Virus record (IMG/VR): IMGVR_UViG_2671180435_000009
Length of the DNA: 5,132 nucleotides
Reading direction: 5' to 3' (one strand)
DNA from: a virus
Lineage: Duplodnaviria > Heunggongvirae > Uroviricota > Caudoviricetes
Part shown: in pieces, positions 1 to 5,132 of the stretch
Layout: each line of letters opens with the position of its first letter
How positions within the stretch are numbered: position 1 is the first letter of the stretch
The notes under the pieces: model-generated
What the model was told of the DNA's origin: nothing
Databases searched by the model: none
The model's input: only the letters and a program-made list of their open reading frames with translations
Position numbers and translations under genes: made by a program

Positions 1-32
1 GTAATTGAAGCCTGATAGCTAATTTCACTCAC
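1..32 (-). CDS. 5' end of an unidentified gene running off the left edge (partial)
   Basis: Minus-strand AGGAGG (40-45) sits 7 nt upstream of GTG at 32-30. That GTG overlaps the TGA stop (31-29) of the upstream gene as GTGA, a typical coupling arrangement. Only about 10 codons are visible (VSEISYQASI...). A GTG at 28-26 is an alternative start. Confidence 0.25.
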   Translation of the reverse strand, partial: MSEISYQASI

Positions 33-1159
33 AGTACCGCCTCCTGAAAATCACCCTGATAGAAAGCCGGTACACGCTGCATAACTTCANNNNNNNNNNN
101 NNNNNNNNNNNNNNNNNNNNNNNNNNNNNNNNNNNNNNNNNNNNNNNNNNNNNNNNNNNNNNNNNNNNNNNNNNNNNNNNNNNNNNNNNNNNNNNNNNNN
201 NNNNNNNNNNNNNNNNNNNNNNNNNNNNNNNNNNNNNNNNNNNNNNNNNNNNNNNNNNNNNNNNNNNNNNNNNNNNNNNNNNNNNNNNNNNNNNNNNNNN
301 NNNNNNNNNNNNNNNNNNNNNNNNNNNNNNNNNNNNNNNNNNNNNNNNNNNNNNNNNNNNNNNNNNNNNNNNNNNNNNNNNNNNNNNNNNNNNNNNNNNN
401 NNNNNNNNNNNNNNNNNNNNNNNNNNNNNNNNNNNNNNNNNNNNNNNNNNNNNNNNNNNNNNNNNNNNNNNNNNNNNNNNNNNNNNNNNNNNNNNNNNNN
501 NNNNNNNNNNNNNNNNNNNNNNNNNNNNNNNNNNNNNNNNNNNNNNNNNNNNNNNNNNNNNNNNNNNNNNNNNNNNNNNNNNNNNNNNNNNNNNNNNNNN
601 NNNNNNNNNNNNNNNNNNNNNNNNNNNNNNNNNNNNNNNNNNNNNNNNNNNNNNNNNNNNNNNNNNNNNNNNNNNNNNNNNNNNNNNNNNCCTGTACCGG
701 TAACGCAACACCTGCTGGCTGAGGAAAGACTTTACCATCCGTTTCCGCTATGGATGCGGCTTTCGGCTCTGCCGGTAAATCAGCGCCCGGNNNNNACCGA
801 AATTTACCGCCCTGATTCACGCGAATCAGACGCCCTTTGCTGATTGCCATGGCCAGCGATGAATTCGCCCGGCGGGAGGTAATCCCGAACATCAGTGCCA
901 GCTCATCCGCCGTTTGTGGGCCATGTTGTTCAATCGCCTCAGTCAGCATTTGCGCTGTCACTTTCGGTACCGGTGACACTGGTTCACTTTCACCAGCCTG
1001 AATCAGCCACCACATCGAACCCTTGTTATCCGCTTCACCACGGCGCTTCAGTTTCCACAGTTCGTTGACCGCATCTTCACGGCTGATTCCAAGGCGGGAC
1101 GCCACCACATGTGAAGAGGCTCTTTTCAGTGCTTTCAGTGCGTCAAATACAGTTTCCAT
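29..1159 (-). CDS. hypothetical protein with two N-terminal winged-helix-like repeats; over half the gene is masked
   Basis: ATG at 1159-1157 is preceded by GGAGG (1172-1168) with 8 nt spacing, 21 nt after the dnaC-like stop. The ORF track starts at TTG 1177, which I consider less likely. The frame is open from 1159 to the mask at 690 and the same coordinate frame ends at TGA 31-29. The visible N-terminus (METVFDALKALKRASSHVVASRLGISREDAVNELWKLKRRGE... and ...MLTEAIEQHGPQTADELALMFGITSRRANSSLAMAISKGRLIRVN) looks like two HTH/winged-helix units followed by a Pro/Ala-rich linker. Continuity across 90-690 and 791-795 cannot be verified. Confidence 0.5.
   Translation of the reverse strand: METVFDALKALKRASSHVVASRLGISREDAVNELWKLKRRGEADNKGSMWWLIQAGESEPVSPVPKVTAQMLTEAIEQHGPQTADELALMFGITSRRANSSLAMAISKGRLIRVNQGGKFRXXPGADLPAEPKAASIAETDGKVFPQPAGVALPVQXXXXXXXXXXXXXXXXXXXXXXXXXXXXXXXXXXXXXXXXXXXXXXXXXXXXXXXXXXXXXXXXXXXXXXXXXXXXXXXXXXXXXXXXXXXXXXXXXXXXXXXXXXXXXXXXXXXXXXXXXXXXXXXXXXXXXXXXXXXXXXXXXXXXXXXXXXXXXXXXXXXXXXXXXXXXXXXXXXXXXXXXXXXXXXXXXXXXXXXXXEVMQRVPAFYQGDFQEAVL
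90..690. other. masked or undetermined bases (601 N)
   Basis: Run of N in the supplied sequence; lies inside the 29..1159 ORF. Confidence 1.
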
Positions 1160-1180
1160 TAAAACATCCTCCAACAAAAA

Positions 1181-1927
1181 TTACTTCACAACTCCCGGAA
1201 AGCTGACATTTGAACGCCAGCTATCCCAGTTAAACGTCACCCACCGACAACCGTTCATGGTCATGCGGTCCATAATCCTCTCACCAAGAAGCGTGCTCAT
1301 TGCGGCATGATTCAGGTTTGTTAACATCCCGACACTGCACAGTGATGCTGTCCGGCGATCAATTATCTGGTGCAATACCACCTGCTCGTTTTTCGTCTCC
1401 CGCTGAATGCCTATTTCATCCAGGACCAGCAAATCAACCCCGCAAAGCTCCTGTAAAAATTTTTCACCGGATTTGCCGTTGTCGTAGCTGTCATGCAACA
1501 CGCTCATGACATCAGACTCGGTGACGATAATCACGCTGCGCCCCTTCGCCATCAGCCGGTTACCCATCGCCGCTGCAAGGTGATTTTTCCCGGTGCCGGT
1601 TTTACCGCTGAACACAAAATTCGTGCACCCGGTCATCAGTTCGTCAGCTATGGATTTGGCCTGGCTCAGCGCGTATTTTTGCCCGTCGTTCTGCACCTGA
1701 TAATTCGCAAACGAGCATTTGCTGTGCAGAGGCTGGATGCCCGAACGATTCAGGATTTTTTCCACCCGCAACTGGCGATTCTGGCGGTTAATCTCCTCGC
1801 TGCGTTTTCGTCCTTCAGCAAGTTGCCATTCCCGCCACTCCTCCACCGTCCGGTACGGTGGAACCGCCCCCTGTGGTGCAAGTCTGTGAATACGTTCAAG
1901 AACCCCGGCTGCCGCAATGTTTTTCAT
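1181..1927 (-). CDS. dnaC: DnaC-family AAA+ helicase loader (prophage-type DnaC paralog)
   Basis: Complete 248-aa ORF with ATG at 1927 and TAA at 1183-1181, with a G-rich SD (GGGGGTG) upstream. Walker A FSGKTGTGKNHLAAA and Walker B VDLLVLDEIG are present. Blocks NRSGIQPLHSKCSFANYQV, GMLTNLN, LLGERIMDRM and FNWDSWRS match E. coli DnaC as I remember it (NRSGIRPLHQNCSFENYRV, GMLTNSN, LLGERVMDRM, FNWDSYRS), and the N-terminus MKNI... matches MKNV.... This is from memory, not a database search. Confidence 0.93.
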   Translation of the reverse strand: MKNIAAAGVLERIHRLAPQGAVPPYRTVEEWREWQLAEGRKRSEEINRQNRQLRVEKILNRSGIQPLHSKCSFANYQVQNDGQKYALSQAKSIADELMTGCTNFVFSGKTGTGKNHLAAAMGNRLMAKGRSVIIVTESDVMSVLHDSYDNGKSGEKFLQELCGVDLLVLDEIGIQRETKNEQVVLHQIIDRRTASLCSVGMLTNLNHAAMSTLLGERIMDRMTMNGCRWVTFNWDSWRSNVSFPGVVK

Positions 1928-1933
1928 GCCACA

Positions 1934-3057
1934 TCACCCCCTGAATCCCGGCGGAATTTCGGTATCCGGTTCAGAAATATGATTCACACAACGCTGGTTG
2001 TTCGTGCCGCTTACCGGGAGCAACCAGGGGTTTTCAAAATTCCGGTCCGGCCCAAAAAACGNNNNNNNNNNNNNNNNNNNNNNNNNNNNNNNNNNNNNNN
2101 NNNNNNNNNNNNNNNNNNNNNNNNNNNNNNNNNNNNNNNNNNNNNNNNNNNNNNNNNNNNNNNNNNNNNNNNNNNNNNNNNNNNNNNNNNNNNNNNNNNN
2201 NNNNNNNNNNNNNNNNNNNNNNNNNNNNNNNNNNNNNNNNNNNNNNNNNNNNNNNNNNNNNNNNNNNNNNNNNNNNNNNNNNNNNNNNNNNNNNNNNNNN
2301 NNNNNNNNNNNNNNNNNNNNNNNNNNNNNNNNNNNNNNNNNNNNNNNNNNNNNNNNNNNNNNNNNNNNNNNNNNNNNNNNNNNNNNNNNNNNNNNNNNNN
2401 AGGCTGCTGCAGTTGGAGTGATTGCTCCGGCCTTGCGGTCATCACCTGCTGCACAGCGCCCGAATCGGCTTTCAGCGCATACGCTGAATCGGCTTCCGGT
2501 GTCGAGCCTGCTGGCTGACCAGGATTGACGGTCTGAACATCCCCTGCCTGGTTCGTGGCGTTTTTTACGCCATGGACCATAGTGTTTTGATCTTCTTTAT
2601 CTGTATCTTTATCTGTATCTGTCGTGACTCGTCGTGACATGTGCGTGACATTTCGTGACGCGCCGTGACAATCGCCATTTTGTTCCCGCTTTCTTTCCCT
2701 CTCTCGCTGCGCCCTCTTGCGCTCTGCAGGAGATTTTGCGGTTTGCGAAATATTGCCGTTGTCCTCTTTAAGCACCTGGCGTTTTTCCCATCCAGTGATT
2801 AAATCACCATCAAGTACCCGCCCCTGCATCGTCTGCAAAATTGAATCAATTACCTCTTCTGTCACGTCGAGCGCACTTGCCAAATCTTCTGTCGTGACAT
2901 CAATGTGACCTCGCGTGACATTTCGTGACGCGCTCACCAGGAGGTGGATATACACTGCCATCACTGTTGCAATTGGCTGCCCTGACACCCTGGCAATTGT
3001 TCGCCACTTAGGGTCATTTGGCATGTCATGCCATAATCTGAGCCAGGCGTTAGCCAT
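1934..3057 (-). CDS. phage replisome organizer (O-like N-terminal domain) with DnaT-like C-terminal tail; reading frame changes inside the masked block 2062-2400
   Basis: ATG at 3057-3055 follows an SD (AAGAGGTG, 3068-3061). The ORF track starts at GTG 3063. The N-terminus MANAWLRLWHDMPNDPKWRTIARVSGQ... fits the pattern I associate with phage replisome-organizer N-terminal domains. Downstream of the mask, a different frame reads ...NQRCVNHISEPDTEIPPGFRG and stops at TGA 1936-1934, 6 nt before the dnaC-like ATG. This closely matches the E. coli DnaT C-terminus as I recall it (...RDVNTVSEPDSQIPPGFRG). The ORF-track end at 2011 (tail RFLGRTGILKTPGCSR) is in the N-terminal frame and is probably spurious. 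One gene or two cannot be resolved because of the mask. Confidence 0.7.
2062..2400. other. masked or undetermined bases (339 N)
   Basis: Run of N; hides the junction between the organizer N-terminal frame and the DnaT-like tail frame. Confidence 1.
2596..2619. repeat. 2 x 12-bp perfect tandem repeat TTTATCTGTATC in an AT-rich tract
   Basis: Read directly: 2596-2607 and 2608-2619 are identical. On the coding strand they encode DTDK DTDK. The tract lies immediately beside the iteron array. Confidence 0.8.
2621..2670. repeat. iteron array: 5 direct CGTGAC copies at 10-11 bp spacing; putative phage origin inside the organizer gene
   Basis: CGTGAC at 2623-2628, 2633-2638, 2644-2649, 2654-2659 and 2664-2669, all in the same orientation at roughly one helical turn, flanked by the AT-rich tract 2581-2620. 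The layout resembles lambda ori, which lies within gene O. Confidence 0.6.
2861..2933. repeat. second iteron cluster: 1 inverted copy (GTCACG 2861-2866) plus 4 direct copies
   Basis: CGTGAC or GTGAC at 2893-2898, 2905-2909, 2914-2919 and 2924-2929, with 10-11 bp spacing. A 21-bp exact copy of part of the first array (GCGTGACATTTCGTGACGCGC) occurs at 2643-2663 and 2913-2933. Confidence 0.5.
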
Positions 3058-3128
3058 ACTCACCTCTTCTGATACCGAATCTTTTTACTCACGAGTTGCC
3101 GGGAGCGATTCGATATGGCTATTGTCAG

Positions 3129-3408
3129 TCAATGTACTGCCACAGCATTTCCTGCCGGGCCACCACGGTTCATCTGATTGAAACCGGCGATTGCCACTGC
3201 GACAAAATCATCAGCGTCTCTCACCAGTCGTTCATGCGTCTCCACCAGTTCCCGAAAATAAGCTGAACTGTGGCTGCGCATTCGAGCCACCAGCGGAGGT
3301 GGCATTGCCCTTTCGATCGCAGGTAACAACGCCTGAATTTTTTCAACAGCGTCAGGGGTGTCTTTATCCAGCCAACGGAAAATCTTTTGGGTGTTGAGAT
3401 AAAGCGTG
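3129..3408 (-). CDS. 3' portion of an unidentified gene immediately upstream of the organizer gene (position of a CII/YdaT-like regulator); 5' end masked
   Basis: The minus frame is open from the mask edge at 3408 to TGA 3131-3129, giving 92 visible codons (...TLYLNTQKIFRWLDKDTPDAVEKIQALLPAIERAMPPPLVARMRSHSSAYFRELVETHERLVRDADDFVAVAIAGFNQMNRGGPAGNAVAVH). The ORF-track TTG start at 3329 is an artefact, since the frame is open upstream of it. No family recognised. Confidence 0.45.
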
Positions 3409-4586
3409 NNNNNNNNNNNNNNNNNNNNNNNNNNNNNNNNNNNNNNNNNNNNNNNNNNNNNNNNNNNNNNNNNNNNNNNNNNNNNNNNNNNNNNNNNNNN
3501 NNNNNNNNNNNNNNNNNNNNNNNNNNNNNNNNNNNNNNNNNNNNNNNNNNNNNNNNNNNNNNNNNNNNNNNNNNNNNNNNNNNNNNNNNNNNNNNNNNNN
3601 NNNNNNNNNNNNNNNNNNNNNNNNNNNNNNNNNNNNNNNNNNNNNNNNNNNNNNNNNNNNNNNNNNNNNNNNNNNNNNNNNNNNNNNNNNNNNNNNNNNN
3701 NNNNNNNNNNNNNNNNNNNNNNNNNNNNNNNNNNNNNNNNNNNNNNNNNNNNNNNNNNNNNNNNNNNNNNNNNNNNNNNNNNNNNNNNNNNNNNNNNNNN
3801 NNNNNNNNNNNNNNNNNNNNNNNNNNNNNNNNNNNNNNNNNNNNNNNNNNNNNNNNNNNNNNNNNNNNNNNNNNNNNNNNNNNNNNNNNNNNNNNNNNNN
3901 NNNNNNNNNNNNNNNNNNNNNNNNNNNNNNNNNNNNNNNNNNNNNNNNNNNNNNNNNNNNNNNNNNNNNNNNNNNNNNNNNNNNNNNNNNNNNNNNNNNN
4001 NNNNNNNNNNNNNNNNNNNNNNNNNNNNNNNNNNNNNNNNNNNNNNNNNNNNNNNNNNNNNNNNNNNNNNNNNNNNNNNNNNNNNNNNNNNNNNNNNNNN
4101 NNNNNNNNNNNNNNNNNNNNNNNNNNNNNNNNNNNNNNNNNNNNNNNNNNNNNNNNNNNNNNNNNNNNNNNNNNNNNNNNNNNNNNNNNNNNNNNNNNNN
4201 NNNNNNNNNNNNNNNNNNNNNNNNNNNNNNNNNNNNNNNNNNNNNNNNNNNNNNNNNNNNNNNNNNNNNNNNNNNNNNNNNNNNNNNNNNNNNNNNNNNN
4301 NNNNNNNNNNNNNNNNNNNNNNNNNNNNNNNNNNNNNNNNNNNNNNNNNNNNNNNNNNNNNNNNNNNNNNNNNNNNNNNNNNNNNNNNNNNNNNNNNNNN
4401 NNNNNNNNNNNNNNNNNNNNNNNNNNNNNNNNNNNNNNNNNNNNNNNNNNNNNNNNNNNNNNNNNNNNNNNNNNNNNNNNNNNNNNNNNNNNNNNNNNNN
4501 NNNNNNNNNNNNNNNNNNNNNNNNNNNNNNNNNNNNNNNNNNNNNNNNNNNNNNNNNNNNNNNNNNNNNNNNNNNNNNNNNNNNNN
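3409..4586. other. masked or undetermined bases (1178 N)
   Basis: Run of N; the largest hidden block, bordered by genes entering it from both sides. Confidence 1.
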
Positions 4587-4611
4587 GCCTAAATCAGAGG
4601 AGATATGTAAA

Positions 4612-5010
4612 ATGAGTACAGTCCTTTCCCCAATGGTTTCAGAATTTGAGACAGTTGAGCAAGAAAATAGTTACAANNNNNNNNNNNNNNNNNNNNNNNN
4701 NNNNNNNNNNNNNNNNNNNNNNNNNNNNNNNNNNNNNNNNNNNNNNNNNNNNNNNNNNNNNNNNNNNNNNNNNNNNNNNNNNNNNNNNNNNNNNNNNNNN
4801 NNNNNNNNNNNNNNNNNNNNNNNNNNNNNNNNNNNNNNNNNNNNNNNNNNNNNNNNNNNNNNNNNNNNNNNNNNNNNNNNNNNNNNNNNNNNNNNNNNNN
4901 NNNNNNNNNNNNNNNNNNNNNNNNNNNNNNNNNNNNNNNNNNNNNNNNNNNNNNNNNNNNNTACCTGTATCCTCCAAGCGAGCGAGTTCTTGGTCTTCGT
5001 GAAATTGTAA
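4612..5010 (+). CDS. hypothetical small protein (about 132 aa if continuous), middle masked, lower-GC region
   Basis: ATG at 4612 follows GAGGAG (4597-4602) with 9 nt spacing. The ATG overlaps a TGA (4613-4615) that would terminate an upstream plus-strand frame coming out of the mask. Visible N-terminus is MSTVLSPMVSEFETVEQENSY. The same coordinate frame is open beyond the mask and ends at TAA 5008-5010 (...TCILQASEFLVFVKL). Continuity is unverifiable. Confidence 0.3.
   Translation: MSTVLSPMVSEFETVEQENSYXXXXXXXXXXXXXXXXXXXXXXXXXXXXXXXXXXXXXXXXXXXXXXXXXXXXXXXXXXXXXXXXXXXXXXXXXXXXXXXXXXXXXXXXXXXXXXXXTCILQASEFLVFVKL
4677..4961. other. masked or undetermined bases (285 N)
   Basis: Run of N inside the putative 4612..5010 ORF. 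Confidence 1.
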
Positions 5011-5132
5011 CTCATCCTAACTACATCATCCTTTACCGAGTAACAGCATCAAGCATAGAAGTAGTAAATATTGTGCATTCTCGAAGACAGTATCCAGGCA
5101 AAAACAGTTAATTATTCCCGCCGACAGAACCA

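Follow-up and report, generated by a model that had tools for sequence, protein, structure and literature searches.

The question raised by this locus is whether a phage replication gene that appears to change its reading frame is broken, represents two genes, or is intact and merely displayed in a misleading way. The stretch of DNA analysed here (5,132 nt, hereafter called the window) belongs to a virus of the Caudoviricetes (IMG/VR record IMGVR_UViG_2671180435_000009), and parts of it are masked by runs of N. On the minus strand of the window, the visible N-terminal part of the gene extends from position 3057 to position 2401 as 219 open codons, which start with MANAWLRLWHDMPNDPKWRT and end with SLQLQQP at the edge of an N run of 339 positions (2062-2400). 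The visible C-terminal part, translated from 2059 to 1934 on the same strand, reads FFGPDRNFENPWLLPVSGTNNQRCVNHISEPDTEIPPGFRG and is followed by a stop codon, and stops are present in both other frames of this tail region. The entire gene (1934-3057, minus strand), annotated as 'phage replisome organizer', has an apparent length of 1,124 nt, which leaves a remainder of 2 upon division by 3.

The first-pass annotation, which was made from the masked letters alone, was right about these coordinates and about the arithmetic: in the window, the two ends of the gene indeed lie in different frames. It offered three readings, i.e. a genuine frameshift (pseudogene, sequencing error or recoding site) under an N block that replaces bases one-for-one, a separate organizer gene and DnaT-like gene that meet within the mask, or a mask that does not preserve length and covers a single intact frame. 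The comparison with unmasked relatives supports the last of these. What the window contains is a conventional prophage replication initiator gene of Shigella sonnei that is intact and had been annotated before.

Masked stretches and the underlying DNA

The window contains six unmasked segments (2,764 nt in total), and all of them are 100% identical to S. sonnei chromosomes, including CP000038.1, which we take to be that of strain Ss046, in agreement with the UniProt name Q3Z1T4_SHISS. The S. sonnei loci were found via an exact look-up of the protein encoded by the fully unmasked DnaC-like gene (1181-1927), and the identification is based on the exact identity of every unmasked base with many S. 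sonnei assemblies. In the loci L009-L011, L015 and L016, the six segments are present exactly and in the same order.

These loci also provide the real length of each masked stretch, and all five N runs deviate from it. The runs at 90-690 (601 positions for 631 nt of real DNA, a difference of -30) and at 791-795 (5 positions for 8 nt, -3) are too short, while the runs at 3409-4586 (1,178 positions for 1,012 nt, +166) and at 4677-4961 (285 positions for 270 nt, +15) are too long. The run within the organizer gene (2062-2400), which covers codons 220-313, likewise exceeds the DNA that it hides, with 339 positions for 280 nt (+59). When all five runs are corrected from the S. sonnei loci, the real length of the window is approximately 4,925 nt.

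The value of 280 nt was found in 16 out of 16 loci in which the 40 nt on either side of the mask are exactly those of the window; these loci were drawn from viral contigs and from the S. sonnei loci, and the exact 40-nt mask-edge probe is carried by 14 viral contigs. The probe had no match in the species-representative genome collection, and the exact allele is absent from the complete E. coli genomes in the collection, where the best relatives show 97-99% identity.

The assumption of a one-for-one replacement of bases by the N block, which would thereby reveal a real change of frame, is therefore false, because 280 nt and not 339 separate the mask edges in the S. sonnei loci. With 339 positions written for 280 bases, the length of the gene grows from 1,065 nt, which is a multiple of 3, to 1,124 nt, which is not (2 mod 3). 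As far as can be judged from sequence comparison, the apparent frame change is almost certainly a masking artefact, with the N run at 2062-2400 as its sole cause and with the gene in one intact frame. Since masks of arbitrary length throw their flanks out of frame in two out of three cases, a frame change across such a mask is expected at chance level. More generally, the N runs in this window do not preserve length, and arguments on frame continuity, spacing or phase across masks are thus unreliable and should either be discarded or be compared with unmasked relatives.

The rebuilt gene and its alleles

Joining the flanks of the window with the real 280 nt generates a gene of 1,065 nt, which consists of a single ORF of 354 amino acids plus stop codon, contains no internal stop and is identical to L016:2930-3994. 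This is the organizer gene of S. sonnei Ss046 (Q3Z1T4_SHISS; CP000038.1), from which the version in the window differs solely by the artificial length of the N run. The mask of the window thus does not preserve length and hides a single frame, which is the outcome that the first-pass annotation had itself named as evidence against its frameshift. An intact single ORF is present in 13 of the 13 loci in which both gene ends were located; it encodes 354 amino acids in 12 of them and 346 amino acids in the remaining one (L026).

A megablast search against complete E. coli genomes and phages detected the gene in thousands of records with 97-99% identity. The gene measures 1,065 nt in CFT073; E. coli O103 WL1467 and phage Tritos share a length of 1,071 nt, two STEC strains have versions of 1,107 and 1,119 nt, and OkiPb01711 has one of 1,047 nt. 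In every intact close allele inspected (E. coli and phage Tritos) the length is divisible by 3. In alignments of these alleles, the stretch that corresponds to the mask comprises 280 nt, or 256 nt in the allele with a 24-nt deletion. The length differences have two sources, namely the number of copies of a 12-nt repeat located outside of the mask and the 24-nt deletion between short GAAGCC repeats.

These alleles also bear on the possibility that the mask covers a real net insertion of 59 nt, or of another number that is not a multiple of 3, which would turn the gene into a frameshifted pseudogene. Truly frameshifted alleles of this gene do exist: in E. coli 95NR1 (NZ_CP021339.1, EC95NR1_RS13275), a T is lost at GAGGGGGTGCC, next to a run of G within the masked stretch, which results in a genuine -1 frameshift, and PGAP marks the gene as 'frameshifted'. 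Short direct repeats in the masked stretch, moreover, have given rise to the 24-nt deletion in another strain (locus L006). The 95NR1 gene is, however, the sole non-intact one among the close alleles inspected, and although it belongs to the same family, the site of its single-base loss is intact in the S. sonnei allele with the sequence of the window. Furthermore, all five N runs deviate from the real length, and they do so in both directions, yet the 2,764 unmasked bases are identical; five real indels positioned precisely beneath five masks are not credible. No allele with 59 additional nucleotides was observed among the matches listed, which comprise 60 of 2,507 E. coli records, 14 viral contigs and 8 S. 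sonnei loci. Natural length variation was also considered as a source of the additional 59 nt and was rejected, because the observed variants differ by multiples of 12 nt in either direction (the GATACAGATAAA repeat, outside of the mask), by -24 or by -1, and none of these equals 59. With the rebuilt gene being a single 1,065-nt ORF, a real frameshift, be it a pseudogene, a sequencing error or a recoding event, is rejected, and we regard a pseudogene that results from an insertion under the mask as highly improbable.

A programmed ribosomal frameshift or another recoding site under the mask is of negligible probability. The zero frame is open throughout, a change of frame is not required to produce the complete protein, and we found nothing that speaks in favour of it.

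The GAGGGGGTGCC site in the masked stretch (L016 around 3758-3781, L005, L009) is thus a variable one. In S. sonnei L009 (CP104423.1), a T>G exchange at GAGGGGGTGCC produces a run of seven G and replaces Val by Gly. The variation at this site may reflect homopolymer-associated mutation or sequencing error.

Identity of the encoded protein

The complete protein of 354 residues matches phrog_3729, a 'replication initiation protein' family, over its entire length (residues 1-354 against profile positions 1-356 of 356, E 3e-250). An identical protein sequence carries the name 'phage replisome organizer [Shigella sonnei]' (Q3Z1T4, Q3Z1T4_SHISS) and occurs on at least 1,000 contigs. Curated models for the N-terminal domain of replisome organizers cover the expected region with scores below their cutoffs: TIGR01714 (NCBIfam) was matched over profile positions 1-119 of 119 with E 0.015 and 15.4 bits versus a cutoff of 49.8, and PF09681 (Phage_rep_org_N) over positions 1-118 of 121 with E 0.12 and 12.8 bits versus a cutoff of 23.3. 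No Pfam match to the full organizer protein was obtained at E <= 0.01. The designation of the N-terminal part as an organizer N-terminus, which had been proposed from the masked sequence, is thus supported weakly by the curated models and strongly by the PHROG families and the source annotation.

The profile matches are also informative with respect to a possible two-gene arrangement, in which the mask would contain both the end of an organizer and the start of an independent DnaT-like gene. Apart from the apparent frame difference, nothing directly points to such an arrangement, but some PHROG families cover only one half of the protein, namely phrog_21423 (residues 1-149) and phrog_18526 (residues 198-354). 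The existence of such half-length families may be due to domain shuffling or to split gene calls elsewhere. In contrast, the real sequence contains no stop in codons 1-354, including the hidden codons 220-313, a single profile of 356 positions matches from end to end, one ORF is present in all 13 full-length loci, and the similarity to DnaT is confined to 25 residues. Two separate genes are therefore rejected in favour of one gene, and we consider their probability to be vanishingly small.

The DnaT-like C-terminus and the adjacent helicase loader gene

The single organizer protein carries a DnaT-like tail at its C-terminus (1937-2011, minus strand), which corresponds to residues 330-354 (SGTNNQRCVNHISEPDTEIPPGFRG). 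In a BLASTP comparison, this tail aligned with residues 155-179 of E. coli DnaT with 15 of 25 identical residues (60%, E 1e-07 for the pair); the E. coli DnaT sequence used for this comparison is identical to PDB chain 9zbt_D. Both proteins share the IPPGFRG end, and the motif SEPDxxIPPGFRG is present at the extreme C-terminus. The description of this part as a DnaT-like tail was accordingly correct, but it applies to the last 25 residues only. The NCBIfam model for DnaT (NF002770) was matched with 18.1 bits versus an equivalog cutoff of 201, and only profile positions 156-179 of 179 were aligned; the PDB entries 6aep, 2ru8 and 9zbt_D were likewise matched at their C-termini only. No similarity was detected to the N-terminal (oligomerisation) domain of DnaT or to its three-helix C-terminal domain, as judged from the NF002770 profile and from BLASTP, in which 25 residues were aligned. 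The organizer as a DnaT protein was consequently rejected, based on 18.1 bits versus 201 and on the 25 aligned residues.

Downstream of the organizer gene, a DnaC-like replicative helicase loader gene (1181-1927, minus strand) starts with an ATG that is located 6 nt past the organizer stop codon (junction GGGGGTGATGTGGCATG). Its product is homologous to E. coli DnaC over the full length and matches PDB 6qel_G over residues 2-242 with E 1.6e-73; it scores 499 bits against NF009043, which is above the cutoff, and also matches PF01695. In E. coli, the gene for DnaT lies directly upstream of dnaC, just as the organizer gene lies directly upstream of the gene for the DnaC homologue, and dnaT and dnaC are located in one operon (PMC13377028). 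The organizer tail together with the DnaC homologue 6 nt further on (1928-2011 plus 1181-1927) mirrors the dnaT-dnaC operon of the host, which suggests a common ancestry of this junction.

A more far-reaching proposal, which we consider possible but rather doubtful, is that the 25-residue tail and the DnaC-like gene constitute a portable module, that the 3' end of dnaT together with dnaC is derived from it or shares its ancestry, and that the tail does the same job during origin firing in the phage and during replication restart in the host. This shared function could be a contact to single-stranded DNA or a hand-off to the loader. A 2026 cryo-EM paper on the preprimosome contains no statement on DnaT residues 155-179 or on a role of the extreme tail. 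If such a module exists, its sole novelty would be that the tail is functionally equivalent in both settings, as the architecture is already known from the DopC/DopE proteins (PMC5509034).

Repeats within the coding sequence and a putative replication origin

The hexamer GTCACG occurs nine times in the window, versus 1.4 expected occurrences, and none of 200 shuffled sequences reached nine. Eight of these copies are located on the coding strand of the organizer gene, where they form two clusters with a spacing of 10-11 nt. The first iteron-like cluster (2891-2929, minus strand) comprises three GTCACG and one GTCACA, again 10-11 nt apart, and sits 260 nt upstream of the second cluster (2621-2669, minus strand; repeat family D1), which contains five GTCACG at the same spacing within the coding sequence.

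Directly after the second cluster, an AT-rich 12-nt tandem repeat (AGATACAGATAA; 2597-2620, minus strand; family D7) is present in two copies. The repeat, which is found as AGATACAGATAA or AGATAAAGATAC, encodes DKDT repeats; alleles from E. coli, Shigella and phages (L001-L030) contain between 1 and 6 copies of it, with the frame always being maintained. This variable copy number accounts for the gene lengths of 1,065, 1,071, 1,107 and 1,119 nt. Judged by sequence features, the two clusters in combination with the AT-rich repeat look like a prophage replication origin that is embedded in the initiator gene.

Proposed function and relation to known initiators

The locus contains a single intact gene that resides in a lambdoid prophage, or in the remnant of one, within the S. 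sonnei chromosome and encodes a 'replisome organizer'-type initiator of 354 amino acids. Its N-terminal domain would bind the GTCACG iterons within its own coding sequence, and the adjacent AT-rich 12-nt repeat would probably be where the DNA unwinds. The C-terminal part with its short DnaT-like tail is predicted to recruit the host helicase DnaB by way of the DnaC-like loader, whose gene begins 6 nt further on. The family assignment and the gene order point to a lambda-like arrangement, in which the initiator probably binds an intragenic origin and DnaB is recruited via the phage's own DnaC-type loader.

In phage lambda, ori-lambda is located inside the O gene, and the helicase-loader gene P follows next. 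The organizer gene resembles lambda O in two respects: its coding sequence contains iteron-like repeats and then an AT-rich stretch, and it is located downstream of genes in the cro and cII positions and directly upstream of a helicase-loader gene. Different from lambda O, the organizer matches no Pfam lambda-O model and its iterons are arranged in two clusters that are 260 nt apart. Its partner is also different: where lambda has P, the organizer is paired with a DnaC homologue of the AAA+ type.

A counterpart in architecture has been described with DopC/DopE, which combine an O-like N-terminus and a DnaT C-terminal motif with an IstB/DnaC-like partner gene (Brezellec et al. 2017, PMC5509034). 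The organizer and its DnaC-like partner show this same, already described architecture. DopC, however, was reported as a domesticated chromosomal gene without iterons (PMC5509034), whereas the organizer gene, which contains iteron-like repeats, belongs to a prophage or to what remains of one.

Gene neighbourhood

In the S. sonnei loci, the gene order comprises an HTH repressor, a small gene in the cro position, a YdaT-family gene, the organizer, the DnaC-like gene, and genes for DUF1627 and DUF977 proteins. In one S. sonnei assembly (VFAD01000001.1, L014 4748-5146), the DUF1627 and DUF977 genes are missing downstream of the DnaC-like gene. A gene pair for a PaaA2-like antitoxin and a ParE-family toxin adjoins the HTH repressor in the prophage immunity region (window 4587-5110, plus strand; L016 1057-1541), and a 1-nt deletion in the PaaA2/ParE stretch of S. 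sonnei L013 (CP029794.1) coincides with the lack of a called ParE gene. Past the prophage region and outside of the window, the loci L009-L016 contain an N6-methyltransferase/Eco57I-type gene and a BsuBI/PstI-type restriction endonuclease gene (6561-8747), and an IS1 transposase gene is located at the opposite edge of several S. sonnei loci.

Follow-up and report, generated by a model that had tools for sequence, protein, structure and literature searches.

A probable bipartite replication origin within its own initiator gene in a Rac-like lambdoid prophage of Escherichia coli

Positions 2549-2929 of the DNA analysed here (a stretch of 5,132 nucleotides, hereafter the window) probably constitute the bipartite replication origin of a Rac-like lambdoid prophage, lying inside its own initiator gene and read by the N-terminal domain of the encoded protein, the replisome organizer. 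We favour this reading because the layout of the element matches that of published origins inside initiator genes, namely those of lambda and SPP1. Its repeats form two arrays of short cores, one in the linker that follows the N-terminal domain (array B) and one overprinted on codons of the domain itself (array A). Because the linker copies occupy all three reading frames and the codons beneath array A stay frozen at synonymous positions in diverged hosts, we regard the arrays as selected DNA elements, which as a sequence pattern are best read as iterons accompanied by an unwinding element. The element would then belong to the known kind of origin that resides within an initiator gene, outside the lambda O family and, by sequence thresholds, outside the SPP1 G38P family; what differs from known origins of this kind is the repeat design and the second, codon-overprinted array. 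An initial reading of the letters of the window alone (the sequence-only reading) had already proposed an origin-like structure here, and that proposal gains support from the lambda- and SPP1-like layout, from the 10/11-bp phasing, from motifs in three frames, from the frozen synonymous positions, and from a dip toward AT that persists even in hosts of 60-69% GC.

The window covers the early-right operon of a Rac-like lambdoid E. coli prophage and is read on the minus strand, with a RelB/RelE-ParE pair on the plus strand, divergent from the operon. The gene order in a near-identical locus (L002) is a YdaS/Cro-like regulator, a YdaT-family protein, a 356-aa 'phage replisome organizer', a DnaC-like ATPase and a DUF1627 protein (Table 1). 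N-masking in the window affects part of the organizer gene and the regulatory region upstream of it, and an in-frame GTG lies upstream of the organizer ORF at 3063. RefSeq names the window's initiator 'phage replisome organizer', while the same gene in other E. coli genomes is often labelled 'hypothetical'. Isolated phages, Tritos and Evi among them, are 94-97% identical to the window, and a 1-kb query taken from it finds a match in 2950 of 5426 complete E. coli genomes, more than half, with most of the query present in 1661. The organizer's N-terminal domain occurs in 25 phage records, none of which, to our knowledge, is an experimentally studied phage. The gene directly downstream is a helicase loader of DnaC type (NCBIfam PRK12377, E 2e-150; DnaC PRK07952, E 2e-88), with a Pfam IstB_IS21 match and the PHROG annotation 'DnaC-like helicase loader', and its product is the presumed partner recruited to the origin.

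Table 1. Features of the putative origin and neighbouring genes, in window coordinates.
Feature	Position	Strand	Remarks
Inverted repeat (hairpin)	2549..2579	.	directly after the AT tract in gene direction; perfect core TGGCGT/ACGCCA; 13 pairs with G-T allowed
AT-rich tract, putative DNA unwinding element	2579..2622	.	6/12-bp tandem repeats (TCTTTATCTGTA x2.2); A/G-rich on gene strand; encodes (T/K)D repeats
Iteron array B (linker array)	2623..2669	-	GTCACG core on gene strand, five direct copies every 10/11 bp; encodes C130-T146
Single inverted core copy (CGTGAC on gene strand)	2861..2866	-	between the arrays; encodes part of LDVT
Iteron array A	2893..2929	-	four direct cores, GTCACG x3 + GTCACA x1, same orientation as array B; period 10/11 bp
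Initiator / 'phage replisome organizer' gene	2011..3057	-	partly N-masked in window; 356 aa in close relative L002
DnaC-like helicase-loader gene	1181..1927	-	directly downstream of organizer gene
DUF1627 protein gene	29-1177	-	annotation of near-identical locus L002

On the plus strand the hexamer CGTGAC stands at 2623, 2633, 2644, 2654 and 2664, at spacings of 10, 11, 10 and 10 bp, so that all five of the same-orientation copies reported in the sequence-only reading were recovered. The hexamer occurs 9 times in the window against an expectation of 1.5, and none of 200 dinucleotide shuffles reached 9; together with control windows from the same loci (see below), these shuffles rule out a chance origin of the repeats. 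The further claim that the copies encode the linker after the N-terminal domain is borne out by the minus-strand ORF at 2011-3057, where the array reads CHGASRNVTHMSRRVTT and is followed by DTDKDTDKED. In the organizer an N-terminal winged-helix domain occupies aa 1-95 and a linker aa ~96-165, and the C-terminal domain has a DnaT-like tail at its end; the N-terminal domain is structured, the linker has low pLDDT, and array B, at aa 130-146, falls within the latter. Because its cores lie in reading frames 1, 2, 0, 2 and 0, where they are read as CH, SR, VT, SR and VT, the array is a DNA repeat and not a peptide repeat. The conserved unit is a 6-bp asymmetric core with nearly free flanks, recurring every 10 or 11 bp. 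Such sites cluster, at least three together, at each of two places in the initiator gene (2623-2669 with five phased cores, 2893-2929 with four), and the clustering recurs in homologues.

Adjoining the linker array on its promoter-distal side is an easily melted AT-rich tract, as expected of a lambda-type origin. Of all 2489 unmasked 40-nt windows, the segment 2579-2618, at 25% GC, has the lowest stability, with a nearest-neighbour dG of -43.2 against a mean of -56.1 (sd 3.7), about 3.5 sd off the mean. Tandem Repeats Finder reports here a 12-bp unit, TCTTTATCTGTA, in 2.2 copies that are 100% identical (2594-2620); this is the same repeat, in another register, that had been described as a perfect 2 x 12-bp tandem at 2596-2619.

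The array and AT tract delimited in the sequence-only reading (2581-2670) are real, but that extent is incomplete, having missed array A, the inverted core copy and the inverted repeat. The cores of array A stand at 2893, 2904 (TGTGAC), 2914 and 2924, which places the array 270 bp upstream of array B within the organizer gene. A 21/22-nt block at 2912-2933 in array A matches 2642-2663 in array B, and an 11-nt block, TCTGTCGTGAC, is found at both 2888 and 2618. Array A is overprinted on codons 43-55 (A43-T55, ASRNVTRGHIDVT) of the N-terminal domain and, since it encodes these residues of the AlphaFold2 winged helix, covers the end of the helix 29-45 and the next loop and strand. In the unmasked 8 kb of L002 there are 10 core copies, eight of them in the two arrays, one inverted between them and one outside the organizer gene.

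Conservation of array A at the DNA level is apparent at silent sites. We compared codons at conserved residues in 20 diverged GTCACG-subfamily genes whose hosts span 34-69% GC: those under the array are fixed (V47 GTC, T48 ACG, G50 GGT and V54 GTC each in 20/20, H51 CAC in 19/19, S44 TCA in 19/20), whereas four codons are in use for the spacer residue R49, and 30 other conserved codons are saturated. Codon entropy averages 0.32 bits under array A versus 1.52 bits at the other conserved codons (Mann-Whitney p=1.5e-5). From these frozen synonymous sites we infer purifying selection on array A as DNA, beyond coding.

The same plan is found across homologous genes from many bacterial genera, and in outline it puts array A at gene nt ~130-160 and array B at ~380-430. 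From homologues of the N-terminal domain at 35-90% identity we obtained 66 loci, each from a different species, and analysed the 62 that were of sufficient length; most belong to gamma-, beta- and alpha-proteobacteria, and some are MAGs assigned to other groups. In nearly all of them 3-4 copies of a 6-mer stand at gene nt ~117-165 (array A), and 3-7 copies of that 6-mer stand at gene nt ~340-480 (array B), followed by an A/G-rich, AT-rich tract that often contains (A)GATAA hexamers. The 6-mer differs by subfamily (GTCACG, GTAACG, CGAACG/GAACGC, GTGACG or AACGCC) and is identical in both arrays of one gene, so that a switch of motif between subfamilies always involves both arrays together; the shared 6-mer is often almost unique to the two array positions within a locus of ~6 kb. 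As in the window, the linker copies of homologues rotate through all three reading frames. The phasing is non-random: for the best 6-mer common to both regions in the 62 genes, successive copies are 10 bp apart 135 times and 11 bp apart 30 times, the next classes being 20, 21 and 30 bp. A motif with at least 2 copies in both regions is present in 72.6% of the 62 genes versus 2.7% of 445 control windows from the same loci, and at least 3 spacings of 10 or 11 bp in 58% of genes versus 0% of control windows. By a stricter count, at least three phased exact copies occur in the linker at 37 of 62 loci, 32 of which are also phased in the N-domain region; the other 25 loci have no such set of three in the linker, and by a simple exact-6-mer criterion about one quarter of the distant homologues have no motif common to both regions. 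Had these repeats been missing from homologous replication modules the sequence-only reading would have been undermined, but they are present in Tritos, in Evi and in most of the 62 homologues. Over the 40 nt past the last linker copy, GC content is 23-38% even in loci of 57-69% GC, for example L010, L015, L019 and L020. The distance between arrays ranges from 221 to 350 bp, which is not a constant multiple of 10.5 and so rules out fixed helical phasing between them; a fixed loop geometry is for the same reason not indicated.

Motif type tracks the N-domain subfamily across hosts of different classes, while C-terminal domains and downstream genes differ. For most homologues the tblastn match stops at residue ~124-160, just past the repeats, and beyond it the C-terminal domains diverge. 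The next gene is DnaC/IstB-like in the window, L020 and L029, encodes a DnaB-type helicase in L034 and L045, and is DUF6475 in L039, and at other loci it has no assignment; the visual impression of a lambda-P-like partner in L010 and L015 was not confirmed by Pfam. Because C-terminal domains and next genes vary, and because YdaU of the K-12 Rac prophage presents the converse case (below), the DNA-binding domain and its cognate repeats appear to form an exchangeable module joined at the AT tract.

AlphaFold2 confidently models aa 11-90 of the organizer as a winged helix at pLDDT ~90-98, with helices at 4-14, 16-25, 29-45, 56-63 and 67-77 followed by a hairpin wing, and the domain as modelled is closest to the DnaD N-terminal domain and to the winged-helix domains of replication initiators. 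Pfam gives no above-threshold match for the N-domain. Its sub-threshold alignment to Phage_rep_org_N (PF09681; E 0.25, 11.8 bits against a cut-off of 23.3) joins residues 5-122 to profile positions 1-118 of 121. The organizer has a full match to PHROG 3729, 'replication initiation protein', and is matched by PHROG 'replisome organizer' families at 6e-6 and 3e-4. At the other end of the protein, aa 333-356 match the last 24 residues of DnaT (SEPD..IPPGFRG; E 1.4e-3 in NCBIfam, where the cut-off is 201 bits, and E 0.02-0.07 for DnaT chains in the PDB); DnaT homology was found in the organizer at this extreme C-terminus and nowhere else.

The analysis establishes the sequence elements, their non-random phasing, their conservation as DNA, the concerted changes of motif, the winged-helix fold and the identity of the loader; from this arrangement we infer binding of the repeats by the organizer, melting, loader recruitment and origin activity. 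The winged-helix domain would bind the 6-bp GTCACG cores, five in the linker array and four in the upstream array, and because the cores repeat once per helical turn the bound proteins would all sit on the same face of the DNA. By oligomerising on the linker array, perhaps with a loop as a bridge to the upstream array, they would stress and melt the AT tract, and the C-terminal domain with its DnaT-like tail would then bring the phage DnaC-like loader and host DnaB. As in lambda, initiation is probably aided by operon transcription passing through the gene, and the hairpin beyond the tract may delimit the melted region or have a role on single-stranded DNA.

Other explanations of the repeats have to be weighed against this origin. 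They could be binding sites for the organizer or another regulator that serve regulation (autorepression, a roadblock to transcription in the early operon, or control of copy number through pairing between the arrays), with the start site elsewhere. The presence of two separate arrays, one far from the AT tract, is consistent with such a role, and there are precedents: oriR of SPP1 consists of initiator-binding repeats that do not fire and that act as a fork block (PMC6316719), and in Stx phages O binds the extra iterons only weakly, yet replication still needs them (PMC7466680). We nevertheless consider a purely regulatory function unlikely, given that a strongly AT-rich tract always comes directly after array B, in high-GC hosts too, which is the signature of an unwinding element and not of an operator, and that L002 has no core copies near the promoter region. 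For array A alone, a regulatory role may well be true. A reading in which the arrays and AT tract are indeed an origin, with the cores recognised by a host factor or by another phage protein such as the HTH-containing DUF1627 protein encoded downstream, draws on the acidic character of the modelled helix at the recognition-helix position of the organizer (aa 67-77, EEVIDSILQTM) and on weak HTH matches of the DUF1627 protein. It is quite improbable in our view: motif type follows the N-domain subfamily even as C-terminal domains and downstream genes vary, several of the inspected loci that keep the arrays lack DUF1627, and DnaA boxes are not enriched (two 1-mismatch matches versus 2.1 expected, both outside the element).

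It is also conceivable that the repeats are by-products without function as DNA, arising from a repeated peptide, from expansion by replication slippage or from duplication of an N-domain segment into the linker. The similar peptides encoded at the two places (ASRNVTRGHIDVTTED versus GASRNVTHMSRRVTTD), the block common to both arrays and the variable copy number of the AT-tract hexamer among near-identical relatives might all be taken this way. The cores, however, lie in all three frames at a period of 10/11 bp that is not a multiple of 3, which rules out a peptide repeat; synonymous positions are frozen only under the cores; and the same layout is found with different motifs across deeply diverged hosts, so that an origin of this sort for the repeats seems to us extremely improbable. 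Of the readings that would attach some other function to the same segment, an internal promoter was rejected (one weak plus-strand match at 2645-2672, built of the repeats and no more than shuffles give), and a search for structured RNA returned no Rfam family at gathering score.

Lambda iterons are ~19 bp long and internally symmetric, and in lambda a palindrome lies beyond the AT-rich region. The window has no ~19-bp iterons with internal dyad symmetry; its cores are 6 bp long, asymmetric, direct and one helical turn apart, and its second array is overprinted on the codons of the DNA-binding domain. Its initiator is also not homologous to O (the Pfam family Phage_rep_O yields no match to the organizer even at E<=10), and the partner is a DnaC-type ATPase, not lambda P. 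The general layout is nonetheless that of lambda ori, as the sequence-only reading had remarked, with iterons and then an AT-rich tract in the middle of gene O, in the inter-domain linker of the initiator (PMC7466680). Common to the window, lambda ori and its Stx variants are the position of the origin within the initiator gene, the order of repeats and AT tract in the direction of transcription, and the encoding by the repeats of a linker between a DNA-binding N-domain and a loader-recruiting C-domain. In lambdoid O proteins the N-domain and repeats likewise form an exchangeable module, and extra repeats add residues to the protein (PMC7466680). In a homologue from E. albertii (L005) the loop gains seven residues (TCHGVSL), with the cores of array A at gene nt 129, 139, 149 and 181, which recalls the extra iterons and 13 extra residues of Stx-phage O proteins (PMC7466680).

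With SPP1 the likeness extends to the protein. Its oriL consists of direct repeats together with an AT-rich unwinding element within gene 38, bound by the organizer G38P, which also binds a second region, oriR, and a helicase loader acts next (PMC6316719). The window similarly has repeats and an AT-rich element inside an organizer gene, two regions predicted to be bound and a helicase-loader gene next, and the organizer shares with G38P (Pfam PF09681) a winged helix like that of the DnaD N-terminus and a weak end-to-end alignment to the family. Unlike in SPP1, where the second region is ~13 kb away, here it lies ~270 bp away in the same gene; moreover, the PF09681 match is below threshold, the loader is DnaC-like and not G39P, and the hosts are Gram-negative. 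A further case of paired sites is provided by the ori and crr of satellite phage P4, two separated clusters of short direct initiator-binding repeats that work in cis on a single replicon. In P4 the clusters lie kilobases from each other, and the initiator, a primase-helicase, is unrelated to the protein here.

The Rac prophage of K-12 (ydaU-ydaV) shares the order YdaS/Cro-like gene, YdaT-family gene, initiator, DnaC-like gene and a further gene, and has almost the same AAAGATACAGATAAAGA tract inside ydaU, with repeats just upstream of it. YdaU has a similar C-terminal tail (13/19 residues, both proteins ending in PPGFRG) and the same kind of loader, and BLASTP similarity between the organizer and YdaU is limited to the linker and this tail. 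Its N-domain, in contrast, is DUF1376 (E 3e-26), which is unrelated in sequence and is absent from proteins of the window type, and its repeats are GATGTTSAA-like and not tightly phased: the K-12 Rac locus has 13 matches to GATGTTSAA, 6 of the 13 inside ydaU, and none of 200 shuffles reached 13. An active origin, oriJ, has been reported for Rac (PMC3945230), while recent Rac papers treat ydaUVW as uncharacterised. Our search of the literature found no described origin for the prophage module of the window and no binding, melting or origin-mapping study of this initiator family, and a paper on the non-lambdoid Stx replication region makes no mention of repeats or origins.

An origin defined at this place would offer a handle for a mini-replicon, a prediction, from the core motif, of whether co-resident prophages would be incompatible or would cross-activate one another, and a landmark for reading coverage maps of induction. 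The family is in addition a natural experiment, in which the binding motif has been switched several times and in both arrays at once. Because array A must also encode a folded segment of protein while its silent positions are frozen across diverged hosts, it is a clean case for the study of dual coding and of co-evolution between an initiator and its site. The loop residues that array A encodes vary with the motif (NVT..H.DVT versus ATE..RTQ); they may be passengers of the constraint on the DNA or may help to set specificity. Array A may serve as an auxiliary binding site, as a partner in looping, as a roadblock for autoregulation or as a copy-control element. A more elaborate proposal, which we put forward tentatively and think rather unlikely, is that the initiator does bind array A, and that looping or handcuffing with the linker array then controls firing or couples initiation to transcription and translation of the initiator gene, with the same nucleotides, since the loop residues change with the motif, serving as binding site and as code for part of the specificity determinant. 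If this were true, such dual coding would tie changes in origin specificity to a single mutational path.

Two smaller features accompany the arrays. The inverted core copy between them has a counterpart at the same position in one homologue (L022), but LDV(T) is conserved as protein also in subfamilies with other motifs, so that a function at the DNA level is not indicated and the copy may be a mere consequence of the conserved peptide. The inverted repeat after the AT tract is terminator-like on the plus (antisense) strand, and a search for an antisense promoter that would suit a terminator found none. Folded as single-stranded DNA, it has a dG of -8.7 kcal/mol (z -3.2). Hairpins at this place are enriched among the homologues but not universal, with 27% of loci having a stem matched by at most 10% of control windows, against 10% expected; about one third of homologues have there a perfect stem of 6-11 bp and a 4-nt T..C loop, and the stem sequences are unrelated to one another.

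In the K-12 Rac prophage (L003), the motif GATGTTSAA, which differs from the window's, is enriched in the ydaU gene (DUF1376 type): six of the 13 matches in the locus, for which the whole-locus expectation is 4.7, lie inside this gene, at 3266-3579. Two of the six fall in N-domain codons and four directly precede a AAAGATACAGATAAAGA tract that is nearly identical to the window's. From sequence, these GATGTTSAA repeats and the adjoining tract are probably the basis of oriJ, the reported active Rac origin.

Within the window's own AT-rich tract, the putative unwinding element beside the linker repeats, the copy number of a TCTGTA/TCTTTA hexamer (2594-2622) varies relative to L001 and L002, close relatives that are otherwise ~99% identical (alignment columns 216-221), and the difference adds one DK/DT dipeptide. 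Judged by these alignments, the tract is slippage-prone. A hairpin lies beyond the tract, and approximately one third of homologues carry at this site a perfect stem of 6-11 bp closed by a 4-nt T..C loop, as in TCTCTCTCTCC-TGAC-GGAGAGAGAGA, with stem sequences unrelated to one another. Its likeness to an intrinsic terminator is on the antisense strand. In other loci and in K-12 ydaU, the hairpin is replaced by a CCCCC...GGGGG element that encodes PPLNPPRG.

The last ~24 residues of the organizer, the initiator protein (…VNHISEPDTEIPPGFRG), match the extreme C-terminus of the primosomal protein DnaT; the tail of K-12 YdaU resembles them, and both proteins end in PPGFRG. This tail may serve as a handle for the DnaB-DnaC complex.

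Locations of the organizer tail, the hairpin and the HNH fusions
Feature	Location	Remark
Organizer C-terminal tail	window 2011-2082; L002:3093-3164	match to DnaT C-terminus
Hairpin	window 2549-2579	just past AT-rich tract
Hairpin in homologues	L020, L032, L034, L039, L045, L058, L065	~27-60 nt past last linker repeat
N-domain/HNH fusion proteins	P0042, P0060, P0061, P0073, P0099, P0101, P0109	

Array A, the repeats within N-domain codons, encodes a loop that is seven residues longer in certain E. coli and E. albertii variants (P0016, P0017), through an insertion of TCHGVSL; in the E. albertii locus L005 this array has GTCACG copies at gene nt 129, 139, 149 and 181. Several metagenomic homologues have an HNH endonuclease domain (PF01844/PF14279) fused to the N-domain in place of the usual C-terminal domain.

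N runs mask window positions 90-690, 791-795, 2062-2400, 3409-4586 and 4677-4961, including part of the C-terminal half of the organizer and the entire upstream regulatory region; these gaps were filled with L001 and L002. Divergent from the replication operon, and mostly masked, is a RelB-family antitoxin gene (MSTVLSPMVSEFETVEQENSY…) paired with a RelE/ParE-family toxin gene (4612-5110, + strand), as annotated in L002. At 1124-1141, close to the DUF1627 gene's 5' end, lies TTTCAGTGC, a 9-bp tandem repeat of two perfect copies that probably arose by chance.

Follow-up and report, generated by a model that had tools for sequence, protein, structure and literature searches.

The exact 21-bp direct repeat in the phage replisome-organizer gene analysed here marks where two arrays of a single site (GTCACG, one per helical turn and all in the same direction) match each other best, and these two arrays would probably form a two-part replication origin inside the gene, with a core in the DNA coding for the linker and an auxiliary set in the DNA coding for the N-terminal domain. 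As judged from homologous genes, both arrays and the AT-rich tract beside the linker array are shown to be under selection at the nucleotide level, and the two arrays to co-vary. By analogy, and from a natural exchange of the N-domain, we infer that these sites are bound by the organizer. We also infer the role of the N-domain array, which is best read as an old auxiliary or regulatory array and not a recent duplication.

The window, i.e. the whole 5,132-nt stretch of DNA analysed (IMG/VR record IMGVR_UViG_2671180435_000009), has the gene order cI/cro/YdaT-like, organizer, DnaC-like (Table 1), and its organizer gene comes from a prophage remnant of Shigella sonnei. The unmasked segments of the window show full identity to S. 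sonnei loci in which the organizer is an intact 354-aa ORF (3930-4994 in locus L009). Runs of N in this sequence mask real bases without keeping their number (339 N replace 280), so the mask at 2062-2400 makes the ORF appear frame-shifted; the repeat falls entirely in the unmasked 2401-3408, which is identical to S. sonnei chromosomes such as CP000038.1. This stretch of the organizer gene was matched in 2,950 of 5,426 complete Escherichia coli genomes, 1,661 of which had nearly all of it. No structured RNA match was found in an Rfam search of the window.

Over its whole length, the organizer matches phrog_3729 ('replication initiation protein', E 3e-250), and the NCBI name of the protein is 'phage replisome organizer'. 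Its N-domain aligns to model positions 1-118 of 121 in Pfam PF09681 (Phage_rep_org_N) at a sub-threshold score (E 0.12, 12.8 bits, cut-off 23.3), and the best homologue also does so weakly (E 0.0047, 17.4 bits), as does the organizer with TIGR01714 (E 0.016); two PHROG 'replisome organizer' families gave E-values of 2e-5 and 4e-4. The last 24 residues resemble the C-terminus of DnaT (E 0.0015). An AlphaFold2 model of residues 1-135 was of mediocre quality (pLDDT 68.7), and Foldseek comparison of this model with the PDB gave nothing at E<1, with weak winged-helix/HTH-like matches only; residues 43-56 are predicted in it to be the end of a helix and a loop. The gene that follows the organizer matches NCBIfam PRK12377 (E 2e-150); its match to the equivalog model for DnaC is below threshold (E 2e-88; 296 bits against a cut-off of 357). 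Identity with ydaU/oriJ of the Rac prophage was rejected, YdaU of strain K-12 being a different protein (DUF1376).

Table 1. Features of the organizer region. Coordinates are window positions; residues are counted from the ATG at 3057.
Feature	Coordinates	Strand	Description
Replisome-organizer (initiator) gene	1934..3057	-	354 aa; full-length match to PHROG phrog_3729
DnaC-like helicase-loader gene	1181..1927	-	Pfam IstB_IS21, E 3e-19; directly downstream of organizer, 6-bp gap
YdaT-family (cII-position) gene, 3' part	3129..3408	-	upstream of organizer; remainder masked
N-domain iteron array	2888..2933	-	four same-sense sites, spacing 10/10/11 bp; codes residues 43-56 (ASRNVTRGHIDVTT)
N-array sites, coding strand	GTCACG 2929-2924, GTCACG 2919-2914, GTCACA 2909-2904, GTCACG 2898-2893	-	hexamer search
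21-mer copy 1, N-domain	2913..2933	-	codes A43-S-R-N-V-T48; holds N-array hexamers 1 and 2
Lone inverted site	2861..2866	+	GTCACG on + strand, CGTGAC on coding strand; codes part of L-D-V-T (residues 63-66)
Linker iteron array	2618..2669	-	five same-sense GTCACG, spacing 10/10/11/10 bp; codes residues 130-146 (CHGASRNVTHMSRRVTT)
Linker-array sites, coding strand	2669-2664, 2659-2654, 2649-2644, 2638-2633, 2628-2623	-	GTCACG each
21-mer copy 2, linker	2643..2663	-	codes A133-S-R-N-V-T138; holds linker-array hexamers 2 and 3
AT-/purine-rich tract (GATACAGATAAA)n, (GATAMA)n	2585..2622	-	codes DTDKDTDKED; directly downstream of linker array
Palindrome, 13-bp arms (TGGTTCGTGGCGT / ACGCCATGGACCA), 5-nt loop	2549..2579	.	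codes MVHGVKNAT; just past AT tract

The 21-mer, GCGTGACATTTCGTGACGCGC on the + strand, occurs in exactly two copies, at 2643-2663 and 2913-2933, which are 270 bp (90 codons) apart; no third copy was found with up to three mismatches allowed, and two matches arose in 0 of 200 dinucleotide-preserving shuffles. An 11-mer, TCTGTCGTGAC, is also repeated exactly, at 2618 and 2888 and hence with the same 270-bp offset, which extends the similarity colinearly to ~46 bp. The hexamer CGTGAC is present nine times in the 5.1-kb window, compared to 1.5 expected, and all nine lie within 2623-2929 (2623, 2633, 2644, 2654 and 2664; 2893, 2914 and 2924, with TGTGAC at 2904; and the inverted copy at 2861). The shuffles and this enrichment rule out chance or low complexity as the source of the repeat. 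The first-pass annotation had thus correctly described an exact repeat within a single gene that reads ASRNVT twice on the coding (minus) strand, near residues 43 and 133 (43-48 and 133-138), and had correctly placed each copy in a cluster of short direct repeats, one in the DNA for the N-terminal domain and the other in that for the linker of the same initiator gene; both clusters have ~10-bp periodicity.

The linker array, between the N-domain and the C-terminal half of the organizer, has the classical origin setting that had been presumed for it, with an AT-rich tract adjoining. Tandem Repeats Finder (TRF) reports a period of 12 at 2594-2620 in this tract, where the GC content of the organizer gene is at its minimum (0.35), and we regard it as a candidate DNA-unwinding element (DUE). 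In homologues, the tract reads cAGATAAAGATAAAGA... regardless of iteron class and follows every linker array, including those in GC-rich hosts, and its codons are strongly biased: Asp is GAT rather than GAC at 140:3, compared to 188:282 elsewhere (p 2e-41), and Lys is AAA rather than AAG at 106:25, compared to 187:220 elsewhere (p 7e-13). Among 58 distinct genes of close relatives, every length polymorphism is in the AT tract and the arrays are nearly invariant (the N array is unchanged in 55), with single-nucleotide differences too few to rank arrays against flanks. The palindrome just past the tract corresponds in position to the palindrome of ori-lambda.

Such an arrangement recalls two phage systems. 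In lambda and the Stx phages, iterons lie within the O gene, where additional iterons lengthen the O protein (PMC7466680). The lambda origin falls within the gene of its initiator, where the iterons dictate the peptide of the interdomain linker. As in ori-lambda, the linker-coding part here has an array of predicted initiator sites (five GTCACG), followed on the coding strand directly by the AT-rich tract, then by the palindrome and, further on, by a gene for helicase delivery. The iterons of lambda, however, are 19 bp long with internal dyad symmetry, are bound by O dimers and lie about two turns apart, in contrast to an asymmetric 6-bp core repeated once per turn (10-11 bp) here; the organizer is not a homologue of lambda O, with no match to Pfam Phage_rep_O and a weak one to Phage_rep_org_N as the only hit of its N-domain; and lambda has a single array, with none in the N-domain coding region. 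In phage SPP1, gp38 binds direct repeats beside an AT-rich DUE inside gene 38 and also a second, distant set of repeats (PMC5737612, PMC6316719). The organizer gene shares with SPP1 oriL the repeats and adjoining predicted DUE within the organizer gene, the order of elements (array, AT tract, palindrome) and the existence of a second set of the same repeats. The N-domain of the organizer resembles Phage_rep_org_N along the whole length, but weakly and below threshold. In SPP1, however, the second set (oriR) belongs to another gene ~13 kb away and is accompanied by an AT-rich region, whereas here it lies 229 bp upstream, in the part of the same gene that codes for the DNA-binding domain, with no AT tract of its own. 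No mention of iterons or of the organizer's origin was found in papers on the 'Eru' replication regions of Stx phages. A literature search, which took in little of the older phage literature, did not find the two-array layout within a gene described.

By analogy, the five sites of the linker array with the (GATAMA)n tract and the palindrome would be the origin core, on which the N-terminal domain of the organizer would line up along a single side of the helix. The AT tract would then open, and the host helicase would be recruited by the C-terminal part, which ends in a DnaT-like tail, together with the adjacent DnaC-like protein. Auxiliary sites for the same protein would be provided by the N-domain array (four sites and one inverted), most likely lifting its local occupancy and looping out ~230 bp of DNA to bridge to the linker array.

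Codon use was compared across 20 distinct genes of the GTCAC class, drawn from different genera. Codons within the hexamers are virtually fixed, as Val is GTC in 40/40 cases (background 20%), Thr ACG in 40/40 (27%), Gly GGT in 20/20 (17%), Ser TCA in 19/20 (14%) and His CAC in 20/20, while third positions in the spacers vary and spacer Arg uses all four CGN codons. Moreover, matches of 15-21 bp between the N-domain and linker arrays are out of frame in six other genomes (L013, L015, L040, L044, L045 and L059). These frozen hexamers, drifting spacers and out-of-frame matches indicate that the constraint is on DNA and that the repeated peptide, which had been pointed out earlier, is a by-product of copies that happen to be in frame; a peptide-level repeat is thereby ruled out. 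Since the sites are within coding DNA, they dictate the peptide: ASRNVT twice, the loop SRNVTRGHxDVT and, at the AT tract, (DK/DT)n. A broader protein-level explanation, in which an ASRNVT-type peptide is needed twice or is a conserved structural loop and DNA identity merely follows from protein and codon bias, could draw on the good conservation of the N-domain loop as a peptide (A-S-x-N-V-T-R-G-H-x-D-V-T) and on the shared frame of the two copies in the window. We find it scarcely credible given that synonymous positions in the hexamers do not follow the codon usage of the genes but stay fixed while those in the spacers drift, that long matches are frequently out of frame and that the site changes jointly in both arrays; the saturation of spacer positions also argues against the codon pattern being an artefact of very recent common ancestry. 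The upstream cluster is not simply conserved coding sequence devoid of periodicity, its sites recurring in homologues at 10/10/11 bp with synonymous positions constrained.

Alignment of homologous organizer genes, the check proposed in the first-pass annotation, covered 52 genes from species-representative genomes. Both arrays (at least two copies of one pentamer) are conserved at the same two positions, residues ~43-55 and ~118-151, in 42/52 homologues, which span Gamma-, Beta- and Alphaproteobacteria, and there are almost no copies of the pentamer elsewhere in these genes. The linker array is present in 44/52 and the N array is missing in 10/52, and thus not universally required; two of these ten retain the linker array alone, and none of the 52 has the N array alone, on which basis we rank the linker array as core and the N array as auxiliary. 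In all 42 pairs the two arrays are of the same class (24 GTCAC/GTCAC, 5 GTAAC/GTAAC and 13 GAACG/GAACG; none mismatched), and the longest common substring of the N and linker arrays is longer for cognate than for non-cognate pairs, both in the full set of genes (p<=5e-5) and inside single classes (p ~0.001). Class switches have been repeated and recent, as two GTAAC genes (L031 and L034) are 84% identical to a GTCAC gene (L036) in the remainder of the N-domain, and further GTAAC genes cluster beside GTCAC or GAACG genes. One gene with a GTCAC linker array has an N-domain nearest to GAACG-class genes; it comes from a metagenome-assembled genome (L048) and could be a recombinant or a mis-assembly. 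The distance between arrays, from last site to last site, is 249, 258 or 267-270 bp and so changes in 9-bp steps, which means that the strict helical phasing expected of a rigid loop is not conserved, and phasing was dropped from the proposal.

Conservation across the family also rules out a recent duplication in the present lineage; the second block had been taken for a duplication of the binding-site array and called 'less usual', but it changes in step with the linker block and a second in-gene array is the rule in this family, recurring even with an unrelated N-domain. Linker iterons duplicated, recently or more than once, into the N-domain loop might alternatively persist as a non-functional by-product, kept alike by gene conversion, and this would fit the greater similarity of arrays within than between genomes, even inside one iteron class, and the gain or loss of sites in 21-bp steps (seven codons, two sites), which has led to six sites in one gene (L013). 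Conversion between 40-bp tracts could indeed homogenize them, but does not account for such long persistence, and with position, orientation and spacing recurring in three proteobacterial classes and with an unrelated N-domain, and the inverted copy co-varying too, we judge a functionless array highly improbable.

The unrelated N-domain occurs in an organizer (P0033) with the same C-terminal half, whose gene has AAGGGGCTT three times in the N-domain and three times in the linker, 256 bp apart, and then a purine-rich tract. From this sequence the arrays seem to travel with the N-domain, since the two-array plan is kept with a different site. This bears on whether the sites might be bound by another factor (the YdaT/cII-like or DnaC-like protein, or one from the host), as could be suspected from the YdaT-like gene being a constant neighbour in enteric loci. 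The site type, however, follows the N-domain of the organizer, with the YdaT-like gene still in place beside it (L067 compared to L009), the downstream neighbour differs among loci (DnaC-like or DUF977) with no change of site, and a host protein would explain neither the three classes of site nor the fourth site, which is unrelated to them. Binding by such a factor therefore has a negligible chance of being correct, and the organizer is the likely ligand.

The main alternative to an auxiliary origin role for the N array is feedback on organizer transcription. Acting mainly as an autoregulatory operator or roadblock, the four sites and the inverted copy, lying within the organizer's reading frame, would be coated by the protein once enough of it is present, and this would hinder RNA polymerase, limiting expression of the organizer and the DnaC-like protein or gating transcription that activates the origin. 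The N array is suitably placed, ahead of the origin core and near the start of the transcribed gene, its absence from some homologues suits a regulatory add-on, and the single inverted copy, 32 bp downstream of its final site, co-varies with iteron class: the Val codon of the DVT/DVS peptide there is GTG in all GTCAC-class genes with that peptide, the copy is GTTAC in one GTAAC gene (L034) with GTGAC retained in another (L031), and the GAACG class lacks it. Rep autorepression in iteron plasmids makes use of inverted copies of the iteron, in line with such a role. Against this, there is no promoter-like site on the coding strand inside or between the arrays, the sole consensus match being on the non-coding strand, in the linker array, and no more than expected. 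A mainly regulatory N array is in our view possible if somewhat unlikely, and operator and auxiliary-origin roles, which sequence does not separate, can coexist.

A role of the N array as fork barrier or direction-setter, at which bound organizer would stop the leftward fork to give unidirectional replication or a switch to rolling-circle replication, is very unlikely. All direct sites of both arrays are co-oriented, and the second of the two gp38-binding repeat regions of SPP1 has been proposed to stall forks (PMC6316719), but here the second array is just 229 bp and not kilobases away. Furthermore, in the complete 46-kb genome of phage Tritos, which carries this organizer gene, no cluster of at least three sites was found besides the two arrays, and thus no third, distant array comparable to SPP1 oriR.

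In the plasmids P1 (incC/incA), F (incB/incC) and RK2 (oriV), Rep sites are in two separated arrays, one at the unwinding region and the other auxiliary or regulatory, and looping or handcuffing occurs between arrays in iteron plasmids. The organizer gene similarly has two separated arrays of one site, with four (and one inverted) and five copies, 229 bp apart, and the class is identical in 42/42 homologues with both arrays. In iteron plasmids, however, the iterons are 17-22 bp long and the arrays flank the rep gene or are non-coding, whereas here both are inside the ORF; copy-number control also has no obvious role for the origin of a lytic-cycle phage. SaPI/PICI origins too have short, hexamer- or octamer-type iterons in two sets, but in SaPIs these lie to either side of the AT-rich region, beyond the 3' end of rep, and their Rep is of the helicase type, whereas here the AT tract is outside the pair and both arrays are coding.

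A more speculative extension, which we consider quite unlikely, is that the peptide at residues 43-56, just before a putative helix-turn-helix, helps to form the surface by which the site is read, so that the same nucleotides would be the site and encode its reader. Any change of site would then rewrite the reader and both arrays (SRNVTRGH with GTCACG, NATERGRTQ with GAACGC and GNAGVTQ with GTAACG), in a self-referential specificity module that may allow fast diversification of phage origins, and since the two-array plan recurs where both N-domain and site (AAGGGGCTT) are unrelated, it would become a design rule of organizer genes in general.

Relatives of this organizer occur across Gamma-, Beta- and Alphaproteobacteria, with no Pfam family and no studied member. 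A two-part origin, if correct, would provide an origin map (sites, unwinding tract and palindrome) for a very common prophage replication module, in which each site can be destroyed by synonymous recoding that leaves the protein untouched. It would also be a clean natural case of overlapping code, in which a protein's own binding sites fix synonymous codons, and even amino acids, of its DNA-binding domain. The sites GTCACG, GTAACG, GAACGC and AAGGGGCTT would then be natural specificity switches, in which protein and both arrays have changed together, and these would be useful for understanding how initiators and origins diverge and how prophages avoid cross-talk.

The 21-bp direct repeat picked out by the first-pass annotation is real and far from chance: it is exact at both places, none would be expected, and no further copy was found when up to three mismatches were allowed. 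The two copies lie 270 bp (90 codons) apart within the organizer gene, an offset shared by the 11-mer TCTGTCGTGAC, and CGTGAC occurs nine times in the window, always between 2623 and 2929 (1.5 expected). The sites form two clusters, in the N-domain coding region (N array) and in the linker (linker array), which had rightly been read as iterons; GC content within the gene is lowest (0.35) in the (GATACAGATAAA)n tract. Each of the window's six unmasked segments matches Shigella sonnei chromosomes, e.g. CP000038.1 (strain Ss046), without a difference. True length is lost in the masks (the N runs), the one in the organizer gene replacing 280 real bases by 339 N between two relevant segments, so that open reading frames crossing a mask, the organizer included, look frame-shifted in the ORF list. 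The unmasked S. sonnei locus (L009), a lambdoid-type early-right operon in a prophage remnant, relates to window positions w between 2401 and 3408 as 3579 + (3408 - w).

Coordinates and layout of features in the window and in related loci
Feature	Location	Strand	Details
Masks (N runs)	window 90-690, 2062-2400, 3409-4586, 4677-4961
Organizer gene	window, ATG at 3057, stop 1934-1936	minus	contains the repeats
21-mer	window 2643-2663; 2913-2933		ASRNVT, residues 133-138; 43-48
11-mer	window 2618; 2888
N-domain cluster		coding	GTCACG-GTCACG-GTCACA-GTCACG, spacing 10/10/11
Inverted copy of site			single, 32 bp beyond N-domain cluster
Linker cluster		coding	five GTCACG sites, spacing 10/10/11/10
(GATACAGATAAA)n tract			directly after linker cluster, TRF period 12
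Palindrome	window 2549-2579		13-bp arms, after AT tract, encodes MVHGVKNAT
DnaT-like C-terminus	window 1934-2005; L009 4920-4994	minus
Antitoxin-toxin genes	window 4611-4676, 4962-5110; L009 2057-2541	plus
L009 gene order			cI-like repressor; PaaA2/ParE toxin-antitoxin pair; cro-like; YdaT-family; 354-aa 'phage replisome organizer'; DnaC-like ATPase; DUF1627 + DUF977
S. sonnei organizer to DUF977	L009 3930-6932
Tritos organizer and DUF977	L001/L068 32105-33638
Noviherbaspirillum homologue	L048 2501-3307
P0033 gene arrays	L067 1680-1721; 1936-1988		E. coli contig JARHMY010000002.1
K-12 Rac ydaU repeats and motifs, first stretch	L003 3261-3563
K-12 Rac ydaU repeats and motifs, second stretch	L003 3631-3651

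We then compared the DNA of homologues in 55 loci fetched from species-representative genomes. About 45 genes carry one pentamer 3-6 times near residues 43-55 and again 3-6 times near residues 118-151, in copies ~10 bp apart and scarcely present in the rest of the gene. When a site class was assigned to each array independently, the N and linker arrays matched in every pair (24 GTCAC/GTCAC, 5 GTAAC/GTAAC, 13 GAACG/GAACG, none mismatched), and the extended cores (GTCACG, GTAACG and CGAACGC) were likewise alike in both. The N array is absent in 10 of 52 homologues; two genes have the linker array alone, seven have neither and none has the N array alone. Outside the arrays, L031 and L034 of the GTAAC class share 84% identity with L036, a GTCAC gene, and the remaining GTAAC genes have GTCAC or GAACG genes as nearest relatives; this nesting beside other classes implies several independent site changes, each made in both arrays. 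The longest substring shared by a gene's own two arrays also exceeds that shared with the linker arrays of other genes (12.3 versus 7.6, p<=5e-5 overall), as it does within classes (p about 0.001). Array-to-array distance is not phase-locked. Among 58 distinct close relatives in IMG/VR, 54 keep both 21-mers and 55 have an identical N array, length variation being confined to the AT tract. The complete 46-kb genome of phage Tritos has no third array: no cluster of at least three sites occurs in it outside these two. The N and linker arrays thus co-vary, in a layout that is old and widespread, and the first-pass suggestion of a duplicated binding-site array is right only in part, since the two-array design is ancient, selected and family-wide. 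This layout was not found described in the literature searched, where older phage papers are thinly covered, which is therefore no proof that it is undescribed.

A few homologues differ in other ways. The gene of a Noviherbaspirillum MAG (L048) is the sole exception to site class following the N-domain: its linker array is of the GTCAC type and the N array is absent, but the nearest N-domains (84%) are those of GAACG-class genes. Recombination or a chimeric assembly may account for it. Homologues from a Serratia MAG (L053) and a Pantoea sp. (L063) lack both arrays and have, at residues about 105-180 after the N-domain, a segment similar to the nuclease motif of the GIY-YIG/T5orf172 type (YVYYV...GISxNPWAR), which in L063 contains ACTACG/GTAGTA repeats of its own. 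In a 302-aa E. coli protein (P0018, alignment A1) the bulk of the linker array has been deleted together with the AT tract and the ~30 residues after it (CHGAS|PEADSAY), and this is probably a prophage copy with an inactivated origin.

Selection acts on the DNA rather than on the peptide. In many genomes, matches of 15-21 bp between the arrays lie in different frames, and the repeated ASRNVT peptide, which the first-pass annotation had singled out, is therefore an accident of frame. In distant relatives the protein alignment showed other repeated peptides that the N-domain loop has in common with the linker, such as GNAGVTQSNA. Across 20 distinct genes of the GTCAC class, drawn from different genera, synonymous sites in the hexamers are fixed: Val is GTC in 40/40 (20% in the remainder of these genes), Thr ACG in 40/40 (27%), Gly GGT in 20/20 (17%), Ser TCA in 19/20 (14%) and His CAC in 20/20, while for Arg in the spacer each of the four CGN codons occurs and two residues of the spacer are free to change. 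At the inverted copy, GTCAC-class genes that have the L-D-V-T peptide always encode its Val by GTG; the corresponding place in the GTAAC class reads GTTAC in L034 and still GTGAC in L031, and GAACG-class genes lack the peptide. DNA of the cAGATAAAGATAAAGA type follows the linker array in every site class, and in the 14 codons after it Asp is GAT in 140:3 (188:282 elsewhere, p 2e-41) and Lys AAA in 106:25 (187:220 elsewhere, p 7e-13), also in GC-rich hosts. Purifying selection at the nucleotide level therefore acts on the two arrays, on the inverted copy and on the AT tract as DNA elements. As a spacing of 10+11 equals 21 bp, or 7 codons, two sites can be gained or lost with the reading frame intact; some E. 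coli and E. albertii genes show this in a TCHGVSR insertion.

The organizer protein had no significant Pfam match, with Phage_rep_org_N below threshold (E 0.12) although the whole model was spanned; the best-scoring homologue noted reached E 0.0047, and TIGR01714 matched the organizer at E 0.016. In PHROGs it is phrog_3729, 'replication initiation protein', its N-terminal part matching 'replisome organizer' and 'DnaD-like' families weakly. Its last 24 residues (...CVNHISEPDTEIPPGFRG) resemble the DnaT C-terminus (NCBIfam NF002770, E 0.0015), and a DnaC paralogue starts 6 bp downstream, a pair mirroring the chromosomal dnaT-dnaC operon. An AlphaFold model of moderate confidence, with no significant fold match, has residues 43-49 ending a long helix and 50-55 as a loop before two short helices, a predicted placement that fits the length variation there. 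This part of the organizer gene is matched in 2,950 of 5,426 complete E. coli genomes, nearly whole in 1,661; among deposited phage genomes just 25 have the N-domain, with no classical model phage in the set. In phage Tritos and the vB_Eco series a DUF977 gene directly follows the organizer, with no helicase loader; in S. sonnei DnaC-like and DUF1627 genes are inserted between the two. Given the deposited phages without an adjacent loader, the organizer may be able to work with host DnaC. In the immunity region, genes for a PaaA2-type antitoxin and a ParE toxin lie beside the cI-like repressor.

The organizer protein is mosaic, the same N-domain occurring on different C-terminal halves, some with the DnaT DNA-binding domain. 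In a natural domain swap, P0033, the C-terminal half is near-identical to that of the window organizer from just past the AT tract on, with an unrelated N-domain (MRDYAKVSPRFW...). Its gene has two sets of three AAGGGGCTT copies, one (11 bp apart) where the N-domain is encoded and one in the linker; 256 bp separate the sets, and a purine-rich (GAACAG/GAGCAG)n tract comes after the second. Site type hence tracks the N-domain rather than the C-terminal half or the neighbouring YdaT-like gene, and the junction just downstream of the AT tract indicates that N-domain, both arrays and AT tract move as one module. Judged from its sequence, P0033 combines the two-array plan with another fold and another site. 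K-12 Rac ydaU encodes a different, DUF1376-type organizer, and we therefore rejected oriJ as the identity of the region studied here. With GATGTTCAA-like repeats at ~residues 48 and 77, four more around 118-144, and two ATCCCCCCC motifs 12 bp apart, it may be a third family with in-gene repeats at two places.

The order of elements, read alongside lambda and SPP1 (PMC7466680; PMC5737612, PMC6316719), suggests how the locus might work. The design can be likened in its working to ori-lambda and SPP1 oriL, but the organizer falls outside the lambda O family and is at best a remote relative of SPP1 gp38; its score for the Pfam replisome-organizer family lies below threshold. The linker array, AT tract (a candidate DNA-unwinding element) and palindrome would act as origin core, the organizer N-domain binding the sites with one protomer per turn on one helix face, and the C-terminal half and DnaC-like protein would then bring in the helicase. 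We rank the linker array as core because the AT tract abuts it and two homologues keep it alone, none the N array alone. The palindrome-encoded MVHGVKNAT is conserved in many linkers that otherwise vary; other homologues (e.g. L018, L025, L027 and L052) have in its place C5-6 N3-5 C5-6 and then G4-6, which may be a second type of element following the unwinding element. For the N array, a part in organizer autoregulation, as operator or roadblock, is our second choice and a fork barrier our third. We favour an auxiliary origin array, which would raise local occupancy and bridge to the core through a loop of ~230 bp.

Follow-up and report, generated by a model that had tools for sequence, protein, structure and literature searches.

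A masked block in a lambdoid prophage window as a probable allele of the PaaR2/YdaS/YdaT immunity switch

We asked what lies behind the largest masked block in a 5,132-nt stretch of phage DNA (hereafter, the window). An earlier note on this DNA had placed the immunity region there and proposed that any novel system would most plausibly be found inside it. Our analyses indicate with high confidence that the block covers the lysis-lysogeny switch, or immunity region, of a defective lambdoid prophage of the Qin/CP-933P type, which occurs in Shigella sonnei and in a small number of E. coli. We read the switch as a new allele, in immunity specificity, of the published PaaR2/YdaS/YdaT switch and not as a new kind of system.

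Length and content of the masked block

The block at 3409-4586 is an uninterrupted run of 1178 N. The window has five such runs, of which this is the longest, as had been noted. The readable sequence consists of six segments (2,724 nt in total), each of which matches, with 100% identity, a cryptic Qin/CP-933P-like prophage found at S. sonnei loci L003-L011 and on IMG/VR contigs L020 and L021. The masked bases are unreadable, and the gene content of the block was taken from unmasked copies with identical flanks; coordinates inside the mask are anchored from its left or right edge and are approximate (Table 1). The window's own masked bases presumably carry the sequence of these copies.

In 15 of 15 independent unmasked copies with exact flanks (nine S. 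sonnei loci and six informative IMG/VR contigs), the junctions of the block lie 1012 nt apart, with 0-2 SNPs. In L009 (CP000038.1, S. sonnei Ss046) the interval is the reverse complement of 3567-4578. Two E. coli genomes have a junction-to-junction span of 1012 nt as well, and none of the nine loci, six contigs and two genomes has an interval of 1178 nt. All five N-runs differ from the real intervals (N-run/real: 1178/1012, 601/631, 5/8, 339/280 and 285/270). Because all five are mismatched, the surplus of 166 N in the block is most likely an artefact of masking, and we dropped N-run length as a sign of extra sequence. N-run lengths in such windows are unfaithful and unsuited to inferring content.

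It is quite improbable that, between the identical flanks, the source has some 166 additional nucleotides (a small insertion, a duplication or an extra short gene) or an exchanged immunity cassette. The difference between 1178 and 1012 nt would fit such an event, as would the mosaic nature of lambdoid immunity regions: the full-length type occurs in 72 of 5,426 E. coli genomes and the ydaT end in more than 3,000, and insertions do occur in related loci (L019 has an IS91-family element and L017 an additional regulator). However, five mismatched N-runs in otherwise 100% identical sequence, one of them 5 N for 8 nt, are better explained by changed mask lengths than by five indels that happen to coincide, and the extra 59 nt of the 339/280 run would frameshift an otherwise intact O-like gene. 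The interval is also constant in every exact-flank copy, and the readable edges of the block already hold ydaT and the last codon and stop of the repressor gene. A true window sequence with about 166 nt absent from every retrieved copy is a remote possibility. It is very unlikely that the run marks a true gap left by assembly or scaffolding of the source record. Scaffold gaps are conventionally written as runs of N, but five runs of irregular length (5 to 1178) lie within 5 kb, and the sequence on either side of each runs on without a break in complete genomes. No assembly-breaking repeats were detected in the region, which assembled cleanly in 15 contigs.

In the unmasked copies, three coding pieces of known kind and one regulatory region (146 + 264 with a 4-nt overlap + 111 + 495 nt) take up the whole 1012 nt, which almost certainly leaves no room in the block for an additional novel system. 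A permissive Rfam scan of the block returned two far-sub-threshold chance matches only. The proposal that a novel system sits in the block was thus not borne out: known pieces fill it, and neither PADLOC nor Rfam gave a significant match. The unmasked copies contain the plain alternative that the earlier note had itself named, an ordinary repressor/cro pair with no added genes. Its placement of the immunity region was correct, as every unmasked copy has operator palindromes between a Cro-position gene and a repressor gene that diverges from it.

Table 1 Features of the window at and around the masked block, with coordinates of the window
Feature	Position	Strand	Remarks
Remaining N-runs	90-690, 791-795, 2062-2400, 4677-4961		
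ydaT-family gene	3129..3554	-	141 aa, CII analogue; 3129-3408 readable; 3554 left-anchored, approximate
Putative YdaT operator O_M	3544..3561	.	TTGATTCATGAAAATCAA; at the ydaS stop/ydaT start overlap; left-anchored, approximate
Putative Cro-position HTH gene ('YdaS-like')	3551..3814	-	87 aa; L009 4173-4436; left-anchored, approximate
Putative divergent regulatory region	3981..4091	.	111 nt; L009 4062-4172; right-anchored, approximate
Predicted 15-bp operators AATAG-N5-CTATT	about 4017-4031 and 4042-4056		25 bp apart
Repressor gene	4092..4592	+	166 aa; L009 4061-3561; start right-anchored
paaA-type antitoxin gene	4612..4806	+	64 aa; 4612-4676 readable; end approximate
parE-type toxin gene	4821..5111	+	96 aa; 4962-5111 readable; start right-anchored, approximate

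Regulatory proteins of the switch

The minus-strand gene seen entering the mask at 3408 is a ydaT-family gene. Its readable part encodes the C-terminal 93 residues and the stop, and is 100% identical to L009 4579-4858, annotated in RefSeq as YdaT family; the N-terminal 146 nt (first 48 codons) are masked. The protein matches Pfam PF06254 (YdaT_toxin, 5e-9) and, in the PDB, 3C4R (4e-79) and 8BT1, the YdaT of CP-933P (3e-70). Published work disagrees on whether YdaT merits the 'toxin' label. The predicted O_M (L009 4426-4443) is a perfect fit to the published TTGATT-N6-AATCAA, a palindrome with 12 specified bases for which we calculate about 0.001 occurrences expected per 12.7 kb. The CP-933P YdaT site likewise lies at the end of ydaS (PMC9986795).

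ORF calling and an HTH search, both suggested in the earlier note, yielded a clear HTH_3 match for the repressor (Pfam, 8e-9) and a weak one for the 87-aa Cro-position protein (4e-4; 20.8 bits, below the Pfam cutoff of 23). The latter is 81% identical to the counterpart gene of L012-type loci. It has no Pfam match to PF15943 (YdaS) at E <= 0.01 and no similarity to CP-933P YdaS detectable by BLASTP. Its putative Cro role is assigned from position and HTH signature, and the protein would be only a positional analogue of YdaS.

The readable part of the repressor gene is limited to its last 6 nt (GCC TAA, 4587-4592). Two plus-strand stops had been offered for frames leaving the mask: the TAA at 4590-4592 indeed terminates the gene for the 166-aa HTH repressor in all unmasked relatives, whereas the TGA at 4613-4615 is an out-of-frame triplet overlapping the paaA ATG (4612-4614). 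Residues 2-81 match the N-terminal domain of lambda CI (PDB 1LMB; phmmer, 3e-9). The AlphaFold model (mean pLDDT 76) contains a disordered linker and two helices and lacks a beta domain, and the top 10 Foldseek matches to it in the PDB are all lambda cI-NTD (TM 0.84-0.93 on target, RMSD 1-2.3 A). Over its last 44 aa the protein shares 52% identity and 77% similarity with PaaR2 of L019 (E 5e-15), a comparison made on unmasked relatives rather than on the masked bases of the window, and this tail is nearly invariant over 22 family members. The DicA model (NCBIfam NF007257) matches the C-terminal 57 residues only (7e-8), and the whole-repressor score of 32.4 bits does not reach the cutoff of 101. 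A Pfam match to Peptidase_S24 was not found in the 166-aa protein. As read from sequence and predicted fold, the repressor is a lambda-CI-type head joined by a disordered linker to a PaaR/DicA-type two-helix tail.

Several assignments were considered and rejected. The repressor was not filed with the CI/LexA family (S24), given its lack of a peptidase domain, its 166 aa and its two-helix tail. It is not PaaR2 itself, which has 123 aa (L019) and only the tail in common; we recognised L019 as the true PaaR2 locus by its exact PDB PaaA2 sequence and its 97-bp GTTTAGT-rich intergenic region. A 166-aa allele that is widespread in E. coli (P0009/L012) also differs from the published PaaR2, and so does the O157:H7 copy L016, whose 133-aa regulator is presumably paaR1.

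Comparison of these proteins shows that the heads and tails of the repressors are shuffled, and tandem-regulator and fused double-head variants occur in L017 and P0013-P0023. We give an even chance to the more specific reading that the 166-aa repressor is a natural chimera whose PaaR/DicA-type helical tail serves oligomerisation (PaaR2 is reported as an octamer) and that, together with the unrelated Cro-position protein and the 2+2 operators described below, it constitutes an uncharacterised immunity specificity among the toxin-antitoxin-linked PaaR switches.

Operators and proposed working of the switch

Operator repeats had been anticipated in the divergent promoter region, and two AATAG-N5-CTATT sites were found there. 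The motif was spotted by eye and then tested by pattern search: it occurs four times in 12.7 kb where 0.32 occurrences are expected, and none of 200 shuffles reached four. Two copies lie at O_R and two after parE. This 2+2 pattern, with conserved half-sites and variable centres, is present in every sufficiently complete locus of this repressor type and persists even in alleles that are only 78% identical, while the motif is absent from all four PaaR1/PaaR2-type loci. Only two operators were detected per side, compared to three or four in lambda and CP-933P. In the intergenic region, a generic repeat finder picked up only an A/T palindrome and one weak pair, GATT-N3-AATC.

A P_RM-like promoter (TTCAAA-17-TAGAAT) precedes the repressor gene. 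Its geometry is compatible with a leaderless repressor mRNA because the -10 ends 7 nt ahead of the ATG; leaderless paaR2 and cI have been described (PMC8630535). The CP-933P module is further marked by bistable cross-repression and an addictive toxin-antitoxin pair. A P_R-like promoter (TTTACT-17-TGcTATTAA) lies on the opposite strand to the P_RM-like one, its hexamers having been read by eye.

The working model, including all binding and regulatory steps, draws on homology with lambda and with the CP-933P switch, whose mechanism was worked out experimentally (PMC8630535). The repressor and paaA-parE would be transcribed together. Repressor dimers would occupy the two O_R sites, of which one overlaps the P_R -10 and the other abuts the P_RM-like -35. 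Such occupancy would silence ydaS-ydaT and the replication genes, and would keep transcription of the repressor gene itself, and hence of paaA-parE, going. The second operator pair, downstream of parE and just beyond the end of the window, would control a P_L-like promoter on the ydfABC/dicB side, and may loop to O_R via the C-terminal helical tail of the repressor. The Cro-position protein would compete at the same region, and YdaT would activate a P_RE-like route to the repressor. Because the repressor is without a C-terminal S24/LexA-like peptidase domain, RecA-mediated cleavage is not expected to drive the switch, and switching would rather be bistable or stochastic.

paaA-parE and related immunity regions

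Accessory genes downstream of the repressor had also been foreseen. They are present, as paaA-parE, but lie outside the block and not within it. The readable stretches 4612-4676 and 4962-5111 directly encode parts of PaaA and ParE, and gene calls in unmasked relatives place the two genes next to each other with a 1-nt overlap. PaaA matches Pfam PaaA2 (PF21217, 3e-23), the NCBIfam RelB antitoxin model (3e-27) and PDB 3ZBE/5CW7 (1e-23); ParE matches Pfam ParE_toxin (PF05016, 2e-17) and ParE2 in PDB 5CW7 (7e-37). A terminator scan after parE did not flag a hairpin that is visible there by eye.

Toxin-antitoxin pairs can cause abortive infection, and paaA-parE is downstream of and co-oriented with the repressor gene, exactly in the place of lambda's rexAB. 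Superinfection immunity through the repressor is itself a form of exclusion. Still, we consider it unlikely that anti-phage defence or exclusion is the main function of the block or of paaA-parE, as a module in the rexAB position, rather than plain immunity with a toxin-antitoxin pair that stabilises it. The search against defence models proposed in the earlier note came back empty: PADLOC-DB 2.0 gave no significant match among the five proteins of the block and its neighbours, four of which had no match at all, the 87-aa protein having marginal HTH-type matches (6e-4 and 4e-3). The toxin-antitoxin pair is outside the block, and in the reference system, activating the locus was found not to activate ParE2; the authors put forward a role of the pair in keeping the immunity region stable (PMC8630535).

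The immunity switch has its closest known counterpart in CP-933P (Sp12) of E. coli O157:H7, whose paaR2-paaA2-parE2 / ydaS-ydaT region has been described (Jurenas et al. 2021, PMC8630535) and whose YdaT structure is published (PMC9986795). Gene order and orientation are identical, with ydaT and ydaS on one strand and the repressor, paaA and parE on the other, and the flanks are likewise O-like replication genes and ydfA/dicB. YdaT, PaaA and ParE are clear homologs, and the exact O_M is in the same place. Also shared are the repressor tail (C-terminal ~45 aa, 52% conserved), the leaderless geometry and, on the P_L side, a second set of operators. However, PaaR2 has 123 aa and a head that cannot be aligned with the lambda-CI-type head of the 166-aa repressor. 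CP-933P has GTTTAGTAA-type operator repeats in a 97-bp intergenic region, whereas here the repeats are AATAG-N5-CTATT in 111 bp; no GTTTAGTAA half-sites are present. Because the repressor head, the Cro-position protein and the operators are all unlike those of CP-933P, the immunity specificity probably differs from that of the paaR2 allele, within the same module family.

The switch resembles lambda in the repressor head, which is homologous to the CI N-terminal domain (34-40% identity), has a basic N-terminal arm and, as read from the alignment, carries acidic residues E34 and D38 at the positions of the positive-control patch. The role of these residues in positive control is established. 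Divergent promoters, paired palindromic operators of 15-17 bp about 25 bp apart, a P_L-side set, and co-transcribed accessory genes downstream of the repressor are further common features. In contrast, lambda CI has an S24/LexA-like peptidase-dimerisation domain that the 166-aa repressor lacks. CII is replaced here by YdaT, a POU-type tetramer, as its analogue, and rexAB by a ParE toxin-antitoxin pair.

DicA/DicC in the Qin (Kim) prophage of E. coli K-12 occupies the same neighbourhood, with ydfA-ydfB-ydfC-dicB downstream and ydfI/ydfH/ynfF-type flanks, but DicA differs from the 166-aa repressor in its head. The repressor is expected to keep the dicB-side operon off. K-12 Qin is not known to have paaA-parE between dicA and ydfA. 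In the RacR/YdaS/YdaT system of the K-12 Rac prophage, a YdaT-family protein is likewise in the CII position, whereas the 166-aa repressor is not RacR-like. The gene for Rac YdaT follows a small HTH gene that is transcribed away from the repressor gene (PMC5700373, PMC5917428), and published identities of CP-933P YdaS and YdaT to the Rac proteins are 26% and 31%.

Our literature search on the S. sonnei variant found reviews only, and the right flank had no good match in the phage collection (one partial match of 80%). The discovery value of the locus is small, since the sister allele in E. coli O157:H7 has already been worked out experimentally. It has modest comparative value. The immunity type has reached fixation in Shigella sonnei and occurs in about 1% of complete E. 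coli genomes, and it comes with a clean, statistically supported 2 + 2 operator prediction. DNA-binding heads have been exchanged modularly on a conserved repressor tail, and the YdaT operator stays conserved from one immunity type to another.

Unmasked copies of the block

The only complete unmasked protein of the window, a 248-aa DnaC/IstB-like protein, served as the exact-sequence query for locating related loci. It sits in a cryptic Shigella sonnei prophage, for example in strain Ss046 (CP000038.1, L009). All six readable segments of the window (2,724 nt) align at 100% identity and without gaps to nine S. sonnei loci, and are present exactly in two IMG/VR contigs (L020 and L021).

The earlier note had picked out 3409-4586 as the largest masked block, and with 1178 N it is the biggest of the five N-runs (the others are 90-690, 791-795, 2062-2400 and 4677-4961). 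In unmasked copies the same junction-to-junction interval is 1012 nt. It is identical in seven of the nine S. sonnei loci and has one SNP in the remaining two, six further IMG/VR contigs carry it with 0-2 SNPs, and the length recurs in two complete E. coli genomes, the only ones with the shared right flank. The N-run therefore exceeds any real copy by 166 nt, which could reflect a real difference inside the block between the window's source and the known copies. We consider this very unlikely, as all five N-runs mismatch the true intervals in otherwise 100% identical DNA (for the other four, 601 vs 631, 5 vs 8, 339 vs 280 and 285 vs 270 nt). Taken at face value, the 339-N run would add 59 nt to the O-like replication gene in which it falls and break the reading frame. 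Five coincident indels are far less likely than altered N-run lengths, so we take the 1012-nt sequence as the probable hidden content and attribute the 166-nt excess to mask-length alteration. With the window's own bases masked, the sequence of the identical-flank copies is our best estimate; N-run length in this window is of no use as evidence of content.

The minus-strand gene seen to enter the block at 3408 is the 3' two-thirds (3129-3408) of a ydaT-family gene, labeled 'toxin YdaT family protein' in RefSeq. Of the two plus-strand exits proposed, only TAA 4590-4592 stood: in every unmasked relative a 166-aa HTH gene, the repressor, ends on the readable GCC TAA (4587-4592), its final codon plus stop. 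The other, TGA 4613-4615, is no more than a triplet overlapping the start codon (ATG, 4612) of the gene that follows.

Elsewhere in the prophage, the minus-strand O-like gene contains clustered CGTGACA / TCGTGAC repeats and an internal repeat of ~47 nt (85% identity, BLAST self-hits). Inside this replication-organiser gene they probably serve as origin iterons, as in the O gene of lambda. An Eco57I-type N6-methyltransferase beside a BsuBI/PstI-type restriction endonuclease, with IS1 copies on either side, is restriction-modification cargo of the S. sonnei cryptic prophage.

Genes of the immunity region and their products

Four pieces, from ydaT to the repressor gene, add up to the 1012 nt, which leaves no room for a further gene. 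Repressor and Cro-position genes, together with operators, are present in the unmasked copies, and the positional reading of the block as an immunity region is right. The suggestion that a novel system lies here finds no support: the interval is filled by known pieces, none of the five proteins had a significant hit among the PADLOC models, and the copies carry an ordinary repressor/cro pair without additional genes, the outcome that the earlier note had itself set against the idea. Rfam at E <= 1 returned merely two matches, both far below threshold, and a repeat finder returned nothing but weak palindromes.

Coordinates of the features in the window and in related loci (L009, S. sonnei Ss046, runs opposite to the window)
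Feature	Strand	Position	Extent or detail	Source
ydaT (CII-position gene)	minus		first 146 nt	unmasked copies
87-aa gene (Cro-position)	minus		stop overlaps ydaT start (ATGA)	unmasked copies
Intergenic region			111 nt	unmasked copies
166-aa gene (repressor)	plus	ends window 4592	first 495 of 501 nt	unmasked copies
PaaA2-family antitoxin		from window 4612	64 aa	downstream of block, part readable
ParE toxin		ends window 5111	96 aa	downstream of block, part readable
DnaC/IstB-like gene		window 1181-1927		window
Repeats in O-like gene	minus	window 2618-2665, 2888-2935		window
YdaT operator (O_M)		L009 4426-4443	across ydaS-stop/ydaT-start overlap	L009
O_L-like pair		L009 3000-2959	36-75 nt past window end 5132	L009
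Hairpin after parE		L009 3042-3018	from window 5126-5132 off its end	L009
GATT-N3-AATC palindromes		L009 4169-4181, 4077-4089	92 bp centre to centre; mask equivalent	L009
Restriction-modification genes		L009 8561-11472	beyond window's left end	L009
paaA-parE indel		L006 (CP029794.1) about 3037-3347	1 nt	S. sonnei
Tandem regulators		L017 1977-2840	5' of paaA-parE	related locus
IS91-family insertion		L019 1319-2871	paaR2-paaA2 allele	E. coli

YdaT (141 aa) matches Pfam YdaT_toxin and the crystal structures 3C4R (4e-79) and 8BT1 (3e-70), the latter being YdaT of CP-933P, a cryptic prophage of E. coli O157:H7. The repressor has an HTH_3 domain (8e-9), and its residues 2-81 align to the N-terminal domain of lambda CI (3e-9). 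Its AlphaFold model (22 homologs in the alignment, mean pLDDT 76) has helices at 8-91, a disordered linker at 92-118 and two helices at 119-164. The ten best PDB matches to this model are all lambda cI-NTD (TM 0.84-0.93 on target, RMSD 1.0-2.3 Å, 34-40% identity). The C-terminal ~45 residues form a conserved module (…AFPEEDQ…KKESM…ARWLAAQKGRRA), and an S24 peptidase domain is absent from the protein. E34 and D38 of lambda CI are positive-control patch residues; in the alignment the repressor keeps E at the first position and has E at the second, which would fit self-activation.

The 87-aa protein has a sub-threshold HTH_3 signature, no solved relative of it was found, and its assignment as a Cro analogue is positional. 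PaaA and ParE match crystallised PaaA2 (1e-23) and ParE2 (7e-37). One S. sonnei genome (L006) has a single-nucleotide indel within the paaA-parE stretch and no called parE gene; there the toxin has probably been inactivated, with antitoxin and repressor remaining.

Predicted operators and promoters

Reading of the intergenic region suggested AATAG-N5-CTATT, a 15-bp palindrome, as the operator motif, and a pattern search was then run with <=1 mismatch. The 12.7-kb locus has exactly four occurrences of the motif vs 0.32 expected by chance, and none of 200 shuffles reached four. The predicted sites form an O_R-like pair in the intergenic region (25 bp apart) and an O_L-like pair just 3' of parE (27 bp apart). 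When the motif was counted in 28 fetched loci as a covariation test, this 2 + 2 arrangement was found in every sufficiently complete locus encoding this repressor type, 78%-identical alleles included; the half-sites are conserved and the central bases vary. The motif is absent from all four loci whose regulators are of PaaR1 or PaaR2 type. Among otherwise identical copies, a poly-A tract in the promoter spacer makes the distance between the O_L sites vary (25-28 bp), and this variation may tune expression on the ydfABC/dicB side.

The repressor ATG lies 7 nt beyond the end of a P_RM-like promoter (TTCAAA-17-TAGAAT), a geometry compatible with leaderless transcription. One operator directly adjoins the -35 of this promoter, just as O_R2 abuts P_RM in lambda. 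On the opposite strand, a P_R-like TTTACT-17-TGcTATTAA has its -10 within the other operator (by eye), and a near-identical, P_L-like TTTACA…TGcTATTGT after the O_L pair is directed at ydfA. TTGATTCATGAAAATCAA matches the published YdaT operator perfectly and sits at the position published for CP-933P.

Directly after the parE stop, a hairpin (AACCACC-TTAG-GGTGGTT, then TTTTT) that the automatic scan left unflagged looks like the intrinsic terminator of the repressor-paaA-parE transcript. Two GATT-N3-AATC palindromes with AA/TT extensions may both be chance occurrences. The AAGATTCATAATC palindrome covers the start codon of the Cro-like gene; the GATTAGCAATCTT palindrome lies within the P_RM-like spacer and is kept in the L012-type allele, a related 166-aa repressor.

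Relation to CP-933P and a proposed switch

In CP-933P, PaaR2, YdaS and YdaT take the roles that CI, Cro and CII have in lambda, the paaR2 transcript is leaderless, and a 97-bp intergenic region with GTTTAGTAA-type repeats is bound by PaaR2 and YdaS. A P_L-like promoter has similar operators, the locus is bistable, PaaR2 is reported to be octameric, and paaA2-parE2, an addictive pair, may lend stability to the immunity region (Jurenas et al., PMC8630535). YdaT is a tetramer that recognises TTGATT-N6-AATCAA at the ydaS end (Prolic-Kalinsek et al., PMC9986795). The 123-aa regulator of the related locus L019 is PaaR2, since the PaaA2 encoded there is identical to the PDB sequence and the 97-bp intergenic region is rich in GTTTAGT. 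The 133-aa regulator of a second O157:H7 copy is presumably paaR1. The CP-933P and S. sonnei modules share gene order, YdaT, the PaaA-ParE pair and the repressor tail, but the repressor head and Cro-position protein are unrelated and the operators differ. No specific description of the S. sonnei allele was found in the literature searched.

A widespread 166-aa allele (P0009), 78% identical to the S. sonnei repressor, occurs on at least 1000 contigs. Among 5,426 complete E. coli genomes, 3,093 share the ydaT end of the block and only 72 have the full 1012-nt type, just three of these at >95% identity. Immunity cassettes are exchanged, the usual lambdoid pattern. Related locus L017 has tandem regulators, a 123-aa PaaR2-type and a 153-aa PaaR1-type, and some related proteins (P0013-P0023, 240-255 aa) are fusions that join the 166-aa family's CI-type head to a second, complete HTH regulator bearing the shared tail; repressor heads and tails are evidently shuffled among relatives. 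In L019, an IS91-family transposase and an accessory ORF lie between paaA2 and parE2, and the insertion takes the place of the toxin's N-terminus.

Building on the gene content, homologies, fold, operator statistics and covariation of the unmasked copies, we propose that repressor at the O_R pair would turn P_R off (ydaS-ydaT and replication genes) and sustain P_RM (repressor-paaA-parE), and at the O_L pair would keep the ydfABC/dicB side off. The helical tail could possibly mediate O_R-O_L looping (compare the PaaR2 octamer). The Cro-position protein would compete at O_R, and YdaT at O_M would provide a P_RE-like route to the repressor. Because the repressor is without a peptidase domain, switching is expected to be bistable or stochastic rather than driven by SOS cleavage, and co-expression of the toxin-antitoxin pair with the repressor would penalise loss of the region. 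The most fitting description of the block is a new immunity specificity within an experimentally characterised kind of prophage switch: the kind is known from CP-933P, and what is new here is the specificity.

Follow-up and report, generated by a model that had tools for sequence, protein, structure and literature searches.

A probable PaaR-PaaA-ParE operon with a lambda cI-type regulator domain in the immunity region of a lambdoid Escherichia prophage

The paaR2-paaA2-parE2 operon is carried by the cryptic prophage CP-933P of Escherichia coli O157:H7 (PMC8630535), and its description goes back to Hallez et al. 2010, as cited in PMC8630535 (Jurenas et al. 2021). PaaR2 is the cI equivalent of this prophage. 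It is made from a leaderless mRNA and binds to OR-type and OL-type operators, and the authors reported no sequence similarity between PaaR2 and cI (PMC8630535). YdaS and YdaT are the equivalents of Cro and CII, respectively, and the CP-933P locus is bistable (PMC8630535). Relative to phage lambda, PaaR2 replaces cI and paaA2-parE2 replace rexA/rexB (PMC9986795). The antitoxin PaaA2 is devoid of a DNA-binding domain and is broken down by ClpAP and ClpXP, and the toxin ParE2 triggers the SOS response and is found on the nucleoid (PMC8630535). The paaR2-paaA2-parE2 operon stabilises an unstable plasmid by post-segregational killing (PMC8630535). Because single-cell work found no toxin activation at steady state (PMC8630535), the biological role of PaaR-PaaA-ParE stands as a proposal only.

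We analysed a stretch of phage DNA of 5,132 nucleotides, referred to as the window. Its right end, from position 4587 to 5132, is very probably the distal part of an operon that encodes a regulator, a PaaA-type antitoxin and a toxin of the ParE type and that belongs to the immunity region of a lambdoid prophage of Escherichia. Judged by its homologies, the locus belongs to the published PaaR-PaaA-ParE family and does not represent a new system; this type of system has already been published, structurally studied and annotated at the family level in RefSeq. The features of the locus are collected in Table 1.

Within the right end, only 4587-4676 and 4962-5132 are readable, the remainder being N in the window. 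A gapped exact-pattern scan of a viral contig collection yielded nine matching loci. Four public viral contigs, L002, L003, L004 and L009, showed zero substitutions against all readable blocks of the window in BLAST comparisons. Four blocks were 100% identical to these contigs, and the block at 691-2061 scored 99.3-99.4% only because the alignment spanned a 5-N mask at 786-790. The hidden bases were read from L009, in which position 10333 corresponds to window position 4587 and position 10863 to window position 5132. The lengths of the N blocks turned out to be unfaithful: the mask of 285 N at 4677-4961 replaces 270 bases, that of 1178 N at 3409-4586 replaces 1012 and that of 339 N at 2062-2400 replaces 280. 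As a consequence, coordinates within the masks were counted from the nearest readable base. An insertion of 15 bases at the 4677-4961 mask was considered and dropped, since the spacing was 270, and never 285, in all nine matching loci and the lengths of the other masks are unfaithful as well. The end of the antitoxin gene was thus counted from its start, the mask adding 15 spurious positions, and the start of the toxin gene was counted back from its stop codon, TAA 5109-5111. In the true sequence the antitoxin stop and the toxin start overlap by one base (TAATG).

Table 1. Features of the locus in window coordinates and in the viral contig L009
Feature	Window position	Strand	L009 position	Reading of coordinates
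YdaT/CII-like gene, 141 aa	3129..3554	-	9041-9466	readable 3129-3408; upper end counted from 3129
Cro/YdaS-like HTH gene, 87 aa	3717..3980	-	9463-9726	masked; counted back from 4587
Two OR-like 15-bp palindromic operator candidates	4017..4056		9763-9777 and 9788-9802	masked; counted back from 4587
PaaR-like immunity regulator gene, 166 aa, HTH	4092..4592	+	9838-10338	start counted back from stop
Shine-Dalgarno sequence GAGGAG for antitoxin	4597..4602	+		read directly; 9 nt before ATG 4612
PaaA-type antitoxin gene, 64 aa, 195 nt with stop	4612..4806	+	10358-10552	readable 4612-4676
ParE-family toxin gene, 96 aa, 291 nt with stop	4821..5111	+	10552-10842	readable 4962-5111
Intrinsic terminator of the operon, first 7 bases of 5' arm	5126..5132	+		window ends inside hairpin

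The antitoxin has PaaA2 (PF21217, 3e-23) as its sole Pfam match, and it matches the PaaA2 chains of the PDB entries 3zbe, 5cw7 and 5cze at 1.4e-23. In Pfam this protein showed no ribbon-helix-helix or HTH domain, and Pfam and NCBIfam gave no match to a ribbon-helix-helix/ParD family. The toxin matches the Pfam family ParE_toxin at 1.8e-17 over 89 of the 89 profile positions, and the ParE2 chain 5cw7_B in the PDB at 6.7e-37 with 67% identity. Both proteins have paralogues at a second locus of strain EDL933 (NZ_CP124741.1, referred to as L011), to which the antitoxin is 77% and the toxin 86% identical. The dN/dS values in these comparisons are 0.09 for the antitoxin and 0.07 for the toxin, and dS for the two genes is 1.3-1.7. 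Low dN/dS values together with a dS above 1 point to strong purifying selection on the antitoxin and toxin genes. The reading frames of the operon are intact. On the operon strand a single terminator hairpin was found, and it is located after the toxin gene. Direct folding of L009 10857-10878 gave a hairpin with a 9-bp stem and a U run behind it, with a free energy of -15.1 kcal/mol and a z of -3.2; a promoter/terminator scan showed no enrichment over shuffled sequence and missed this hairpin. With the regulator gene on the same strand and this hairpin behind the toxin gene, the regulator is probably cotranscribed with the toxin-antitoxin pair.

The initial annotation had inferred a plus-strand gene hidden in the mask upstream of ATG 4612, coupled in translation to the frame that starts there. 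The hidden gene is indeed present and lies in the same operon: it encodes the 166-aa regulator, of which only the last six bases (GCC TAA, the stop codon being TAA 4590-4592) are readable in the window. The proposed coupling was based on TGA 4613-4615, which overlaps ATG 4612-4614, and this part of the inference did not hold. The frame that ends at this TGA is open for only 28 codons and lacks a start codon, and the antitoxin ATG lies 19 nt beyond the true upstream stop. The ATGA overlap as a coupling signal was accordingly set aside as a coincidence. The RefSeq annotation of the corresponding locus in E. coli FDAARGOS_944, which is 99.4% identical, agrees with these boundaries of the upstream gene and the antitoxin gene. 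Homology searches identified the frame at 4612 as a PaaA-type antitoxin gene and its upstream partner as a PaaR-like regulator gene. The accessory nature that had been suspected for the right end is supported, in that its genes do not belong to the phage core.

The regulator carries an HTH_3 domain (Pfam, 8e-9), and its residues 2-81 match the N-terminal domain of the lambda repressor (1lmb) at 3e-9. A Pfam search detected no Peptidase_S24 domain. Tested against the lambda cI/LexA type, the protein therefore has the N-terminal HTH domain and is devoid of the S24 autocleavage domain. The C-terminal part has different relatives: its residues 103-166 share 56% identity with the C-terminal end of the L011 regulator, and residues 106-162 match the C-terminal part of the NCBIfam DicA model at 7e-8. 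When the regulators of this allele, of L011 and of phage Evi (PaaR2-type) were aligned, about 60 C-terminal residues were conserved and the N-terminal parts were unrelated; this C-terminal domain is conserved both in the Evi regulator, which starts with MQKKE as PaaR2 does, and in DicA. The N-terminal part is lambda-like in the allele described here and 434-repressor-like in L011, and that of the PaaR2-type aligns with neither. The regulator allele thus appears to be a lambda cI-type N-terminal DNA-binding domain joined to a PaaR/DicA C-terminal domain. At the DNA level, homology to the EDL933 locus sets in within the regulator gene, at L009 10211 (about codon 125), and extends across the toxin-antitoxin pair as far as ydfA at 76%.

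The surroundings of the operon are those of an immunity region. The two OR-like palindromes upstream of the regulator gene match AATAGCGATGCTATT, and two further AATAGCGATGCTATT palindromes lie just past the terminator and the window end, at L009 10899-10913 and 10926-10940. Over the two strands of L009 together the pattern has seven matches, six of them at these four sites, with 0.4 expected by chance. The four palindromes are predicted binding sites that would form an OR-like set and an OL-like set bracketing the operon, in parallel with OR and OL/PL of CP-933P. The -10 hexamer of a promoter-like sequence, TTCAAA-17-TAGAAT, stops 7 nt short of the regulator ATG. This candidate promoter, which we take only as a lead, would give a leaderless regulator mRNA, as described for paaR2 (PMC8630535). 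On the opposite strand, the Cro/YdaS-like protein matches HTH_3 in Pfam at 4e-4 (20.8 bits, under the 23-bit gathering cut-off of the family) and the transcriptional repressors of PHROG 35 at 8e-17, and it is 36% identical to a YdaS-family protein of EDL933. The YdaT/CII-like protein matches YdaT_toxin in Pfam at 5e-9 and the CII-like activators of PHROG 163 at 3e-40. L009 contains a single exact copy of the published YdaT operator, TTGATTN6AATCAA, at 9456-9473; this site is on the ydaS/ydaT junction and corresponds to the position of OM in CP-933P (PMC9986795). Beyond the ydaT-like gene there are an O-like replication gene with iteron-like repeats and then a DnaC/IstB-like ATPase gene. From the O-like gene through to ydfA and dicB, the genes of EDL933, E. 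coli FDAARGOS_944 and phage Evi are arranged as they are here.

The locus resembles that of CP-933P in most aspects of its organisation. The three genes agree in their order and orientation and lie between OR and OL, divergent from ydaS-ydaT, with an O-like gene on one side and ydfA through dicB on the other. In both loci the antitoxin lacks a DNA-binding domain and the regulator lacks an S24 autocleavage domain; the C-terminal approximately 60 residues of the regulator are common to the two, and the toxins are 67% identical. The locus is set apart by its regulator allele. Whereas the PaaR2-type regulator of phage Evi has 123 aa, the regulator here has 166 aa, and unlike PaaR2 it possesses an N-terminal domain detectably homologous to that of lambda cI (3e-9). 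The operator candidates are 15-bp AATAGCGATGCTATT palindromes here and GTTTAGTAA-type repeats in CP-933P. In addition, the C-terminal tail of the antitoxin resembles that of the second EDL933 pair (L011), not that of PaaA2. Given the different N-terminal domain and the different operator candidates as compared with PaaR2, the locus appears to be a further, heteroimmune allele beside those of PaaR1 and PaaR2.

The closest characterised relative is L011, with identities of 77% for the antitoxin, 86% for the toxin and 56% for the C-terminal part of the regulator. L011 is presumably the paaR1-paaA1-parE1 locus of CP-933M, since the antitoxin that it encodes is not identical to the crystallised PaaA2. 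Its regulator nevertheless departs from the one described here in the 434-repressor-like N-terminal domain, and the Cro-like partners are only 36% identical; the two loci should be heteroimmune. As in the cI-rexA-rexB arrangement of lambda, accessory genes are situated downstream of the repressor gene between OR and OL, and the N-terminal domains of the repressors are homologous. In contrast with lambda, the accessory genes have no RexA/RexB homology and the repressor is without a LexA-type C-terminal domain. The toxin falls into the same Pfam family (PF05016) as those of the canonical ParD-ParE systems of plasmid RK2, Caulobacter and Vibrio. Unlike the antitoxins of those systems, the one here has no ribbon-helix-helix domain, and the control of transcription is delegated to a separate regulator. 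The dicA-dicC region of the Qin prophage in E. coli K-12 shares the divergent layout, the downstream genes ydfA-ydfB-ydfC-dicB and a related DicA C-terminal region, whereas its dicA gene is followed immediately by ydfA and the toxin-antitoxin pair is absent there. Homology between Qin and this locus resumes only 38 nt before ydfA. Relative to K-12 Qin, the toxin-antitoxin pair is thus an insertion, an accessory cassette.

A homologue of at least the toxin-antitoxin part is present in 842 of 5426 complete E. coli genomes. At least 80% of the query is covered in 72 of these 842, two listed examples showing about 79% DNA identity, and the allele described here was found at 99% identity or above in only 2 of the 5426 genomes. 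Outside E. coli, two-gene relatives occur in Paracoccus, Acetobacter, Komagataeibacter, Pseudomonas and uncultured bacteria, with 58-73% identity for the toxin and 62-80% for the antitoxin. No regulator match was found at the loci of these two-gene relatives, and the upstream gene was unrelated in the two loci inspected. Among deposited phage genomes, the toxin was found only in phage Evi, where its gene is unannotated and the protein 67% identical, plus a distant 34% match in an unannotated 5.3-kb faecal phage record. A plasmid collection gave only two distant matches, one of which is a 286-kb EDL933 record that is labelled as a plasmid and contains prophage genes; we used this record solely as the source of the paralogues.

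The initial annotation had reported a drop in G+C content at the right end, and its counts are exact: 33 of 90 bases at 4587-4676 (36.7%) and 71 of 171 bases at 4962-5132 (41.5%). Over the readable bases, the right end has 39.8% G+C as compared with 52.2% elsewhere in the window (chi-square p = 2e-4). Once the masked bases were restored, the difference shrank to 45.2% in the right end (L009 10333-10863) versus 51.1% in the rest (p = 0.012). The values for the restored genes are 45.5% for the regulator, 48.2% for the antitoxin, 43.3% for the toxin, 47% for the Cro-like gene, 50.7% for the YdaT-like gene and 54.7% for the O-like replication gene; the toxin-antitoxin cassette as a whole has 45.4%, and the downstream early-left genes have 45-49%. 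The G+C step is therefore real yet small, and the readable pieces exaggerate the drop. It is located at the repressor/cro boundary, with the more G+C-rich replication module (51-55%) on one side and the entire leftward block on the other, and the cassette is not singled out. Of the reported shift, a small step persists after unmasking, and its bearing on the cassette in particular does not. The use of a G+C island as a marker of the cassette was rejected, the restored cassette being about equal to the regulator in composition. The case is a reminder that the readable fragments of a masked gene can inflate an apparent composition shift. Then, could the low G+C still reflect a recently acquired foreign island, a moron confined to the two right-end genes? 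The readable pieces at 37-42%, the absence of the pair from the equivalent site in Qin and the existence of the regulator-free two-gene unit in the four bacterial genera named above all go in this direction. However, the restored composition of the cassette is that of the regulator and near that of the early-left genes, and 485-nt windows at or below the cassette G+C make up 14-38% of those in related phage contigs, which places the cassette between the 14th and the 38th percentile. The composition step does not coincide with the cassette borders, and the dS of 1.3-1.7 from the EDL933 pair points to a long residence in these prophages. A recent acquisition is for these reasons improbable.

Two other readings concern what the pair does. 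The proteins might constitute an ordinary RelBE-type module, in which the toxin would cut mRNA on the ribosome. The RefSeq product names are of the RelB/RelE family, the antitoxin scores 94 bits against the NCBIfam equivalog TA_RelB_antitoxin (cut-off 50), and the toxin scores 29.3 bits against RelE_StbE, slightly over the cut-off of 27.9. On the other hand, the closest solved structures are PaaA2 and, at 67% identity, ParE2, Pfam assigns the two proteins to PaaA2 and ParE_toxin, and the SOS induction and nucleoid location of ParE2 are unlike an mRNA interferase (PMC8630535). An mRNA-cutting toxin is hardly to be expected under these circumstances. Alternatively, the pair might be a module for phage defence or superinfection exclusion and the counterpart of RexAB, such that an infecting phage would free the toxin and the infection would be aborted. 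The position is suited to such a role: the prediction in the initial annotation of accessory genes in the place of rexAB was right, as the pair follows the repressor gene within one operon, between the OR-like and OL-like sites, and it would be expected to be expressed in the lysogen. The following observations stand against this. The regulator, antitoxin and toxin had no matches in PADLOC-DB at E <= 0.01; the pair has no homology to RexA/RexB, Pfam giving PaaA2 and ParE instead; and, among the papers since 2022 mentioning PaaA2, the 25 best-ranked of 48 report no defence phenotype, the published phenotype being addiction (PMC8630535). We consider a defence function to be quite unlikely.

The reading that we prefer is a PaaR-PaaA-ParE operon acting as in CP-933P. 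Toxicity, neutralisation, operator binding and addiction are carried over here from homologues that are 67-86% identical, and the following sequence of events is drawn by analogy with them. Indirect support for such activity in this allele comes from the intact reading frames and the dN/dS of 0.07-0.09. The regulator would serve as the cI equivalent of the prophage: it would bind to the OR and OL palindromes, keep the cro-like operon repressed and regulate its own operon, and its mRNA would probably be leaderless. As the regulator would control its own operon in the manner of a cI equivalent, the toxin-antitoxin pair would be made during lysogeny. The antitoxin, devoid of a DNA-binding domain and presumably unstable, would fold onto the toxin and neutralise it. 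The toxin, with its ParE fold, would damage DNA metabolism, topoisomerase being the likely target. If the locus were lost or replaced, the antitoxin would decay and the toxin would kill or arrest the cell. A toxin that acts after the loss or replacement of its locus would make the pair an addiction module, which may stabilise both the prophage and its immunity region.

A bolder proposal, which we put forward as speculative and on balance unlikely, is that the PaaR-type repressors constitute a heteroimmune series. N-terminal domains of different types, lambda-like here, 434-like in L011 and of a third type in PaaR2, would have been recombined with their matching operators onto one conserved C-terminal domain linked to paaA-parE. 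The pair would work as a lock that kills recombinants for the whole immunity region, or might additionally serve as a defence that aborts infections and is driven by the lysogenic promoter. If this were true, the allele described here would connect PaaR to lambda cI directly by sequence for the first time. Independently of that proposal, the presence of a lambda-type domain on a PaaR C-terminus lends sequence support to the published functional argument that PaaR is a cI equivalent. The locus also would provide a third immunity specificity with which to ask if the toxin-antitoxin pair guards immunity regions against replacement.

Candidate control sites of the immunity region were located in L009, a public viral contig that is identical to the readable blocks of the window and supplies its masked bases. 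The published YdaT operator, TTGATTN6AATCAA, has a single exact copy in the 11.9-kb contig, on the junction of the Cro-like and YdaT-like genes. In prophage CP-933P, OM/PRE is found at the same place. Upstream of the PaaR-like regulator gene, the -10 hexamer of a promoter-like sequence ends 7 nt before the ATG, and no Shine-Dalgarno sequence is present between the two in L009. This arrangement suggests that the regulator mRNA is leaderless, as are the mRNAs of cI and paaR2.

The O-like replication gene carries two clusters of the (C)GTGAC(A) repeat, and a perfect 12-nt tandem (TCTTTATCTGTA x2) stands ahead of the first cluster. The clusters look like origin iterons located inside the initiator gene, as in lambda ori. 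A gene for a 248-aa IstB/DnaC-like ATPase, the helicase-loader partner of the replication module, overlaps with its start region the end of the O-like gene. Comparison with matching contigs showed that the lengths of the N blocks in the window differ from the true hidden lengths, so that distances and reading frames spanning the masks can not be trusted.

Coordinates of sequence features and masked blocks (window positions unless L009 is named)
Feature	Position	Strand	Remark
N block	90-690		601 N; 631 bases in matching contigs
IstB/DnaC-like ATPase	1181-1927	-	Pfam IstB_IS21, 3e-19
N block	2062-2400		339 N; 280 bases in matching contigs
(C)GTGAC(A) repeats, two clusters	2594-2669 and 2888-2929		
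N block	3409-4586		1178 N; 1012 bases in matching contigs
N block	4677-4961		285 N; 270 bases in matching contigs
YdaT operator TTGATTN6AATCAA	L009 9456-9473		masked in window
Region with promoter-like TTCAAA-17-TAGAAT	L009 9802-9840		masked in window

Several database entries call for comment. The PaaA2-type protein encoded from window 4612 onwards (RefSeq WP_038338941.1) is called 'RelB family antitoxin' by NCBI model NF050103, although a RelB-type DNA-binding domain is absent and the solved relative is PaaA2; this name for the product is misleading. In Escherichia phage Evi (LR597642.1), the antitoxin and PaaR2-type regulator genes are both annotated and the ParE toxin gene (L012 3501-3776) is unannotated. 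The 286-kb EDL933 'plasmid unnamed2' (NZ_CP124741.1) is labelled a non-mobilizable plasmid. It contains the immunity and early region of a lambdoid prophage, and the record probably represents a misassembly or a piece of the chromosome.

Other PaaA-ParE pairs (L014-L021; toxin identity 58-73%) occur in Paracoccus, Acetobacter, Komagataeibacter, Pseudomonas and metagenome-assembled genomes, several of them on small contigs. The PaaR-like regulator had no match at these loci, and the upstream gene was unrelated to it in both of the two loci inspected. The immunity and toxin-antitoxin module recurs in E. coli FDAARGOS_944 (97.8% over 1.86 kb), where the O-like gene joined to it is a different one and an ECs1072-family gene is present in addition (L001 2855-5134 versus window 2401-3408). 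This arrangement indicates a mosaic breakpoint near the YdaT-like gene.
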